A stretch of DNA of 64,000 nt from a virus, in the IMG/VR virus record IMGVR_UViG_3300017748_000001, positions 1-64,000 of that record. One strand, 5' to 3'. Positions 1 to 64,000 of this stretch are shown here, piece by piece. Position 1 is the first letter of the stretch, and the number at the start of each line of letters is the position of its first letter. Under the pieces are notes generated by a model. The model did no database searches. It worked only from the letters and a program-made list of their open reading frames with translations, and was not told the origin of the DNA. A program made the position numbers and the translations under genes.

Positions 1-1421
1 AAGTTGTAGACCTCAAAAGGAATTCCAACTCTCTTACAGAATGTTGCGAGAACGATAGTCTGCTTGACAGTGTTAAGAACAGTAGATCCCATAGATCCGC
101 TCCAGTCTACTACCATAACCATGCCGTGATTCTTGCCATCCGGAGTGTTGGTCTTGCGAAGGAAAATATCCTCATTGACCTGATAACTCCATAACTTAGA
201 AGTGTTGATCGCACCAGTCTTGGCTTCTGAACTCAGTGCCTGAGCGCGAGCAGCCTTCTTCATTTCGAATTCTTTTACGAGATAAGAAATAGTCTTTGAG
301 TTTTCTGAGATCAGTTCTTTGAGAGAAGGAAATTTTAAATCTGGCGCATCGGCGTGACTAAATTGTTGACGATGAACTACATCCAACGCAGAGATTTGAT
401 GTTCAAAATCTGACTGAACTTCTTTGTAATCGTGAATGTAGTCCGAGAACTCGTAGTTGTGGTGAAGATTAATATACACACTTTCGCGGGCATTCTCATT
501 GACCATATCTTTGAGGTTGTCTTCTAAAGACTGACTGGTTTCTGAAGAGAATTCGTCAATGCGAATGCTGGTTTGTTGGCCATCTTGCGGATTTGATTTA
601 TCGTCGGAAGATGTTGTAGACTTCTGCTCTTTTTGATTGGTTTCTTCTCCGTTAGATTCTTCTGAAGATTCTTCTGGAGTTTCATCCGATTCTTCTTCTC
701 CCTCTCCGGATGCAGAAGTCTCATCAAATTCGGTCGCATCTTCATCAGAAGGCATTTCCTGAGTCTCGCCATCTTGAGGTTCGTTGTCGCCCCCAGACTC
801 GGAGGGAGACATTTGTTGCTGAGGTTGCTCCTCTTGCTTCTCTTTTAGATACTTGTAAAGATCTTCGCAGATATCCGCAACTTCAGAATAAGTTTCTGCG
901 TCATCTATTCTACGAATGAATAACATTTCTTCTGAATTGAAGATTGATGGTGCGTATAGGTTTAACGCATATCGCAACTTAAAGAAGAGATTGATGCGGT
1001 CAATGAAATTACGAGATTGAATAGGTTGACCCTTAAGACTGAAAAAGTCTCTATCATAAAGATCTTGATACGCATTCTTGAAGGGAGCCTGAAGACCTTG
1101 AAACTTTCGCTTCATTAACTTCTCAATTCGAGCATCTTCCACTACGTTAAGAAACGCATGGTTGGATCGCTTCATAGCGTCTTCTAGAACTTCTAGATCA
1201 CTTGGAGTGTATAGTGCGTGAGCAACTTCATGACCAACAAAAAGGTCATATATATCAGGAGTATATGATTCATCTTTCCAGATAGGAAGAAGTAAGAGTC
1301 GAGTCTCAACATTGAAACTTGCTGTCACAACTTCTGAGGAGTGTTCGACGCGAATGTTTTCTTCCGCAAGTAGACGAGCAAGAAGACTCTTGGAATTCTT
1401 GGAGACGGTAACTTCGGTCAT
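1..1421 (-). CDS. HExxH metallopeptidase-like plus vWA (CobT-like) protein, 3'-partial
   Basis: Not in the ORF track because it runs off the window. Manual translation from ATG 1421: MTEVTVSKNSKSLLARLLAEENIRV...LFVGHEVAHALYTP...NVVEDARIE, then an acidic spacer, then MVMVVDWSGSM (MIDAS DxSxS). The frame stays open to base 1. Confidence 0.85.
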   Translation of the reverse strand, partial: MTEVTVSKNSKSLLARLLAEENIRVEHSSEVVTASFNVETRLLLLPIWKDESYTPDIYDLFVGHEVAHALYTPSDLEVLEDAMKRSNHAFLNVVEDARIEKLMKRKFQGLQAPFKNAYQDLYDRDFFSLKGQPIQSRNFIDRINLFFKLRYALNLYAPSIFNSEEMLFIRRIDDAETYSEVADICEDLYKYLKEKQEEQPQQQMSPSESGGDNEPQDGETQEMPSDEDATEFDETSASGEGEEESDETPEESSEESNGEETNQKEQKSTTSSDDKSNPQDGQQTSIRIDEFSSETSQSLEDNLKDMVNENARESVYINLHHNYEFSDYIHDYKEVQSDFEHQISALDVVHRQQFSHADAPDLKFPSLKELISENSKTISYLVKEFEMKKAARAQALSSEAKTGAINTSKLWSYQVNEDIFLRKTNTPDGKNHGMVMVVDWSGSMGSTVLNTVKQTIVLATFCKRVGIPFEVYN

Positions 1422-1450
1422 TTGGTTCTCTATCAACAAACTATACAGCT

Positions 1451-1479
1451 ATGCTAAGGGGCTAGATGGCAATTGTCAA
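1451..1479 (-). promoter_or_regulatory. sigma70-type (early) promoter
   Basis: TTGACA (1479-1474), 17 nt, TAGCAT (1456-1451), upstream of ATG 1421. Confidence 0.65.
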
Positions 1480-1532
1480 CTGTTTATTTGGCGATTTAGT
1501 AGAACTTTTTGGAATATCGATAGAACTTTTAG

Positions 1533-2372
1533 TTATAAATCCTTTTTATGCCAGTCTCTGCAGACATCCATCATTCTTTTGCGTCCTAAAAAATTAATAT
1601 CTGGATCATCCAATAAAACCTCAAATATCTTAGGTATGCCCGCATTAAGATGTAAATTTTCATGGTTCTTAATAGTAAACATTTCTAATTCTGGGAAATC
1701 CGCTCGAACTGGTTCTTTTTGACGAGGGCGATTTAGTTGAGGCCAAGTTTTATTCCAAAACAATTCCCTCACTTTAGGATCAAGATATGGAGTAACATGA
1801 ATTTTATTATATTTTTCTACAAGATTTGTGTGTTGACTTAAACCAGCACAATCTCCATCAAGATATGCAGTTCTAAACTGACTCCAAGTTACTCTTGGAG
1901 TGCCCGAAGGATTTTTTCTATGAACTTTTATATACTTCTTTGTTGTCGATATATCTCTGTATCTCTTGTATGCCTTTTTCCCTGGCTGAAAGTAACCATC
2001 AGAACCCCATCCAGTCAAAACATATTTTTGTTTTACTTCTGGATAAACATACAAAAATGGAAATACACACTCAAAGTGAGTCTTTTTTCTACATCCATGA
2101 TCTACAAGAATTTTCCAGTCATCTAGTAAATTTTCAGTTGGAACTTCTATGACAGAACAATCCCATCCCATCTTATCAGAAACTTCTTTTGCCTTAAGAG
2201 AATCATATGAAGGAGAATTTTTGAGATTAAATGTGTACGCAAAAATTCTTTTCCCTACATCTTGAGCTGCGATGGCCACAGATATAGAATCAACTCCACC
2301 AGACAACATAACTGCAACTTCACTTTCTGGCACATTGTTCTTAATGTGATCCTGCAGTATTTTTCTAATCAT
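1533..2372 (-). CDS. Asparagine-synthetase-like ATP-dependent amide ligase (synthetase domain only)
   Basis: PP-loop MLSGGVDS, LTGWGSDGYF (cf. GEGADELF) and TPYLD (cf. VPFLD). At 279 aa it has no N-terminal glutaminase domain. Confidence 0.8.
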   Translation of the reverse strand: MIRKILQDHIKNNVPESEVAVMLSGGVDSISVAIAAQDVGKRIFAYTFNLKNSPSYDSLKAKEVSDKMGWDCSVIEVPTENLLDDWKILVDHGCRKKTHFECVFPFLYVYPEVKQKYVLTGWGSDGYFQPGKKAYKRYRDISTTKKYIKVHRKNPSGTPRVTWSQFRTAYLDGDCAGLSQHTNLVEKYNKIHVTPYLDPKVRELFWNKTWPQLNRPRQKEPVRADFPELEMFTIKNHENLHLNAGIPKIFEVLLDDPDINFLGRKRMMDVCRDWHKKDL

Positions 2373-3891
2373 TAGCTAATCTTATTGGGGATGATCCGTG
2401 ACTTCGGTTTTCCTTTCTGGTCTCGACATAAGTATCAAAAGGATCAGAAGTGTAACTTTCCTTGTATGACAATTTACCATGGCCTTTTTCATAATCGCCG
2501 GTATGAAGTCTTTCGGGGTCAATTTCCGTTCCGGCTGGAGTCATCCAATCCTGACTTACTGCTGCCTCTGTTTTTTCATTATCGCTAACTACCCTAGGGC
2601 CGCGTTTTATCAAAAATTCTTCTATTTTAAAATTCTCAGTTAATAATTCGTTGCATTTTCGGGCATTTCCCATTTGTATTCCGGTTATTAATTTTTTATA
2701 CTGACTTTCTACTGAGCTTCCTGTCTTTGTAGTAGTGTACTTCTTTTTAGATTTCCAGAGTTTATTGTGCTCCTTAGTCAGCTTATCATAAAGTGCATTG
2801 AGATTTTTTTCTGGAATTACATATCCGTCGAGATACCAATATTTATAGATGTGGTAAAGATGTTGAATAACTATCTTATTCTTAATTCCCAGATATCGAC
2901 AAGAGCCTCTTTTATTTTTAGTTTTGAAAATTATGTCATCGAAAAAATGGTTAATAAACTTAATTGCAGCATTAACTTCCGAATCTTCCAGTTTATCTAT
3001 TTGGTAAATAAGGTCAAGTTTTTTGTTGGTTACTGCGGCCTTTGTCCAATCATAAATAAACATCCAAAGTAATTGTGCAAACCAAGCATCTGCCTTTCTC
3101 ATTGTCAATGCGTTATCGGTAAACCACTTACACCCTTCCTTTATAAGATATTCTTTGTATTTCTTTGGCAGTTCTCTAACCTTTTCTGCAACATAAGATG
3201 TAGAGGTGTTTCTGAACAGTTCTTTAGTAAAATGAACTCCCTCATTAATAGACCTACATATGCTAGAACATTTTTCGCGGCCAATATTAGTGAATACTAC
3301 AGTCGATATTTCGATGTGATTATGAAGATGATATTTCATCTTTTCGTCTAAAGTCGAGTATTTATCACAACTTTCGTCAACCTGTATAAGTTCGTATTTA
3401 TTGTCTGGAGTTATAACCTGATATGTCCCATGAGGAACAGTTATCTTGTCATGAATAAATCCAAGTAAAATTTTACCTTCATTTTCACCAGACGTAACAG
3501 AAGAGCCAGAAACGGTGCCAAGGGTCTCTTGTCTATTCCAAGAGTCTAAAACCATATATCCACCAGAAATACCTTCAGGAAACTTTTTTATCCACTTTTT
3601 CCAGTACTCTATATCTTCTTTTTTGTTGGCCTTCACAGCCGCTTCCCAACAACTCACAATACACGCAAATACAAAAGAAGTCACCGCGCTTCCGGACAGT
3701 AAACTTCTAATATATGCTTCAGCGTCTTTTTGAGACCAACGTCCAGAGCCACCATTTTTACTAGGAAAATCCGAATTAGCTTGATATGCTGGATCTGAAA
3801 GTAATGCAAGTGTTGCACATACATTAATATATTGTAAAAAAGTTAAAACTTCTTTTTTAGAATTTGAATAAAGATTGGTTTCGCTTTTCAT
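2365..3891 (-). CDS. DUF262 (ParB/Srx-fold, GmrSD-like) protein with degenerate C-terminal HNH-like motif
   Basis: WSQKDAEAYIRSLLSG...YMVLDSWNRQETL resembles the DUF262 DGQQR motif; the C-terminus GH...TRKENRSHG resembles HNH. Start moved to ATG 3891, which overlaps the upstream TGA (ATGA). Confidence 0.55.
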   Translation of the reverse strand: MKSETNLYSNSKKEVLTFLQYINVCATLALLSDPAYQANSDFPSKNGGSGRWSQKDAEAYIRSLLSGSAVTSFVFACIVSCWEAAVKANKKEDIEYWKKWIKKFPEGISGGYMVLDSWNRQETLGTVSGSSVTSGENEGKILLGFIHDKITVPHGTYQVITPDNKYELIQVDESCDKYSTLDEKMKYHLHNHIEISTVVFTNIGREKCSSICRSINEGVHFTKELFRNTSTSYVAEKVRELPKKYKEYLIKEGCKWFTDNALTMRKADAWFAQLLWMFIYDWTKAAVTNKKLDLIYQIDKLEDSEVNAAIKFINHFFDDIIFKTKNKRGSCRYLGIKNKIVIQHLYHIYKYWYLDGYVIPEKNLNALYDKLTKEHNKLWKSKKKYTTTKTGSSVESQYKKLITGIQMGNARKCNELLTENFKIEEFLIKRGPRVVSDNEKTEAAVSQDWMTPAGTEIDPERLHTGDYEKGHGKLSYKESYTSDPFDTYVETRKENRSHGSSPIRLAND

Positions 3892-4574
3892 TTTATAGCA
3901 ATTGCTCCTACAAATAAGTGGTTTCTCCAAAAAGGTTGGACTTCTTGAAATCCTGCTTCATACATCATGGATAGTAGATCGTCCCAGTGCATTGGTTTCA
4001 GCATGGATCTCAAAGTATACTCTTTATCCATAATATCTTCACAAGAAAACTCTTTTCTTTTGTGGTCATAAAAGAGGAATGTGAGTATCTGTTCTAGTTC
4101 TGGAGATGAGGCATAAGTCTTCTCAGAAAAAACGAATGCTCCGCCGGGAAGAAGAGAATCATATATTGAATCCAGAATAGATTGTCGATCTCGTTTTGGA
4201 ATAAACTGCAAAGTAAATATACTCGTTATGAATGAAGAGTCAACAGGAAATATAAAGTTTCTCACATCTTGAAAATGTAAACTGAGATTAGAATCAATAT
4301 ATTCTTCTTCTCTAGATTTCATATCTTCCGCAAATCCATCTGCATTTTCAACTCCATGATACTGTGCGTTAGGAGCCGATTCCTTATTCTGGTCAATCAT
4401 TGCCCCCAGAGTTTTTCCAGTAGAACAACCAATATCAACTACACTAGTATCATTTTCTACAAAGTATCTAGACATTGCAACTATATCATCATGAAGCGAT
4501 GAATAGTGACGAATAGATGCATCTATGTGAGCATCAAATCCTTCTTTTCTGTGTGCAAAAGTAAAGTCTGCCAA
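3888..4574 (-). CDS. cmoA: CmoA-like carboxy-S-adenosylmethionine synthase (class I SAM fold)
   Basis: FTF..FD.HI..SI..Y, VVDIGCSTG, FTLQF, PGGAFVFSEK, HKR and AGF..V..FW match E. coli CmoA as I recall it, over the full length. TTG start directly after the MTase stop, with a GGAG SD. Confidence 0.8.
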   Translation of the reverse strand: MADFTFAHRKEGFDAHIDASIRHYSSLHDDIVAMSRYFVENDTSVVDIGCSTGKTLGAMIDQNKESAPNAQYHGVENADGFAEDMKSREEEYIDSNLSLHFQDVRNFIFPVDSSFITSIFTLQFIPKRDRQSILDSIYDSLLPGGAFVFSEKTYASSPELEQILTFLFYDHKRKEFSCEDIMDKEYTLRSMLKPMHWDDLLSMMYEAGFQEVQPFWRNHLFVGAIAIK

Positions 4575-5762
4575 TTAAATTTTCTCCAATACATTTTCAT
4601 AGATAGACGCAGCAATTGACTGCATCATTTTTGGCGGAACCATTCTACCAATTCTTTCTGATTTCTGGTTCCATTTTCCGGTCAACTTAAAGTCATCAGG
4701 TAAACTCTGAATCCTCTTCAATTCGCCCAGAGTGAGTTTTCTAGGTTCTGCCCAATGGAATGCACCTGCTGTGGTGTCATTACTCCCCATCGCCGTTAGC
4801 GTGGGTGCTGGGGCGTATCTGGATACTCTTTTGAGGTTAAAGTGGTGTCCCTTCGGATGATAGTCCATTCCAGTCAAAACTTTCTTCGGATCGTCTTCCA
4901 TCTTACTTCCGGTCTGTAACCAATACGCAGTTTTACTAAACTTCTCTGTGAGATAATCAACTTCTTCTTGGTCATATTCTAAATCTATCAGAGCGTCCAT
5001 CAGGGGAATTACATCTCTAGATGGTTGTGGGAAAATATTTCCAACAGTCATAAAATTAAGACCAGCCTTCTCAGTAATGTCATTTCTAACACCGATAAAG
5101 ATGACCCTAGTTCTTGTCTGAGAAACACCATAGTATCTTGCGTCCATGACTTGAGATGAAACATCATATCCTATCTTTTCGAACTCGTTAAGAATTTTAT
5201 TATAGTATTGTTTCGCCTCGCCAATGGTTAGTCCTTTAACATTCTCCGCAACAATAACTTTTGGCTTGATGTCATTTGCAACTCTAAGGAACTCAAAGAA
5301 AAGATCTTCGATATTCTCTACCATCTTCCCATCAGAATAATTCTTGGTCTGACCCCAGCCATCGGAATGTTTTCCAGACACATTGACTATAGTTGTTTCT
5401 CCAAATAGATCAACCATCTCTTCCTTTTTAACATTGTGAGATAGTTTCCCTGCAACCGAAAATGCGGAACACGGTGGCGAACCGTCAAGGATATCTAACT
5501 CGCCTACATCCAATCCGACAATATCCAGAAAGTCTGATCCACTCAACTCTTTAATATCATTAGGTAGTATAGGAGTATTTGGGTAGTTTTCTGCATAGGT
5601 ATTTTGTGCTTCTTCGACAAATTCGTTCACACACAATACATTACCGCCAGCTAGACGATAACCAGTACTAGAACCACCGCCTCCTGCAAATGTGGATATG
5701 ACGTTAAACTTATTTTGTGCGGATGCAGTAAATACATCCTTAAGGGTATAAGGCTGATACAT
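4575..5762 (-). CDS. C5-cytosine DNA methyltransferase family enzyme, probable carboxymethyltransferase
   Basis: Motif I FAGGGG, IV GSPPC, VI ENV, VIII YGVSQTRTR; motif X is GRMVPP instead of GN(A/S)VP. Start placed at ATG 5762 from the promoter geometry (alternatives 5771 and 5798). Confidence 0.9.
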   Translation of the reverse strand: MYQPYTLKDVFTASAQNKFNVISTFAGGGGSSTGYRLAGGNVLCVNEFVEEAQNTYAENYPNTPILPNDIKELSGSDFLDIVGLDVGELDILDGSPPCSAFSVAGKLSHNVKKEEMVDLFGETTIVNVSGKHSDGWGQTKNYSDGKMVENIEDLFFEFLRVANDIKPKVIVAENVKGLTIGEAKQYYNKILNEFEKIGYDVSSQVMDARYYGVSQTRTRVIFIGVRNDITEKAGLNFMTVGNIFPQPSRDVIPLMDALIDLEYDQEEVDYLTEKFSKTAYWLQTGSKMEDDPKKVLTGMDYHPKGHHFNLKRVSRYAPAPTLTAMGSNDTTAGAFHWAEPRKLTLGELKRIQSLPDDFKLTGKWNQKSERIGRMVPPKMMQSIAASIYENVLEKI

Positions 5763-5769
5763 AGTATTC

Positions 5770-5798
5770 ATTATCTCAAATTTTTTAGTCGTTGTCAA
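5770..5798 (-). promoter_or_regulatory. sigma70-type promoter of the modification operon (probably leaderless)
   Basis: TTGACA (5798-5793), 17 nt, GATAAT (5775-5770), 7 nt, ATG 5762. Confidence 0.7.
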
Positions 5799-5973
5799 GT
5801 TTTATTTCTACCGAGAAATTGTTGATATATTCTTTCATAAATCTACGGATCTCTCTGGATGCACTTGAGTCGTTTAGTTCGCACAGGGCAATAAACTTTT
5901 TCTTCTCTTCTTTATTGACTTTTATTAGCAGAGTAGAATCTTTTTTCTTAATGTCCAGATCTATTCCATCCAT
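5785..5973 (-). CDS. Small ribbon-helix-helix (CopG-like) DNA-binding protein
   Basis: LLIKVNKEEKKKFIALCELNDSSASREIRRFMKEYI fits the strand-helix-helix pattern; TAATG overlap with the gp46 stop. Confidence 0.6.
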   Translation of the reverse strand: MDGIDLDIKKKDSTLLIKVNKEEKKKFIALCELNDSSASREIRRFMKEYINNFSVEIKLDND

Positions 5974-7691
5974 TACTTCTCTTCCACTATCCTACTGAAG
6001 TTTTTGACTTTATCGAACTTGATGATGCTTCGGAACTTATCATACAGAATCTCTCCCTTGTGAGATATGACAAAGACATTATTTCCGCCAAGTTGATTAA
6101 GAAGTTTTAAGAACTCATCTGTTCCATTACTATCTAATGAACTATCAAATACTTCATCTAATATCAAAAGATTTGTATTTACACTATTCTTCATCTTCGC
6201 AACTTCTCTCCAAGTGAACAGTAAAGCCAAGTCGATTCGCATCTTCTCACCTTCTGAGAATGAACTATAAGAAAAGTTTTCTCTATTACGAGACTTGATG
6301 TTTTCTGAGAAGTTTTCATCCATCGTAAAGTTAACATAGAAATCCATTTGATGAAGATACTTGTTTATCAAACCATTCATAATAGGAAGATAGTACTTGA
6401 TGATAGAAGTCTTGATGCCACCATCCTTAAGAAGTGTAGAGGCAACATTTAAGTATTCTCTTTCTTCCAGAAGTTCTTCTCGCAAATTTTCTATCTTTTC
6501 TTTTTTATCTATAAACTTTTTTAGTTCCTTTCGCATCTTTGTAGTAGATGTATCCGTGGATTCAAGTTCTTCTACTTCTCTTTCATAATCCTTTATAGAA
6601 CTCTTCAGGCCTTTATTATGAGAAGTCTTTTCAGATATATCTGCAGTAAGATTAGATACCTTAGTTTGGGTGTTCAATAAGTCATCCATTCTTGCATTGA
6701 TGACTTCATACTCACTCTTAAAATCTTCTAGAGCTTGTTCTATTTCTTTTTGTTTATCCTTTCTTTCCGAAATCATCATTTCTTTGTGTGATGAATCGAC
6801 ATCCTGTTTACAAGTAGGACAATTATCAATATCGCGAAAAAACTCTTGATCTGTTTTAAGGGACTTAATCTTGGAAGTCAGTCCAGCACTAATACTATCC
6901 ATCTTGGATATTTTCTTTTGTACTGGTTTCAATTCGACAAGTGTATCATTTAACATACCGATCTTTGCATTAAGTTTTTCTACACAAGAATCATTATCAT
7001 CAATTTTTAATTGATATTCTTCTATCTTCTTCTTCGATGACTGTATGAGTTTCTTTCGGTCTTTCTTTATCTCTTCTATACTAGATTCTTGCAAATGAAT
7101 CTGATTATCTATGATGTTTCTTTCATTACTATTTTCTTTGACACTCTCTTTATGATCTATTAATCTAGATTTGAGTATCTCGTTCATAGAAGAAAATATC
7201 TTAATGTCCAGTAGATCTTCAATAATGTCTCTTCGGTCTTTTGCCGATAGTTGCATAAACGGAACAAAAGTTGCAGAACCTAGTATCACTGTTTGAGTGA
7301 AAGACTTGAAGTTAAGTTTGAGGATATTGTCTTCGAGATATTTTTGATAATCTTTTATCTTTGAATCTTGATTGATCATCTTTTTATTATGATATATCTC
7401 AAAGATGCCGGGCTTGATACCTCTACGAATCTTATACTGAGTCTTCCCTACCTTAAACTCAATCTCAATAAGACAATCTTTCTCATTAACTGAATTGGGG
7501 AGTTGTGGTTTGTTTATCTTACGGAAAGGTTTCCCAAACAATCCAAATGTTAGAGCGTCTAGAACAGTAGATTTTCCTGCTCCGTTTGCTCCAAGAATTA
7601 ATGTGGTAGGGGATTTGTCAAATAATATTTCAGTAAAATTGTCTCCAGTGGAAAGAAAATTCTTCCACCGTATTTTTTGAAATTCTAACAC
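5973..7691 (-). CDS. 46: Recombination endonuclease ATPase subunit (T4 gp46, Rad50/SbcC-like)
   Basis: Walker A GANGAGKS, zinc hook CPTC, signature FSEGE, Walker B LLILDEVFDSSLD. Confidence 0.95.
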   Translation of the reverse strand: MLEFQKIRWKNFLSTGDNFTEILFDKSPTTLILGANGAGKSTVLDALTFGLFGKPFRKINKPQLPNSVNEKDCLIEIEFKVGKTQYKIRRGIKPGIFEIYHNKKMINQDSKIKDYQKYLEDNILKLNFKSFTQTVILGSATFVPFMQLSAKDRRDIIEDLLDIKIFSSMNEILKSRLIDHKESVKENSNERNIIDNQIHLQESSIEEIKKDRKKLIQSSKKKIEEYQLKIDDNDSCVEKLNAKIGMLNDTLVELKPVQKKISKMDSISAGLTSKIKSLKTDQEFFRDIDNCPTCKQDVDSSHKEMMISERKDKQKEIEQALEDFKSEYEVINARMDDLLNTQTKVSNLTADISEKTSHNKGLKSSIKDYEREVEELESTDTSTTKMRKELKKFIDKKEKIENLREELLEEREYLNVASTLLKDGGIKTSIIKYYLPIMNGLINKYLHQMDFYVNFTMDENFSENIKSRNRENFSYSSFSEGEKMRIDLALLFTWREVAKMKNSVNTNLLILDEVFDSSLDSNGTDEFLKLLNQLGGNNVFVISHKGEILYDKFRSIIKFDKVKNFSRIVEEK

Positions 7692-8737
7692 TACGCAGGC
7701 TCTCTTAATGCAGTAATATATAAATCTTGAATCAAACCTTTAAGTCGATTCTTATCCAAATCTAAGTTATAGTCATCTATGTATCCGGAGAGAAGAGACA
7801 TAGTATCTTCTATAGATTGTGTCTCATCCATTCCTTCAAACTCGTATGTATCGTCAACTACAGATACATCAACGACATCGTTGTTGTATAATTCATCTAT
7901 CAGATTATCCAATAAATGTTGTTTTGTCTTATTTTTAACGATCACTTTAACATATTTTTTATTGTATGTCGAGTAATTTATTTGGCCGAGTTTTTCTTCA
8001 TCATAAAAGATCTTATGAAACATACGATATGGATTCTGAATGAATTCTATCTCGTTTGTGTCTGTATCATATATGTGGAAACCTCTAGGATCGTTGTAAT
8101 CAATCCAAGTTGTTTCGTAGGGGCTTCCAAGGTAATGAATATTTCCATTGTTTGATTTGTGATGGAAATGGCCAGAGCAAACCAATTCGAACTTTCGAAA
8201 CATACCAATGTCAAAACCATCTTCGCACTTGATACCGCGACTCATTTCAAATCCGGCTATCTCCAAATGACCAAAGAGAGTTGTTGCTTCAGAGTCCCTG
8301 ATATGAGTTTTGCATATATCATAGTTTCCAGAATTAATCCACGGCATGAAACAAATATCTCTGCCGTCGAAATTGAGAGTTTCTGGATCAGTATAAACTT
8401 TAGGAGCATACTCATGATTGAAGTCTATCAGTTCATTCATAGAATTGATATCATTCGTATTCTTAAAATAGGTATCATGATTTCCGATAATGATATGAGT
8501 TTCTATCTTATCATTTTGCAATCTTTTCATGAAACGAGTATTCATCCCATGAAGGATATTGAAGTTGATAAACTTTCGTCTATCCACAACATCCCCCAAA
8601 TGAATCATCGTAGTAATATTGTTCTCTGACAGATATGGAAAAAACACATTGTCATAGAACTCCATCATGTAATCAAAGAAGACTAGGGAATCCCCCCTAG
8701 CTCCAAAATGAGTATCAGTCAAGAGGGCTATTTTCAT
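7691..8737 (-). CDS. 47: Recombination endonuclease nuclease subunit (T4 gp47, Mre11/SbcD-like)
   Basis: DTHFG, GDVVD, GNHD, GH and SGHFH phosphoesterase motifs; start placed at MKIALLTD (ATG 8737). Confidence 0.95.
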   Translation of the reverse strand: MKIALLTDTHFGARGDSLVFFDYMMEFYDNVFFPYLSENNITTMIHLGDVVDRRKFINFNILHGMNTRFMKRLQNDKIETHIIIGNHDTYFKNTNDINSMNELIDFNHEYAPKVYTDPETLNFDGRDICFMPWINSGNYDICKTHIRDSEATTLFGHLEIAGFEMSRGIKCEDGFDIGMFRKFELVCSGHFHHKSNNGNIHYLGSPYETTWIDYNDPRGFHIYDTDTNEIEFIQNPYRMFHKIFYDEEKLGQINYSTYNKKYVKVIVKNKTKQHLLDNLIDELYNNDVVDVSVVDDTYEFEGMDETQSIEDTMSLLSGYIDDYNLDLDKNRLKGLIQDLYITALREPA

Positions 8738-9266
8738 TCTGTTCCTTTTTCTTCGCTTTTGCTCTGGTCTTCTTAGTCTTCTCAGATTTCTCAAAGTCTT
8801 CAATAAATCCAGACATATTATTTTGCATGAACTCTAGATAACTTTTCTTAGTCACTCCACCTGCCTCAAGTATGTCATCTTCTAAGACATGGCGTTCAAG
8901 AGATTTGTACTTAACATAAGTCTGTTTTTTCTCTTTCTGCATCCTTCTTATAAAGGCATAGTAAATTATCTGAGTAAAATATGCAAAGGGGTTTTTAGAT
9001 TTCTCTGGATTAAAGTTATCTATGTATAGAAGACAGTTCTCTATTCCATCAGAAATCATTTCATCTTTATATGTGTAGTTAATAAAGTTGGGGCGATACG
9101 AAAGATGATTAGAAATCTTCATAATACATTCTCCAATGTAATTGGGAATTCTAGGCCTCGGATTGCCTTTCTCTTTCGCATCAATGACAGAATTGCGAAA
9201 TTCTATCATTGCAGAAAGGAGTTGCTTATTATCTACATAGTGTGCGTTTTTCTTTTTTTCTGCCAT
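8715..9266 (-). CDS. 55: Late-transcription sigma factor (T4 gp55)
   Basis: HYVDNKQL, PNFINYTYKDEMISDGIENCL, NPFAYFTQIIYYAF; start ATG 9266 (MAEKKK). Confidence 0.95.
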   Translation of the reverse strand: MAEKKKNAHYVDNKQLLSAMIEFRNSVIDAKEKGNPRPRIPNYIGECIMKISNHLSYRPNFINYTYKDEMISDGIENCLLYIDNFNPEKSKNPFAYFTQIIYYAFIRRMQKEKKQTYVKYKSLERHVLEDDILEAGGVTKKSYLEFMQNNMSGFIEDFEKSEKTKKTRAKAKKKEQNENSPLD

Positions 9267-9291
9267 TGGGTTCTCGTTAAAAGTTGCATAC

Positions 9292-9320
9292 ATTGTAACA
9301 AATGATGGTGCGTTTGTCAA
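9292..9320 (-). promoter_or_regulatory. sigma70-type promoter for gp55
   Basis: TTGACA (9320-9315), 17 nt, TACAAT (9297-9292). Confidence 0.8.
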
Positions 9321-9346
9321 ACATTAAATATTTTTTAATTTAACAC

Positions 9347-9375
9347 TTGACATACGCCGGTTGTATGTGTATAAT
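9347..9375 (+). promoter_or_regulatory. Perfect-consensus sigma70 promoter, antisense to the gene block
   Basis: TTGACA (9347-9352), 17 nt, TATAAT (9370-9375). Confidence 0.75.
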
Positions 9376-9401
9376 AAATCTGTTGTGATTTAAGGAATAT
9401 T

Positions 9402-9788
9402 CTAATGCTTAATCTTATCTTCGAATTCTTTCAACGCGTTGATGTAATCATCATTAGATTTATCTAATTCTTTCTCTGTCATTGCATCGTCAAAAGACTT
9501 AAAAGATATTCTTGAATTCTTTGATTCTAATAATTTTTTATAGAACTCTATGATTTCATCTTTACATGAAACTATAATTAAAACTTCACTTTTTTGTATT
9601 TCGTAGTCTAACTGCGGAGAATAAGGAATCCAATCTGAAAAGGCAAGGTATGCCTCGGAAGGTCTTAGGCCCGTGGGTATCCTACTTAATTGCCAAGGCC
9701 TGTGGATTATGTAGTGATCTCTACTTTCCCCCTTCATTCCGCCTAGGATATCCTCACCGTTCTTTAATCTAAGTATCTTATAATCCAT
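9402..9788 (-). CDS. Conserved T4-like protein downstream of uvsW (probable Sm-like fold)
   Basis: KILRLKNGEDILG...W.P...I.KSEV pattern; syntenic between uvsW and gp55. Confidence 0.6.
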   Translation of the reverse strand: MDYKILRLKNGEDILGGMKGESRDHYIIHRPWQLSRIPTGLRPSEAYLAFSDWIPYSPQLDYEIQKSEVLIIVSCKDEIIEFYKKLLESKNSRISFKSFDDAMTEKELDKSNDDYINALKEFEDKIKH

Positions 9789-11274
9789 CTTTATACATTC
9801 TTATTTCATTGATCTTAAAGTCAAATTTCTCTTCATTATAGATATTTATACGTTCAAAAAAGTGCCTAAGAGCAAAGTTAGTATGGGATTTATGTTTAAG
9901 ATCATCGACAATATCATAAAGAACCGCACTCTCTTTCCTATCTCCCTTTCTCAATCCTCTACCAATTGATTGAAGATTTCTTATCTTACTCTTAGAAGGA
10001 GAAGCAAACACAACATTGTGAAGATTCTTTATGTTGATACCAGTTGAGAATGTACCATAAGAGGCAACAATGATTGCGTTATCGGATTCTTCTGTGGTGA
10101 GCCTAACCTCTTCTCTATTGCCTACTTTAGTTTCACCACTTACATAGAACAAAGGTCTATCCGAATCTACCTTTTCTTGTAATTGTAAGAATAAAGGCTT
10201 ACCGTGTTTTTCTACAAAGTTAAAGAGAACTAGTGTATTGCCTTTGAGACTATTTGTCAAATTAACTATGAAGTTGTTTCTTTTTTCATTTCTCACTATC
10301 CAATCAATTTCATCCGGATATGGCATTTTCTTTGTTTCTTTACATTGTTCGTCTGAGTATTTGAGAACTAGACATTCAATCTTAAAACTAGAAAGAGTTT
10401 CATTATCAATTAATTTTCTAGTGGTTGTGACTTTCTTAACATCCCCAAATAGACCAGTGAGAACTAACTTGTGAGTTTTAGTTCCGTCTAATGTTCCTGT
10501 GGTGCCGAACCTATATTTACACTCGGTCATCTTCTCCATAATCTTCATAAGAGAGTTGGCTTTGAATAAATGACACTCATCTCCAATAACTGCACCGAAC
10601 TGATCAAAGTATGGCTTTCTCTCTTTGTATATAGATTGCCATGTAGAGATCACCACTCTCTTGTCCGTAGTCTTGGATTGTCCCTGATAAATGACATGGC
10701 ACTTATTCTTGACATCAAATCCATAGTCTTGGAAGTCTGCATACATCTGAGAAACCAAAGAGGTAGTCGGAACAATTATTAGTATTTTCTTACCAGACAA
10801 ATCCGGATGCATTAGATAAAATCTTATCAAGGTATAGATGATAAGAGACTTCCCAGAAGCTGTTGGTGATAACAGCAAACATCTGTCTTTATTGATAGCG
10901 GTCTGTATTGCGTCTAGTTGATAATCTCTGTATGTTAAAGGTTGTCCCTTAGATTGAGGTTTAACATATTCTGCTAGTTCTTTGAGATTATCCTCATTGA
11001 ATATAACTCTATCTGGCTTTTCGCAAAAGAATTCATACTCATTCATTTCGCAGAAGTTCTGGACTTGATTAATCAGTCCAGCATATATCTTTCTATTGGT
11101 AGGGTTAAACAGACGAATCTTTCCATCCCACACCTTATTTCTATATGCAGGCATAAACTTTGCGCCAGGCACTTCGTAGGTAAAGTAATCCACCAATTCC
11201 TTCAGAATGAATAGTTCATCCGAATCCAGAATATAATGCACTTCGCTGTGTTTATGTGCGGTTACCGATTGCAT
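9778..11274 (-). CDS. uvsW: SF2 RNA-DNA/DNA helicase UvsW
   Basis: YRDYQ, SPTASGKS, DECH, FSTGINIKNL, QSIGRGLR. Confidence 0.95.
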   Translation of the reverse strand: MQSVTAHKHSEVHYILDSDELFILKELVDYFTYEVPGAKFMPAYRNKVWDGKIRLFNPTNRKIYAGLINQVQNFCEMNEYEFFCEKPDRVIFNEDNLKELAEYVKPQSKGQPLTYRDYQLDAIQTAINKDRCLLLSPTASGKSLIIYTLIRFYLMHPDLSGKKILIIVPTTSLVSQMYADFQDYGFDVKNKCHVIYQGQSKTTDKRVVISTWQSIYKERKPYFDQFGAVIGDECHLFKANSLMKIMEKMTECKYRFGTTGTLDGTKTHKLVLTGLFGDVKKVTTTRKLIDNETLSSFKIECLVLKYSDEQCKETKKMPYPDEIDWIVRNEKRNNFIVNLTNSLKGNTLVLFNFVEKHGKPLFLQLQEKVDSDRPLFYVSGETKVGNREEVRLTTEESDNAIIVASYGTFSTGINIKNLHNVVFASPSKSKIRNLQSIGRGLRKGDRKESAVLYDIVDDLKHKSHTNFALRHFFERINIYNEEKFDFKINEIRMYKDGL

Positions 11275-11708
11275 TAACCGCCCTCTAGAAATTTCCGCAC
11301 ATTAATCAAATCTTTTATTAGCCATTTATTACTATCAAGAAGATTCATCTGTTTTTCTATAAAAGTTAATATTTCTTTTTGGTATGTAAGCTTCTGCGCC
11401 TCTGTGATGAGATCATCATCGTCATCTAACCACATCTGCACATCACCTTTGAGAACTTTATATCCATCAGACTCCCACCCAAGAAGATCTAATTCGTCTT
11501 CGTTGAGTTTACCTAGATAGTATTTCTTTTTCTTTGCTTCGAGTTTTTTGTATTTGAATTGATTTAAACTGACAATAGAAGCCTGATCAATACGATAGTT
11601 ATGCCACTTGGAACATAACATAGAAAGATTGAGAATAGAGGTTTCAAGGTCAGTTCTGTCAATTTGGAGGTCTTTAACGGCCTCTTCCTTGAGTTCACTT
11701 AGTTTCAT
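11274..11708 (-). CDS. uvsY: Recombination mediator UvsY
   Basis: Length, helical pattern (KDL.ID...L...SKW...YY.G...W.IK..I) and adjacency to uvsW. Confidence 0.8.
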   Translation of the reverse strand: MKLSELKEEAVKDLQIDRTDLETSILNLSMLCSKWHNYRIDQASIVSLNQFKYKKLEAKKKKYYLGKLNEDELDLLGWESDGYKVLKGDVQMWLDDDDDLITEAQKLTYQKEILTFIEKQMNLLDSNKWLIKDLINVRKFLEGG

Positions 11709-11711
11709 ATT

Positions 11712-12233
11712 TTAGTCTATTTTTTTAATTTCATATCCAGTGTATTGGAAATCTGCAGTAGTCGCTGTTGGTTCATCTCCAGTTTCTAGAGAAGAGAATG
11801 GGATATCCCCTAACGCAATAGGAAATAAATCTTTGAATACTGCCTCATATATTGGAGCGCCCTGATTGTTATATAATAACAAGGAACCATCAGAATAAAC
11901 ATCATCCCCAGTCAATTGTCTTCCTTGTGCAAAACTTCGATATTGGCCAAAACTCTCAGGAAATCCTAGACCCCTAATCCAGTCATATACTTCCATCCAA
12001 GCCTTCATTTCTTCGTCCACTAAGAAACTGACAGAAAGAACTGAGAATATTATTTTATCGCCAGGTTCCTTTCTATCCGCAAAAGGTGTTCCCAGAAGTG
12101 CTTCTCCGAAAGTCATGCCAGGCAAACTGACACCCTGCACAAATGGACTCAATGAAGGACACTTGAGGATGCTCAACTGAAATGACTGATTACTCAGATA
12201 ATTTGGATTTTCAAAATCGACATTTAACGCCAC
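11712..12233 (-). CDS. 3: Tail tube terminator / completion protein (T4 gp3)
   Basis: NPNYLS...F.LSI.K.P...F.Q.V.LPG...GD..F..L.V.FLVDE.M; GTG start with SD. Confidence 0.9.
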   Translation of the reverse strand: MALNVDFENPNYLSNQSFQLSILKCPSLSPFVQGVSLPGMTFGEALLGTPFADRKEPGDKIIFSVLSVSFLVDEEMKAWMEVYDWIRGLGFPESFGQYRSFAQGRQLTGDDVYSDGSLLLYNNQGAPIYEAVFKDLFPIALGDIPFSSLETGDEPTATTADFQYTGYEIKKID

Positions 12234-12255
12234 AATAGATACTCCGTAACACTAT

Positions 12256-12263
12256 TATTTATA
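12256..12263 (-). promoter_or_regulatory. T4-type late promoter for gp3
   Basis: TATAAATA in the intergenic gap. Confidence 0.85.
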
Positions 12264-12265
12264 TC

Positions 12266-12292
12266 AAAAAAAAGGGACTCCGAAGAGTCCCT
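12266..12292 (-). terminator. Intrinsic terminator
   Basis: AGGGACTC-TTCG-GAGTCCCT followed by T8. Confidence 0.9.
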
Positions 12293-12312
12293 CTAAGTCA
12301 TAAGGTATATTA

Positions 12313-14478
12313 TTATGCTTTATATGTAGCTACCGCACCCTGTACTCCAGCACTAACGTATATCTGATCATCGCCAAATGCGACATCTGCACCAAATCCC
12401 GTATAACCAGACCCTTGCGGATTCCACATATTTGGCCCGCTTGGAAAATTAGTTCCATCCACTTTTGCAAAGAAAAACTTCCCTGCGCCACCGTCGGCAT
12501 CGGGAGCACCGAACACCACATGGTCTCCTTCTGGAGATATATCAACAGATTGTCCCCACTTACTATTAGACTCGGAAACTTGAGTGTTAGCCCTCCAAGA
12601 ATTGACACAGACCCCAGTAGATACATCAAATACGGAAACAATACCTCCTGTCGAGTTCCCTGACTGTCTACCTCGCATATCTCCAATGACTAACTTAGAA
12701 CCATTTGGAGTAATTGCCATTGATCTATGTTCTGTCCCAGGCCGCGATTCATTATTTACATCGCCGTTCCCGGCCGGGTTACTTGTGTTGATAGTTCTTA
12801 TATAAGAACCATCGGAAAGGTTATAAATGAATACCGCTCCACCAACCATGTCACTCCCGCTCCACATATATTCTGGAGAAGAAACCGCCAGAAGTCCTGC
12901 CGATGCAGCTATCGCAACAGCAGAGCCAAACCTTATATTTGACATTTCGCTCTGACCTGCTGTACCATTGTAAGGATTAGTAGGTCTTTCTAGAACATAA
13001 CCATTTGCAAACGCAGAAGATTCATCTGGTTGACTTAAATCATATACAAAAACTTTTCCGCAGTTAGGTTGTCTGTAGCTAGTATTGACGAGATGTTGCA
13101 TCTTTGCATCGGGCGCGCCAATTGCGAGATAACCACCACCAATGTCAATCGTTTGTCCATACGAAGACCCTCCACTATAATATGTATCATCTTGTACTTG
13201 TTGTGGGAGATATGAATCTCTTGGAGTAAACATAAATTTAGCAACTGGCTGGCCAAGCGTTTGAGTTCCGTCTGTATTCACCTTCCAAACTTGTACATCA
13301 CCATTATTATAGTGAGATTGGAATGCAACCAGATTTCCATCTAATGCTAGTTTTGTTCCTCCGTTGTCTGGAGTATATGCTCCTGTATGCCAAGATAAAG
13401 CATGACCGTTATTTGCCGCTGGGCCCAAACCACCAAAAGATCCCCCTTGCCCAATCCAGTTTGGCAGAACATAATCGATTGTATTTCCAAGAGCGCCGGA
13501 TCCTACAGAACTATCATATATCTCAACAAACCCTCCATTACTATTATATTTCGTCTTGGAGGTTACGAAAAATTCACCAGAAGTGGCCATCCATTTACCG
13601 AATTCCTCGCCTTCATTACTGGTATTATATCTAGTATAAATGTCAATACTGTCCCAATTAAAACCAAAAGTAAGAGTAAACTCTGAAGGAGTTGTGGTTG
13701 TTAAGTTAGTTCCGTCTGATGCAGTGAATGACAATGAGAAAGAACCAGCATCCGCACTATTAGAACTTGCGGAAATTGTGAAAACATTATCTGCTTGTGA
13801 TACCGTAGTTCCACCTAAGGCCCCTGCAGTTACTTGATAACTATATGTTATTGCATCTCCTTGCGGATCTGTTGCAGCAAGAGTAATCACTGTATCAGCG
13901 CCAGGCGATAATGCATAAGAACCATCTGGAGTTGTTGTGAAGTTTGGTTTTTGATCAACCAATCCTACACCAACCCATGATGCACCTGTGAAGATATAGA
14001 GTTTCTTATTCTCTTCTACGATACCCTTTGCACCAGCAGCAACTCCGCTTGATGGCAAATCTCCAACTGTCGCATAAACTGTTAATGCATCTGGCAATGC
14101 AGTGTAAGACAGAACACCAGTTCCAGCATTATATGATAAGTCTCCAGCCGCACTGAATGAACTTCTGACTCTTGAGTCGGTCACATATAGGTTACTAGAA
14201 CCTTCCGCAACTTGAGTAGAAGTCGGAGTTGCAGCACCCGCCGGAGTTCTGAGTTTCTTAACACCGAATGCAAGTTTCTCAATATCTGCAGTAGACGCAC
14301 TAGTCGCCATCGCAGATACTTTTGTATCTAATGCAGTTTCTAAATCTGCATCATCGTCTAGATTTGCCTTCTCAATTGAACGAGACAACTTGACGATCTG
14401 ATCTGCAGTGGTTGCAGAACCTAGCGCAGCCAAGAGTTTTGTTTTGAGAGTATCTCTTGAAGTAAATGTATTAGCCAT
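12313..14478 (-). CDS. Virion appendage protein, class Z copy 1 (helical N-module, Ig-like domain, beta-propeller)
   Basis: First ~270 aa closely match 35680-37584; C-terminal FG-GAP-like blades (YLAIGAPD..GKVFVYD, FG.SVDI). Confidence 0.7.
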   Translation of the reverse strand: MANTFTSRDTLKTKLLAALGSATTADQIVKLSRSIEKANLDDDADLETALDTKVSAMATSASTADIEKLAFGVKKLRTPAGAATPTSTQVAEGSSNLYVTDSRVRSSFSAAGDLSYNAGTGVLSYTALPDALTVYATVGDLPSSGVAAGAKGIVEENKKLYIFTGASWVGVGLVDQKPNFTTTPDGSYALSPGADTVITLAATDPQGDAITYSYQVTAGALGGTTVSQADNVFTISASSNSADAGSFSLSFTASDGTNLTTTTPSEFTLTFGFNWDSIDIYTRYNTSNEGEEFGKWMATSGEFFVTSKTKYNSNGGFVEIYDSSVGSGALGNTIDYVLPNWIGQGGSFGGLGPAANNGHALSWHTGAYTPDNGGTKLALDGNLVAFQSHYNNGDVQVWKVNTDGTQTLGQPVAKFMFTPRDSYLPQQVQDDTYYSGGSSYGQTIDIGGGYLAIGAPDAKMQHLVNTSYRQPNCGKVFVYDLSQPDESSAFANGYVLERPTNPYNGTAGQSEMSNIRFGSAVAIAASAGLLAVSSPEYMWSGSDMVGGAVFIYNLSDGSYIRTINTSNPAGNGDVNNESRPGTEHRSMAITPNGSKLVIGDMRGRQSGNSTGGIVSVFDVSTGVCVNSWRANTQVSESNSKWGQSVDISPEGDHVVFGAPDADGGAGKFFFAKVDGTNFPSGPNMWNPQGSGYTGFGADVAFGDDQIYVSAGVQGAVATYKA

Positions 14479-14495
14479 TTTATTTTTCCTTTAAA

Positions 14496-17387
14496 TTAAG
14501 AAATTATTCCTTTTATGATTCTCAGATTGTTTGTATTCAAATCTCCACCAATCGCATAGTTCTCTACCATAGTTACTCTATCGATATTCAGAAGGGCAGT
14601 TTCATGTTTAATTTCGCCCGTAGATATCTGAATTATATATGAGTCCCAATTATGAGAAACTACTGCGTAGTCTCCGTATGCTTCGATTTCCTGACCGAAA
14701 TTATATCCAGCAGTGCTCTGTCGATCATAATAGGCTATACCTGACCCACCAGCAGTGTTTTCATCTATTGTGAATTCTAATGTTCCTGTAGGCATATCGA
14801 AAATGTGGACTTTACCGTGACCGTCATTCGGATCACCAATAATAGCCTTGTCTCCAGAAACTGCAATTCCATTTTCTCTACCAGAAATACCGCCAAATCT
14901 ACCATTAACTACTGGATTTGGATCGTCAAGTCTAGAGACTTCTTGTCCAGTTAAATAATCTATTATGTGTACTGCCCCCGCTTGATATGCTCCGGAATGA
15001 CTATACATATCTTGAACTGCAAGATAATTTTCTCCCATATCGTGGTTATAAGCTGCGATACCAGCATTTGGATTTGAATTAACTATATTCCAAGGATGAT
15101 TAGTATCGGTATATTGCCAAACTATCTCCCTTGTATCCCATTTGACCATTGCATACTGATTATACGCTGTTCTGGGTAAGAAGATATAATTTCCATGCAT
15201 ACTAATACTCTGGACTTGATTACTTCCCCAGCCTGGGATACTTAGAAGAGATGACCCACCATCAGCATAACTTCCGTCAAGCGCGGAACGAACTCTAACG
15301 CTCCCTCCTTCGATAGCGGCAAAATAATCTCCGGAAGAAGCCATTGCTCCATTATCATCTGGGACACTACCTGCTGATGATACATTCCATATCAGAGAGT
15401 TATCTGCCAAATCATATGCGTAGAACGAATTGTGATCAAACCCAGCGATTACTATATTTCTACCATCCGATAATTGAGTAGAAGTTAGAGTGTGTCCGAT
15501 GTCAGTCCCACCTATTGTGGCTATTGTTGAGTCTGCCGCAGACCAATCTATACTAGAGGCACCAGAACCTCCACCAGATTGAGTAACTGGAGCCTCAAAG
15601 ATATAGGCCCGATGATCCAGAGCGCCCGGGCCCTGAGCAACTAATATTTTTCCGGTTGTCTTGTCTGCTGATATAGAACGACCAAAGTATTTATTGTGGT
15701 TATGATTTGCAGAAGATGAAAGGTCATCTGGATTGTCTAGTGTTGCCAACAAAGATCCGTCTGTTATGCTATAGAAATAAACCCTACCTCTTCGATGAGG
15801 AAAACTTGAGAATTCTCCCCCAGTGTCTGCGGTAGGGGCAGAAATCATAATTGTATCACTAGAAAGAATTTTCGCCTGTGTTCCAAAGTATTCATTTTGG
15901 GAAGCATTTGGAGTTACTATTGTTCTAATTAGATCACCAGAACTATTATATATGTGTACAGCACCGGCGTTTGCCTCGCCCGAGACTATTGCCTCTCTTT
16001 CGCAAAATGCAGCAATGAAATCCCCACTATTTTCGAATACATCAACACTGTGTCCGAATGGGGCTGTATATCCGCTAGGTTGTACAAATTTGCTATCTCC
16101 TACGCCAGAAGGTATCATGTCCCCAGTAGTTGCGTCAAACACCGAACCTCGGTTTTCTAAACCCACGCCTTGATACATTCCCGGCGATGCAGTGACAAGA
16201 ATATTTCCTGATATAGCAACCGACTCGCCAAACTTGTAACTGGGGTTCTGAGTATAACTTTGTAATGAGAGAGTATATTCGTCTGCACTGGGAAGATTGT
16301 TCTTGTCTGAAATGTCATAGACGTATACTCTTCCTCGGTTACTGAGGTTTCGCGGAGCTCCAACAACAAGTTTAGAACAATCTTCATTCAATGCAACACT
16401 CTGACCAAATCTACAGTCGTTAGCTAGTTCTGATGGTCTTGTTATTGTTGCTACAACATTACCTGTACTTGCTTGAATAATTCTTACTCTATCCTGATTC
16501 ATATGATAACCAGAACTAATTGCAATATAATCTCCGGACATCGCTGTTGGGCCATGACCTTCGTAGTCAACTCCTTGTTGACCATTTGATACTGTTCCGG
16601 TAACACTGTGTTGTAGAGTTGCTGTCTCGGTATCGTAAATGTATAGTGTGCCCCTATAACTGCCAGCATTTTCCGAATCCGCAATACAGAAATAATCTCC
16701 GGATATTGCTGCAGAGTTGCCCCACCTAGAATCTCCTAGAGATTGTACTCTATGTACAAATGTCGTATTGACTGACTGCCAGTCTACCTGAGAGGTAGAA
16801 CCTCCACCTGCTGCAACTACCGCTGCAACTTTCCATTCTGATCCATCCCAGTATTTCAATTCTGATGTTTGTTGATCAAAAACAACCTGGCCTCCAAATG
16901 CTCCAGAAGCAGGAATATTTTCTGTTAACCCGATTTCTTGAATTCTGAAAACCTGTGAGTTATTCTCAAATAAACCATTGACATGATTGTAGACCAAAGT
17001 CTCATCATTCATGATAGAAGATATATTGACCTCACTGAGAGTAGAAACTGAAAGTCCACCCCAAGATTCTGCAGTTCCATTTGTTGCAAGGAAGTTACCG
17101 GAGTTTTGTGCTTGGTTTGGAAGTGTTCCACCAGCGACAAATGTTTCTGGTTCTAGGACATTACCGATTGCTTTACCAATACTCTTGAGTTCTGTTGCAG
17201 TCGCGGATGGAGCTAGATCTTCTGCTCTTGCGTTGATTGCAATTTCTAAATCTGTGTTCTCTGACTGTTCCAAACTAGGAGCAAGTCTTGAGATGTTCAT
17301 TAACTCTCTTGCAGTCGCAGTGACAGCAACTGTAGACGCCCTATTAGTGAGGGCGGTTATTGAAGGATCTAAATTTGTATCTGACAT
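14496..17387 (-). CDS. Virion appendage protein, class Y copy 1 (two beta-propeller heads)
   Basis: First ~195 aa match 37589-41635; FG-GAP-like blades with a Gly/Ser linker between the heads. Confidence 0.7.
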   Translation of the reverse strand: MSDTNLDPSITALTNRASTVAVTATARELMNISRLAPSLEQSENTDLEIAINARAEDLAPSATATELKSIGKAIGNVLEPETFVAGGTLPNQAQNSGNFLATNGTAESWGGLSVSTLSEVNISSIMNDETLVYNHVNGLFENNSQVFRIQEIGLTENIPASGAFGGQVVFDQQTSELKYWDGSEWKVAAVVAAGGGSTSQVDWQSVNTTFVHRVQSLGDSRWGNSAAISGDYFCIADSENAGSYRGTLYIYDTETATLQHSVTGTVSNGQQGVDYEGHGPTAMSGDYIAISSGYHMNQDRVRIIQASTGNVVATITRPSELANDCRFGQSVALNEDCSKLVVGAPRNLSNRGRVYVYDISDKNNLPSADEYTLSLQSYTQNPSYKFGESVAISGNILVTASPGMYQGVGLENRGSVFDATTGDMIPSGVGDSKFVQPSGYTAPFGHSVDVFENSGDFIAAFCEREAIVSGEANAGAVHIYNSSGDLIRTIVTPNASQNEYFGTQAKILSSDTIMISAPTADTGGEFSSFPHRRGRVYFYSITDGSLLATLDNPDDLSSSANHNHNKYFGRSISADKTTGKILVAQGPGALDHRAYIFEAPVTQSGGGSGASSIDWSAADSTIATIGGTDIGHTLTSTQLSDGRNIVIAGFDHNSFYAYDLADNSLIWNVSSAGSVPDDNGAMASSGDYFAAIEGGSVRVRSALDGSYADGGSSLLSIPGWGSNQVQSISMHGNYIFLPRTAYNQYAMVKWDTREIVWQYTDTNHPWNIVNSNPNAGIAAYNHDMGENYLAVQDMYSHSGAYQAGAVHIIDYLTGQEVSRLDDPNPVVNGRFGGISGRENGIAVSGDKAIIGDPNDGHGKVHIFDMPTGTLEFTIDENTAGGSGIAYYDRQSTAGYNFGQEIEAYGDYAVVSHNWDSYIIQISTGEIKHETALLNIDRVTMVENYAIGGDLNTNNLRIIKGIIS

Positions 17388-17405
17388 TTGTTTTTCCTAT
17401 TTAAA

Positions 17406-19508
17406 TTATGTTGTTGCCTTGAACAGATATGCAGTTCCTGAGTAATCGTAAGAACCTTGTTGATATCCAGGCGAACCCGCAATTAAAGTCGTTCCATCAA
17501 CTGCAAAGTTATGTCTGGTGTATCCGACCAGCTGCGAGTTTGCAAAGTAATCTTGTTCTGGAGAAGTAGGACTATCTAACGACATAGTAGACATATAACT
17601 AGAAGAAAGATTTGAATTCGCACTTCCGCCAGCTGGAATGTTGTTTAAATTAAATACCGATATTTGACTATACGACCCTTCTTGTCTACCCCCCACTACA
17701 AATAACGCTTCATCGGTCATTTCAACACCATTTCCGAACTGATAAGACGATCCTCCCCAAGCGATAGGAAGATTAAAATCATTAGGAGTTAACCTTCCGC
17801 GAATAACTGGTGCTGCAGCATTATCGTCCGTAGAGTCAAACTCGTACAAATATACCACACCTCTAGCCGACTCGCCTCCTGTTTCGCTAATTGCAATCCA
17901 GTTATCGTTTATTAGAGTATTAAATCCAAAATTCCCATACCCGGCAGGAGATGTAGGATTTATTTCGTATTCTGTATTATTCACTGTGTTTTTTACCCAG
18001 GCCCGCCCAGCTTCATTTTGACCACCATAATCCGCGCCGTCTTCCCCAAAAACTACCCAGTTATTTTTTATATCCAATCCTCTTCCTAGACTACCCAAGC
18101 CAGAACCGCCTTTACTGACAAAGGTTCCAGTTAACGTCGGCGAAGATAGATTAGTGATATCTATGGTATGAATTCCTCTACTATAGCTGGTTGCTAAATA
18201 AAGAGTGTTACCATCATCAGAAAATACCATTTTCTTATTATTAGCGTATGTATCTCCAGTGTATATAAATGTACTTATTAAATTTCCAGAAGTAATATCA
18301 AAGAAATCTATATGAGATCTCCTAGTATTCGCGGAGACTCTTCTATCAGAGAGTGTGGCTACGACATTTCTTCCTTCATGTATCTGACATCTAAAAAACC
18401 CATTATTGATCCATAGATCGTCCGACGAAGCTCCAATTCCAGACGGAGATGTGAAATAAGCAGCTGCCCCCCAATCTAATGTGTGTAATAAGCTTCCCGT
18501 CATATCGTATAGATAGTGTCTGCCTCCCCGATATCCAAACTGAAAACGATCTCCACTACCAACCACAAAATAATTTTCTGATATTGCAACGGATGATCCA
18601 AATTTGTGACCATCGCTGGCGCTTGTCCAAGTCTGCCAGCCAGGATTTGGATTTATTATTTGTGTCGTATTCCAAGAAGAAAACGCAGCCCAATCTGTAG
18701 AGAATGCGAGTGTAAAACTTGATGGCGTCGTTGTTGCGACATTCACTGAGTCATTTGCGGAAAATGTTAATTCGAATGTCGCAGGAAGAACTCCGTGAGG
18801 TGTTATAGTAAAGACATTATCATTCTGTGTAACCGTAGTTCCGTTGAGTGCTCCAGAAGTAACTGCGTGTGAGAATGATACTGGATCGTTTTCTGGGTCT
18901 GTTGCAGTCAAGGTAATGACTGTCGGAGTCATGTCGGTAGCAAGAGTATATGCTGCATCGTTCCCCGATACTGTTGGAGCAGTATTGATTAATGCAACTG
19001 CATACCAACCATCTGCAGTTTTAATGTATAACTTATTATTTGATTGAACAACTGCTTGATCTCCGGCAGAAGCACCAGCGGGTAAATCACCGACTGTTGC
19101 AACAACTTGTAGTGCGGCCGCAGTAGGAGCGGTATAAGAAACTACACCGCCATTGTATGATAAATCTCCAGAAACACTTATTTGTGGTTGAACACTTTCA
19201 GCGTTTAGAAACTTATTTCCACCTTCTGTGAGGTTATCAGTATTTGCAACTGATCCCATATCCGCAGCACCAGTTCTTAATTCTTTAAGACCTTCGGACA
19301 TTTCTACTAGATCATCTACTGATGCACTAGGAATTGCTGCAGCCATTTCGGTATCGATGTCAGTTTCAACTTCTGAATCATCTGTAAGACCGACAAACCT
19401 TGCGGATTTTGCAAGTCTCCCCAAATCTCTTGGGTTAGAACCAGAAACTTGACTTCTTATACGAGTCTTCATGTTCGTTTTTGAGTTGACTAAGTTGGAA
19501 TTAGGCAT
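17406..19508 (-). CDS. Virion appendage protein, class X copy 1
   Basis: Start at ATG 19508 (MPNSNL), matching paralog 33382-35634 over ~270 aa; propeller-like C-terminus. Confidence 0.7.
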   Translation of the reverse strand: MPNSNLVNSKTNMKTRIRSQVSGSNPRDLGRLAKSARFVGLTDDSEVETDIDTEMAAAIPSASVDDLVEMSEGLKELRTGAADMGSVANTDNLTEGGNKFLNAESVQPQISVSGDLSYNGGVVSYTAPTAAALQVVATVGDLPAGASAGDQAVVQSNNKLYIKTADGWYAVALINTAPTVSGNDAAYTLATDMTPTVITLTATDPENDPVSFSHAVTSGALNGTTVTQNDNVFTITPHGVLPATFELTFSANDSVNVATTTPSSFTLAFSTDWAAFSSWNTTQIINPNPGWQTWTSASDGHKFGSSVAISENYFVVGSGDRFQFGYRGGRHYLYDMTGSLLHTLDWGAAAYFTSPSGIGASSDDLWINNGFFRCQIHEGRNVVATLSDRRVSANTRRSHIDFFDITSGNLISTFIYTGDTYANNKKMVFSDDGNTLYLATSYSRGIHTIDITNLSSPTLTGTFVSKGGSGLGSLGRGLDIKNNWVVFGEDGADYGGQNEAGRAWVKNTVNNTEYEINPTSPAGYGNFGFNTLINDNWIAISETGGESARGVVYLYEFDSTDDNAAAPVIRGRLTPNDFNLPIAWGGSSYQFGNGVEMTDEALFVVGGRQEGSYSQISVFNLNNIPAGGSANSNLSSSYMSTMSLDSPTSPEQDYFANSQLVGYTRHNFAVDGTTLIAGSPGYQQGSYDYSGTAYLFKATT

Positions 19509-19543
19509 GGATTTTCTCTCTCCAGTATAAAATGATTTTCTTA

Positions 19544-19551
19544 TATTTATA
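19544..19551 (-). promoter_or_regulatory. Late promoter for the X-Y-Z cassette
   Basis: TATAAATA upstream of ATG 19508. Confidence 0.8.
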
Positions 19552-19572
19552 AAAAAAGTATTTGAGTTTTCC

Positions 19573-19599
19573 AAAAAGGAAGGGGGCGATGCCCCCTTC
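19573..19599 (-). terminator. Intrinsic terminator
   Basis: GAAGGGGGC-ATC-GCCCCCTTC then CTTTTT. Confidence 0.8.
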
Positions 19600-19665
19600 T
19601 ATCACATTTTTATGAAGAATTGCTCTTCAATAATTTAAATAAGAATGGAAGTCGTTTAACGACCA
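19573..19665 (-). ncRNA. Candidate late small RNA (~90 nt)
   Basis: Bounded by TATAAATA (19676-19669) and the terminator; no ORF; two internal hairpins. Confidence 0.4.
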
Positions 19666-19668
19666 AAC

Positions 19669-19676
19669 TATTTATA
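19669..19676 (-). promoter_or_regulatory. Late promoter downstream of the gp23 terminator
   Basis: TATAAATA. Confidence 0.75.
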
Positions 19677-19685
19677 ATCACCCAC

Positions 19686-19714
19686 AAAAAAAGGGACTCG
19701 AAAGTCCCTTTTTT
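19686..19714 (-). terminator. gp23 intrinsic terminator (potentially bidirectional)
   Basis: AAAAAAGGGACT-TTCG-AGTCCCTTTTTTT. Confidence 0.9.
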
Positions 19715-19737
19715 CTTTTTAGATTTTAAGTAATCGA

Positions 19738-21099
19738 TTAACCGATTGCTGTCAATCCTGATACCGCAACCTTCCTGTAGTATTGGTTTGAACCAGAACT
19801 CATTGAGGCAAATGGGTTTGCAACAATTCCGTATCGGGTCTTGAATCCAATCTTAGGTTGGAAAGTATTTTCGCCGACTGCGCGAACCATTTGTAATGGG
19901 ACGTATGGGCAGTAGAAAATACCAGCATCATAAGGTGAAGATCCCTTATAACCTACAACCAACAACTCATATCCAGAAGTTGATGTGAAGTAAGGATCAA
20001 TATAAACTCTCATTCTTCCGTTAAGAACACCGGCAAAAGTTTGACCTGTGTCATCAACTGAAAGATTAGTTTGTAGTGCGGGGTTGTAATCTAGTACACC
20101 TGACATGGCGAGAGCAGAGGCAACGTCCGAAGAACAGATAACCAAGTTACCTTTTCCTCTACGAGTTTCTTTAGCAATTGCGTTTGCTTCTCTTTCGATC
20201 TGGTAAAGAAGACCTTTATACTTCTCTACTGACCAACGACCATCTGCGTCAGCATCTAGATCAAAAACACCCTTCGTAGTTACACCAGCTTGTGCGCCAG
20301 GCTTTGCAACTGCGTATACTGTTCTCAGAACTTCTCTGTTGATTTCAGCAGTGATTTCTGAAGAAAGAATGTTTGATAATTCGCTTTCAGCGTCTAGACC
20401 GTGAACTGCCTTCAGATCTTGTGCCAATTCCATAGTGTATTCTGCTTTCAGTGCTCTTGATTGCGCTGTGACAGATACTCTATCGATAGAGAATGACATT
20501 TGATTGAAGTGGCCGCCCGTACCCATTCCAGATACAGAACCGTCTCCTAATGCTTCTGCCTTAGCAGTAGCAGCAGATCCGCCCGTTGTGTAGTCACCAG
20601 CAGAATAGTCTAGTTCGGCTGAAGCGCCAGAACCAGAAACTGCAGCACCACTGAATGGGTCAGTTCCTGCATGGGCAGGACTTGAGGCACCAGAGAAAGC
20701 AGTATCTGCTTCGCCGTAAAGTGCTTCACCGGCTTGATCGCCGTATTGTGATTTCATTGCAAAAATGAGACCTGTTGGGCCGCTCATAGGTTGAACACCT
20801 AGAACATCATAGGCCATCAGGTTAGGCATAGAACGTCTGATCAATGAAATCAGTACAGGATCCATACCCTTAATGTTACCTTCGCCACCGACAACTGGAG
20901 ACATACCGCCACCAACTGCATTTATCGGCCCTTCAGTCAACATTGAGGCTTCTTCTCTTGCAATACTTTCTTGGTTTTCAAGAAGCATAGCGGTTACCGC
21001 TCTCTTATAAGAATCTTCGATCTTGGGTAGATCGGGATGCTCGATTACTGGCTTCCACTTCTCTTGAAGTTGCTCTGACAAATGCATTTCTGTATACAT
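19738..21099 (-). CDS. 23: Major capsid protein (T4 gp23)
   Basis: DPVLISLIRRSMPNLMAYDVLGVQPMSGPTGLIFAM, SRALKAEY, CPYVPL, FQPKIGFKTRYG. Confidence 0.98.
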   Translation of the reverse strand: MYTEMHLSEQLQEKWKPVIEHPDLPKIEDSYKRAVTAMLLENQESIAREEASMLTEGPINAVGGGMSPVVGGEGNIKGMDPVLISLIRRSMPNLMAYDVLGVQPMSGPTGLIFAMKSQYGDQAGEALYGEADTAFSGASSPAHAGTDPFSGAAVSGSGASAELDYSAGDYTTGGSAATAKAEALGDGSVSGMGTGGHFNQMSFSIDRVSVTAQSRALKAEYTMELAQDLKAVHGLDAESELSNILSSEITAEINREVLRTVYAVAKPGAQAGVTTKGVFDLDADADGRWSVEKYKGLLYQIEREANAIAKETRRGKGNLVICSSDVASALAMSGVLDYNPALQTNLSVDDTGQTFAGVLNGRMRVYIDPYFTSTSGYELLVVGYKGSSPYDAGIFYCPYVPLQMVRAVGENTFQPKIGFKTRYGIVANPFASMSSGSNQYYRKVAVSGLTAIG

Positions 21100-21161
21100 C
21101 GTAGTCTCCTTTGGATTAATTCAATTAAGTTTTTGTCAAGTTTTTCTTAATTTACAGTTAT

Positions 21162-21169
21162 TATTTATA
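21162..21169 (-). promoter_or_regulatory. Late promoter for gp23
   Basis: TATAAATA. Confidence 0.85.
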
Positions 21170-21181
21170 ATATTTTGATTT

Positions 21182-22246
21182 TTACTGTTTTCTACTGAAC
21201 CTTGAGATTGCTCTTGCGTAGTTTTCCATTACTGGGTTCATAGTTTCTTTGGCAGCTTGTTCTTCCAGAACCGCCGGAGAATCTTCAACCGCAGTGACTT
21301 CTTCTTCGCCATCTACAATTTCACTAGAAACAGTCTCTTCACTTGGAAAATAATTTTCCTTAATGACTTTAACCTTTTCAGCAAAATCTTCAGTAGAAGT
21401 AAATTCTATACCTTCAGACAAAGAACGAATCTTATCAGCCTGTTGGATAGTCATACCTTCCACGACATCCCTAATGATTCCATCTTTCTGAACTAATTCA
21501 ACTTCTTTTGAAAGTTTAACATTCTTTTCGATTTCTTCATTGAGTTGTTCTTTAACTTGTTCTGCTTCTGCAACTGCTTCTGCATACAAGTCTGACTTCT
21601 CTTCTGGAACTTCGATATAGTTTTCTTCGAAAACTGTCTTCATGCCAGAAATGAAGTTTTCCATGATTTCGAGCTTAAGGGTGCTTTCAACAACAACCTT
21701 ATTCTCTTCCAACCACTCTTTTGCGACATAAGACAAATACTCATCTACCTTTTCCGCAAGTTGTGATCTAACTTCAAGAACTGACTTCTCAAAATCTTCT
21801 TCGTATTGCTGATCTATCTTTTCAACTTCTGCGTTTACTTGTTCTAGAACAGCTGCTTCGAAAATCGTGCGAGCCTTTTCTTGGAAATCTTCGGACAATT
21901 CATGTCCAGACAACATTGCATCAATGTGTTCTGATACATCAATATCTTCTTTCTTGACCTTCTTCTTCATCATAAAAGAATTCTTAGGTTCTTCTTCGTC
22001 TTCTTCATCGTCGGCCTCTTTCATTTTTTTCTTACCGTAGCCGCCTTCTGCCAAAGACTCTTCTTCTTCACTTTCTTCAGAAGTTTCTTCTTCGTCTAAC
22101 TCGGCAAGAATTTCTTCTACCGCTCCGTCAGCTTGTTCCTCAGAAACTTCTTGAACTAGTTCGTCTTGAGACTCTTCAGAAATTTCTTCAGACTCTACTG
22201 AATTCTCTAGTTCTTCAACTTCATTGACTTCTAGTTCATTAGCCAT
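21182..22246 (-). CDS. 22: Prohead scaffold protein (T4 gp22)
   Basis: LSEDF.EKA.TIFEAAV, YL.YV..EW..EN, M..Y; acidic N-terminus; synteny. Confidence 0.92.
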   Translation of the reverse strand: MANELEVNEVEELENSVESEEISEESQDELVQEVSEEQADGAVEEILAELDEEETSEESEEEESLAEGGYGKKKMKEADDEEDEEEPKNSFMMKKKVKKEDIDVSEHIDAMLSGHELSEDFQEKARTIFEAAVLEQVNAEVEKIDQQYEEDFEKSVLEVRSQLAEKVDEYLSYVAKEWLEENKVVVESTLKLEIMENFISGMKTVFEENYIEVPEEKSDLYAEAVAEAEQVKEQLNEEIEKNVKLSKEVELVQKDGIIRDVVEGMTIQQADKIRSLSEGIEFTSTEDFAEKVKVIKENYFPSEETVSSEIVDGEEEVTAVEDSPAVLEEQAAKETMNPVMENYARAISRFSRKQ

Positions 22247-22281
22247 CGTATTATTCTCCTAATTGAGTTGATTTTACCAAA

Positions 22282-22289
22282 TATTTATA
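22282..22289 (-). promoter_or_regulatory. Late promoter for gp22
   Basis: TATAAATA. Confidence 0.85.
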
Positions 22290-22294
22290 ATAAT

Positions 22295-22942
22295 TTAGTT
22301 TTTAGACAATTTTTCGAAGAAATCTTCAAAGAGTCCTATCTTAGTAGTTTCCATCTCTTTAGACTTTGCAGACCTAACTGCATTTCGATAACTGTCAATT
22401 TGTGCTTCGCGGATAATACCATTATCCCAAATCCATTCCTTACCTTCCATGATTCCATTTACGAATGCATCAGGAGCAGATGGATCCGCCACGATATCGG
22501 CTGCAGTCGCAAGATAAAAATCACCTTGTACTACATTGTTTCCTTCTTTCGTAGACTTCACACTTCCCATACCTCTAGAAGAAACACCAAGAGACGCACC
22601 TTCTTTGATAAGATTTGATACTATTGCACCATAAGGAGTTTCTTTCATAATCTTTGCCTTACCGACATAGTTATCGCCCTCAAGTTTGAGAGATTTAATC
22701 ATGTGGGAAACTCTTTCAAGGTTAATAGAGGGCCCATCCGGATGACCTAATTCACCGAATGCCCTGTTTTTATTAATGTAATTTTCTGTATATCTCTTGA
22801 CTTCTTTCTCAAGAACTTCTTTTGGATACACTCTGCCGTTTCGATTTTCTATATTTGACTGAAGAAAGACTCCTTCAATATAAAGGTCTTTTCCTTTTTC
22901 TTCTACAATAAGATCTTCGCAAATTTCTGTTATAAGTTTCAT
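22295..22942 (-). CDS. 21: Prohead protease (T4 gp21)
   Basis: NRNGRVYP, GELGHP, VSHMI, GVSSRGMGS, DIVADPSAPDAFV. Confidence 0.95.
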   Translation of the reverse strand: MKLITEICEDLIVEEKGKDLYIEGVFLQSNIENRNGRVYPKEVLEKEVKRYTENYINKNRAFGELGHPDGPSINLERVSHMIKSLKLEGDNYVGKAKIMKETPYGAIVSNLIKEGASLGVSSRGMGSVKSTKEGNNVVQGDFYLATAADIVADPSAPDAFVNGIMEGKEWIWDNGIIREAQIDSYRNAVRSAKSKEMETTKIGLFEDFFEKLSKN

Positions 22943-22944
22943 GT

Positions 22945-23214
22945 CTATGTTCCTGTACGTTTGGCCATTGACCTTGCTCTGCGAGTATTAGAAATAGCAA
23001 CTTTGCCCTTTCTCTTTCGAGCAGACTTTTTATTCCTCAAACTCATTTTGACTTTATCTGAAGCAGAAATTTTAATTTCTCTTTTATTGCCATCAACTTT
23101 GTAACCAGCCCGGTCAGATTTAAACTTAATTTTACGTTTGCCACCACGGATAACAACTTTACGTTTTACCGCTTCGTCTAAATCATCTTCTAGAAATTGT
23201 GAAAAAGTCTTCAT
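22945..23214 (-). CDS. 68: Prohead core protein (gp68-like)
   Basis: Very basic small protein between gp67 and gp21; ATG start at 23214. Confidence 0.65.
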   Translation of the reverse strand: MKTFSQFLEDDLDEAVKRKVVIRGGKRKIKFKSDRAGYKVDGNKREIKISASDKVKMSLRNKKSARKRKGKVAISNTRRARSMAKRTGT

Positions 23215-23225
23215 AGTCAATCCTA

Positions 23226-23495
23226 TTATTCGGTTTCTGCAACCTCGGCTTCACCTTCGGGTTCTTCAACTTCCGCAGAAATTTCTTCGGTATCTTCTAC
23301 CTCGACCTCTGGTTCGCCTTGAAACAAAGTCGCAGCAAATTCTTGTTTATGACCTTCGATTTCATCGGCCATATTTTGACTCAGGATACCTTTTATCGCA
23401 TTCTGAGCATCTGCTAACTCGCCACTAACAATGTCATCGACAATATTGGCGGTTGCTTCCAAGTTACTATTTATATTTTCTTCGTTGTCACTCAT
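23226..23495 (-). CDS. 67: Prohead core protein (gp67-like)
   Basis: Small acidic protein directly after the portal gene; synteny. Confidence 0.6.
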   Translation of the reverse strand: MSDNEENINSNLEATANIVDDIVSGELADAQNAIKGILSQNMADEIEGHKQEFAATLFQGEPEVEVEDTEEISAEVEEPEGEAEVAETE

Positions 23496-23506
23496 TTTTT
23501 AGACTC

Positions 23507-25057
23507 CTATATGAGATTTTGTTCATTATCTTGTTGTCCCTCTTCGCCACCTTCATCTTCTGGTGGCTGGTCTTGAGGTTCGTCACTTTCCAACTCTTTC
23601 TTAATTTGACTGTCCATCTGTTTGATTTCTGAAGTAGTCATCTTAAGAATATTTCTTCTCACCCATTCATTAGAATAGTACTTGCCGATGTAGTCTTGCA
23701 TCTCTGCGACTAACGCAATTCTATCTCTAATCATTTCGGAATTCTTAATTTCTGTATAATATGAATCCTGAGTAAAGTCAAATATAATATCCTGACTCAT
23801 CTCTTTCCATTCGTCTACACTGATAAATCCTTTTAGTATAAGTTGCTTCTTCAATAGATCGGTAAATAGATCTGAAAATTTATCTCGTAGTCGTATGATA
23901 AATCTGTTGAATTTATATTCGTCTCTGGATATCTCTTGAGCTCTTCCCAACTGCATGGTGTTCTCTGGTTCTAATCTTGAGATAGGAACATTCAGAGATT
24001 TGTATAATTTCTTGAGGAAGTAATTGACATCATCCATCTCGCCTAGGTTTGTACCACCGGGCAATGTTTCAATCTCAGTTCCTCGACCACCTTCTCTGCG
24101 AGGAAACCAGTAATCCTCTAACATTGATAGATGTTTTCTATCGTCTCTGACTTCACCAGTAGTTCCATCGTAGACAATCTTGTTCTTGTGTTTGGTCATT
24201 ATTTCAGAAAGGTATTGTTCTGCTTTCTGTTTCGGCAAGTTACCAACATCAATATAGAACACTCTTCTTTCTGGTGCTCTTGTCCATCTGTAAATAACAA
24301 CGGAGTCTTCCACCAGTTTCAATTGATTGAGAGGTTTGATTGCTTTATGAAGATGACTTACGACATAGTTTCTGCGACCATCTTTAAGTCCTGATGTGAC
24401 ATGACAAATAGAATCGATAGTAATTGGAAGTCCGGAAACGCCCTCAGCATTTACAATTCCTTTTTGATTGTAAACATAATATTCTTCTTGGTTAGAAACT
24501 AACCCTGCAGTATTTACGGGATCTTGCGCTGAAACTTTGTCTTTCTTGACTTGTTTTACTTTTTTAATTTTACGAGGATCGATATTGCGAAGTTCTCTGA
24601 TGCCTTCTTTTGGCTTAGATTCATTGATGATGATATGATAGAATATTCTTCCGTCAACATACCAATTGCGGAAAATATCATAACCTCTTTCTTTGAACTT
24701 AAGAAGTTTTAGAATATTATTAAATTCCTCTTCAATAGTTTTTCGAAGAGAAGCACTCTTGATGTTCTTTGTGTGAATTTTGACAGGATATTCGATAGTG
24801 TCGTGGACTATCGCTTCGGATGTGATATCGTCAACGGCAATCTCCACTTCTGGATGCATCACCATTTCACGATATTTGTTTATAAGTTCTGAGTCCGACT
24901 TAGCATTATTTTCCAATTCTAAGTAGGTTCCGGAGAACCCACTCTGAATTGTTAATGCACCGTCATCGGTTTGATCTTCTCTAGGGACAAAGGAACGAAC
25001 AGGTTTGTTGTCCTCCGAATTCCTAGATATATTGAAACCAAAAAGTTTAATCGCCAT
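23507..25057 (-). CDS. 20: Portal protein (T4 gp20)
   Basis: WYVDGR, RAPERRVFYIDVGNLPK.KAEQY, EDYW.PRREGGRGTEI.TLPGG. Confidence 0.97.
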   Translation of the reverse strand: MAIKLFGFNISRNSEDNKPVRSFVPREDQTDDGALTIQSGFSGTYLELENNAKSDSELINKYREMVMHPEVEIAVDDITSEAIVHDTIEYPVKIHTKNIKSASLRKTIEEEFNNILKLLKFKERGYDIFRNWYVDGRIFYHIIINESKPKEGIRELRNIDPRKIKKVKQVKKDKVSAQDPVNTAGLVSNQEEYYVYNQKGIVNAEGVSGLPITIDSICHVTSGLKDGRRNYVVSHLHKAIKPLNQLKLVEDSVVIYRWTRAPERRVFYIDVGNLPKQKAEQYLSEIMTKHKNKIVYDGTTGEVRDDRKHLSMLEDYWFPRREGGRGTEIETLPGGTNLGEMDDVNYFLKKLYKSLNVPISRLEPENTMQLGRAQEISRDEYKFNRFIIRLRDKFSDLFTDLLKKQLILKGFISVDEWKEMSQDIIFDFTQDSYYTEIKNSEMIRDRIALVAEMQDYIGKYYSNEWVRRNILKMTTSEIKQMDSQIKKELESDEPQDQPPEDEGGEEGQQDNEQNLI

Positions 25058-25072
25058 TTAACATCACCTTTA

Positions 25073-25115
25073 AATCTACACAACTATTTATAATGAAAAA
25101 ATAGTTGTATAGATT
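25073..25115 (-). other. 17-bp inverted repeat / RNA hairpin between gp19 and gp20
   Basis: Arms 25073-25089 and 25099-25115 pair fully on the minus-strand RNA with one G-U pair. Confidence 0.6.
25085..25092 (-). promoter_or_regulatory. Late promoter for gp20
   Basis: TATAAATA. Confidence 0.8.
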
Positions 25116-25124
25116 GGGGAAATA

Positions 25125-25676
25125 TTAGATGCTTACGCTGACCTGTAGGCCTCCTGCTGCTTCTTCATGCAACCAGAAGTCATATGCAAATGTGCAAGTA
25201 AACTCTTCGATCTGGTCATTAGAATCCCAAGCAAGTTCTACTGCACCAAGTTCTGTTGGGAAAATACCAACAAACTTATATGTCGCAATAACTGCGCCGT
25301 CTTTTCCATAATGAACGACTTTAGAATCTCTGTTCTTGTAAGTTGTTTGATTGTTAAACTGCAAGTTTGATGCGTGGTCGTTGATACCGCCCATCCAGTT
25401 TTCCAATGAAGTTCTTACTGAGAAATCTTCGTCATTAAGAATTGTAACAGTCCAAGGTTCGAATGTCCTATTTCCGGCAAGTCTTACTTGTCTACCGAAA
25501 TAAGGAACATCGATTGCAGGAATAGTTGAAGCCGGCAACTGAGCAGCTCTACAATGAAAACGGAATACGTTATCCGCAGAACCGTCAATTGGGTTTCCAA
25601 CTTCCACTTCGAATAGGTTAGGTCTTGCCCCACCGTTTCTCAGATTTGATTTGAATGATGCGATATCAAACGCCAT
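25125..25676 (-). CDS. 19: Tail tube protein (T4 gp19)
   Basis: GGARPNLFEV, YFGRQVRLAGNRTFEPWTVTILNDEDF, G.FPT. Confidence 0.96.
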   Translation of the reverse strand: MAFDIASFKSNLRNGGARPNLFEVEVGNPIDGSADNVFRFHCRAAQLPASTIPAIDVPYFGRQVRLAGNRTFEPWTVTILNDEDFSVRTSLENWMGGINDHASNLQFNNQTTYKNRDSKVVHYGKDGAVIATYKFVGIFPTELGAVELAWDSNDQIEEFTCTFAYDFWLHEEAAGGLQVSVSI

Positions 25677-25699
25677 TGTTTTCTCCTAAATTTTAACTA

Positions 25700-25707
25700 T
25701 ATTTATA
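25700..25707 (-). promoter_or_regulatory. Late promoter for gp19
   Basis: TATAAATA. Confidence 0.85.
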
Positions 25708-25714
25708 ACGATTA

Positions 25715-27769
25715 CTATACAGATCCAACAATTTCTTCAAAATCTGTTCCAGTTCTTGTAGCAACAAAGTTTAACTGGATGAAGTTGATAGACCTAGCAG
25801 GTTTAATGAAGATGTCACCAACAAACTCATTACTGTCAACAACTTGAGCAGTATTATTTGTTGAGTCACAAACAACCTTAAAGTCAAATATACCTCTACG
25901 ACCCTTTACTTCTCGTAGGAAAGGTTCGACCAGAGATACAAATTGTGAACGTGTGAATTCATCATTCATTTCGAACAAAGTAAACTTAGATGCTGTTGCA
26001 ATAGTCTTCTCTAGAACAATAAACAATCTTCTTACATTAATTCTGTCAAAGGCACTTGGTTTAGTGGTGAACGTCTTGTCACCATAAAGAACTGTACCTT
26101 GGCCTGGGAATGTAACAACTGGGTTTAGAGCCTTTCTGTAAAGATCGTCTCTGTTTGCCTTTGTTTGTGTCCAAGCAGTCTTAACAACATTCTTGATAAC
26201 TCCACGGTTGAAACCAGCAGGAGAGAACCAAGGATCTCTTTCACTATCAGTTCTTGCCATAAGACCAGCGATGTCTCCGTTTAAAGGAACCCATCGATAC
26301 TTATCATTGTACTTGTCGTATTGATACTTGTAGTTTGAATCTACAAATGCATAATTGCTGTTACTTGTCATTGTAGAAGTGAAATAACTAATAACGTCAG
26401 ATGCTGGAGATGAGCCTGCACAATCTACATATCGTGCAGATATCAGAGCGACTGCATCTCTTCGACCAGCGGCAACTGTGTCGATGATATGTGTTTGTAC
26501 TGTATTGCCGTCTGTAATATCTCCCCACTCTCCAGACATCACTAAGGCAACATCTGTAGTTTCTGAATCTTCAAATACGCTATATCCAGAAATTGCTTCT
26601 CCGGCAGTTGGAACAGAACCTTCCGATCCACCAGAAAATTCTACATATACTATAGAACTTAAGGTTGCAAATGTTGTTCCTAGAGATGGTGTTCCCCAGT
26701 TTGTACCTTCTGTGGTGTGGTTTACTGCAAATATATAATCGGAATATTCGTTTACATAGTCTATATAGTAAATATTTGTTCCGTCTTCGAGCTTTCCATC
26801 AGATGCTTTTGATAAGAATGAAAATTTTTCAATAACTTTATCTGTTCCAGATTCAGAAGAACATACAAGGATATGTACTTCTCCAGTGACTGGGGCTCCA
26901 GAAAATTCATTTTGCAGCGTTGATGATAAACTAGAGAATGTTCCGGAATCTACCATATAAACTTTTAAAAAATTACCATGCGGGCCCGGAGTTCTTGCAA
27001 CAAATTCAGAACCACCGGCCTGACCGGATCCAAACGCAACATCACTTTCAGTCCCAACTAATACTGGGGTATATGCAAATGACGTAACTGTTGGGCCCTT
27101 GACTGTAATTGTGATATCACTTGTCGGGGCAGTTGAGAAGTCAATTGATTGACCACTAACAGTAAAATCAACACCAATACTAAATCCGTCCACTTCTACT
27201 GTGTCATTTGCCCCAACTGTTTGAGAAACTTCAAATTTACTTCTCGCGGGAACATCTACAAGAATAGTTCCGGTTGGAGCCGATCCAAATGTCAAAGTTG
27301 TTCCATCACCTGTAAAGTCTGTAGTCGCAGTTCCGTCCACAGTTACCGTGAGAGTTTCGTCGTAAGTAACTCTAGATAAGGTAAATGTTGTATCTGCGCC
27401 GTTACCAGTGAATGTTTCTCCACTTATTGCAGAGACAGCAGTTCCTGTTTCTGTTGCAAGAGTAGGAGTCGATGTAGTAGGGACTCCTGCGACTGCGTTT
27501 AATGTTCCACTTCCGACAACTCTAGAAACTTGCAAGTTCCCAGCATATGCCAAGAAATTCGCAGCGGTGTAAAAAGATCTATAGTTTTGGTCTGTTGGTT
27601 TACCAAAAACTTGCGCCAATTCAGTTTCACTAGAAACCGTAACTATTTCACCTACTGGGCCTTTTGCAAATTGACCCACCAAAGCACCTACGGATACCGC
27701 AGCTGCTGGAGTGGTGGTAGTTAGGTCTACTTCTGATACATTAACGCCGGGACTTACTTGAAATGGCAT
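25715..27769 (-). CDS. 18: Tail sheath protein (T4 gp18)
   Basis: SPGVNVSEVDLT, WFSPAG.NRG, FDRINVRRLF, IKPARSINFI.LNFVA. Confidence 0.97.
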   Translation of the reverse strand: MPFQVSPGVNVSEVDLTTTTPAAAVSVGALVGQFAKGPVGEIVTVSSETELAQVFGKPTDQNYRSFYTAANFLAYAGNLQVSRVVGSGTLNAVAGVPTTSTPTLATETGTAVSAISGETFTGNGADTTFTLSRVTYDETLTVTVDGTATTDFTGDGTTLTFGSAPTGTILVDVPARSKFEVSQTVGANDTVEVDGFSIGVDFTVSGQSIDFSTAPTSDITITVKGPTVTSFAYTPVLVGTESDVAFGSGQAGGSEFVARTPGPHGNFLKVYMVDSGTFSSLSSTLQNEFSGAPVTGEVHILVCSSESGTDKVIEKFSFLSKASDGKLEDGTNIYYIDYVNEYSDYIFAVNHTTEGTNWGTPSLGTTFATLSSIVYVEFSGGSEGSVPTAGEAISGYSVFEDSETTDVALVMSGEWGDITDGNTVQTHIIDTVAAGRRDAVALISARYVDCAGSSPASDVISYFTSTMTSNSNYAFVDSNYKYQYDKYNDKYRWVPLNGDIAGLMARTDSERDPWFSPAGFNRGVIKNVVKTAWTQTKANRDDLYRKALNPVVTFPGQGTVLYGDKTFTTKPSAFDRINVRRLFIVLEKTIATASKFTLFEMNDEFTRSQFVSLVEPFLREVKGRRGIFDFKVVCDSTNNTAQVVDSNEFVGDIFIKPARSINFIQLNFVATRTGTDFEEIVGSV

Positions 27770-27831
27770 TTTATCATCTCCTTAAAATTTATCATAAACT
27801 CATTAGTTTAAGTATATTCTTCTTTGATTAA

Positions 27832-27839
27832 TATTTATA
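27832..27839 (-). promoter_or_regulatory. Late promoter for gp18
   Basis: TATAAATA. Confidence 0.85.
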
Positions 27840-27861
27840 AAAAAAGTGTTTTTTAATAATC

Positions 27862-29484
27862 TCAAAGACTATTTTCGACAACCTGCCAGACTTGACCTTC
27901 ATCGTCTGAAAAATTCTCAAATTCTGCACCATCTTGGATGTACCCAAACGGCGTCATATTCTCTTCTAACATACGAATTCTTTCTTCGTAAATTTCTCTT
28001 CTGGTGTCTAAATCGGACAGTTCTTTGAAATACGCATCAGTGACCATCCAAGAAAATAAAATCAAGGTATCTACCATGTCATCGGTTCTACCGTTCTCGG
28101 CCTCGTATTTGTGACCCTTCGAAACAAAAGTTGTTAACTCGTTTATGGTATCGAAGTCGTTTATAATTAATTTATTTTCTTCAACCAAACTCTTCATATT
28201 AAAACAACCGATTTTTTTTGTTGACTTAGTTGTTCTGATTCCCATCGTAAAGGCTTTACCGAAACCAGAACTAATCGACTGGCCTTTGCGAGTATCATTG
28301 TGAATCGAAATAATATTTTCGTACTCGAGCTCATGATATAAAATATCGCTAACCTGTTGCCCTACGTCATTAATTTCTACTAGTATATACGCATTATTAT
28401 ACTGAACTGCTATTCCTTTTATAAGTGTCGGATATACCATCGGCGGCATTTCGTTGGATCTGAATGTTGCTACCTGTTTATATGGAACTTCTGATGCGTC
28501 AATTACCGATAGTGCAGAGTAATCCTGACCCCTTCCTCTACTCACATCTACAGTAATAAAGTATGTACTTGTTTCTTTAGGCTCCTCATATATCTTTACT
28601 GTTCCATTGCGAGTCATCTTTATGGGAGAACTATAAGAAAGATTTTTTAATTTCGCAGTATTAATGAGAGTATTAGTACTACCTAAAAACTCGGTCTCAA
28701 ACTCCTGCCGAAATTGTTCTTCAGAAGTATTCTTAATTGTTTCTTCTTTCCATTTTTCATCACGGCCCGGAACCTCAGACCAATGAACTTCTATAGATTT
28801 ATAAGAATTGGTATTTTGAATTGAATCATTCCAAAGTTTATAGAAATGATTCATACCTTGTGGAGTAGATACAATAATAACTTTAGTAGAAGCACCAGAT
28901 GAAATTGTAGGATACACCGAATTAAAAAACTCTTCTGCAATTTCATTTGGTACGAACGCAAATTCGTCTAAGAATAGGATATTGAAGGATCCACCTCTTA
29001 TAGCAGAGGATGAAGTCGCAGCAGCCATTATCTTTGCACCATTCTCTAATTCTATATTAGTCTTGTTCCAAACCAATACTCCCTGTTGTAACCAAAGAGG
29101 AAGATTCTCATACGCCCTCTGAAGTCTACTGAGAAGTTCTCTAGCGGTTGCAAGTTTGTTTGCAAGAAGAGCAACAGATACATCTTTATTGAAGAGTATA
29201 TAATGAAGGAAGAATGCGATACAAGTGATAGACTTTCCTGACTGTCTCCCAATTTTGCATATAGTAAATCTTTCCTCGTGGAAAGTTTGAATCATATTTT
29301 CTTGAAATGGATATAATTCAAAAGGAACTAGTCCAACATCTAGGTTTACAATCTTCATATATTTCTTGATGAAATACACTGGATTCTCTAGACACTTAAC
29401 ATATTCCTGTGCTTGTTCTTGAGTCCATTGAATCTCAACCCCTGCGTTTTTTAGGTTGGGATTATTTAAATAGATATCACTCAT
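27862..29484 (-). CDS. 17: Terminase large subunit (T4 gp17)
   Basis: YLNNPNLK, RQSGKS, LDEFAFV, STP.G.NHFY, VDVSRG.G.DYS, DD.V. Confidence 0.97.
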   Translation of the reverse strand: MSDIYLNNPNLKNAGVEIQWTQEQAQEYVKCLENPVYFIKKYMKIVNLDVGLVPFELYPFQENMIQTFHEERFTICKIGRQSGKSITCIAFFLHYILFNKDVSVALLANKLATARELLSRLQRAYENLPLWLQQGVLVWNKTNIELENGAKIMAAATSSSAIRGGSFNILFLDEFAFVPNEIAEEFFNSVYPTISSGASTKVIIVSTPQGMNHFYKLWNDSIQNTNSYKSIEVHWSEVPGRDEKWKEETIKNTSEEQFRQEFETEFLGSTNTLINTAKLKNLSYSSPIKMTRNGTVKIYEEPKETSTYFITVDVSRGRGQDYSALSVIDASEVPYKQVATFRSNEMPPMVYPTLIKGIAVQYNNAYILVEINDVGQQVSDILYHELEYENIISIHNDTRKGQSISSGFGKAFTMGIRTTKSTKKIGCFNMKSLVEENKLIINDFDTINELTTFVSKGHKYEAENGRTDDMVDTLILFSWMVTDAYFKELSDLDTRREIYEERIRMLEENMTPFGYIQDGAEFENFSDDEGQVWQVVENSL

Positions 29485-29941
29485 GATCTATGACTCGGTT
29501 CTTTCCTTTAATAACTTCTAATAGGTCATTAGTGTTTCCAACAAAGACTGCGTTGTTGTTCACCACTTTACTTGGCCCACCTTCTTTTGTGTTCTGTATC
29601 TTATTCATAGTGACTTGAAGTTCAATGAGGTCTTTTGTGAGATCCCCAGTAGTTTTCATCAATTGACCTACCACTTCGTATGCTCTTGGATGTTCGCTCT
29701 GTTTCGCAAGTTCAATGAGATTATTGAGAGTGTCCTGACCCTTCTCTACCAAGTCGTGTAGATTGTGACGATGAAAATCATAATCATTCTCTATATCTTT
29801 TTGGCGTTGTTCGTTTTTTTCTTCTTGATACTCTTGTATATCATTATTAGCTTTCACAACTAACTCTTGAGATGTTTCCTTTATCTCATTTTCAATTCCA
29901 AGAAAGTCATTAAGTCTTTCGTCTACACTTTTAGTCTTCAT
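29477..29941 (-). CDS. 16: Terminase small subunit (T4 gp16)
   Basis: A..SEHPRAYEV.GQL, NN.VFVG.T.DL. Confidence 0.9.
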   Translation of the reverse strand: MKTKSVDERLNDFLGIENEIKETSQELVVKANNDIQEYQEEKNEQRQKDIENDYDFHRHNLHDLVEKGQDTLNNLIELAKQSEHPRAYEVVGQLMKTTGDLTKDLIELQVTMNKIQNTKEGGPSKVVNNNAVFVGNTNDLLEVIKGKNRVIDHE

Positions 29942-30683
29942 TATTAAACTCTGTTATACTTTGGCTAAATCCATAATCATCAAGTTCTGTGGCAGTAGTA
30001 GGATCTACTTCATACTCTTGTTGAGAAAAATCTCTGTTTGTATCTATATTAACAATCTTTGCAGTTGACTTCTTGATTGTCTTTCTGTTGTCTTGAGAAC
30101 CATACAGATATCCTTTTAGGGTGAAACCTAAAGTCCACTCTAAAACTCTTCTTGTTTGATAATCTCCTTCATATGTATCCTGTACATCTACTGAATCCAA
30201 TATGACAGGAGTATCTCTCACTATATCCAATTCATCTACTTCCTTTATAGGCACAATAAAGGACGGAGTAAAGAAAGGAAGTATCTGTTCTAATATCTGA
30301 GTACCGTCTTCTGCATTCTTTACTAATAAAGAAAGAGTAACTGATATGTCCCAAGGAACTGGATTATAAACGAATGTTTTGTTTCCCTCTGTAGTATGCG
30401 CCCCAGTATATCCTGACATCTTGGGGAGTTTTCTTCCTGAGTCATAACTGATACCAGATATCTCAAAACTCATTCTAGGTAGGACTACTGCGACATCACT
30501 ACTCTCTGCGTTAATTCTAGAGATATACTTTTGAGCAGGCCCATAAGATAGAGGCACTCTTATAATGCTCGTGACAACTCCAGAAGAATTTTTTCTCTGG
30601 ATATCGATATCATCAAAGAGAGAACCAAATGCTATAATATAGTTCCTCAGAGTTCCTCTATATTGTGGGGTTATGCCTAACAT
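29931..30683 (-). CDS. 15: Tail sheath stabiliser / completion protein (T4 gp15)
   Basis: VPLSYGP.QK, LPRMSFE, QILEQILPFF.P, W.L.FT.KGY.YG. Confidence 0.93.
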   Translation of the reverse strand: MLGITPQYRGTLRNYIIAFGSLFDDIDIQRKNSSGVVTSIIRVPLSYGPAQKYISRINAESSDVAVVLPRMSFEISGISYDSGRKLPKMSGYTGAHTTEGNKTFVYNPVPWDISVTLSLLVKNAEDGTQILEQILPFFTPSFIVPIKEVDELDIVRDTPVILDSVDVQDTYEGDYQTRRVLEWTLGFTLKGYLYGSQDNRKTIKKSTAKIVNIDTNRDFSQQEYEVDPTTATELDDYGFSQSITEFNNED

Positions 30684-31549
30684 TAGTAACTCTCACTGAA
30701 TGGGTTGGTAACTGAGAAGTCAATAACAGAGTCAGTAGTTCCTGAGAAATCGGATCCCCCACTATTATCCACTGTATTCTCAGTTGTTTCTATATAAGTT
30801 ATTTGTTGTGTCGCACCTAAGAGATACTCTGCTGCAGAGGTTGCACCGATTGTATTTGTATTCTGTGCGAATGTTCCGGTAAGTGAACCAACTCTCAGAA
30901 CATTAGTTCCGGAGTTCCAAGAGATTACTTCTCCAGTGGCGGTTGCGTTTGCAAGATCTGCTCCCTGATATATAGTCTCACCTACAGAGAATTCCCCAGT
31001 TCCAGTTCCAAAAGTCAAGTCCACACTGAATGATGTGTTCTCAGTTCCAATATCATCTATCTCTGCAACACCAGTATCGAATGACTCATGTGAGTATTCG
31101 AAGAGCTCTGTTGTCAATCTGAATACATACATTTTGCCAAGCTGATAGAATGGCACTTCATCTTCAACAAATTGAATCTCGAAACACCTATCAACTAAAG
31201 GAAAGTATATTAAGTCTCCGGATAGAGGGATTGTTTTGCTTGTGGCTTCTGTGAATCTTTTCTTTGATACAATAACATTCAATTGATCTCGTACTTCAAG
31301 TCCGAACTTAGAAAGGAAGTCTCCTTCACCAGCAAATCCATCCGTATCTTCTATATGCATCTCTACCAGATATGCAGTATTGAATTCACTTAGAGTTGCT
31401 TCGTTGAATACAGTATCAGAGTTTACTTCAGTTCTTTCTATATAATAGAAGTCTTGACCGTGAATCTGAATAGACTCAACGACCAAATCTTCCAAAAGAT
31501 TTTGTTCAGATGCAAAGTTTGTCTGATTAAAATATTGATTGACTGCCAT
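30683..31549 (-). CDS. 14: Neck protein (T4 gp14)
   Basis: EQNLLEDLV.ESI, LSKFGL, P..GDLIYFP, FYQLGK, FEYS.E, NPF. Confidence 0.93.
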   Translation of the reverse strand: MAVNQYFNQTNFASEQNLLEDLVVESIQIHGQDFYYIERTEVNSDTVFNEATLSEFNTAYLVEMHIEDTDGFAGEGDFLSKFGLEVRDQLNVIVSKKRFTEATSKTIPLSGDLIYFPLVDRCFEIQFVEDEVPFYQLGKMYVFRLTTELFEYSHESFDTGVAEIDDIGTENTSFSVDLTFGTGTGEFSVGETIYQGADLANATATGEVISWNSGTNVLRVGSLTGTFAQNTNTIGATSAAEYLLGATQQITYIETTENTVDNSGGSDFSGTTDSVIDFSVTNPFSESY

Positions 31550-31550
31550 G

Positions 31551-32300
31551 TTAACCTACCAAGAAATCTACAGGTAATTCGTAGTTAGTAGACATCTCTT
31601 CCTCAAGTTGAGTTATCTCTTGGTTTGCTTCGTCCAAGATTCTTGTTCCACTAAATGTCATGCCGCCAGGCATTTGAATTCCTTCGTATTTCGATAGATT
31701 CTCTCCCCATTGCTTCTTTATAAGTGCAGTTGCGTATCTCTTCAACCATCTGTCATTCCAGACATCCGTATAAGTATCCGGATCCAAAACACGATACACT
31801 TCTACAATTAGATATTCATCAACACCTAGACTCTCCTCCCAGTCTATATCTAAGAATAAACGATTCTGGTGACGATTAAATCTAATCGGCACTCTTCCTG
31901 TGATCATATCATTGACTAACTGGAGATGTGACTGTGTAAGTTCATAAGTCAACAACTCCATACTTTTAAGATCATAAATTTCATTTAGATGCATTTGATA
32001 ACGAACATCAAAGAAACTTTTAGAATATCCGTCTGTCTTATCAAATAAAGGTAGAACTCTTTTGACACCAACAATCGCATCGTTGAGCTCGATGTATCCG
32101 TTTGTGATATTATCCTGAGTGACTTGATGTTTTAGATAAACCTTTTCTACCGCATCATAGTGATAGTCGCGATAGTGCTCAAACGCATCATCAACACGAT
32201 CATCTACTTGTTCGTCGGCTATGTTTATCTGGATTACAGGTTTGCCCAATTTTCTGAGACAGTATTCTTTGAATTCACTTCTGCTGGTTATTGCAGGCAT
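31551..32300 (-). CDS. 13: Neck protein (T4 gp13)
   Basis: EYCLRKLG.PVI.IN, W.KRYATALIKKQWG.NLSKY.G..MPGG. Confidence 0.95.
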   Translation of the reverse strand: MPAITSRSEFKEYCLRKLGKPVIQINIADEQVDDRVDDAFEHYRDYHYDAVEKVYLKHQVTQDNITNGYIELNDAIVGVKRVLPLFDKTDGYSKSFFDVRYQMHLNEIYDLKSMELLTYELTQSHLQLVNDMITGRVPIRFNRHQNRLFLDIDWEESLGVDEYLIVEVYRVLDPDTYTDVWNDRWLKRYATALIKKQWGENLSKYEGIQMPGGMTFSGTRILDEANQEITQLEEEMSTNYELPVDFLVG

Positions 32301-32324
32301 ACTAATACTCCTATTCTATAAGAG

Positions 32325-32332
32325 TATTTATA
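32325..32332 (-). promoter_or_regulatory. Late promoter for gp13
   Basis: TATAAATA. Confidence 0.85.
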
Positions 32333-32335
32333 TTT

Positions 32336-33355
32336 TTAGGATTTCCTTCTTTTTCTTGGTTTGTAAAAAGGAAACTTAATAACCTCTGAGTCTAGGTTTA
32401 TTTGATGTTTTTCGAAGGTTTCTTCGTTGAGATCTATCTTCTCTATACGAGCATTGACAGGAAATTCCTCCATAGGAAACTCTTTCATTCTCTGAAAGAA
32501 CATACCTTCGACATTGAACTCAAGATCCGGATCTTCTTCAAACAATATATTCTGTCTCTCAGAGAAATACGATACATTATTACCTAGACATACCGGATAG
32601 AATCTAAGGTTCTTATAATTAGAAGAGTATGTATAATGATCTAACTTAGTATATTTAGAGCTTTGATTGTCGTATAAGAATATCTCGTTATTTGAGTTGA
32701 TAGATACTTCATAATCTCCAAAGAAGAACTTCTTATCCTTGAATGCAAATCTGGGGATAGATACATCGAAGATACATACGCCAAGATTGGTGTTGATAAC
32801 CAGAGAAATCTTATTCTCTTCTTTAGTTCCTATCTCTACATTCTTGATGATTTTGTTTCTTAATTTAATCTTTCTTGCGGATTGGAAATTATTAGAAACA
32901 ATTATGATTTCACTTTGAGTGATAAAGAAGTTGTAATAGCTCTTTCCAAAGATCGCAGTCTTTGATTCTACCAGAGAATCTATTTTAAGACTAGAGGAAT
33001 TAATCCAAGCTTTCTTTCTGGCGTGACTATAATTAAGAAGCGATATGGTGTTGTTAAATACTATCGGAAAAGTATTTGTCTTTTGTTTCTCTTGAAAAAA
33101 AGTTCCAAATGTGTTAGTATTGCGAGTTCTATATTTGTACTCTATCTTGTCATTTGGAGAATAGAAAAAAAGAGATTCTTTTTTGTTTCCAATACAGAAC
33201 CCCCCTTTGTTATCATAGTTGAGGGAAAATGCGAAATTATTATCAACCTTGATGGGAAAGTTACATTCATATTTCGATGTTAACTTCTCGCCATCAAGAT
33301 TGTAATAATCATCCAAGTAGTTTATTGAGTCTTCACTCAGCGTCAATTCTTTCAT
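32336..33355 (-). CDS. Hypothetical protein (AT-rich, N/K/F/I-rich)
   Basis: 339-aa ORF filling the gap, with its own late promoter; no motif recognised. Confidence 0.65.
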   Translation of the reverse strand: MKELTLSEDSINYLDDYYNLDGEKLTSKYECNFPIKVDNNFAFSLNYDNKGGFCIGNKKESLFFYSPNDKIEYKYRTRNTNTFGTFFQEKQKTNTFPIVFNNTISLLNYSHARKKAWINSSSLKIDSLVESKTAIFGKSYYNFFITQSEIIIVSNNFQSARKIKLRNKIIKNVEIGTKEENKISLVINTNLGVCIFDVSIPRFAFKDKKFFFGDYEVSINSNNEIFLYDNQSSKYTKLDHYTYSSNYKNLRFYPVCLGNNVSYFSERQNILFEEDPDLEFNVEGMFFQRMKEFPMEEFPVNARIEKIDLNEETFEKHQINLDSEVIKFPFYKPRKRRKS

Positions 33356-33361
33356 AAAGAA

Positions 33362-33369
33362 TATTTATA
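33362..33369 (-). promoter_or_regulatory. Late promoter
   Basis: TATAAATA just upstream of ATG 33355. Confidence 0.75.
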
Positions 33370-33381
33370 TTGTATTATTAA

Positions 33382-35634
33382 CTACGGTTTCCAAATATAT
33401 GCGGAGGGATACCCATCTTCCCCACCATACTGGACACTATAACTAGATCCATATTTTCCAGTTACTGCAATAAAATCTCCTTGGACATATACTGCAGGAG
33501 CGTGACCTATAGGATATGTAAACATCCATGCATTTACGAGTGTATGAACTATACTTCCATCCGATGCACTATAAATGTCAACATCTCTTGTGTTAGCTCG
33601 ACCTGCCACAACTACATTTCCATCAAATGCAATCCCTCTGCCGAGCTGATATGCTCCATCCGATCTAGTAATATTCCCATATCCATAGTTTTGTGGGTGT
33701 TCTATTTCTGTTATCATGTTTCCGTTTGTTAGATCAAATATGTATATCTTTCCGCCTCTCTCATACCAACTATTCGTTTGAGTAAAGTCTGATCCATTCC
33801 AACCGCCAGTACCGCTTGGATGATCTGTACTAGTATAGTTTCCTGGCGAACCCACAGCAAGTTTATCTCCAACCACTACCATACTATTAAATTCAAAATT
33901 ACCCAGTCCGTCTTGTGAACCTCCCCCAAAGTATGCATAGTGAGCCTTAGATCCACCACCAACAGGAACTTTCGCCCCACTGTAGTCTGGATTATTTAAC
34001 GTATGTAATAATGTTGGAGATGCTGGATTGCTTATGTCGTATACATAAACCACCCCAACGTAAAAATGATTGTCTGCCGGGCCATCGCCCGATGCCGCAA
34101 CACACAAATATTGATTATTCATTACCATATTATCACCAAAATAATCGGAGTGTGTCGTATTACCGCCCGTTTGCCTAGCTGCAGAACTGGAGTGAGTCAA
34201 GTCAGTAATATGATTTCCGGTAGAGTTTTCAAATATTTTAACTGTTCCTGAGTTGTCATTGGTGTTAACTCTTGCCACTGCAGAGTGTGTATCGTTTACT
34301 GCAACCGCCCGACCAAAGTTTCCGACTTGAGATGCCAGAGGATCGTCCAATGTTACATATGAATTTGTGTCTGTGTTATATACATATGCTCTACCAGCCT
34401 TTGTGTATGAGTTAGCTATAGGAACCCATTCTTCTTTTGCACCAACTACAACATATCGACCATTAGGAGAGGCATCTATTTTATCGCCAAATCTATCTCC
34501 ATTTGTCTGATCAGAACTGTCCGGATACTGATTTGGATTTACAAATCCCCAGTGATCCGAATATGGATAGCCATCTAATCCGGAGGAAGAATCTAACTTC
34601 ACCCCCATAACTATACCTCTAGTGTCCGATCCTTTTTTTACTGTAGGATCTGCAAAAACAATCCAGTGTTCACCATTTTTTTCATAAGAACAAAATGATG
34701 TTGTTTTGTCGCCGTTTGGAAATTGGCCAATATTGCCAAAGATATTAAACCCACCCTGTTGATATAAGTGAAAAATACCATTTCTCTTATCTTCGCCAAT
34801 CAACGTAGGACTACTCCAATCAGTTCCAAAAGCTAGTGAGAAACTTGATGGTGTTGTTGCAACATTCACAGAGTCATCTGCAGAGAATGTTAATTCGAAT
34901 GTTGCAGGATTAGATGCGTGTGGAGTGACAGTGAACACATTGTCGCTCTGAGAAACCGTGGTTCCATTCAATGCACCAGAAGTTACTGAATGCGAAAACG
35001 ATACAGGGTCATTCTCTGGGTCTACTGCAGTCAATGTGATAACTGTAGCGGTTCCGTCCGTTGCAAGCGTATATGATGCGTCATTTCCTGATACTGTTGG
35101 TGCAGTGTTAATCAATGCAACAGCATACCAACCGTCTGCAGTTCTAATATATAATTTATTATTAGATTGGACAACCGCTTGATCTCCTGCACTTGCGTCA
35201 GTAGGAAGATCTCCGACTGTTGCGACAACTTGGAGTGCAGAAGAAGTCGGCGCAGTATATGAAACCACACCACTGTCATACGACAAATCTCCAGAGACAC
35301 TTATTGCTGGTTGTACGTTTGCTGCTTTGAGAAACTTATTGCCGCCTTCTGTAACATTGTCTGATGTACTGACTCTACCCATATCTGCATTGCCAGATCT
35401 CAACTCTTTAAGACCTTCTGACATTTCTACGAGTTCATCTACGGATGCAGCAGGAATCGCAGCAGCCATCTGAGTATCAATATCAGTTTCTACTTCTGCG
35501 TCATCTGTGAGTCCCACAAATCTGGCGGACTTAGCAAGTCTACCTAGATCTCTTGGTGTTTGACCAGCTTGGACTCGGTTTCTAATACGAGTCTTCATGT
35601 TAGTCTTTGAGTTTTCTAAATTACTATTAGGCAT
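33382..35634 (-). CDS. Virion appendage protein, class X copy 2
   Basis: N-terminus paralogous to 17406-19508, with a different propeller head. Confidence 0.7.
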   Translation of the reverse strand: MPNSNLENSKTNMKTRIRNRVQAGQTPRDLGRLAKSARFVGLTDDAEVETDIDTQMAAAIPAASVDELVEMSEGLKELRSGNADMGRVSTSDNVTEGGNKFLKAANVQPAISVSGDLSYDSGVVSYTAPTSSALQVVATVGDLPTDASAGDQAVVQSNNKLYIRTADGWYAVALINTAPTVSGNDASYTLATDGTATVITLTAVDPENDPVSFSHSVTSGALNGTTVSQSDNVFTVTPHASNPATFELTFSADDSVNVATTPSSFSLAFGTDWSSPTLIGEDKRNGIFHLYQQGGFNIFGNIGQFPNGDKTTSFCSYEKNGEHWIVFADPTVKKGSDTRGIVMGVKLDSSSGLDGYPYSDHWGFVNPNQYPDSSDQTNGDRFGDKIDASPNGRYVVVGAKEEWVPIANSYTKAGRAYVYNTDTNSYVTLDDPLASQVGNFGRAVAVNDTHSAVARVNTNDNSGTVKIFENSTGNHITDLTHSSSAARQTGGNTTHSDYFGDNMVMNNQYLCVAASGDGPADNHFYVGVVYVYDISNPASPTLLHTLNNPDYSGAKVPVGGGSKAHYAYFGGGSQDGLGNFEFNSMVVVGDKLAVGSPGNYTSTDHPSGTGGWNGSDFTQTNSWYERGGKIYIFDLTNGNMITEIEHPQNYGYGNITRSDGAYQLGRGIAFDGNVVVAGRANTRDVDIYSASDGSIVHTLVNAWMFTYPIGHAPAVYVQGDFIAVTGKYGSSYSVQYGGEDGYPSAYIWKP

Positions 35635-35679
35635 TATTGTTTCCTATTCTGAATTAATCTGTTGTGCGTATAATATCGT

Positions 35680-37584
35680 TTAACCTAACGATACAGCGGA
35701 TCCAAACTTATGGACAAATCCACCATCGCTTGCAGTGACCTTAATTTCATTAGATCCACCTAAATCATAAATATAAATTGCCCCTGATTGGTTATCTATG
35801 CTACTGTCACCAAACGCGCCGACTACAATCTTGCCGTCTGCAACTCCTACGGAACTACCAAAGTACTGATAATCCGTACCGCTATTGGCCATGAGTTTAA
35901 CTTCATTATTTCCATTTAGATCGTAGATATAAACAGCACCGGCGTTAGTTCCATTCTCATCCTCGTTGCGTGCTCCCACAACAATTTTGCCTTCGCCGAC
36001 TGCAATTGCGTCTCCAAAATAATCTCCGTTTGCGGAATCACTTGCCTTGATGTGGACTTCATTGGAACCATCTAGGTTATAAACATGAACTGATCCAGAT
36101 TCATTATCATTGCGGTATGAACCAACAACGATCTTATTTTCGCCAACTGCAACCCTATATCCAAAGTATTCCCAAGCGGTCACGTCGGCCGAAGTTATCT
36201 TAAATTCATTAGAACCATCTAGATCATAGACATAAACTGATCCAGAGGCGCTTCCGTTATCATCATCTCCATATGCGCCAACAACGATCTTGTTGTTTCC
36301 AACTGCGACTGATTGGCCAAAGTTATCCGATTGAGCTCGATCACTGGCGATTATCTTGACTTCATTAGTTCCATCTAGATCATAAACATAAACGGCTCCA
36401 TTATCAAATCCGTTGCCATCATCGCTGAATGCCCCAACAACGATTTTGTTGTCTCCGCCTGCAACGGAATAACCAAACTCATCACTTTCCGCAGCATCGC
36501 TCGCGGTGATCTTGACTTCGTTAGTTCCATCTAGATCGTAGATATAAACGGCTCCAGAGTCGTTTCCGTTATCATCGTCTTTATTTGCCCCAACAATAAT
36601 CTTGCCGTCACTAACTGCAACTGAGTAACCAAACGAATCGTAGGCCCCAGCGTCACTTGCGGCAATTTTTACTTCATTAGTTCCATCTAGATCGTAAACA
36701 TAAACGGCTCCTGCGCTTGTCTGGCCATTGGCATCTGCATAATAAGCGCCAACAACAATCTTCGCAGGAACTACAAATTGCACCGTAAATTCTGAAGTTG
36801 TATCTGTGATATTTGTTCCGTCACTTGCTCTAAATGTTAATGTGAAAGGAGCAGTATCGTTAGTATCAGAACTTCCTGTGATTGTGAAGACATTACCTGA
36901 TTGTGATACCGTAGAACCTCCCAAAGACCCGGCAGATACCACATGAGAAAATGTGATAGGATCTCCTTGAGGATCAGTAGCAGACAAGGTAATAACTGTA
37001 TCGCCGCCAGGGCTTAATGTATAAGTACCATCTGGAGTTGTTGTGAAACTTGGTTTCTGATCTACAAGACCTACACCAACCCAAGATGCACCTGTGAAGA
37101 TATAGAGTTTCTTATTTTCTTCTACAATTCCTTTCGCGCCAGCTGCGACTCCGCTTGAAGGTAAATCTGCAACTGTCGCATAAACAGTCAATGCATCGGG
37201 AAGCGCGGTATAAGATAGAACTCCAGTTCCGGAATTGTATGATAAATCTCCAGCAGCACTAAATGAACTTCTGACTCTTGAGTCAGTCACATAGAGATTG
37301 CTAGAACCTTCTGGGATCATACTAGAAACTGGATCTGTTGCAGTCGTTTCAGTTCTTAATTTTTTAACACCGAATGCAAGTTTCTCAATATCTTCAGTAG
37401 ATGCACTAGTCGCCATCGCAGATACTTTTGTATCCAACGCAGTTTCTAGATCTGCATCATCGTCTAGGTTCGCTTTTTCTATTGTTCTAGATAACTTGAC
37501 AATTTGATCCGCATTTGTAGCACTACCTAATGCTGCGAGTAGTTTTGTCTTGAGAGTGTCTCTTGCGGTAAACGTATTAGCCAT
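35680..37584 (-). CDS. Virion appendage protein, class Z copy 2, seven-bladed FG-GAP propeller
   Basis: N-terminus paralogous to 12313-14478; seven clear blades (FG.SVAVG..KIVVGA..DD.NG..SGAVYVYDLDG.NEVKI). Confidence 0.8.
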   Translation of the reverse strand: MANTFTARDTLKTKLLAALGSATNADQIVKLSRTIEKANLDDDADLETALDTKVSAMATSASTEDIEKLAFGVKKLRTETTATDPVSSMIPEGSSNLYVTDSRVRSSFSAAGDLSYNSGTGVLSYTALPDALTVYATVADLPSSGVAAGAKGIVEENKKLYIFTGASWVGVGLVDQKPSFTTTPDGTYTLSPGGDTVITLSATDPQGDPITFSHVVSAGSLGGSTVSQSGNVFTITGSSDTNDTAPFTLTFRASDGTNITDTTSEFTVQFVVPAKIVVGAYYADANGQTSAGAVYVYDLDGTNEVKIAASDAGAYDSFGYSVAVSDGKIIVGANKDDDNGNDSGAVYIYDLDGTNEVKITASDAAESDEFGYSVAGGDNKIVVGAFSDDGNGFDNGAVYVYDLDGTNEVKIIASDRAQSDNFGQSVAVGNNKIVVGAYGDDDNGSASGSVYVYDLDGSNEFKITSADVTAWEYFGYRVAVGENKIVVGSYRNDNESGSVHVYNLDGSNEVHIKASDSANGDYFGDAIAVGEGKIVVGARNEDENGTNAGAVYIYDLNGNNEVKLMANSGTDYQYFGSSVGVADGKIVVGAFGDSSIDNQSGAIYIYDLGGSNEIKVTASDGGFVHKFGSAVSLG

Positions 37585-37588
37585 TTAA

Positions 37589-40500
37589 TTATTCTCCTTT
37601 GAATACATAGATTGCGCCAACATTATTTTGACTTGCATGATCTTCGCCTTTTGCGGAGATTGCTATGAAAGTTCCTGATATTGCAACTTCGGAACCAAAT
37701 CTATCATCAGTTCCCCCACCAGAATATACATTTGGATCTTCAATGGTATGCAATAGATTTCCTGATACTACATCATAGAGGTAACACTTACCAGAGTCTG
37801 CTCCTCCGGCTCCAGTCTCATACCATGCACTAACTATTGCAGTTTGACCTTCGACATCAACTGACCAGCCCATGTAATCTACTTCAGTTCCACTGTCCGG
37901 ATTCGGGTTGTCAATGGTGTGTAAGAGTGTTCCTGTTGCGACATTGTAGAAGTACGCCTTACCAGAACCAGACCCTACAGCAGCGTCAGATTCGCCGAAA
38001 GCACCCACTACAAGATAGTTTCCATCAATCGCGCAGTCAATTCCGAAGTTATCCAGAGCACTTGTTCCGTGTGCATTAGGATTGACAAATGTATGAAGTA
38101 AACTACCAGCGTCCACAGTATAAACATATGCGACACCTGAGTTACTACCATCTGCAGCATCTTCTTCTACGGTAGAAACTACCATAAAGTTTCCAGAAAT
38201 ATCAACTACCTGTCCGAATTGATCCGGAGTAGATCCGTATACATTTGGATTTGTCAGTGTGTGTAGAATCGCACCTGTCGATGTAGAACAGATATATGCT
38301 TTATCCTGATTATATCCACCGACTACGATATAGTCTCCGTCAATCTTTACAGAGTGACCGAACATCGCACCAGAATCTGGGCCAGTGATAGTTCTCAGAA
38401 GTGTTCCTGTCATATCGTAGACATATACTTGATCTTGATCTCTATTACCAAGAACAACATGAGTACCATCTGTACCGACAGAGTTTCTTCTTCCGAAACT
38501 TCCTGCCGTTAATGGATTAGGATTGTTTATGGTCGCAGTAACATTTCCAGATACAGTATCTATGATATATGCTGATCCGTAACCACTGTATGCTTTGTCT
38601 ACTCCAAGAACGGTATGCGTTTCTGTCATATCTACTGCGAGATCTGACTCCCCCGTAGTTCCACTAGTAATATCGTACACACTCTTACCAGCCGTCTGGA
38701 GCAATGTTAACGGACTCCAATCTACTGGTGTGGATGAGCTAGAAGAACCACTGGAACTTCCAGCACTTTGTACCATTGCAACTGCTCGACCAAATTGATC
38801 GTTTGCTGCGCCATCACTTGCGGTGATTTTAACTTCATTAGTTCCATCTAGATCATAAACATATACTGATCCGGAATTATTGCCGCCATCGTCATCTTGA
38901 TTAGCCCCAACAAGGATCTTGTTGTTTCCAATTGCAACTGAGATACCGAACTGGTCATCGAATGCACCATCACTTGCTGTCAGTTTTGTGGGTGTTGCAG
39001 ATAAATTACTTGCGTCATATACATAAACGGCCCCAGCGGCATTTGCGACAGTAGAATCTCCTCGAGCACCAACTACGATGTGGGTAGAAGAAACTGCAAT
39101 CGATATTCCAAATTTGTCACTAGCAACACCTTCGCTCAACTTAGTCGGTTGTGCAGATAAATTACTTGCGTCATATACATAAATCGCACCAGTCGAGAAT
39201 TCTACCCCAGAAGAAACAACAATATAATCGTCATTTGCTGCTAGAATCAACCCAAACTTCTTATCGGAAGAACCATCAAACGCAGTTAGTTTGGTGGGTG
39301 TTGCAGATAAATTACTTGAGTCATATACATAAACCGATCCAGAATTCCCTCCGACATCATCGTCCTCTGGAGATCCTATTACGAGTTTATTGGAGGTTAT
39401 AGAAATAGATGCTCCGAAATCATCTCCATCTGCCACGTCAGCTGCCACTAGTTTTGTAGGTGTTGATGTTAAATCACTTACTTCGTATACATATACCGCA
39501 CCTTTGCCGTTTGTCGAACCGGAATTACGAGCACCAACAGCAAGTTTACCCTCACCTAACGCAACTACGTTTCCGAAAAAATCGTAGTTAGAACTGTCAT
39601 TTGATGTTATCTTAACTTCATTAGAACCATCTAGATCGTAGACATAAACAGAACCAGACGAGGCCCCGTTGTCGTCATCGTTCCGAGCTCCGATAGCGAC
39701 CTTTCCGTCATCAACTGCAACTGTCCATCCAAAGCTGTCTTCTGCTGCACCATCGCTCGCCGTGATTTTGACTTCATTAGTTCCATCTAGATCATAAACA
39801 TAAACAGAACCAGACGCAGCACCGTTATCATTGTCTCTCCATGAACCAACAATCATCTTATAAGTAACTGTAGAACCACCGGAACTTTCTTCAGAACTAC
39901 CGCTAGAACTTCCAGCACTTTGTACCATCGCAACTGAAGACCCGAATCGATAATCTGATCCCGCGTCATGTGCTGTTACTTTGGTTGCAGCCGCAGAGAG
40001 ATCAGATAAATCAAATATATACGCAGATCCACTATTGTTTACAACATCGTCATCTGTCTGGGAACCAACAATAAGTCTATCTGAATTTATAGAAATTGAT
40101 CCGGTTCTTGCGAATTGGTCATAATCAGATCCGTCAAATGCAGTCACTTTGGTCGGTTGAGCAGATAAATCACTTGCGTCATATACATATACGGCCCCAC
40201 TCATATCACCGTTGTCGGTATCTTCGTGCGTCCCAATGGCAATATAATCATCACTTGCCGCGACTGATGCACCAAATCGATGGCCGATGAAAGTATCATA
40301 TGCTGTTAGTTTTGTGGGAGATGCAGATAAATTACTCGCATCGTATACATAAGCTGCCCCGCTTACATTCCCAACTGTGGAATCATACCAGGCACCAACT
40401 ACAATATGATTAGAAGATACTGCTATAGAAACTGCAAATTTATCACTAGCGACACCCTCGGTTAACTTAGTTGGTTGTGCAGATAGATCGTTTGCATCGA

Positions 40501-41635
40501 AAACATAAACTGAACCAGTCGCGTTATCAAATCCAGCAGAAACAACAATGTAATCATCACTTGCCGCTACCAATGCACCAAATTTCTGATCGCCAGAACC
40601 ATCAAATGCTGTCAGTTTTGTAGGAGTTGCAGACAAATCAGATGTATCGAATACATAAACAGATCCGGAATTGTTGCCGAGGTCGTCGTCTTCTGGAGCA
40701 CCTACTACCAGTTTATTCGAAGAAGCAGCAATGCTTTTTCCAAACGAATCGTCATTTTGTCTATCGTGTGCTATTAGTTTTGTCGGCGCAGCGGTTAAAT
40801 CGCTTACATCGTATGCGTATACCGCACCCATACCACTGGTATCTCCATGAGCCCCGGCAAAAATAAATTCAGAATTTGCCGCAACATAAAGACCAAATCT
40901 GTCTCCGCTATCAATGCCCGCAGGAGTTAATTTAGTTGCTTGAGCAGATAAATCACTTGCGTCATACACATAAATTCCACTAGCACCATAATAACTATTC
41001 TGGTTTCCGACAACCATTAAAGTCGTCGCAGCACTAGAGCTTCCACCTCCAGATGATGCTGCGACTACAGCTGCAGTCTTCCATTCTGATCCGTCCCAGT
41101 ATTTGAGTTGAGATGCCTGAACATCAAAGACAACTTCCCCAGCACTTGCAGATGCTGGTAAATTTTGTGTTAGTGAGTATTGGGGAATATCAAATGCTCT
41201 TGAAGAGTTTTCGAATTTGCCGCTGACACTATTATATACAAGTGTCTGATCATTCTCTATAGTGGACAGCTGAACCTGTTGAAGTCCACCCATAGTGACT
41301 CCGCCCCAGTTTTTTGCAGTTCCATTCGTAGAAAAGAATTTTCCAGAATGACCAGATTGAGCACCAATAAACTCTCCCGATACGGAAGCAGTTTGTGGTT
41401 CTAACATATTTCCGATTGCCTTTCCAATCTTTTTCAAGTCAGATGCAGTCGCAGTTCCAGCAATTGCTGCTGCTCTGGTGTTGATTGCAACTTCTAGTGC
41501 TGCGTTTTCTGATTGTTCAAGACTTGGAGCAACTCTGGATATTTTTTGTAACTCATCCGCAGAGGCCGTTTGCGCGACCTCTGATGCTCTTTCACTAATT
41601 GATGTTATCGACGTTGATAGTTGTGCGTCAGCCAT
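37589..41635 (-). CDS. Virion appendage protein, class Y copy 2, three tandem FG-GAP propellers
   Basis: N-terminus paralogous to 14496-17387; about 21 FG-GAP blades in three blocks separated by Ser/Gly linkers. Confidence 0.8.
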   Translation of the reverse strand: MADAQLSTSITSISERASEVAQTASADELQKISRVAPSLEQSENAALEVAINTRAAAIAGTATASDLKKIGKAIGNMLEPQTASVSGEFIGAQSGHSGKFFSTNGTAKNWGGVTMGGLQQVQLSTIENDQTLVYNSVSGKFENSSRAFDIPQYSLTQNLPASASAGEVVFDVQASQLKYWDGSEWKTAAVVAASSGGGSSSAATTLMVVGNQNSYYGASGIYVYDASDLSAQATKLTPAGIDSGDRFGLYVAANSEFIFAGAHGDTSGMGAVYAYDVSDLTAAPTKLIAHDRQNDDSFGKSIAASSNKLVVGAPEDDDLGNNSGSVYVFDTSDLSATPTKLTAFDGSGDQKFGALVAASDDYIVVSAGFDNATGSVYVFDANDLSAQPTKLTEGVASDKFAVSIAVSSNHIVVGAWYDSTVGNVSGAAYVYDASNLSASPTKLTAYDTFIGHRFGASVAASDDYIAIGTHEDTDNGDMSGAVYVYDASDLSAQPTKVTAFDGSDYDQFARTGSISINSDRLIVGSQTDDDVVNNSGSAYIFDLSDLSAAATKVTAHDAGSDYRFGSSVAMVQSAGSSSGSSEESSGGSTVTYKMIVGSWRDNDNGAASGSVYVYDLDGTNEVKITASDGAAEDSFGWTVAVDDGKVAIGARNDDDNGASSGSVYVYDLDGSNEVKITSNDSSNYDFFGNVVALGEGKLAVGARNSGSTNGKGAVYVYEVSDLTSTPTKLVAADVADGDDFGASISITSNKLVIGSPEDDDVGGNSGSVYVYDSSNLSATPTKLTAFDGSSDKKFGLILAANDDYIVVSSGVEFSTGAIYVYDASNLSAQPTKLSEGVASDKFGISIAVSSTHIVVGARGDSTVANAAGAVYVYDASNLSATPTKLTASDGAFDDQFGISVAIGNNKILVGANQDDDGGNNSGSVYVYDLDGTNEVKITASDGAANDQFGRAVAMVQSAGSSSGSSSSSTPVDWSPLTLLQTAGKSVYDITSGTTGESDLAVDMTETHTVLGVDKAYSGYGSAYIIDTVSGNVTATINNPNPLTAGSFGRRNSVGTDGTHVVLGNRDQDQVYVYDMTGTLLRTITGPDSGAMFGHSVKIDGDYIVVGGYNQDKAYICSTSTGAILHTLTNPNVYGSTPDQFGQVVDISGNFMVVSTVEEDAADGSNSGVAYVYTVDAGSLLHTFVNPNAHGTSALDNFGIDCAIDGNYLVVGAFGESDAAVGSGSGKAYFYNVATGTLLHTIDNPNPDSGTEVDYMGWSVDVEGQTAIVSAWYETGAGGADSGKCYLYDVVSGNLLHTIEDPNVYSGGGTDDRFGSEVAISGTFIAISAKGEDHASQNNVGAIYVFKGE

Positions 41636-41690
41636 TCGGCAACTCCCTTAAATTACTTTGTTATTGACAGTATAAGGAACCAACCAAATA

Positions 41691-42230
41691 TTAAGATACT
41701 GGTACGCTATACCATCCTGATCCTGTGAAGATGTACAGTCTGTTGGTAGAAGTAACGAGTGCTTGATCGCCCGCGTTATTTCCACTCAAAGGTAATTCTG
41801 ATGAATTAGTATAAACTGTCAAACCACCCGCTGGGGCAGTGAAAGAAAATTCACCAGTCACTGAATTATAACTTACGTCTCCACTAGATTGAACTAGCCC
41901 TCTTGTTCCACCTTCAGAAAAATACTGGTTTGTAGAACCAGCAGGAACATCATCAGAACTAGAAATAGAAACACCGCCGGTGTCTACATCTCTTGTGATA
42001 AGTTTCTTAATTCCTCTACTTAACTTGTCTACTTCGCCTGCATTAGCAGTCGTGGATAGAGACAATGCTCGAATGTTGAAATCTCCCTCAACATCTCCGT
42101 CTGTATCCAAACCTGTATTCTTTGCGGCTCTAGACAACTTTAATACATTATCTACATCCGCACCACCGACCTCTGCACGAATTTTTGTTTTCATCGCGCC
42201 GATTGCGTTTTGTAAATTTGAATCTGCCAT
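41691..42230 (-). CDS. Short, headless member of the appendage family
   Basis: Shares the helical N-module and the ALV..NRLYIFTGSGWY module, then stops. Confidence 0.7.
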   Translation of the reverse strand: MADSNLQNAIGAMKTKIRAEVGGADVDNVLKLSRAAKNTGLDTDGDVEGDFNIRALSLSTTANAGEVDKLSRGIKKLITRDVDTGGVSISSSDDVPAGSTNQYFSEGGTRGLVQSSGDVSYNSVTGEFSFTAPAGGLTVYTNSSELPLSGNNAGDQALVTSTNRLYIFTGSGWYSVPVS

Positions 42231-42266
42231 GTCTTTTATCCCTCGTTATTTTGTTTTATTATATTG

Positions 42267-42857
42267 TTAGGAAGCAACAAATGAACCGAATGCAGTCCAT
42301 GCAGTTCCATTCCAATAATAAATGTTGCTGTTCTCTAGAACATATGCAAAGTCACCATTGCTTGCACTTGCGGGCAATCCAGCAACTGAGTTATATTCTG
42401 CAGCGATAGTTTTATTTACTAAGGTTTCTCCCGTAAATCCAGAACCAGTATAAACTGGAACTTCTCCGTTAGAAACACTGGTTAAATCAGAAACATCTGA
42501 TAGTGCTGGTGTTCCCCAAGAGACATTTGTTCCGTCTGTTGTAAGATACTTACCACCATTTCCAGATTGTGTAGGAAGTTCTCTTCCTGTTTCTGTATTA
42601 GGTTGAACCAAGTCCAATACCTTTGACAAACTGTCAGAAAGATCTAAAAGAGTATCGACATCATCTTCTGTAGAAAGAAGAGACTCCAATCTTGCGTTGA
42701 TTAATGTTTCGATTGTTACATTATCAGTTTCTCTTAGATTCTTGACCATTCTTGCATATTTCAAGAGTTCGTCTTTGTTTGCGGTAGAGACTTGTGCTTC
42801 GATGTCAGCAACCATTGTAAGTCTTGCTGCGTCTAATGCGCTATCTAAATATGACAT
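42267..42857 (-). CDS. Short, headless member of the appendage family
   Basis: Helical N-module, LPTQSGNGGKYLTTDG linker, ends in YYWNGTAW. Confidence 0.7.
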   Translation of the reverse strand: MSYLDSALDAARLTMVADIEAQVSTANKDELLKYARMVKNLRETDNVTIETLINARLESLLSTEDDVDTLLDLSDSLSKVLDLVQPNTETGRELPTQSGNGGKYLTTDGTNVSWGTPALSDVSDLTSVSNGEVPVYTGSGFTGETLVNKTIAAEYNSVAGLPASASNGDFAYVLENSNIYYWNGTAWTAFGSFVAS

Positions 42858-42880
42858 TCGTTTTCTCCGTTATAATTCTT

Positions 42881-43756
42881 TTAGTTTGCAGCCGTTACTG
42901 CGACCCAAGGACTTTCAACAGTGATAGTCCCTACCATTGATGAGTGATTTCCACATTGATAGTATAGAGTAGAAGGAGCATCTGAAGGAACTGTGATTGT
43001 TACACTTCCTGATGTTGCTCTAGAATTTGTTACTCCACTTGTGTATTCTCCAGTATAACTTCCAGAATTGCTTGTCGCAAAGTAGAAAGGATGAGATGAA
43101 GTTGAAGTTCCATCAAGTGCGAATGTGTATGTGCTTCCTCTGTAGAAAGTCAATGCAGGATTATTCTCTGAATTAATAACATATGCACCAGTTACTGCAG
43201 TTACACCGTGAGTTACATTCTTCACACAATAGAATTTGAAGTCTGTACCACAAAGAACTAGTTCGCCTTTCTCACCATCTGTTGGGAGACTTGCGGCGTC
43301 TGCGTAGTATCGAATCTTTGCAGCATCAGCAGGAGTAGAAACAAATGCAGTTGAACTAGAATCGTAAACTAGAATATCTCCAGCGGTAGGAGTTCCAGAT
43401 AGGGCATTCATATCAGACAAAGATACTTTTGCCCACTGAGTAGACATACCATTTGTCTTTAGAATTCTATCGGATATACCAGTATCATCTGGAAACTGGA
43501 TACCATCTACAAATTTTGTTTCCAACATATTTGCGACAGCTCTAGATAGTTTAAGTTTTTCGTCAATCGTTGCAGTAGAATACAACGAACTTACTCTTGC
43601 GTTGACAGCAGATTCTGCTGTTGAGTCATCAGTCTTTTTGATTTTTTTAAGTGCTTCGGTGATGTCAGCAAGTTCTGATGCGGTTGCACTTGAAATAAGT
43701 GATTGACCTCTAGAAAGTACTGCAGCAATCGAAGTGCTTAGATTTGAATCCGCCAT
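42881..43756 (-). CDS. Appendage-family protein with a cupredoxin-like domain
   Basis: Helical N-module; C-terminal HPFY...LYYQCGNHSSMVG. Confidence 0.7.
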   Translation of the reverse strand: MADSNLSTSIAAVLSRGQSLISSATASELADITEALKKIKKTDDSTAESAVNARVSSLYSTATIDEKLKLSRAVANMLETKFVDGIQFPDDTGISDRILKTNGMSTQWAKVSLSDMNALSGTPTAGDILVYDSSSTAFVSTPADAAKIRYYADAASLPTDGEKGELVLCGTDFKFYCVKNVTHGVTAVTGAYVINSENNPALTFYRGSTYTFALDGTSTSSHPFYFATSNSGSYTGEYTSGVTNSRATSGSVTITVPSDAPSTLYYQCGNHSSMVGTITVESPWVAVTAAN

Positions 43757-43817
43757 TTATGATTCTCCTTTGCGAAAATTAGAATTAATTTAATCTCATC
43801 AAGTAATTGTATGTGTA

Positions 43818-43825
43818 TATTTATG
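43818..43825 (-). promoter_or_regulatory. Probable late promoter variant
   Basis: CATAAATA upstream of 43756; the only late-like site ahead of the six-gene block. Confidence 0.5.
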
Positions 43826-43875
43826 GATTTATTTCTCTCAAGACACCCGAAAATAGAAATAATTTTAAAATATTT

Positions 43876-44097
43876 TTAACTTTTTGTTTCCCTGACTTCT
43901 TGAGATGTACCAACGAAGTATAAACTACCCTCTAATACTCTCTCTGCGATATCAAAAAGTTCTCTCTGATATCTAATATATGCCATTTTTTCTTCTTTCG
44001 AAGAATTTGCATCATAAAAATTGAAGTCTTCTAGGTTCTTTTCTATCTTACTTATAAATGTAAGAAGTTGAGGCCCGTGTACAGTTCTCTTACTCAT
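43876..44097 (-). CDS. Small hypothetical protein
   Basis: 73-aa ORF overlapping the upstream ORF by 8 nt. Confidence 0.55.
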   Translation of the reverse strand: MSKRTVHGPQLLTFISKIEKNLEDFNFYDANSSKEEKMAYIRYQRELFDIAERVLEGSLYFVGTSQEVRETKS

Positions 44098-44296
44098 TTT
44101 CTAACATCAACTCCATAATAGTTAAATAGTTTTTAACTAATCGCAAATCTTCAGAATATCTTTCTCTAATATCGTCTTCATTAAAATCTGCGAGAATGCA
44201 GTTCTGTTTAAGAATACTAACCGCCTCTTCAATAGCCTCTCTCACTCTTTCCGGACTTTTCATTGTCTGGATATTATATAGTCTCATTGGAACCAT
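44090..44296 (-). CDS. Small hypothetical protein
   Basis: 68-aa ORF with an AAAGGA SD after a late promoter. Confidence 0.55.
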   Translation of the reverse strand: MVPMRLYNIQTMKSPERVREAIEEAVSILKQNCILADFNEDDIRERYSEDLRLVKNYLTIMELMLENE

Positions 44297-44325
44297 TTAT
44301 CTTTCCTTTTAAATGTTCACCTTAC

Positions 44326-44333
44326 TATTTATA
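44326..44333 (-). promoter_or_regulatory. Late promoter
   Basis: TATAAATA. Confidence 0.8.
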
Positions 44334-44353
44334 ATATATTTTCCGAAGAACAT

Positions 44354-44377
44354 AAAAAAAGGGGAGCAATGCTCCCC
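44354..44377 (-). terminator. Intrinsic terminator after the fibre gene
   Basis: GGGGAGC-ATT-GCTCCCC followed by T7. Confidence 0.85.
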
Positions 44378-44401
44378 CTTTTATCACTTAATAGATATCT
44401 A

Positions 44402-47400
44402 TTAAATATCTGACATTGACATTACAGATACTCTAACGTGTCTTGCTTCCGTGAGGTAACAAGTAAGAGTATTTGCGTCAGTCTCTTCTACAGGTACGAG
44501 ATCGTTAGCATACAATCCGTCATCACCCAATACCATAACTTGTACAACCAAGAAGTTGGAGTTCAAGTTATGTGAAATTGTGTGAGTCGTAGCAGTTGAT
44601 GTAGACTGGAAGGTAAACTTCGTAGAGTTTACAGCAGATCTGATCGCACTGTCACCAGAAATTCTAGCAGCAGTTTCTGTTGAGAGGTCACCCTCAACAT
44701 CAGAGATCAGTGAGTCTAACTCAGAATGACTAGCAGCAATCTGCGCGTCAAGAGCAGCATCAACACCCTTCATGGTTGTAGCAGAATCAATATAGTTCGA
44801 TCCACTGTGAGCGGAGAACGAACCATCTGCATTCAAACCAGCAGCAGCTTGAGTTGCATCAACTTCAGATTGCAGACCAGAAATTCCAGTTGTAATTGAA
44901 CCAGAAACTGAATCCGCAACAGACTTGATTTGTGCATCAAGAGCTTCGTCAGCAGATACTAATGAAGTCGCAGAAGCAAGATAGTTCGTAGAACCATTTG
45001 CTGTGTACGAACCATCTGTTCCAAGACCAGCGCCAGACTGAGTAGCATCCAATTCAGATTGGAGTGCGGTGTCGGCGGATGTTCTAGCAGAAGCTTCGGC
45101 AGTATCGGCAGAAGATCTAGCAGAAGCTTCCGCAGTAACTGCAGCAGTTCTATCTGTAACTTCTTGAGCAATCGCGTCAGCATTTGCTTTTGCCTGATCG
45201 TCTAACAACGAGTCAGCGTTTGCCAATGAAGTTGCACCAGAGATGTAATCTGCAGAACCGTCAGCACTGTAAGAACCATCTGTTCCAAGACCAGCACCAG
45301 ACTGAGTAGCATCTAATTCAGTCTGAAGACCAGAGGCATCAGATTGAAGGTTAGAAATGTCAGTAATTACTGAAGAAGCAACTCTAACACCAGAAGCCGT
45401 CTTTGTAAGAGTGGCACCGTCCAACTTCAACTGAAGCGTAGCAGCAGTATCTGTTGAAGAGGTAGATCCATCTGTAGACAACATCATACCAGAATCAGAC
45501 GCGAGGTCTAGACCAATTTCGTCTGAAGGTAGTTCTACAACACCAGCACCAAATGACAAGAACAGTTCATTACCATTCTTCTTGATACCAGCACCAGCTT
45601 CGATTTGTCCAGCACCTGAGAACTGTTCAAACGCCATGCTGGTAGAACCAACTGTGATTGCGTCTGCACTTACAAGTACGAAACCGTTGCTTGCGTTTGT
45701 AGTACCTTCTTCAACGAATGTGAACGCACCAGAAGTAACTTCGACATCAGAATCAAAATCTCCTGCTCTTACAGCAGCACCAGATGCCTGAACGACATAG
45801 ATACCGTTTTGACTTGCAGTAGACTGATCTTTAACAAGTACTCTGTCACCAGTTACCAATGAAACACCGTCAACTGTTGAACCATTAGCGAGTGCGCTTG
45901 AAAGGTCTACATTTCCTGTTGTAGCAACTCTTACTGAACCCTTAACATCAAGACCTTGAGAGTTCGCATCTACATATGCCTTTGTGGCAGCATCTGCGTC
46001 ATCTGTTGGTGAAGGCAAGTTAGTGATTCGGTTGTTACTCATGTTCAGAGTACCAGCCATTGTATCACCGGCCTTCTCTACTGCAGCGTCAGCAACAACA
46101 GATACTGCTGCGATAGCAGCGTCTAGTGCGGCGTCAACAGCCTTGAGGTTTCCAGATCCATCAATGTAGTTAGAACCACTGTGGGCGGTCATTGAACCGT
46201 CAGCAGCAAGACCAGCACCAGTTTGTGTTGCGTCTAACTCTGATTGCAGTGCCGCGTCAGCGTTTGCTCTAGAAGTTGCTTCAGAGGTGTCTGCAGCAGA
46301 TCTAGCCGAAGCTTCGGCAGTAACTGCAGCAGTTCTATCCGTAACTTCTTGTGCAACAGCATCTTCATTCGTCTTGACTTGAGTATCAAGTGCTTCAGCA
46401 GCACCTTTGACAGTAGTAGTTGAGTCGAGGTAGTTAGTACCACTGAATGAATCAAATGAACCGTCAGAAGCAAGTCCGACAGCAGCCTCGATTGCATCAA
46501 CTTCATTTTCTAGGGCAGTAATACCACTAGATACTGATCCAGCAACTGAATCTGCAACTGTCTTGATCTGTGCATCCAAACGTGAGTCTGCATCATGCAA
46601 AGATGTTGCAGCAGTAATGTAATTAGATGAACCATCAGCAGTATAACCGCCGTTAGCATCAAGACCAGCACCAGTTTGACTTGCGTCTACTTCAGACTGA
46701 ACTGCAGCAACAGCAGCATCCAAAAGATCATCAGCATTAGCTAATGATGATGCACCACTGATGTATGTTGCAGAACCGTTAGCGCTATACGCACCACTTG
46801 CAGCAAGACCAGCACCTGATTGAGTTGCATCCAACTCAGACTGTACATTTCCAATAGACGTTGCATTTGCGCTGTCTGCAGAAGCTCTTGAAGTGGCCTC
46901 AGCAGTAATCGCATCAGCGTTCACCTTGATCTGCGCGTCCAATAAAGAATCAGCATTCTTTAATGTAGTTGCAGTCGTAATATAGTTTGATGAACCATCA
47001 GCGGTATATGAACCGTCTGAGTTTAACCCTGTACCAGATTGTCCAGTGTTAACTTCATCTGATACTGCTTTAATTGCAGCGTCCAACAATGCGTCAGTCC
47101 CTTTAAGGGTTGTTGCACTATCAATATAGTTTGTTCCGCTATGCGACGTTAGAGAACCGTCAGAAGCAAGGCCAGCGCCAGATTGCGTGGCGTCTAATTC
47201 AGATTGAATCGCCGCGTCTGCAGTTTGTCTTGCGGATTCTTCAGCATTGACATCAGCAATTCTATTTGCAGTTTCTGCTGCAATTGCTGCTGTCATCTCT
47301 GTGAGTGTAACCGCTTGACGTACTACGACTTGATCGCTTCCGTCTAAACTAGAGAATTTAAATACCTTCTGAGTAGTATTATACCACAAACGACCAGCGG

Positions 47401-47503
47401 CCGCGGGTGTGGGGTCGGCAGCGACTTGCTCAATTCGTAAACTTTCGATTACTGAATTGTCTGCAAGCTTAATGCCATGAAATTTAATGTACTTATTAGA
47501 CAT
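44402..47503 (-). CDS. Segmented coiled-coil fibre (fibritin-like architecture)
   Basis: Nine (S/N)E(L/V)D...GL..(D/S/N)G...NY...LDA.IK units separated by Ala-rich heptads; central GDRVLVKDQ...QNGIYVV fibre domain. Confidence 0.75.
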   Translation of the reverse strand: MSNKYIKFHGIKLADNSVIESLRIEQVAADPTPAAAGRLWYNTTQKVFKFSSLDGSDQVVVRQAVTLTEMTAAIAAETANRIADVNAEESARQTADAAIQSELDATQSGAGLASDGSLTSHSGTNYIDSATTLKGTDALLDAAIKAVSDEVNTGQSGTGLNSDGSYTADGSSNYITTATTLKNADSLLDAQIKVNADAITAEATSRASADSANATSIGNVQSELDATQSGAGLAASGAYSANGSATYISGASSLANADDLLDAAVAAVQSEVDASQTGAGLDANGGYTADGSSNYITAATSLHDADSRLDAQIKTVADSVAGSVSSGITALENEVDAIEAAVGLASDGSFDSFSGTNYLDSTTTVKGAAEALDTQVKTNEDAVAQEVTDRTAAVTAEASARSAADTSEATSRANADAALQSELDATQTGAGLAADGSMTAHSGSNYIDGSGNLKAVDAALDAAIAAVSVVADAAVEKAGDTMAGTLNMSNNRITNLPSPTDDADAATKAYVDANSQGLDVKGSVRVATTGNVDLSSALANGSTVDGVSLVTGDRVLVKDQSTASQNGIYVVQASGAAVRAGDFDSDVEVTSGAFTFVEEGTTNASNGFVLVSADAITVGSTSMAFEQFSGAGQIEAGAGIKKNGNELFLSFGAGVVELPSDEIGLDLASDSGMMLSTDGSTSSTDTAATLQLKLDGATLTKTASGVRVASSVITDISNLQSDASGLQTELDATQSGAGLGTDGSYSADGSADYISGATSLANADSLLDDQAKANADAIAQEVTDRTAAVTAEASARSSADTAEASARTSADTALQSELDATQSGAGLGTDGSYTANGSTNYLASATSLVSADEALDAQIKSVADSVSGSITTGISGLQSEVDATQAAAGLNADGSFSAHSGSNYIDSATTMKGVDAALDAQIAASHSELDSLISDVEGDLSTETAARISGDSAIRSAVNSTKFTFQSTSTATTHTISHNLNSNFLVVQVMVLGDDGLYANDLVPVEETDANTLTCYLTEARHVRVSVMSMSDI

Positions 47504-47574
47504 ATTTTCCTCTCTGTTAAAAAGATTTATTTTTGCAAAATTAAATGATCCGGTAACTCGAATCGACAGTGTTC

Positions 47575-47582
47575 TATTTATA
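47575..47582 (-). promoter_or_regulatory. Late promoter for the fibre gene
   Basis: TATAAATA. Confidence 0.8.
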
Positions 47583-47599
47583 AAAAGAGAAGAGTTTAA

Positions 47600-48034
47600 T
47601 TATGGGGTTTCTGGTAACAATTCTACATTGTCGAAAATAACATCAACATAGCCAGTAATTGTTTCTGAGAGGTGTACTTTGAAACTATTAGAATCTAGTA
47701 CTTCCACATAGGCAAGAAATGGAGTTCCGTCCGTTTCGAAAAGTTTTTCATGAAACGAAGTAGTTCCTTTGTCATGTTGGATGACCCACTGATTCGCAGC
47801 ACTATTAATAACATATCTAAATGTTCTTAATACAGGTTTGTTTATCAGATCTGTGTAATCTGAAGATACAGCAATACTTGCAAGTTCTAAATTAGTTCTC
47901 GCTTCTTCAGCAGTGGAACCACCAGTTCCACCATGCTCCAGGCCGATGTGCTCGCCGGTTTGAAATTCAGCGAGCCCTTCGGTATTTCCTGTGCCATCCT
48001 TATTAACTCTAATTGGGATAGTAGAGTTAGACAT
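47600..48034 (-). CDS. Small structural protein
   Basis: GLEHGGTGGSTAEEARTNL fibre-type motif; C-terminus (WVIQHDKG) resembles the C-terminus of the 1033-aa fibre (HTISHNLN). Confidence 0.6.
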   Translation of the reverse strand: MSNSTIPIRVNKDGTGNTEGLAEFQTGEHIGLEHGGTGGSTAEEARTNLELASIAVSSDYTDLINKPVLRTFRYVINSAANQWVIQHDKGTTSFHEKLFETDGTPFLAYVEVLDSNSFKVHLSETITGYVDVIFDNVELLPETP

Positions 48035-48047
48035 ATTTCACTCCTAC

Positions 48048-51000
48048 TTACGATGATAGGAGCCGTGTATCCGCCTGTGATGATGTGATTCCATATCCAG
48101 CGACCATTGTCAAAACTCTCATACCATTACCAAATGGTTTAGTTGACATCAGGGCTTTATAGAGTCTTCTCTTATCTGTCGTTCCGGCAGTACTGAATCT
48201 ATCACTTGTTATCAAAGTATCCTGACCTACGGCACCTCCATCAGAAAACGCAATCAAATCCAATTCTTTTCCTGTAAAGAAGTATCTTTGTGATCCCAAC
48301 CTATTCGGGAATTGGATTACTAATTGTCCGTCTTCATTCAATGCAAGTTGTTCTAATATATTTAGTACCGCATGAGAGTCCGTCTCAGATATACCGGCGA
48401 AAACGTGTCTATCCCAAGGTTTCAGTACGTCTTTCTCGCGAACTACGAATCTTCTGAATCGTCCTTGGTTCTCAATATCAAAGGCTTTCAATTCTTGTTC
48501 TACGAATTCGTCAACCCTAAAGTCGAAGATTCTAGATCCGAATTGATTTGTCAAACCTTCTACAAAGACAGAAGTTGTTCTGTCTATTGTTTCTCCACTC
48601 GCCTCATCTACAGAGAAGAAAGGAGTCAAATCCGAATACAATAACGGTGGCTCTGAAGTCTGGTATACGCAGTGTACTGGTTGTGATAATGAATCATAAT
48701 CCGGAACACCAGTTGTAGAATCAACGTGTCTCTGAATAACAAACCATGCGTAATCGTCTGCCTGTGTGCTTGCTGCCTGATCTCTTAGGTAAAAAACAAC
48801 ACCATGATCCGCTACAGTCAATGTATAACTCATTGGGTATGTCAAAGCAACATTTCTTTCTTGCTTTCCAGTTCTTCTAAAGAATCCTTTTTGCATCCTT
48901 AGAGTACCAGTATTGAATGGAGTATCAAATACTAATTCTGTACTTGATCCTCTCAGATACTTATCTTCGTATCTAAATTCTGATTTGGTTGTTTCTGTTC
49001 CGTCAGAACTTCCTCCACCAAGAACTCTTTCTCCCTCTGTACCAGCAGAAACTTTATTGTAGTCGTTATAACCGACAATACCAGCAGAAGGATTCAGACC
49101 ACTGGTTCTGATTGCCTTGAGAGATTGTACTTCCAAGAAATCAGTAACTTCTGGAGATATTAAGTGAGTTCTTGCTCGGACATATCCTGAGTATTGAGGT
49201 CTAACTCCACCAAGGAATCCTGGCTCTCTAAACTCGCCCCTTTCAAGACCATCAGCACTTTGTATCGATGTTACAGTACCGTCTGCCTTAATCTGATATT
49301 CTGTGGCAACGTGAACCTTCAAATATTCAAAGTCTGTATTTCCTTTACTTCCCCCAACACCCTGATAGTTTTGGGTTGCGATAAACGGAGACGCATCAGT
49401 TACTTCATAACCTCTGCTGACTTCAAAACGAATTCTCCAAGGTTGATCTCCTGCGACACCACCCAAGTTTGATTGGTCATTTGTTTCTAAAACAACTGGG
49501 CCAATTGAGTGATCTGAGATTACTTCAAAACTTTCTAATTCTAATCCACACTCATGGTATGGGAAAGAAGAATAGTGTGCGTAGTTATCAGATACAGAAA
49601 CTTCTGGATGGAATCCACGCAAATCAGGATCGAATGATGTCTCTGGGCCCTTTCTATCTCCTTGAGAAATAAATCCTTCAGTAGAATATGTAGAACCAGC
49701 ACCAGATACAAACTTAGGCCCTGATGCACCAACAACGTGTTGTTTGTAGGAAGTAAAGTACTTAGTATTACCTCCCAAAGTTGTTGGATGCGTTACCGCA
49801 TTCGCTGAAGCAGTGGCCGCATTATTATAACCAGCACCAACCGCATCTGATAAGTGCGATATTGGATCTGCAAATGTTCCAAAGTCTCTTGCAAATGGGA
49901 ACTTAATTTTGACCTTTTGTCTTCCCAAAGATTCTGGCAATTGTGACCGAACAAATCCAACAGAAGTCAGAGGCCCTAAGTTAGGCGCTGCTTGTGCATT
50001 GAAATCTAACATAGTCATAGGCGTTACTGTTAGTTCACCTGCGAAAACTGCTTCTGATGGTAAGTCATCAATATACATTGTATTGTTGACATACTGAATT
50101 CCATCCCAAACTTCCATATCATACAAAGATACCGTAGTTGGAATATCTGTATAACTGTTTGATGTCATTTCGTTCATCATTAACAAGAATGCATCGTCAG
50201 CAAGAGAATCAGTTCCTGTCATTACAGAACTGAATGGATCCGAATCTGCAGTTCCAGCAGTATGAACTGTTGTATACTTGACAGAGTTCTCGTTCATCAA
50301 ACCATATGCACCAGTTTGGTTATGTATGGTAGTTTTATCCAAATACGCCCATGAATCTGTATTATACTCAAACTTAATTAGGTTAGACTCTAAACTAACT
50401 TTCATAAACTTGGAGACATAAGAATTCTTCATTACAGAGGTTCTTATCGCAGAACCTAATGCCGCAGCACTGAAATATTTTCTATCTGCAACATATTCCA
50501 AATTTAAATCGAATGTCGTTGGAGTGCTATATGTTTCAGAAGTAGAACTTTGAGATATTAAACCTTTTAGGACAAACTCAAATTTATCTCCATAGTACGC
50601 TTCGCTTGGAAGTGCAAAATCTACTTTGTGATGATAACCTCCCAGATAATAATTTCCGTCAGCATCCGAAGTGGTGTCTACTGTAGAACCAAATGATCCA
50701 TTTATCGCAGTTACTCCGATAGGTGCAGCAACAGCATTTCTCAATGAAGTATCGACAGCACCCATACCAGCGTTTGACCTTGAAGATTCTGTCCTGATTG
50801 GTTCTTTAGATTCTTGTCTGGTAGATGAATCATATCCTATTGCTAGATCAAAACCAACTTCATTAGATCTAAAGATAATATTAGAAGTATTCTGAGAATC
50901 TATTTCAAAACTATACTCAGGAAGATTATCGTTAAATAAATCTACCAAACGAGCGGCGAAAGTTGAAACTGAAGTAGATTCTACAGTAACTGTTAATTGT

Positions 51001-53975
51001 ACCGGATCTCCAAATAGAACATCACTGGAGGATCCAGTATACTTACCCTTAAATCTTTGGAAACTAAATGTGTATTCATCTCCTAACTGAAGACCAGTTA
51101 TTGCGACAGGAGATACACTATCATCTTCCGTTTCTAAAGATAGAGTCATAGAACCAAGAAGAGGCTTTGGTTCTATTTGATCTGAAGTGAAGAATGTTTC
51201 TGATTTATCTAATGCAATCCAGAAATGATGTTTGTTTCCTTGAACAAGTTCTTCTTCCTTATACTGAACCAAACTTGCTTCTGTGGAAGTAGAGAGCCCA
51301 GTAGTGACATCTTCCGGAGAGAACTTAACGCCCCTCGCAGAGTTAATCAAACATCTCTTAACTTTATTAAATTCATTCTCATAAATGAGTTTAGCGACAG
51401 TACCAATACCTACATATCCCGTAGAGTAGCCAGAACCAGAAACAACTCCACCGATAGGATCTTTCTTTAAGAAAGTTTTACCTTCGCCCGATCCCGATAT
51501 TGGATCATTTGCACTTTCTGGTTGAATCATATCTAATGTAATATAACTCATTCTTTCTGTTGGCGCGGCACCCCTACCATCATACTCATTTTGTTCATCG
51601 TAGGTTTGTCTGTTGAAGTTGCTGACACTATTATTCTGTGTCCAGCCAGGAACTAATGATGGGAATAAAGAAGATGTGGCGGCCGCCTGAACATCAGTAA
51701 CAGTCCAAGAATTATCTCCAGATGTTCCACCGATAGTAACAGAATCTCCGATTGAGTAAGTCGTTCCTTTGGAGTCATTAACAAGATTAACTATTTCTTG
51801 ACTATCCAGAGTAAATGTTTGAGATGCACTTCTTGCCTGAAGTAAAGTTTTTATTCTTTCAAATTCAATTCTAAATGAAAGAGATGTCTGTGAACCAACA
51901 CCAATGCCGGGACTATATGTTTGACTATACCCAGACCTCACATCACTCACACCTGTCAATTCTGTTTGTGCGCTAAATCTACTCAGTTTAGCAAAAGTCA
52001 GAGCACCAAAATCTCCGGTCTTGTCTCCCTTTTCCCCTAAAGTTCTAACTCCATTACTAGAAAAACCTGTCGATTGTGGAGGAATTCTAGTTCTTGTAGC
52101 AACAACAGAATCTCCTACTTCATATTCGACAAGCAGTTTTCCTCGTCTGGGAGAACTAGTGGATGCTGATGCTGATGTCGAACCACTACTGGGATAGTAA
52201 TTATAAGTACCAGTACTGATATAGATAATTGCAGTAGGGCCACCAGTTTGAACGGTGAAATTTGAGGCACTAACTTCAACCCATTCGCTGTCCGGGCTTA
52301 TATCTCCCGACCAATTTTCTGGTTTAAAGGTTAATGCGCCTATTATTGCATTTGGAGACGCCCCCAAAAATTGTGATGATGGGATCTTTGTATCGAAAGA
52401 TCTCTGTCCGTTGTTTGCGACATCCAAAGTATCTGAAAAATTTTCAAACCAACCACTGGCAGATGCGGTAGAAACATCATCATCTCCAAATGGATTTTCG
52501 GAAAATACTTTCTCGCCTGGGAAGAAATCTTTAGATAATGCTTCGACAACTAATTGTCTTCCTTCTGTCTGTTCTACCCATTCATCTATAAAAATTGTTT
52601 TTCTTTGTAGATTCCCGTATGGTCTATTTTCGACGTTGACTCTTGTGTTAATTTTTGCGTAAGTAGAATCGTCACTATCTGGAAGATCATTTTCGGGAAC
52701 ATAATTTCCTCCGTAAACCATTCCAGAGCTTGGAAGTCTACTCTTTAACATCTTGGGGCCGTAGGAAATGGTTACTGTCGAATCTTGCGACCAACTGCTT
52801 CCTGTCTTTGTTATCCCTGTAGAACTTACTGTGTAGTCGGGAGATGAACCTAATGAAGATAGTTTTGTTACAACCCCTGCTTCTTCAACAGTTACTGTGT
52901 ATACTTGGTCAACCGTATCATCAAAATCTGCGATTGAAAAATGTGTAGAAAATGTTAACTCAGTTTCTATTTGTGATCTGCCAGAAGATGATGCAGATGA
53001 ACCTCTAACTGATGCGAGAAGTTCTGAATCGAATGCCATATTCTTTTCAAATATATTTCTACCAACTACACACGGATTTCCATCTTTATCTAAAAATTCT
53101 GTAACAACACCAACCGCGCCAGATTGTTCGCCTATCACTCGTTGGCCAACTCTGAATTGTGCTACTTCAGTAAATCTTGCTGCAGCAGGATAAATTTCTT
53201 TTGCGAGAGGCTTATTATCGGCACCAGTATCACCAGCCAAAGAACCAGAGACATTTGAAGTCGTTACTGTGTCTTCGTCATTTGATCCTAAGAAAACACC
53301 AGAACCCTGTTCACCAACAGTGTCTAATTGATTAAAAACTCTTTCATACTTGTCTGCACCAACACTAAAAATGATTTTCCTTACTGGATTTTGGTGACTA
53401 GTATTGCCAGAAACTCCAGAAACACTAGTTTCATTGGTCATCATATTTGATGGGTGCGGATTTAGATATGCAAATAATTCTGAGTTAGGGCCTAGATATG
53501 TTGCTGATGCTGTAGTTCCATTTATTTGTTCTAGAGTAGGAAACTCTGACCATCTTTTATTCCATCGTTCCGCATCAGCATATGCTTGGTGAATAAATTT
53601 GAATCTTTGACCAGACGGTGTATTTCCATTTGTCAAAGGTAAATCGTAAACGAATTTATTGTGATCGTGTTCATTAACAGGAGGTACTGTATAATTTGGA
53701 ACCTTGTCGGGATCTTCATATGCATTACCATACGCTCCGCCGCCAACCGTAGAGGGATCGGAGTCGTAGTGGTATACAATGAATTTATCGATAAATGATG
53801 TTAATTCGCTGTCAGAAATCGTAAGTTTGATAACTTCGGGGCCTACATCGGTAAATCCGTTCGCCAATAAATCGTCGGTCAGCTGACTAAGAAGTGGTTT
53901 ATCGTCATCTTTATCCTTATCCCAATGATACCCGTCAAGATGTATAACATTATTTCGTTCAAGATTGACGCCCAT
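48048..53975 (-). CDS. Very large putative virion structural protein
   Basis: 1975-aa ORF under a late promoter; C-terminal WFVIQR.VD / FVVRE.DVLKP / FPNRL..QRY / GNGMR motifs. Confidence 0.65.
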   Translation of the reverse strand: MGVNLERNNVIHLDGYHWDKDKDDDKPLLSQLTDDLLANGFTDVGPEVIKLTISDSELTSFIDKFIVYHYDSDPSTVGGGAYGNAYEDPDKVPNYTVPPVNEHDHNKFVYDLPLTNGNTPSGQRFKFIHQAYADAERWNKRWSEFPTLEQINGTTASATYLGPNSELFAYLNPHPSNMMTNETSVSGVSGNTSHQNPVRKIIFSVGADKYERVFNQLDTVGEQGSGVFLGSNDEDTVTTSNVSGSLAGDTGADNKPLAKEIYPAAARFTEVAQFRVGQRVIGEQSGAVGVVTEFLDKDGNPCVVGRNIFEKNMAFDSELLASVRGSSASSSGRSQIETELTFSTHFSIADFDDTVDQVYTVTVEEAGVVTKLSSLGSSPDYTVSSTGITKTGSSWSQDSTVTISYGPKMLKSRLPSSGMVYGGNYVPENDLPDSDDSTYAKINTRVNVENRPYGNLQRKTIFIDEWVEQTEGRQLVVEALSKDFFPGEKVFSENPFGDDDVSTASASGWFENFSDTLDVANNGQRSFDTKIPSSQFLGASPNAIIGALTFKPENWSGDISPDSEWVEVSASNFTVQTGGPTAIIYISTGTYNYYPSSGSTSASASTSSPRRGKLLVEYEVGDSVVATRTRIPPQSTGFSSNGVRTLGEKGDKTGDFGALTFAKLSRFSAQTELTGVSDVRSGYSQTYSPGIGVGSQTSLSFRIEFERIKTLLQARSASQTFTLDSQEIVNLVNDSKGTTYSIGDSVTIGGTSGDNSWTVTDVQAAATSSLFPSLVPGWTQNNSVSNFNRQTYDEQNEYDGRGAAPTERMSYITLDMIQPESANDPISGSGEGKTFLKKDPIGGVVSGSGYSTGYVGIGTVAKLIYENEFNKVKRCLINSARGVKFSPEDVTTGLSTSTEASLVQYKEEELVQGNKHHFWIALDKSETFFTSDQIEPKPLLGSMTLSLETEDDSVSPVAITGLQLGDEYTFSFQRFKGKYTGSSSDVLFGDPVQLTVTVESTSVSTFAARLVDLFNDNLPEYSFEIDSQNTSNIIFRSNEVGFDLAIGYDSSTRQESKEPIRTESSRSNAGMGAVDTSLRNAVAAPIGVTAINGSFGSTVDTTSDADGNYYLGGYHHKVDFALPSEAYYGDKFEFVLKGLISQSSTSETYSTPTTFDLNLEYVADRKYFSAAALGSAIRTSVMKNSYVSKFMKVSLESNLIKFEYNTDSWAYLDKTTIHNQTGAYGLMNENSVKYTTVHTAGTADSDPFSSVMTGTDSLADDAFLLMMNEMTSNSYTDIPTTVSLYDMEVWDGIQYVNNTMYIDDLPSEAVFAGELTVTPMTMLDFNAQAAPNLGPLTSVGFVRSQLPESLGRQKVKIKFPFARDFGTFADPISHLSDAVGAGYNNAATASANAVTHPTTLGGNTKYFTSYKQHVVGASGPKFVSGAGSTYSTEGFISQGDRKGPETSFDPDLRGFHPEVSVSDNYAHYSSFPYHECGLELESFEVISDHSIGPVVLETNDQSNLGGVAGDQPWRIRFEVSRGYEVTDASPFIATQNYQGVGGSKGNTDFEYLKVHVATEYQIKADGTVTSIQSADGLERGEFREPGFLGGVRPQYSGYVRARTHLISPEVTDFLEVQSLKAIRTSGLNPSAGIVGYNDYNKVSAGTEGERVLGGGSSDGTETTKSEFRYEDKYLRGSSTELVFDTPFNTGTLRMQKGFFRRTGKQERNVALTYPMSYTLTVADHGVVFYLRDQAASTQADDYAWFVIQRHVDSTTGVPDYDSLSQPVHCVYQTSEPPLLYSDLTPFFSVDEASGETIDRTTSVFVEGLTNQFGSRIFDFRVDEFVEQELKAFDIENQGRFRRFVVREKDVLKPWDRHVFAGISETDSHAVLNILEQLALNEDGQLVIQFPNRLGSQRYFFTGKELDLIAFSDGGAVGQDTLITSDRFSTAGTTDKRRLYKALMSTKPFGNGMRVLTMVAGYGITSSQADTRLLSS

Positions 53976-54027
53976 ATGGAGCTCCTTTGCGCTTAGTTTA
54001 ATACTATATTTAGTTAGATTGTGTTAG

Positions 54028-54035
54028 TATTTATA
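54028..54035 (-). promoter_or_regulatory. Late promoter
   Basis: TATAAATA upstream of ATG 53975 (AAGGAG SD). Confidence 0.8.
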
Positions 54036-54051
54036 ATTATTTTTTACTCTA

Positions 54052-54969
54052 TCAAGGAGTAGAACCAGAAACTACCAAGTCAATATCATCCTGAGTTCCG
54101 TTTGCTAGAGTAAATCTTAACAGACCACTTATCAACTCTTGACCATCAAATGTAGTCAATAAAGGAACTTGTTCTTCTGTTCCATTGTTCAGTAGAAGTG
54201 GCAAGAAAGGAACGCTACTGCTACTAGTCGCACCGCCGCCCGATGTAGTAGATATTGTAGAAGGTATGAACTTACCAGTCGTATCGTCATACACAATACC
54301 TACAGGTTCTCCACCAGCAACCAGAGTATCTATTTCTGATTGCGTGTGTCCAGAATATTCGAAGTTATTTAGTGCGTTTTGAATGTTCTGTATATTATTA
54401 ACCAGAGACTGTATGTCTGTGCCGATAGATCCACCGCCAACTCCAAAGTCACCAACATATCTCGCACCAGATATGTAAATTACATTTCCATTGATTCCGC
54501 TTGGAAGATTATTTCCGATAAAATGAAGAATACCGCTTTGATAATCAAAGAACCATTCGTCGTTGTTTCCAGAACCAGCCGCAAATATTTGACTTCCAGT
54601 AGATTGGGGGGTTGACTCTCCGGAAGATTCTATGTATACTTTGACCTGATATGTAGAACCAAACTCTGGCGGAATCCAATCTGTCAATCCCGTTATCCAT
54701 GTCCTATTCGCAGAAGCGGTCAAATCCTTCGTACATTCCACTGTACTGGACTGAGAATCTAAATAGACCCCAACATAGGTAGTGTCTTCTACGGGCATCA
54801 CGGCGGGAATCTGTGCGGAATCTGACCACAATTTATCCCCTCTTATCAATAAAGGACTAGGAATGCTCTCGTTTGTCGCACCTTTTATTGAATTGATATC
54901 TGTCTTGGAAGCACCATAACCAAGCTTCTTCCATAGATAGTCAATTTTTTGATCGTCGGAGATTGCCAT
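54052..54969 (-). CDS. Putative virion structural protein
   Basis: 305-aa ORF in the late operon (DYLWKKLGYG..KTD, WFFDYQSGILHF). Confidence 0.6.
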   Translation of the reverse strand: MAISDDQKIDYLWKKLGYGASKTDINSIKGATNESIPSPLLIRGDKLWSDSAQIPAVMPVEDTTYVGVYLDSQSSTVECTKDLTASANRTWITGLTDWIPPEFGSTYQVKVYIESSGESTPQSTGSQIFAAGSGNNDEWFFDYQSGILHFIGNNLPSGINGNVIYISGARYVGDFGVGGGSIGTDIQSLVNNIQNIQNALNNFEYSGHTQSEIDTLVAGGEPVGIVYDDTTGKFIPSTISTTSGGGATSSSSVPFLPLLLNNGTEEQVPLLTTFDGQELISGLLRFTLANGTQDDIDLVVSGSTP

Positions 54970-54977
54970 TATTGCCT

Positions 54978-57797
54978 CTATGTGATATTAATAGAATTGA
55001 CTGACTGTCCAGTGTTCAATGCAATTCTAACCAATGCAACATTTCCAGTCGCGTTTGTCAAGTTCTCTGTTCCCAATGTCATTCTGTAAAACCCGCTTAG
55101 TGTGGTGTTTGATTGTATTTTGTCCGAACCCGTAGACGCACAACCATTACTTCCGTTTCCTCCAGCAGCAGTATCCTCGCCAGGCACACCAGCACCAGCA
55201 TACTGAACTGAACAATCCAACCATCCGCTGATTGTACTGGAGTTATCTATTGTAGTGCCCGGCGCAGCAATCCAAATACCACTAATACCTCCAGAGGATA
55301 TATTGATGTTGAAGTTTGCGGTCACTGTTCTTCTGAACGCAAAAGTAAAATACTGAATTCCTGTGTCTCCACTTCTATCTGGCCCAACCGGAAGATATCC
55401 AGAAGTATAATCTGCGACACTATGAGATAATCTTCCTAGTCTTATAGTTGCCTCTTGTGTTCCCTCTACGCCCGGATCTGATGACTCTGTGTAAAGACTA
55501 TTTGTATAGTAATTTATTGAGTTACTTATAGAAGGATTATCCGTAGTCTCTGAAGCAAAATTAAATATTCTCACTCCATTATCATTAAAACCATCTCCCA
55601 GAGAAGAACTTACAGGTATAGATGTTTCGTTGATGCCTGTCTGGTTTGCGGTGTGAACCTGTAAAATCATATCATTAGTTTCATAACTGCCAGCACCGTT
55701 GACATTCAGACCTCTAACTTTTATTTTTTCCACAGACCGAACACTTGACGAAGTAATATTGACAGTCAAATCTCGTATGGTATATTGAGTATCTTTTGCT
55801 GTATTTGCATTCGGTATTCCTCCAGTCAAGAAAGAGTCTGGTGGATTGTCCACCTCAGAATAAGAATAATTTTCACTCGCAATAGAACTTCCACTTGTCC
55901 CTTCTAAGTTTGTGCTTGAAGAAACTTCTATCACACTATTAGTTACTCTATATGTTTGACCTATGAAGTTTGTTATTTGTATTCCGCTCCATGTAAGAGA
56001 TGACCCAGTATCGTAGTAGGGAATACCACTGATGTACTTGTATGTTCCAGTTTTTTCTGTTATAGTACCATTCGTAACTGTCGGTGTAGATGTCAGATCG
56101 TCTTTAACAAATTCTACTTTGTTTGTGCTTCCAGTTTCTGTATGTGTCAATTTAAAACTATTGATACCGTTTGGAATTGTGCTTGAGTCTTTTGATACCT
56201 TTGCCTTGAATCCCTTGTACAGATCCGGATGATATATGCTTGAATTGAAGATAGTTGTAGCACCTTCTGCGTTGAGAAGATTGTAGTCACTTTCTTGCGT
56301 GACAACTAAACTTCCATGTGTACCTGTGTTGCTTCCAGTAGTTAAGGTTACTGAACCGTCTGCGGCCTCATTCACTATAGCACTCAACGCACCAGAGTCT
56401 GCGTTATACGCAAATGAAGTTATCTCACTAGACTCAGTAGTTCCAGAAGTTGATGTAATTCTATTGACCTCATCTCCATCGGATTGAGTTGTGACTCCGG
56501 TGTTGTCGGTAAAACCGTGTGCAAGTCTTGGAGAAGAACCAACATCTTGAGTGAATGTGATTGTCTTTGTGTTCAATCCATTTGGAGGATCTATGTCATC
56601 ATCATACACCTTCAGAGAGAGTACGTTGTTGATAGGAATTACAGACGGATCTGCAGTTGTGTGAGTGTCCAACGTAAGTCTCAAAGTATCCCTTCCAGTT
56701 CCAGACTCGGTTCCTTGAGCCCATGTATGTTGTAGTCTGTCCCCGCTCACACCACCAGCAGCAGAATCACTTGCGATTGTATCGTCAGTAGAACCATCGC
56801 CCCAGTCCATAGAGTAAGTAACATCGCCCATTGATGTATTTGTTGTAAGATTTTCCATCCACAAAGAGTTTCCTTCTATGACATATAAATCATTCATAGT
56901 CAAGTGCGAACCACCGGAAGAGTTGCGATACAGTCTGAAAGCAACTGCCGGGTTTGCGGTGTAAATTATGATATAGTCTTCTCTGGTGTGGGAAGCTTCA
57001 CTTCCAGTTCCCGATCCCTGATTATGAAATGCTTTGACTGTAATAGTGTAAGGACTATCCGTGTTGGATGTGTATATGTGACTTGGAGTAGAGCTAGAAG
57101 AGCCGTTTGTTTGAGACCCATCTCCCCAATCTATATCATAACGATTTGGATTGCCGTCTGAAGTTATATTAAGAGTGACATTCAGACCTTCGCCACCAGA
57201 CAGTGGGTTTCCTGTGAACGAAACACTTTTGACAAATGTATTATTTCTGATATTATCTAATGCTTCATTGAGATCATCAATAACATCCGCAGTCTTCGCA
57301 GTATCCGATATTCCTATCGCACCGTCATCGTAAGTCCCATCTGTTGGAAGACCTATAGTCAACTCATTCGCGGTCAAAGTTGCACTGACTGATAGAGTTC
57401 CTACTTTAGTTGCTGAATCGTAATCAAATATTAAATTGCCATTGAATACGAGTTTCTCTACTTCGACATCATTTATTGCAACTCCAGAGACATCTGTTCC
57501 AGAAACTATCTGCGAACTTCCAACCTCTATCCAATTGTTATTGTGAGAATAGTAAAGAGAACCAGTAGATAAATCTTTTGCAAGTCTGCCACTTTCTGGA
57601 CTCGCAGGGAAGTCTGCGAAGGTTGCGAAATCTTCGTATTTAATTGCGCTGAGATTTGCTCGAAACTGATCTAATGTAGTAGTTCCAGTTCCACCACTCG
57701 CAACCTCAAGAACATCATCCTCGTTGAATTCTCCAAGGATAACTTCTCCATCGCTCTGAAATATGGCCTTTAACGGTCTTGGTGTATTAAATGCCAA
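54978..57797 (-). CDS. PKD-domain structural protein
   Basis: Two PKD signatures (YDIDWGDGS..HIY; YSMDWGDGS..HTW); TTG start with an AAGGAG SD. Confidence 0.7.
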   Translation of the reverse strand: MAFNTPRPLKAIFQSDGEVILGEFNEDDVLEVASGGTGTTTLDQFRANLSAIKYEDFATFADFPASPESGRLAKDLSTGSLYYSHNNNWIEVGSSQIVSGTDVSGVAINDVEVEKLVFNGNLIFDYDSATKVGTLSVSATLTANELTIGLPTDGTYDDGAIGISDTAKTADVIDDLNEALDNIRNNTFVKSVSFTGNPLSGGEGLNVTLNITSDGNPNRYDIDWGDGSQTNGSSSSTPSHIYTSNTDSPYTITVKAFHNQGSGTGSEASHTREDYIIIYTANPAVAFRLYRNSSGGSHLTMNDLYVIEGNSLWMENLTTNTSMGDVTYSMDWGDGSTDDTIASDSAAGGVSGDRLQHTWAQGTESGTGRDTLRLTLDTHTTADPSVIPINNVLSLKVYDDDIDPPNGLNTKTITFTQDVGSSPRLAHGFTDNTGVTTQSDGDEVNRITSTSGTTESSEITSFAYNADSGALSAIVNEAADGSVTLTTGSNTGTHGSLVVTQESDYNLLNAEGATTIFNSSIYHPDLYKGFKAKVSKDSSTIPNGINSFKLTHTETGSTNKVEFVKDDLTSTPTVTNGTITEKTGTYKYISGIPYYDTGSSLTWSGIQITNFIGQTYRVTNSVIEVSSSTNLEGTSGSSIASENYSYSEVDNPPDSFLTGGIPNANTAKDTQYTIRDLTVNITSSSVRSVEKIKVRGLNVNGAGSYETNDMILQVHTANQTGINETSIPVSSSLGDGFNDNGVRIFNFASETTDNPSISNSINYYTNSLYTESSDPGVEGTQEATIRLGRLSHSVADYTSGYLPVGPDRSGDTGIQYFTFAFRRTVTANFNINISSGGISGIWIAAPGTTIDNSSTISGWLDCSVQYAGAGVPGEDTAAGGNGSNGCASTGSDKIQSNTTLSGFYRMTLGTENLTNATGNVALVRIALNTGQSVNSINIT

Positions 57798-57808
57798 AGT
57801 ATATCTCC

Positions 57809-58096
57809 TTACCCACCAGCACTAACATTATCACTTCCTTCCAAGATAGCAGATCCACAAGATACCGGATCTCCTTTTCTTGCAAGAGGTTTTCCATTTA
57901 CATAAACAGTAGAAGATCCCACAGAAGTAACTCCACCGTGTTTCGATTTACCGCACTTATGAAGATTCCAAGAATCTCCTTTTCTGTGCGCTGCCTTTCC
58001 GTTTATAAAGACATTATTACTGCCCTTCACACAAGTCCTAGGCGCATAACATCCATGACCTGTACAAGAGTCTCCTAATCTAGTTACAGCTGACAT
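57809..58096 (-). CDS. PAAR spike-tip protein (T4 gp5.4-like)
   Basis: RLGD.C.GH, VFING.AAHRKGD, VYVNG.PLARKGD, conserved Cys/His zinc ligands. Confidence 0.93.
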   Translation of the reverse strand: MSAVTRLGDSCTGHGCYAPRTCVKGSNNVFINGKAAHRKGDSWNLHKCGKSKHGGVTSVGSSTVYVNGKPLARKGDPVSCGSAILEGSDNVSAGG

Positions 58097-60755
58097 ATAT
58101 TGGATATCCTCTTGTTGTAACTCTTTCTGGATTATCTTCGTAATAAGTCTGTTCGTCCACTTCTTCTTTACAATCCAATTTAAATTCTTCTATTCTTTCT
58201 AATCTTTCGTAAGTTTCTTCTTCGAAAGGATTACCTTTCGATAACTCTAGGAACTCTATTTCTTCATTAAATTGTTCCAGAGTAAGATTGGTTCTTCCTG
58301 CTCTATAATCCTTCGTCAGTTCGTCTATAGATTCTTGTATTGCAGTTATATTTGCGTCTACATCAAATCTATAATGGCCCAGACTTCTCATATGAGTCAA
58401 CCATTCGTATTGATCTTCTCTGTCAGATATACCTTCAGTATTTAATAAGAACCTATCTTTATCATAAGTATAATTATTATTTATGGGGAAAATTAAGTCA
58501 ATCTGTTTTATTAATCCGCTAGCCGTAGATAATTCTGATTCTAAAACTACCAACCCATTGACTCTTTCTAAACTTTCCAATACTATTCTCAATTCATCAT
58601 TCACAAATATTTGATTAGTTTCGGAAGAAATGAAAGAACCCTCTATATTATCTATTTCATATCTTATAATATTGAGATTTGTTGGATCTGCTCCAAGAAC
58701 AGAAAACTCTTTGGTGTAATTAAATAGAATCCTTGTCACCGTAGCGGAACCTTGTAAGTTGCCAGAACTATCTCTTTGTATTATATTGTCTCCAACAGAA
58801 AAACCAACGTCATCTATAATATCTATAGTTCCTTGTGTAGTTGCCCTTCCGACAATTGTAACCTCTACCTCTTTAACCTGCTCTGGATTAAAGTCATCAT
58901 AGTTAGTATCTATCTCTAAGTTCTGCGTCTTTATCCACGATTCATATGAATACTGATTTAGGAACTGTTCTGTTTCGCCTATATTGCCACTAATAATTCC
59001 ATTGTTGATTGTTAAACAATTAGGCAATCTGCCATTTACTACTTCATACACAAAATTAAAAGTATCTCCTATTGCGTTTTGGTCTAAATCGTGGAATACT
59101 GGATCAAACTCAAAAAGTTTCCCAAACGCAGAATCTCTTCCTACAACACTCTGAGAAAATCTATATTCCTGATCTACATTTTCTGCAGTAGTCTCCTTTA
59201 TGTATTCTGTTTCCATGAGTCTGATGCTATTACTCATAACCATAACATGAGGAACGGTATGGCCCAAATGAGATCCTCCATTTACTGGATGATTTGACTC
59301 TGGTCTATAATATAATGTCTCGTGTGGCTTTATTGAATCATGAGACGTTAAGTTAGTCGATAAGAATAAATCATTGATATACTCATAGACTGTATCATAT
59401 TCTTTAAAGTATCCAGCATATCTTGCTTCTAGAGAATTGTAGAATATGAATACTTCTCCTGCTTCTGATACAACATATTTTCCGCCAAACTTAATCTCTT
59501 CATATCTAAACTTAAAGATATTCTTATCTGGGGTGTAAACTTTTGTTTGAATAAACTGTTCGTCTGGGATATATGCGGTATCAGTAGAAGTTTTAATATA
59601 TGGAACATACCCAAGATAATCCTGATAATCTTCCAGTTCAATATAGAATATACTACGAACAAAAGTCCTGTCACTATCTGAAATATATTTTGGCGACAGA
59701 TCGATAGTTATATCATTCTTTTCTTGTGTGTAAAATTGAGTTTCAATTACAAGATCCGAAATGATTTCATGATGTTCACCTGATGCTGTTTGTCTTGGCA
59801 TATATCTTTGGAAGAAATTATTAATTGGATGATATTCTACATTAGGACTTCCGTATATTAAATTCTGAGCCTCATACACCCTATCTACATCGTTATCAAA
59901 AAACATAGAATCGTCTATCTGTTCTATCGTATCTTTAAACTCTAGATAGTAAAGACCAGTTTCTGGATTTTGTAGAATGGGAACAGTTTCTTCAAAAGTG
60001 GCCTTTTCTATTTCTTTGTATATTCCCCTTTCTTCTATATCTAAAATAAACGAACTCTTATTTAGTGAGAAGTCTTCTAGTCTAGATTTAATCAATAGTT
60101 CAGTAACAATATTTAAATTGAGAGTTCCGTCGAGAGGATTTAGTGCGGATTTAACATCTTGACTACTTGTGCTAAAATAAAGTGCCCGAAGTAATTGTTT
60201 AGATTCTATATCTCCAATTCCAACTTCTTTTATCTGATCCTCAACTATATTTAAATTTCTAAGGGCGTACTCTTTCTTTCTTTCAAATAAATCTAGAGTC
60301 ATAGATGAATATGCTAACAATTGCACTTGAATTTTTGCACTTACTTCTTCGTAAGACATTCCAGTAGAAAGAAGATTATCCAGAGATTGATATATTTCTG
60401 AAGTATATTTTGTGTTTATAAGATTGGTGTTGTCTTCTACATTAAAAGAAGAACCCAAGATATATTCTAAGTTATGCTCGGGGGCATCGAAAAATATATT
60501 GTATCTTTCTCCACTATAGACTTCCTTGGTATCAAATGAAGTAGAAGTAACTCGGTCAAGATAATCGCTGTACTTAAATGGATCGTAGTAAATATTTTGA
60601 CGCTCAGAAAACCCATCAACCATGTCAATGACATATTCTTTGAAGTGGTTCTCATAAGTAATATCAACTTCGGAAGCCTCAGTATAGATAAATGAAGACA
60701 TACGAACTGTCTTCGCTTTCGTTATTATATTACCGGATCCAAAAAATACTGGCAT
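58080..60755 (-). CDS. Large hypothetical protein, probably tail/baseplate-associated
   Basis: 891-aa ORF overlapping the PAAR start; Ig-like stretch YEVVNGRLPNCLTINNGIISG. Confidence 0.6.
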   Translation of the reverse strand: MPVFFGSGNIITKAKTVRMSSFIYTEASEVDITYENHFKEYVIDMVDGFSERQNIYYDPFKYSDYLDRVTSTSFDTKEVYSGERYNIFFDAPEHNLEYILGSSFNVEDNTNLINTKYTSEIYQSLDNLLSTGMSYEEVSAKIQVQLLAYSSMTLDLFERKKEYALRNLNIVEDQIKEVGIGDIESKQLLRALYFSTSSQDVKSALNPLDGTLNLNIVTELLIKSRLEDFSLNKSSFILDIEERGIYKEIEKATFEETVPILQNPETGLYYLEFKDTIEQIDDSMFFDNDVDRVYEAQNLIYGSPNVEYHPINNFFQRYMPRQTASGEHHEIISDLVIETQFYTQEKNDITIDLSPKYISDSDRTFVRSIFYIELEDYQDYLGYVPYIKTSTDTAYIPDEQFIQTKVYTPDKNIFKFRYEEIKFGGKYVVSEAGEVFIFYNSLEARYAGYFKEYDTVYEYINDLFLSTNLTSHDSIKPHETLYYRPESNHPVNGGSHLGHTVPHVMVMSNSIRLMETEYIKETTAENVDQEYRFSQSVVGRDSAFGKLFEFDPVFHDLDQNAIGDTFNFVYEVVNGRLPNCLTINNGIISGNIGETEQFLNQYSYESWIKTQNLEIDTNYDDFNPEQVKEVEVTIVGRATTQGTIDIIDDVGFSVGDNIIQRDSSGNLQGSATVTRILFNYTKEFSVLGADPTNLNIIRYEIDNIEGSFISSETNQIFVNDELRIVLESLERVNGLVVLESELSTASGLIKQIDLIFPINNNYTYDKDRFLLNTEGISDREDQYEWLTHMRSLGHYRFDVDANITAIQESIDELTKDYRAGRTNLTLEQFNEEIEFLELSKGNPFEEETYERLERIEEFKLDCKEEVDEQTYYEDNPERVTTRGYPIYVSCN

Positions 60756-60756
60756 C

Positions 60757-63753
60757 TTATAACCTTATATCTCTACTTATTCCAAGTCTATCTATGAATG
60801 GCCCAATGAATTGATCAGTAGTTGCGATTCTAAATGGCCGCAGTTTATAAAATGTCATCGTTCCGTCTCGGAGTTGTATAATCCCCTTTGTCTCAAAGTC
60901 ATCATTTACCTCATCCGGATCCTGGCCATCGTCTGCGTTGTCTAAAGGAGTCTCTGATTCACCAGAACCATCACTAATATTTCCCGCATCAGTTTCAGTT
61001 TCGTCTGCCTCATCTGTTATTTCGCTTACTTCATCTTCAGCGTCATCAGAAGAATCCCCTATGTTTGTTGGATCATCTTCGACTACATCTGTAGAATCTC
61101 CTATGATAGATGGATCCTCTTCGAAATCATCAGTAGAATCGCCGATCTGAGATGGCGTCTCTTCAACAACATCAGACGAGTCTCCAGTGTCTGTTGGTTG
61201 TTCTGTTCCAATATCAGAGGAATCTCCGGTGTCTATTGGTTGTTCTGTTCCAACATCAGCAGAATCGCCAGTATCGCTCGGATCTACTTCGCCAAGATCG
61301 GCAGAGTCTCCTGTATCTTGCGGATCTACTTCTCCAACATCAGCCGAGTCTCCAGTATCTTGAGGATCTACCTCACCAACATCAGCAGAATCCCCAGTAT
61401 CTTGAGGATCTACCTCACCAACATCAGCAGAATCCCCAGTATCTTGAGGATCTACCTCACCAACATCAGCAGAGTCTCCGGTATCGCTTGGATCTACCTC
61501 ACCGACATCTGGAGATATCGCAGTGTCTTCTGTAACTTCTATCGCATCTTCTGGAGATATAGACACATCCGGAGCATCTTCTAATACTTCATCTGCTGGA
61601 TCTGATATATCGGATGCTTCTTCCTCTGCCTCATCAGAAGATAGCCCGACATCCGATATCGGATCCACTGCGTTATCTGGTGGCGCAACAGTGTCAGAGG
61701 ATTCTTCTAAACTTTCATCAGAAGATACGCCAACATCAGTTATTGGATCAACCGCACTATCTGGCGGTGCAACAGTATCTTCTATTTCCTGTTCTGCAAC
61801 TTCTATTTCTGGAGAAACTTCTCCCAGTTCGTCTTCTGCTAGTTGAGTTGATTGTGAAGAATCTTCTGTAGTATCTTCGCCCTCAATTGTTGTGGTTGAT
61901 TCGTCATCTATAATGGTTTCATATTCTAAAACATCAGAAGTTCCTTCTTCTGAAGTGTCTTCTCCAGTGACTGCCGAATCTGTTTCGTCAGATCTTTCTT
62001 CTTCTCCAGTAACTGTAGAAGTTGATTCATCATCTACTGTGGCCTGACCCAACACTGTATCATCAGTCGCGAACAGTCTTAGAATATTATCTACAAATTC
62101 ATTCTCTTCAGTAGACACAAAATTCAATAAATCTTGTATCTCTAAAGTGCCTTCTGTAAAGTCAAGATCTCTTAATTCTGCGACCACATCATCAAATGAC
62201 GATCCTATTATAAAGCTTTCAAAGTTGTTCTCTAGTTCTGATATGAGAGTTTGATCTAGAAGTTGAACTCTATCAGTATCCTCTATTAAATTCTGAACAT
62301 TTTCTAGGAATGTTTCCACAAAACTTACAATATTAAGATTGACCAGAGTATCTAATAGAGTTGTTTCCGCAAGATCATACTGGAATTCTGATTGCTTTTC
62401 TAATTCTTCGATTAGGGTTTTCGCAAAGACATCATCAACATCTGTTATCTCTGTTCTTCTTATGGTTTCTAGATCAAATGATTCTTGTTCTTCGCCAAAT
62501 AATCTCTGAAGGGCATCAACTAATAATTCTTCTTCTGCTGTTACTAGAGTTTTAATTAATGCCTGTTCGACAAATTCCGTGACCAATTGAGTCAATACTT
62601 CTACTATTTCTGCTTCTTCGCCTAACAATCTATTAAATAAATCATCGACAGTTTGCAATCCGACAGATCGTATCGTAGATAAGGATAATGATTCTGGAGC
62701 AGTTATAGGTTGGAATGATTGTAACGATTGATCTACAATATCAATTAGTTCGTCAATTGGTTGAGGATCTTGTACATCAATGATCTCGCTCAATTCTTGA
62801 AGAACATTATCACTTATCTCTGTAGATTCTAAGAAATCCGCAAAGGCCTGTTGCGATAGATCCGGATCGTCTGAACTTTCTCCAAGTTGTTGTTGGATTG
62901 ATTGTAATAATTCTTTCGTTTCTATTAGTGTTTGTTCTCTTCCTTCCAGAGTTTCTGATACTTCTGTTGTTTCTGGGGCCTCTGTAGTTTCTGTTATCTC
63001 AGAAAACAACTCATTCAATCTAGTGGTGAATGATTCCTTTAATTGTTCAGAAGTATTCTCTACATCAGTTAATAAAGTTTCTTCGGAGTCTGAAGTGAAT
63101 TGTTGGAGTAGTGTATCGTCATTTAAAATATCTTCTACAATATTTCTAGAAGTGTCATTTATTATTTCTCGGAAACTATCGAATATTTGACCTATCGAAC
63201 TTAAATCTATTTCGCCCGAAGTATCAGTATCTACAAATCCAGCTTTCTGTAAAACTTCTAATATTAGATCTGGTTCTATTTGATTTATCGGAGAAGTCGC
63301 GGAACCTCTATTTGCAGAAATCGCGTCGGATAAACTAGAGGCAACAATAGAAGTAAGAATTTCTGATATTCTTGTATTTTCGTCGTTAGATTGACTAGAG
63401 AATTTCGCTGGTTCATTTGCGAGAGGATCATTTATCTCGACACTCCAAGAAAAAGTGTCTGCGACTTCGTAAATAAATCCAGATACTCTTTCAAGAACTT
63501 GAACTTCGTATGCGACAGGCTGATTTATTACTTGATGATTGACTTCTAATCTTAGTCTATCACCATTCTGAACTGATACTACATTTCCCCAGAAAATGTC
63601 ATCCACATACATGAACGCACTTAAGGATACGAGTACAATAATATCATCTAATCCAGAGATGACAATTTCATTTGAACCAACTGATTGTGGTTGAGCATTT
63701 AGTTGGGTTTCAACATAATCCTCAAATAAAAATATTGTTTTATAATCTGGCAT
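60757..63753 (-). CDS. Extremely acidic repeat protein
   Basis: 998 aa, D/E-rich, with a 14-aa repeat array and a probable beta-sandwich N-terminus. Confidence 0.7.
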   Translation of the reverse strand: MPDYKTIFLFEDYVETQLNAQPQSVGSNEIVISGLDDIIVLVSLSAFMYVDDIFWGNVVSVQNGDRLRLEVNHQVINQPVAYEVQVLERVSGFIYEVADTFSWSVEINDPLANEPAKFSSQSNDENTRISEILTSIVASSLSDAISANRGSATSPINQIEPDLILEVLQKAGFVDTDTSGEIDLSSIGQIFDSFREIINDTSRNIVEDILNDDTLLQQFTSDSEETLLTDVENTSEQLKESFTTRLNELFSEITETTEAPETTEVSETLEGREQTLIETKELLQSIQQQLGESSDDPDLSQQAFADFLESTEISDNVLQELSEIIDVQDPQPIDELIDIVDQSLQSFQPITAPESLSLSTIRSVGLQTVDDLFNRLLGEEAEIVEVLTQLVTEFVEQALIKTLVTAEEELLVDALQRLFGEEQESFDLETIRRTEITDVDDVFAKTLIEELEKQSEFQYDLAETTLLDTLVNLNIVSFVETFLENVQNLIEDTDRVQLLDQTLISELENNFESFIIGSSFDDVVAELRDLDFTEGTLEIQDLLNFVSTEENEFVDNILRLFATDDTVLGQATVDDESTSTVTGEEERSDETDSAVTGEDTSEEGTSDVLEYETIIDDESTTTIEGEDTTEDSSQSTQLAEDELGEVSPEIEVAEQEIEDTVAPPDSAVDPITDVGVSSDESLEESSDTVAPPDNAVDPISDVGLSSDEAEEEASDISDPADEVLEDAPDVSISPEDAIEVTEDTAISPDVGEVDPSDTGDSADVGEVDPQDTGDSADVGEVDPQDTGDSADVGEVDPQDTGDSADVGEVDPQDTGDSADLGEVDPSDTGDSADVGTEQPIDTGDSSDIGTEQPTDTGDSSDVVEETPSQIGDSTDDFEEDPSIIGDSTDVVEDDPTNIGDSSDDAEDEVSEITDEADETETDAGNISDGSGESETPLDNADDGQDPDEVNDDFETKGIIQLRDGTMTFYKLRPFRIATTDQFIGPFIDRLGISRDIRL
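61048..61509 (-). repeat. 42-nt in-frame tandem repeat (11 units, 14 aa DVGEVDPQDTGDSA)
   Basis: 61381-61422 and 61423-61464 are identical; units degenerate toward the C-terminus but keep GDS. Confidence 0.9.
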
Positions 63754-63769
63754 TAGGTTCTCTGGATAT

Positions 63770-63796
63770 AAAAAAAGGAGACATAGGCCTCCTTTT
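63770..63796 (-). terminator. Intrinsic terminator
   Basis: GGAGGC-CTAT-GTCTCC followed by T7. Confidence 0.7.
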
Positions 63797-63818
63797 ATTT
63801 ATGACGATTTATTGAGGT

Positions 63819-64000
63819 CTAAGTCCTAACAACAAAATCCGAATAGATAGGATTGATAGGGCCACCTCTTACTAGAACAAATATTCTCATACCGTTTCCA
63901 TAACTCTGCGTAGATTGCATACCTACATAAGATCTGGATGCAGAACTTGATGAAGTATCTGTTCCGGTGTGCCAAGAATATATGTCTCTGTAGTTAAGAA
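63819..64000 (-). CDS. 3' end of a paralog of the 1975-aa protein (5'-partial)
   Basis: Not in the ORF track. Manual translation ...SRSYVGMQSTQSYGNGMRIFVLVRGG...VVRT* aligns with RRLYKALMSTKPFGNGMRVLTMVAGYG. Confidence 0.7.
   Translation of the reverse strand, partial: LNYRDIYSWHTGTDTSSSSASRSYVGMQSTQSYGNGMRIFVLVRGGPINPIYSDFVVRT

What the first reader, a model, noticed from the sequence alone, without database searches (positions are those of the whole stretch)
1533..5798. Phage operon for carboxy-SAM-dependent cytosine hypermodification (MTase, CmoA, DUF262/HNH, amide ligase)
Seen: four genes that abut or overlap (TAA-TTG at 4575/4574, ATGA at 3891/3888, 8-nt overlap at 2372/2365) behind their own sigma70 promoter. 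They encode a C5-MTase-fold enzyme, a full-length CmoA homolog, a DUF262/HNH-like protein and an AsnB synthetase-only ligase. Known: CmoA makes carboxy-SAM from SAM and prephenate for tRNA cmo5U, and AsnB-type domains amidate carboxylates using ATP. Inference: the phage makes Cx-SAM, writes 5-carboxymethylcytosine into its DNA, then amidates the carboxyl to give a hypermodified base that blocks restriction. I recall a similar three-gene logic reported recently for a marine cyanophage but cannot verify it here. The variant with an embedded DUF262/HNH gene and an upstream RHH regulator may be the undescribed part.
Basis: partly seen in the sequence, partly recalled or inferred. Interest (0 to 1): 0.92.

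Follow-up and report, generated by a model that had tools for sequence, protein, structure and literature searches.

The report
Phage carboxymethylcytosine operon with swappable nuclease
This marine phage carries the cytosine hypermodification pathway published in December 2025 (carboxy-SAM, then 5-carboxymethylcytosine, then an amide), and the only new feature is a ParB-like nuclease gene in a fast-swapping position just before the amide-ligase gene.

Summary
Four abutting or overlapping minus-strand genes at 1533-5798 encode a C5-methyltransferase-fold enzyme, a CmoA homologue, a DUF262/ParB-like plus HNH protein, and a glutaminase-less asparagine-synthetase-type ligase.

Three of these are clear homologues of CmoX, CmoA and CmoY of Synechococcus phage S-B43 (Yang et al., Nat Commun 2025, PMC12783734). 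That system makes carboxy-SAM, writes 5-carboxymethylcytosine into DNA, and amidates it with glycine. The window's CmoX keeps the diagnostic SPPC motif and the Arg350-equivalent arginine. The core pathway is therefore already known. The amine is more likely glycine or another amino acid than ammonia.

The fourth gene is not in that paper. It is a divergent ParB-fold/DUF262, helical, HNH protein with GmrSD/SspE/BrxU-like architecture. In about 70 related viral contigs, the position directly 5' of cmoY is almost always occupied. The occupant switches between unrelated families, mainly DUF262-HNH and GIY-YIG plus ParB-like, even between genomes whose flanks are about 98.8% identical.

I favour a modification-keyed self/non-self nuclease. 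A selfish homing endonuclease or a DpdB-like helper NTPase remains possible.

The RHH gene is not conserved with the cassette. The TTG at 5798 is a promoter -35 box, so CmoX probably starts at ATG 5762.

This scan found the same pathway before on another genome (e1-5835101).

The parts
5785..5973 (-). 62-aa ORF, weakly ribbon-helix-helix-like, directly after the SbcC/gp46-like gene. It is not conserved with the cassette elsewhere.
   Evidence: Pfam RHH_9 E 0.005, below cut-off, and phrog_19878 E 4e-10 with unknown function. tblastn finds it only in contigs of the same phage, L006-L009.
5770..5798 (-). Sigma70-like promoter TTGACA-17-TGaGATAAT. It lies inside the 3' end of the 62-aa ORF, 7 nt upstream of the CmoX ATG, so the mRNA would be leaderless or nearly so.
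   Evidence: 11 of 12 consensus matches with an extended -10 TG; sequence read. The region as a whole holds no more promoter-like sites than shuffled sequence (13 against a mean of 18), so this is a consensus match and not proof of function.
4575..5762 (-). CmoX: DNA cytosine C5-carboxymethyltransferase homologue, 395 aa from ATG 5762. The open frame runs on to TTG 5798.
   Evidence: Pfam DNA_methylase E 4e-57. PDB 8YF3 (SpCmoX) E 1.5e-144 over residues 15-407. SPPC, ENV, QxRxR and GRMVPP (Arg350 equivalent) are all present. 59% identity to S-B43 CmoX.
3888..4574 (-). CmoA: carboxy-SAM synthase homologue, 228 aa, TTG start abutting the CmoX stop.
   Evidence: TIGR00740 E 1.2e-26 over 227 of 239 profile positions. 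PDB CmoA structures 4GEK and 1IM8 at E about 3e-18, full length. 51% identity to the biochemically verified SpCmoA, with the same variant motif IMDKE..LR. phrog_4752 E 1e-56.
2365..3891 (-). 508-aa ParB-fold/DUF262-like domain, helical linker and C-terminal HNH nuclease domain, with GmrSD/SspE/BrxU-like architecture. It occupies the hypervariable slot 5' of cmoY.
   Evidence: Family of 81 clusters at 50% identity. GmrSD_N and HNH hits in family members. AF2 model pLDDT 91. Fold matches. Invariant or near-invariant residues W52, D116, N119, R120 (DSWNR, matching the DGQQR motif), N216, H471 and N495.
1533..2372 (-). CmoY-like ATP-dependent amide ligase, 279 aa. It is the synthetase domain only (PP-loop SGGVDS) and carries an 18-aa basic insert that S-B43 CmoY lacks.
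   Evidence: Pfam Asn_synthase E 7e-16. 43-45% identity to SpCmoY and 57-64% to ligases in related contigs. The insert is shared with L002 and L012.
1451..1479 (-). Promoter-like site (TTGACA-17-TAGCAT) after cmoY and ahead of the next gene (phrog_459, annotated as peptidase). It marks the likely 3' limit of the operon.
   Evidence: consensus match only.

Best explanation
The cluster belongs to an uncultured marine T4-like myovirus. It is a four-gene version of the CmoA/CmoX/CmoY DNA hypermodification pathway.

Inferred by homology to an experimentally characterised system:
- CmoA converts SAM and host prephenate into carboxy-SAM.
- CmoX is a C5-methyltransferase-fold enzyme whose motif-X asparagine is replaced by arginine. 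It uses its SPPC cysteine to attack C6 and transfers the carboxymethyl group to C5 of cytosines in duplex phage DNA after replication, giving 5-carboxymethylcytosine.
- CmoY adenylates that carboxylate and joins an amine to it. [quoted passage not shown] The fourth protein has a ParB/DUF262-type domain with a conserved nucleotide-binding motif, a helical linker and an HNH nuclease domain. It is translationally coupled between cmoA and cmoY. It is one allele of a near-universally occupied, rapidly exchanged gene slot directly 5' of cmoY.

My preferred reading of this protein is a modification-keyed nuclease, at about 40-45%. Like GmrSD, SspE or BrxU, it would use the ParB-like domain to read the DNA's modification state and the HNH domain to cut. 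It would spare the phage's own amidated DNA and attack host DNA, or the DNA of competing phages that is modified differently. That role would be analogous to T4 EndoII and EndoIV acting on unmodified cytosine DNA.
For: Pathway assignment.
- The pathway is shown experimentally in S-B43 (PMC12783734).
- The window's CmoX matches the SpCmoX crystal structure sequence at E 1.5e-144 and keeps SPPC, the Arg350 equivalent, ENV and QxRxR.
- CmoA is full-length, 51% identical to SpCmoA and shares its variant motif. SpCmoA itself also scores below the TIGR00740 cut-off.
- CmoY is 43-45% identical to SpCmoY, has the PP-loop and lacks a glutaminase domain.
- The three genes co-occur in about 70 IMG/VR contigs.

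Fourth gene, identity.
- Family-level GmrSD_N and HNH hits.
- Fold matches to Cas9 HNH (Z 9.0) and to SspE, BrxU and ParB (Z about 7).
- Profile hit to Cas9 HNH at E 2.8e-6.
- Conserved DxxNR motif, His471 and Asn495.

Fourth gene, function rather than hitch-hiking.
- The slot 5' of cmoY is occupied in 67 of the 71 contigs with upstream sequence.
- Two unrelated families fill most of the slots and both pair a ParB-like domain with a nuclease domain. Family A is DUF262-HNH. Family B is GIY-YIG plus ParB-N.
- The slot gene stays next to cmoY in four different gene orders: pol-slot-Y-X-A; X-A-slot-Y in the window; X-A-slot-Y-pol in L132; MazG-slot-Y-X-A in L067.
- Cmo-linked family A members cluster on the family tree. 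They need 2 label changes against 15 expected by shuffling, and a single clade is not rejected (p-AU 0.35).
- A classical small HNH homing endonuclease, by contrast, is seen once, sporadically, between cmoY and cmoX.
Against: - No biochemistry was done for this phage.
- The amine substrate cannot be read from sequence, because the paper names the glycine-binding residues only in a figure. This CmoY also has an 18-aa insert that SpCmoY lacks.
- The nuclease role is inference only.
- S-B43 makes the full modification with three genes and has no slot gene. Three surveyed contigs have the polymerase directly next to cmoY. The fourth gene is therefore dispensable for the chemistry.
- The window subclade has lost the PH..GG part of the family's HNH consensus, and the structural Asn is Asp, so activity may be altered.
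- Clean allele swaps between near-identical genomes and the use of HNH and GIY-YIG domains also fit selfish homing endonucleases.
- The slot families d15 and d21 show no recognisable nuclease domain.
- There are no hits to known defence-system models.
Confidence: 0.8

Rival explanations
1. The DUF262-HNH gene is a selfish, freestanding homing-endonuclease-like element. It has settled next to cmoY, spreads by cutting genomes that lack it or carry another allele near that site, and has no role in the modification system or its use.
For: - HNH and GIY-YIG are the two nuclease folds of freestanding homing endonucleases in T4-like phages (established knowledge).
- The slot shows clean whole-gene replacement at gene boundaries between genomes whose flanks are 98.7-98.8% identical (L098 against L099).
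- The slot type changes 24 times on a 71-row CmoY tree.
- Family A members also sit at other intergenic positions of the replication module in about 75 contigs that have no Cmo genes.
- The cassette is demonstrably invaded by a classical HNH homing endonuclease in L119.
- S-B43 works without the gene.
- An earlier follow-up on another genome (e1-5835101) read the inserted nuclease there as selfish.
Against: - Occupancy is near-universal rather than presence/absence.
- The proteins are 350-550 aa and carry a conserved ParB-type nucleotide-binding motif typical of regulated defence nucleases. They lack the NUMOD or HTH DNA-binding modules seen in the true homing endonuclease of L119.
- Two unrelated families converge on a ParB-like domain plus a nuclease domain.
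- All copies seen are intact and translationally coupled to cmoY.
Confidence: 0.3
2. The protein is a DpdB-like accessory NTPase. Its ParB-fold domain loads on DNA and uses NTP hydrolysis to help CmoY, or CmoX, reach and flip target bases. The HNH domain would be vestigial or a DNA-binding module.
For: - DpdB is a ParB-fold DGQQR ATPase with a helical C-terminal domain. It is required for DpdA to insert preQ0 into DNA (PMC10164549).
- The ParB-like motif residues D116, N119 and R120 are invariant, whereas the HNH motif is partly eroded in the window's subclade.
- ParB-like sequence motifs are suggested in the nuclease-less slot families d15 and d21 by reading the alignment consensus only.
- Yang et al. 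note ParBc-domain proteins in 1,660 CmoX contigs, with unknown function.
- The gene is tightly coupled to cmoY.
Against: - SpCmoX and SpCmoY work in vitro and in E. coli without any such partner.
- The general-base His and the metal-binding Asn of the HNH motif are retained across the family.
- Family B adds a GIY-YIG nuclease domain instead. That is hard to explain if nuclease activity is irrelevant.
- A helper would not be expected to be swapped for unrelated genes between near-identical genomes.
Confidence: 0.15
3. One reading: the ligase uses ammonia and makes the primary amide, 5-carbamoylmethylcytosine, rather than an amino-acid conjugate.
For: - The enzyme has no glutaminase domain and could take free ammonia.
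- It carries an 18-aa insert and is only 43-45% identical to the glycine ligase.
- Yang et al. expect other amine substrates in other ligase clusters.
Against: - The only characterised relative attaches glycine. The paper's largest ligase cluster, linked at about 30% identity, is predicted to bind an alpha-amino-acid carboxylate. This protein is well above that identity to SpCmoY.
- The cluster the paper predicts to use ammonia carries a glutaminase domain, which is absent here.
Confidence: 0.15
4. The cluster is an ordinary 5-methylcytosine methyltransferase next to a tRNA-modifying CmoA, with no DNA carboxymethylation.
For: Generic annotation pipelines call the genes 'DNA methyltransferase' and 'tRNA methyltransferase'.
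Against: - The Arg that replaces the motif-X Asn is present. In SpCmoX the wild-type enzyme accepts only Cx-SAM.
- The paper notes that S-B43 has no CmoB partner for tRNA work. I did not search this phage for CmoB.
- The three genes are linked in about 70 contigs.
Confidence: 0.03

Closest known systems
CmoA-CmoX-CmoY system of Synechococcus phage S-B43 (Yang et al., Nat Commun 2025, PMC12783734; CmoX structure PDB 8YF3)
   Same: It has the same three enzyme families, with 59%, 51% and 43-45% identity. The diagnostic CmoX residues (SPPC, Arg350 equivalent) are the same, and so is the predicted chemistry: Cx-SAM, then 5cxmC, then an amide. Both sit in T4-like marine myoviruses near replication genes.
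   Different: The gene order is X-A-slot-Y here and X-Y-A in S-B43. A 508-aa ParB-like/HNH gene is embedded here and absent from S-B43, and the paper does not discuss it. CmoY here has an 18-aa basic insert and CmoX has 17-aa and 6-aa inserts. The host is unknown: the closest cultured relatives by capsid region are Methylophilales phage Melnitz and cyanomyoviruses, at about 69% nucleotide identity.
GmrSD-family type IV restriction enzymes and relatives (BrxU, PDB 7P9K; SspE, PDB 6JIV)
   Same: The domain logic is the same: an N-terminal DUF262/ParB-fold domain with a DGQQR-type motif, a helical middle and a C-terminal His-Me-finger nuclease. Fold matches are Z 7.1-7.5. Family members hit Pfam GmrSD_N.
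   Different: The C-terminal domain is a Cas9-like HNH, not DUF1524. The motif is DSWNR, not DGQQR. The protein is encoded by a lytic phage inside its own modification operon, not by a bacterial defence island. There is no PADLOC hit. Whether it needs or avoids modified DNA is unknown.
DpdB of the bacterial Dpd 7-deazaguanine DNA modification system (PMC10164549)
   Same: It is a ParB-fold protein with a DGQQR-type motif and a helical C-terminal part, encoded next to a DNA base-modifying enzyme.
   Different: DpdB lacks a nuclease motif and is needed for the modification. Here an HNH domain is present, and the homologous pathway works without such a protein.
T4 EndoII (DenA, GIY-YIG) and EndoIV (DenB): phage nucleases that cut unmodified cytosine DNA and spare the phage's hydroxymethylated DNA
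   Same: The proposed logic is the same: a phage nuclease whose self/non-self discrimination rests on the phage's own cytosine modification. The family B slot proteins have a GIY-YIG domain, and T4 EndoII is among its fold matches (Z 4.7).
   Different: There is no sequence relationship to the window's HNH protein. T4 modifies at the nucleotide-pool level and replaces all cytosines, whereas CmoX acts after replication at a short motif. This resemblance is functional inference only.

Membership tests
CmoX (phage DNA cytosine C5-carboxymethyltransferase) | SPPC catalytic motif (S95-P96-P97-C98 in SpCmoX) | tested here: met
   The query reads ...LDGSPPCSAFS..., aligned to SpCmoX residues 95-98.
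CmoX (phage DNA cytosine C5-carboxymethyltransferase) | Arginine at the SpCmoX R350 position, replacing the motif-X Asn of methyltransferases; it binds the Cx-SAM carboxylate | tested here: met
   The query's IGRMVPP aligns with SpCmoX VGRMVPP. Counting back from residue 372 in the alignment places that R at position 350.
CmoX (phage DNA cytosine C5-carboxymethyltransferase) | Conserved Glu (ENV) and Arg (QxRxR) that contact cytosine N4 and O2; overall C5-MTase fold | tested here: met
   AENVKG and SQTRTR are present. Pfam DNA_methylase E 4e-57.
CmoX (phage DNA cytosine C5-carboxymethyltransferase) | Transfers carboxymethyl from Cx-SAM, not methyl from SAM, to DNA cytosine | not testable with these tools
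   This needs an enzyme assay or nucleoside LC-MS.
CmoA (carboxy-SAM synthase) | Full-length homology to a verified Cx-SAM synthase | tested here: met
   51% identity over the full length to SpCmoA. E about 3e-18 to E. coli and H. influenzae CmoA structures over residues 2-228.
CmoA (carboxy-SAM synthase) | Score above NCBIfam equivalog cut-off (TIGR00740, 193.3 bits) | tested here: not met
   93.8 bits. The biochemically verified SpCmoA also fails at 115.6 bits, so the cut-off is tuned to the bacterial tRNA enzyme and does not exclude the activity.
CmoY (ATP-dependent 5cxmC amide ligase) | Asn-synthetase-type synthetase domain with the PP-loop SGGxDS and no N-terminal glutaminase domain | tested here: met
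   SGGVDS at residues 24-29. The protein is 279 aa, and the Pfam Asn_synthase match starts at residue 3.
CmoY (ATP-dependent 5cxmC amide ligase) | Sequence link to SpCmoY at or above the paper's cluster threshold (about 30% identity) | tested here: met
   43% by tblastn and 45% in the MAFFT alignment.
CmoY (ATP-dependent 5cxmC amide ligase) | Pocket residues that bind the glycine carboxylate | not testable with these tools
   The residues are shown only in a supplementary figure and are not named in the text held.
GmrSD family (type IV restriction endonuclease) | N-terminal DUF262 (Pfam GmrSD_N) domain with the DGQQR motif | tested here: inconclusive
   The window protein has no Pfam hit of its own. 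Ten of 45 family members hit GmrSD_N. The motif here is DSWNR, with D, N and R invariant in the family. The fold matches SspE, BrxU and ParB at Z about 7.
GmrSD family (type IV restriction endonuclease) | C-terminal DUF1524 His-Me nuclease domain | tested here: not met
   The C-terminal domain is a Cas9-type HNH: Pfam HNH, HNH_4 or HNH_5 in family members, Z 9.0 to the GeoCas9 HNH domain, profile E 2.8e-6. It is therefore GmrSD-like in logic and not a member.
HNH (His-Me finger) nuclease | General-base His and metal-binding Asn or His on a beta-beta-alpha fold | tested here: met
   H471 and N495 are nearly invariant in the family. The structural Asn is Asp in this subclade and the PH..GG segment is lost. 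The fold match has rmsd 1.8 A over 72 residues. Catalytic activity was not tested.
Freestanding homing endonuclease of T4-like phages | Sporadic presence or absence between conserved genes in otherwise similar genomes | tested here: inconclusive
   The slot is almost always filled, so it is not a presence/absence site. Its occupant is nevertheless swapped between near-identical genomes.

The most novel reading that the evidence does not exclude
The position 5' of cmoY is a dedicated, fast-evolving 'reader-nuclease' locus of the carboxymethylcytosine hypermodification system. Unrelated ParB-like/nuclease fusions (DUF262-HNH, GIY-YIG-ParB and others) are exchanged between near-identical phages. 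Each would act as a modification-keyed weapon that spares DNA carrying the phage's own amide mark and destroys host DNA or the DNA of rival phages. In effect this would be a phage-borne restriction-modification system built on a hypermodified base.
Probability: 0.35. Interest if true: 0.75.

Novelty: new variant of a known kind. Interest (0 to 1): 0.5.

Why it matters
The core pathway is published, so this window mainly adds one more uncultured marine phage to a system already surveyed in thousands of contigs.

What is new is the fourth component. A ParB-like nuclease gene is embedded in the operon, and across relatives the position in front of the ligase gene is almost always filled but keeps being swapped between unrelated nuclease and ParB-like families.

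If these proteins read the modification, they would be the first nuclease partners of a hypermodification pathway encoded by the phage itself. They would explain part of why the paper found ParB-domain proteins around CmoX. They could also yield enzymes that distinguish 5cxmC or its amides from plain cytosine, which would be useful for sequencing chemistry that already exploits carboxymethylcytosine.

If they are only homing endonucleases, the locus is still a clear natural example of competing selfish genes at one site.

Tried and rejected
Searches on the fourth gene that gave nothing directly:
- Pfam, NCBIfam, PHROGs and PADLOC on the protein itself gave no hits. Only family-level scans and the fold resolved it.
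- Foldseek against PDB gave no match at E <= 0.001. VIA-align was needed.
- A single-protein scan of viral contigs found no relatives, and the 45-sequence alignment was too diverse to seed a scan. Sub-alignments worked.

Ideas considered and rejected:
- I first thought the gene had been co-inherited with cmoY over the long term, because Cmo-linked members form one clade. The CmoY survey corrected this: slot alleles are swapped between near-identical genomes.
- From memory I expected the E. coli CmoA Arg199 position to be diagnostic. The window has Glu there, but so does the verified SpCmoA, so I dropped the criterion.
- Families A and B are not detectably homologous (hhalign E 0.25-0.57).
- The link between d15 and family B is weak (E 0.055). 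d15 and d21 have no PDB or Pfam match.
- The DruA-domain neighbour of family A in Cmo-less phages gave no functional lead.
- The RHH gene as a system regulator: rejected as a conserved part, because it is absent from all other cassettes.

Literature: searches found no paper describing a nuclease partner of the Cmo system.

Full report
OBSERVATION

The four minus-strand ORFs are real and packed as described. The first gene's stop abuts the TTG start of the second at 4575/4574. The second and third genes share an ATGA at 3891/3888, so the third gene starts at ATG 3891 and encodes 508 aa. The third and fourth genes overlap by 8 nt (2365-2372).

Pfam calls gene 1 a C5 DNA methylase (E 4e-57) and gene 4 an asparagine-synthase domain (E 7e-16). 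Gene 2 is a class-I methyltransferase that NCBIfam aligns end to end with the carboxy-SAM synthase model TIGR00740 (E 1.2e-26). Gene 3 has no hit in any HMM library.

One detail needs correcting. The best sigma70-like site in the region is TTGACA-17-TGaGATAAT at 5798-5770 (11 of 12 matches). Alignment to the S-B43 enzyme begins at residue 15 of that long form. Gene callers on near-identical contigs give 395 or 398 aa. The start is therefore ATG 5762, 7 nt after the -10 box, which would make the message nearly leaderless.

The upstream 62-aa ORF is only weakly RHH-like (E 0.005, below cut-off).

WHAT THE THREE ENZYMES ARE

A distant DNA search found the same gene trio in Synechococcus phages S-B43, S-B05 and RB11-B. 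A literature search found the paper that characterised it: Yang et al., Nat Commun 2025, PMC12783734. The paper shows the following:
- SpCmoA makes carboxy-SAM from SAM and prephenate.
- SpCmoX, a C5-MTase homologue, writes 5-carboxymethylcytosine at GC motifs and accepts only Cx-SAM.
- Arg350 replaces the motif-X Asn and contacts the carboxylate (PDB 8YF3).
- SpCmoY ligates glycine to the carboxyl in an ATP-dependent reaction.
- S-B43 virion DNA carries the glycine amide.

The window's CmoX matches the 8YF3 sequence at E 1.5e-144 and keeps SPPC, ENV, QxRxR and the GRMVPP arginine.

Its CmoA is 51% identical to SpCmoA along the whole length and shares the phage-type motif IMDKE..LR. It falls below the NCBIfam equivalog cut-off (93.8 against 193.3 bits), but the verified SpCmoA does too (115.6 bits).

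Its CmoY has the PP-loop SGGVDS and no glutaminase domain. It is 43-45% identical to SpCmoY, and it carries an 18-aa basic insert shared with some relatives but not with S-B43.

A scan of IMG/VR with a CmoY alignment returned 80 loci. Nearly all encode CmoY, CmoX and CmoA together, usually in the order Y-X-A after the DNA polymerase gene.

The paper's ammonia-predicted cluster carries a glutaminase domain, and this ligase is well within the identity range of the glycine-ligase cluster. The pocket residues are not named in the accessible text, so this could not be tested.

THE FOURTH GENE

An exhaustive profile-free search found 81 clusters (at 50% identity) of 450-500-aa relatives. The window protein itself is invisible to Pfam. 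However, 10 of 45 aligned relatives hit GmrSD_N (DUF262) and 8 hit HNH.

An AF2 model built on that alignment is confident (pLDDT 91). Its residues 436-508 superpose on Cas9 HNH domains (Z 9.0, rmsd 1.8 A over 72 residues). Its N-terminal 430 residues match SspE, BrxU (a GmrSD-family type IV enzyme), DndI and ParB-fold proteins at Z 5.3-7.5. The family profile also finds Cas9 HNH domains by sequence (E 2.8e-6).

The ParB-type nucleotide-binding motif is conserved: DSWNR here and DSNNR or DGNNR in the family, with D116, N119 and R120 invariant. The HNH general-base His471 and Asn495 are also conserved. The window's subclade has lost the PH..GG stretch and has Asp for the structural Asn.

The protein has GmrSD-like logic but is not a GmrSD member, because the nuclease domain is HNH rather than DUF1524.

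CONTEXT OF THE FOURTH GENE

A 43%-identical homologue lies directly upstream of cmoY, and overlaps it, in a different lineage where the order is pol-slot-Y-X-A. A 25%-identical one does the same in L067.

About 75 other family members sit in marine T4-like contigs without any Cmo genes. They are usually next to a DruA-domain protein, the DNA polymerase, a Dam methylase or a 2OG oxygenase. On the family tree, the 17 distinct Cmo-linked members need only two label changes, against 15 for shuffled labels. A single clade is not rejected (p-AU 0.35). Long branches are a caveat.

The CmoY survey changed my picture. Among the 71 contigs that had upstream sequence, the gene directly 5' of cmoY is:
- family A (DUF262-HNH) in 21;
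- a second family B in 21;
- one of two unknown families, d15 (9) or d21 (6);
- a second Asn-synthase-like ligase in 3;
- a 143-aa ORF in 3;
- the polymerase itself in only 3;
- cmoA itself in S-B43, whose gene order is X-Y-A and which has no slot gene;
- another singleton ORF in the remaining 4.

The two subgroups of family B are homologous to each other (hhalign probability 98%, E 7e-14) but not detectably to family A.

An AF2 model of a family B member (pLDDT 84) shows an N-terminal GIY-YIG nuclease domain. It matches I-TevI (Z 6.7), UvrC (5.9), the 5hmC-specific enzyme PD-T4-3 (5.7) and T4 EndoII (4.7). A ParB-N/sulfiredoxin-fold domain follows (Z 6.8-7.0). Both assignments fit its YLY...YVGRKH and GNHR motifs. 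These Z values are middling and should be read together with the motifs.

Two unrelated architectures thus converge on 'ParB-like domain plus nuclease' at the same position.

The slot type changes 24 times on the CmoY tree. L098 (family B) and L099 (d15) are 98.7-98.8% identical in both flanks, with breakpoints within about 20 nt of the slot gene's ends.

The slot gene stays beside cmoY in four different gene orders, including X-A-slot-Y in the window and in L132.

By contrast, a textbook HNH homing endonuclease occurs once, between cmoY and cmoX in L119. It is 295 aa and has an HHILPKSLGG motif, repeated modules and a C-terminal HTH.

Cultured phages that have only CmoX and CmoA (S-CRM01, RN05-S) have no such gene nearby.

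HOW IT MOST LIKELY WORKS

The steps CmoA to CmoX to CmoY are inferred from close homology to proven enzymes. I put that assignment at about 0.85-0.9.

For the fourth protein nothing has been shown experimentally. I weigh three readings.

1. A modification-keyed nuclease, about 40-45%. It would work like GmrSD, SspE or BrxU, but serve the phage. It would spare self DNA carrying the amide mark and attack host or rival-phage DNA, as T4 EndoII and EndoIV do with unmodified cytosine DNA. Supporting points are near-universal occupancy, convergence of two ParB-nuclease architectures, conserved catalytic and nucleotide-binding residues, linkage to cmoY across rearrangements, and arms-race-like allele turnover.

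2. A selfish homing-type endonuclease, about 30%. This fits the HNH and GIY-YIG folds and the clean swaps between near-identical genomes. An earlier follow-up on another genome (e1-5835101) took this reading. Size, architecture and occupancy argue against it.

3. A DpdB-like helper NTPase, about 15%. DpdB is a ParB-fold ATPase needed for DNA modification by DpdA (PMC10164549). However, SpCmoX and SpCmoY need no helper, and nuclease domains are retained here.

COMPARISON AND NOVELTY

The trio is a new member of a published system. The paper's own survey covers 5,615 CmoX sequences and notes ParBc-domain proteins in 1,660 contigs 'of unknown function'. It never mentions HNH, DUF262, GmrSD or nucleases. 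Further literature searches found no description of such a partner.

The embedded ParB-like/HNH gene and the hypervariable slot 5' of cmoY are therefore a new variant feature of a known kind.

The record is an IMG/VR viral contig of 126,997 nt, about 63% complete. It comes from a T4-like marine myovirus of unknown host. The closest cultured relatives by capsid region are Methylophilales phage Melnitz and cyanomyoviruses, at about 69% nucleotide identity.

VERDICT

- Observation: confirmed.
- Interpretation: supported, but the core pathway is already published.
- Interest: 0.5, carried by the undescribed nuclease slot.

Noticed in passing
L119:1783-2670 (IMG/VR contig, between cmoY and cmoX): A classical freestanding HNH homing endonuclease is inserted inside the cassette in one contig only. 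It is 295 aa and has an HHILPKSLGG motif, repeated WxEKYGIEE modules and a C-terminal HTH_17. Other sporadic small ORFs of unknown function sit between cassette genes in L145 (226 aa) and in L101, L115 and L116 (192 aa).
   Followed up: partly
L160:1092-1982, L161:5114-6004, L162:178-1068: In three contigs the slot 5' of cmoY holds a second Asn-synthase-type ligase (296 aa, Pfam Asn_synthase E 2.6e-9). This suggests two successive or alternative amide ligations on the same handle.
   Followed up: no
L071:6676-7806 and about 35 other loci: In marine T4-like contigs without Cmo genes, the DUF262-HNH family gene is most often preceded by a 376-aa DruA-domain protein (PF14236 E 3e-10; phrog_19197 E 1e-160). 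The function of this conserved pair is unknown.
   Followed up: partly
window 5762-5798: The CmoX ATG lies 7 nt after the -10 box of a near-consensus extended -10 promoter and has no Shine-Dalgarno sequence. The message may be leaderless, or translation may rely on read-through from the SbcC-like gene upstream.
   Followed up: no
L001:8385-8792, L012:5434-5811, L067:1470-1847, L114:7617-8021: A MazG-type nucleotide pyrophosphohydrolase (about 130 aa, PF03819 E 9e-9) recurs next to the Cmo cassette in several lineages, including S-B43. It is absent from the window's cluster.
   Followed up: no
window 5973-8803 and 3-1439: The cassette is flanked by T4 gp46/gp47-like SbcC and SbcD recombination nuclease genes upstream and by a large phrog_459 'peptidase' gene plus an AAA_5 ATPase downstream. 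In most relatives the cassette instead follows the DNA polymerase gene, so it has moved within the replication module.
   Followed up: partly
window 1533-2372, CmoY residues about 137-160: An 18-aa lysine- and arginine-rich insert is present in the window, L002 and L012 ligases but absent from S-B43 and L067. It could contact DNA or change the amine pocket.
   Followed up: no

Follow-up and report, generated by a model that had tools for sequence, protein, structure and literature searches.

A candidate carboxy-SAM-dependent DNA cytosine carboxymethyltransferase gene in an operon-like cluster with cmoA-like and cmoY-like genes of a T4-like phage

We propose that the gene on the minus strand at 4575-5771 of the window, by which we mean the whole 64,000-nucleotide stretch of viral DNA analysed here, is an orthologue of cmoX, and that its product very likely uses carboxy-SAM (Cx-SAM) to write 5-carboxymethylcytosine (5cxmC) into phage DNA. 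What the window itself contributes to this assignment is sequence, motifs, homology, gene order and the co-occurrence of two genes across related loci. The signature at its centre, an Arg in place of the Asn of methyltransferase motif X, was reported in December 2025, as were the pairing with CmoA and the ligase step, and no new principle is put forward here. In that work, Yang et al. (Nat Commun 2025, PMC12783734) describe a DNA carboxymethylation pathway in Synechococcus phage S-B43, in which phage CmoA makes Cx-SAM, the C5-methyltransferase (C5-MTase) homologue SpCmoX transfers the carboxymethyl group of Cx-SAM to C5 of cytosine in GC motifs, and CmoY, an asparagine-synthetase-like ligase, attaches glycine to the carboxyl group thus introduced. 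The window carries counterparts of all three genes, together with a 508-aa gene that lies between two of them:

4575..5771, minus strand: cmoX, candidate DNA cytosine C5-carboxymethyltransferase (PF00145, match to 8YF3, tblastn match to the S-B43 gene)
3888..4574, minus strand: cmoA, predicted carboxy-SAM synthase (52% identity to the characterised SpCmoA, E 3e-79)
2365..3891, minus strand: 508-aa protein (P0003/P0124), ParB-like and HNH-like by AlphaFold2 model and VIA-align
1533..2372, minus strand: cmoY-like gene, predicted ATP-dependent amide ligase (PF00733, 43% identity to SpCmoY)
3-1439, minus strand: gene after the operon, running off the start of the window (PHROG 459 "peptidase", 9e-142)

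The motif X arginine and the match to SpCmoX

The cmoX frame is open from 4575 to 5798, where its first codon is a TTG, and translation probably starts at ATG 5771 (Met10) or ATG 5762 (Met13) rather than at that TTG. Met13 matches the N-terminus of SpCmoX and the 395-398-aa lengths of homologues. Counted from the TTG, the motif X arginine is residue 385; counted from Met13, it would be residue 373. Two motifs carry most of the argument:

4632..4649, minus strand: motif X, GRMVPP, with Arg385 aligned without gaps on SpCmoX Arg350
5469..5480, minus strand: motif IV, SPPC, with predicted catalytic Cys110, the equivalent of SpCmoX Cys98

From 4649 to 4632 the minus strand reads GGT AGA ATG GTT CCG CCA, that is G-R-M-V-P-P, with Ile preceding. 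The original prediction had read the AGA codon at 4646-4644 as the Arg of an IGRMVPP motif, and both the minus-strand letters and the translation of the open reading frame agree with it exactly. It had also described the other catalytic motifs as intact, and they are: SPPC occupies residues 107-110 and is invariant among eight diverse homologues, ENV (motif VI) lies at 5246-5238, QTRTR (motif VIII) lies at 5120-5106, and motif I is present as well (FAGGGG, 5690-5673). Consistent with this, the product matches PF00145 (4e-57) and the NCBIfam model TIGR00675 (Dcm).

Where canonical C5-MTases have Asn in motif X (GN[AS]VP), the window cmoX has Arg instead. When the C-terminal 71 residues are aligned without gaps to solved enzymes, those of the DNMT1 type read IGNAVPP at this place and 8YF3 alone reads GRMVPP; HaeIII, too, places an Asn there. 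The Arg is kept in 79 of 79 informative close relatives from IMG/VR and is invariant across a 20-sequence homologue alignment, which argues that it is real and not an accident of sequencing.

The product of the window gene matches SpCmoX (8YF3) over residues 15-407 by phmmer (E 1.5e-144, ~60% identity), and tblastn with the S-B43 gene gives 59% identity to the window cmoX (1.8e-141); megablast of the window region against GenBank phages returned no match, relatives there being found at the protein level only. In the 1.9 Å crystal structure of SpCmoX, Arg350 stands in place of M.HhaI Asn304 and touches the carboxymethyl group of Cx-SAM; wild-type SpCmoX takes Cx-SAM only, and the R350N variant takes neither SAM nor Cx-SAM (PMC12783734). 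Window Arg385 falls on Arg350 within an ungapped block round motif X, and the Cx-SAM contacts Phe25, Glu47, Phe48, Asp69 and Cys98 of SpCmoX correspond to window Phe37, Glu59, Phe60, Asp81 and Cys110. CmoX candidates have been defined by SPPC plus R350 at a network threshold of 1e-70, and their census stands at 5,615 (PMC12783734). The window cmoX product carries both residue signatures and matches at E ≤ 1e-70.

The original prediction went on to call this enzyme a natural carboxymethyltransferase. That reading stands, by homology to SpCmoX and by the link to cmoA described below; as a new inference it does not, having been published in December 2025. The related expectation that the Arg should face the sulfonium substituent is borne out for the homologue, by the contact seen in crystal 8YF3, and not by a model of the window protein itself. 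The AlphaFold2 model of the cmoX product, with a mean pLDDT of 50.2, is too poor for comparison with HhaI or MpeI, likely owing to the shallow alignment supplied to it (20 sequences, the homologues being 75-95% identical). An R-to-N exchange, which had been suggested as a way of comparing SAM and Cx-SAM preference, would probably not switch the cofactor of the window enzyme, a switch being contradicted by the precedent of SpCmoX R350N.

Compared with SpCmoX, the window enzyme carries an insertion of 17 residues just behind the loop of the catalytic Cys (window 5376-5447, minus strand; about residues 118-141 of the open reading frame). The insertion appears to be common to the 395-398-aa marine relatives, and the length of a 379-aa subgroup fits its absence. 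Given this insertion and the ~60% identity, target specificity or kinetics could differ from those of SpCmoX. The CmoY-like protein consists of the asparagine-synthetase ATP-binding domain alone, without the glutaminase domain (PF00733, 7e-16, residues 3-166 of 279 aa), and its alignment to SpCmoY (E 6e-74, beyond the 1e-56 cluster threshold of PMC12783734) includes an internal 18-residue insertion.

These departures bear on the possibility that the window encodes a true CmoX whose pathway ends unlike that of S-B43, with a non-GC target or with an amine other than glycine, giving another 5cxmC amide. Moderate divergence of CmoX between motifs VIII and IX points the same way, as does the prediction that several clusters of ligases use other amines (PMC12783734). 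However, by E-value the window CmoX and CmoY both lie inside the S-B43 clusters, and the related phage C5-MTases associated with TET/JBP enzymes, whose route runs from 5mC to 5hmC, likewise prefer GpC (Burke et al., PNAS 2021, PMC8256090). We regard a different pathway end as unlikely, if still worth bearing in mind.

Motif X residue and neighbouring cmoA

The gene that abuts cmoX appears to encode the enzyme that such a CmoX would need. The top NCBIfam match of the window CmoA is TIGR00740 (CmoA), over its full length (9e-27); its score of 94.2 bits lies below the equivalog cut-off of 193.3 bits of that model, which was built on bacterial tRNA-pathway enzymes. Its best PDB matches are the CmoA/YecO structures 1IM8 and 4GEK (~2e-18).

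The original prediction had raised the co-occurrence of the GR motif with a neighbouring cmoA across phages. We examined 343 informative IMG/VR loci collected round five different phage C5-MTases, with the motif X residue taken from tblastn alignments and the flanks searched with five CmoA queries. The residues are distributed as follows:

Arg: 163 loci (window clade 79, TurkishDelight clade 80, CL131 search 4)
Leu: 80 loci (Melnitz clade)
Met: 80 loci (phi18:3 clade)
Asn: 20 loci (CL131 relatives)

The co-occurrence is pronounced. A cmoA accompanies the Arg-type enzymes at 151 of 163 loci, rising to 68 of 69 where at least 1.5 kb is available on both sides, and it accompanies the Leu-, Met- and Asn-type enzymes at none of 180 loci (0 of 99 with adequate flanks). 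Where an Arg-type enzyme has a cmoA, the latter mostly lies downstream of it on the same strand (135 of 151 loci; median gap 14 bp). The Fisher p of 6e-47 for Arg versus cmoA is nominal and inflated, since the sample amounts to about six clades and not to 343 independent events. Among GenBank phages, Arg occurs with a CmoA-like gene nearby in S-B43, S-CRM01, Moraxella phage Mcat8 and Streptomyces phage TurkishDelight, whereas Melnitz (Leu), CL131 (Asn) and phi18:3 (Met) have no CmoA-like gene. In the phi18:3 clade (Cellulophaga phage phi18:3, L090, 7974-9053; L196-L275) motif X reads IGMSVPP at 80 of 80 loci, and no cmoA is nearby.

The Arg loci at which cmoA was missing are mostly cut contigs. 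Real exceptions are L070, L073 and L113, each with no cmoA within several kilobases, and Erwinia phage vB_EamM_Y3 (L088, 8004-10133), whose 709-aa Arg-type enzyme adjoins a ParB-like gene and likewise has no cmoA within several kilobases. These four loci indicate that the Arg does not strictly need a phage-encoded synthase. Such enzymes may depend on the CmoA of the host or on a phage copy located farther away, and in E. coli host CmoA was enough for CmoX (PMC12783734). Two further loci, L114 and L115, encode enzymes of the Asn type without cmoA, and the best-scoring reference for these is the Arg-type TurkishDelight enzyme (47% identity).

The Arg-type enzymes that stand without an adjacent cmoA could be read as a sign that the window gene encodes an ordinary SAM-dependent 5mC methyltransferase, in which the change from Asn to Arg is neutral and the CmoA-like gene acts on host tRNA or depletes SAM. 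The canonical C5-MTase motifs, all intact, and the matches to the Pfam and NCBIfam Dcm models would suit such an enzyme equally. We consider this highly improbable. Wild-type SpCmoX, which is ~60% identical and has the same Arg, takes Cx-SAM and not SAM (PMC12783734); the Arg does not vary among the 79 close relatives, nor within the remote TurkishDelight clade; adjacency of cmoA divides the Arg-type enzymes from the others almost without exception where the flanks are long enough; and cmoB was neither required nor reported in the S-B43 system (PMC12783734). That the gene is a decaying or inactive methyltransferase remnant has next to nothing in its favour except the non-canonical motif X, against which stand a full-length open frame with every catalytic motif, translational coupling of cmoX to its neighbours, and thousands of close marine-metagenome relatives (6,909 related proteins at E ≤ 1e-10).

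A Cx-SAM-dependent CmoX is the reading we retain, and the survey carries a practical consequence for annotation. The motif X Arg predicted cmoA adjacency almost perfectly and can serve as a reliable rule for phage genes annotated as 'Dcm'. The survey is an independent check of that prediction, and the sister clades with Leu, Met and Asn never occur with cmoA in this sample.

The operon and its ParB-like/HNH-like gene

The window belongs to a 127-kb IMG/VR record that represents part of a T4-like phage. Close by are gp46/47-like genes and UvsW, and no second C5-MTase was found in the record. On the coding (minus) strand the genes run in the order cmoX, cmoA, 508-aa gene, cmoY. The TAA of cmoX is followed directly by the TTG of cmoA, the stop of cmoA and the ATG of the 508-aa gene overlap as ATGA, and the 508-aa gene and cmoY share 8 nt that include the cmoY ATG. 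Because the four genes abut or overlap in this way, they point to a single translationally coupled operon. The gene that follows (3-1439) has no match in Pfam or NCBIfam. At the other end lies a putative promoter:

5770..5798, minus strand: sigma-70-like site (TTGACA, 17 nt, GATAAT with TG extension), a consensus match only

With 11 of 12 matches, this site is the best in the region; it overlaps the TTG at 5798 and ends 8 bases before the Met13 ATG. A scan of the region for promoters and terminators gave no more sites than expected from shuffled sequence. If the site is real, the cmoX message would be almost leaderless.

One feature of the operon is unpublished, namely the 508-aa ParB-like/HNH nuclease-like gene that is tied to cmoY. 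Its product has no match in Pfam, NCBIfam or PHROG, and Foldseek of the model against the PDB gave none at E ≤ 0.001. Fold matches of the AlphaFold2 model (pLDDT 90.7) indicate that the protein begins with a ParB/sulfiredoxin-like (DUF262-like) domain, continues through a helical middle region and ends in an HNH nuclease domain. Specifically, VIA-align superposes residues 436-508 on the Cas9 HNH domain (Z 8.8, rmsd 1.9, 72 residues), residues 5-219 on SspE (Z 7.3) and ParB-N (Z 6.7), and residues 11-420 on BrxU (Z 7.2). An exhaustive search recovered 81 representatives of the family at 50% clustering, compared with only 4 in a word-indexed search. Across a 41-sequence alignment Q37, R51, W52, D116, N119, R120, N216, G470, H471 and N495 are invariant, and weak Pfam matches among these relatives are to GmrSD_N (7) and HNH (4), the same families to which the atlas neighbours of the protein point. 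The DGQQR-like motif of GmrSD/SspE-like DUF262-HNH nucleases reads D-S-W-N-R in the 508-aa protein.

The 127-kb record holds one copy of this family, at 2365-3891. DNA-level comparison with the two loci closest to the window (L052 and L005, CmoX identity 97%) shows that the 2.35 kb comprising the 508-aa gene and cmoY (window 1537-3890) is absent from both, with flanks 85-95% identical, and that both have the peptidase-like gene (window start 1439) immediately after cmoA. In L005, moreover, cmoX and cmoA are separated by about 550 additional bases. Elsewhere the 508-aa gene and cmoY are found together in another arrangement: at L029, L046, L057, L078, L359 and L360 the cluster runs gene-cmoY-cmoX-cmoA, its first member being a relative of the 508-aa gene that overlaps the cmoY next to it. 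The relatives at L359 and L360 (P0131, P0134) have 29-30% identity. On the short contigs L356 and L357 the relative is likewise followed by a partial cmoY-like open reading frame.

The association is partial from either side. Among 30 cmoY loci whose upstream sequence is long enough, only 8 have a gene of the 508-aa family. Among the relatives, those at the Melnitz-type loci L294, L302, L332 and L333 lie downstream of TET, with no cmoA, and P0136, P0139, P0144 and P0151, on short contigs with small unknown genes, have no cmoY after them within the contigs. The link to cmoY thus holds for the nearer subclade only, whose members always overlap a cmoY immediately downstream of them, the distant relatives having no cmoY following them. 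In Methylophilales phage Melnitz-1 (L087, 2758-6838) the C5-MTase is followed by TET/JBP, a 427-aa gene and then a P-loop kinase-like gene; the 427-aa gene, which occupies the place of a 508-aa relative, has no match to the 508-aa family profile.

We tentatively entertain the idea that the 508-aa protein belongs to cytosine-hypermodification clusters as an undescribed fourth component, rather than riding along as a passenger, which we hold to be possible rather than probable. It may be a nuclease that senses modification and cuts DNA that is unmodified or has been left at 5cxmC. If so, cmoY would be its immunity gene, and competitor phages without the ligase would be excluded. Alternatively, it may be a ParB-type activator that would load the ligase on double-stranded DNA, as ParB176 is such an activator for a phage thymine dioxygenase (PMC13229309). 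A third reading is a selfish HNH element with cmoY as its cargo. A predicted complex of the 508-aa protein with CmoY scored 0.00, which speaks neither for nor against binding. The nuclease-like gene of this variant operon may have to do with the ways in which phages police, or profit from, DNA whose modification is at an intermediate stage.

Proposed pathway and comparison with known systems

Catalysis, cofactor choice, the contact between Arg and the Cx-SAM carboxylate, the GC target and glycine ligation have been demonstrated for the S-B43 homologues only (PMC12783734), and it is by analogy with these that we infer what the window enzymes do, which motif they target and which amine is joined. 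In the mechanism we propose, CmoA would convert SAM and host prephenate to Cx-SAM. CmoX would then act on phage DNA after replication, with Cx-SAM and not SAM as its cofactor. Cys110 is expected to attack C6 of a flipped-out cytosine, and the resulting C5 carbanion would accept the carboxymethyl group from Cx-SAM, whose carboxylate would be paired with Arg385 in the position of the motif X Asn. A chorismate mutase (PF01817), by which the phage might supply prephenate, was not found in the 127-kb record, which is ~63% complete.

The closest known system is that of S-B43, which has in common with the window the fold, SPPC, ENV and QxRxR motifs of CmoX, its motif X Arg and the partner genes cmoA and cmoY, as well as the type of phage and a T4-like Kyanoviridae context with gp46/47 and UvsW close by. 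The order of the genes differs, being cmoX-cmoA-(508-aa gene)-cmoY in the window and cmoA-cmoY-cmoX in S-B43, where the 508-aa type of gene is absent from the 11-kb stretch round the cluster; S-CRM01 has cmoA-cmoX only.

Canonical enzymes such as M.HhaI, M.HaeIII and Dcm have the mechanism and motifs I, IV, VI and VIII in common with the window enzyme, but their motif X carries Asn (GNAVP) and their cofactor is SAM, where the window has Arg. An engineered counterpart is M.MpeI N374K (Wang and Kohli), in which, as cited in PMC12783734, a basic residue at the motif X Asn leads to use of Cx-SAM. The likeness to CmoX lies in that basic residue at that position, and the equivalence of the position in MpeI rests on PMC12783734 and on the motif X alignment to other solved enzymes. 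By the same account, M.MpeI N374K is engineered, acts on CpG, has Lys and keeps some use of SAM, whereas CmoX is natural, has Arg, takes Cx-SAM only and acts on GC (in S-B43).

The Melnitz-type C5-MTases form a sister clade of CmoX at 36% identity, with SPPC in both and post-replicative cytosine hypermodification as a common theme. Their motif X has Leu (IGLMVAP at 80 of 80 loci), cmoA accompanies them at 0 of 80 loci, and the next gene encodes a TET/JBP dioxygenase (PF12851), in contrast to the Arg and the cmoA of the window. Across these two sister clades, CmoX and Melnitz-type, the motif X residue tracks both the cofactor and the downstream chemistry.
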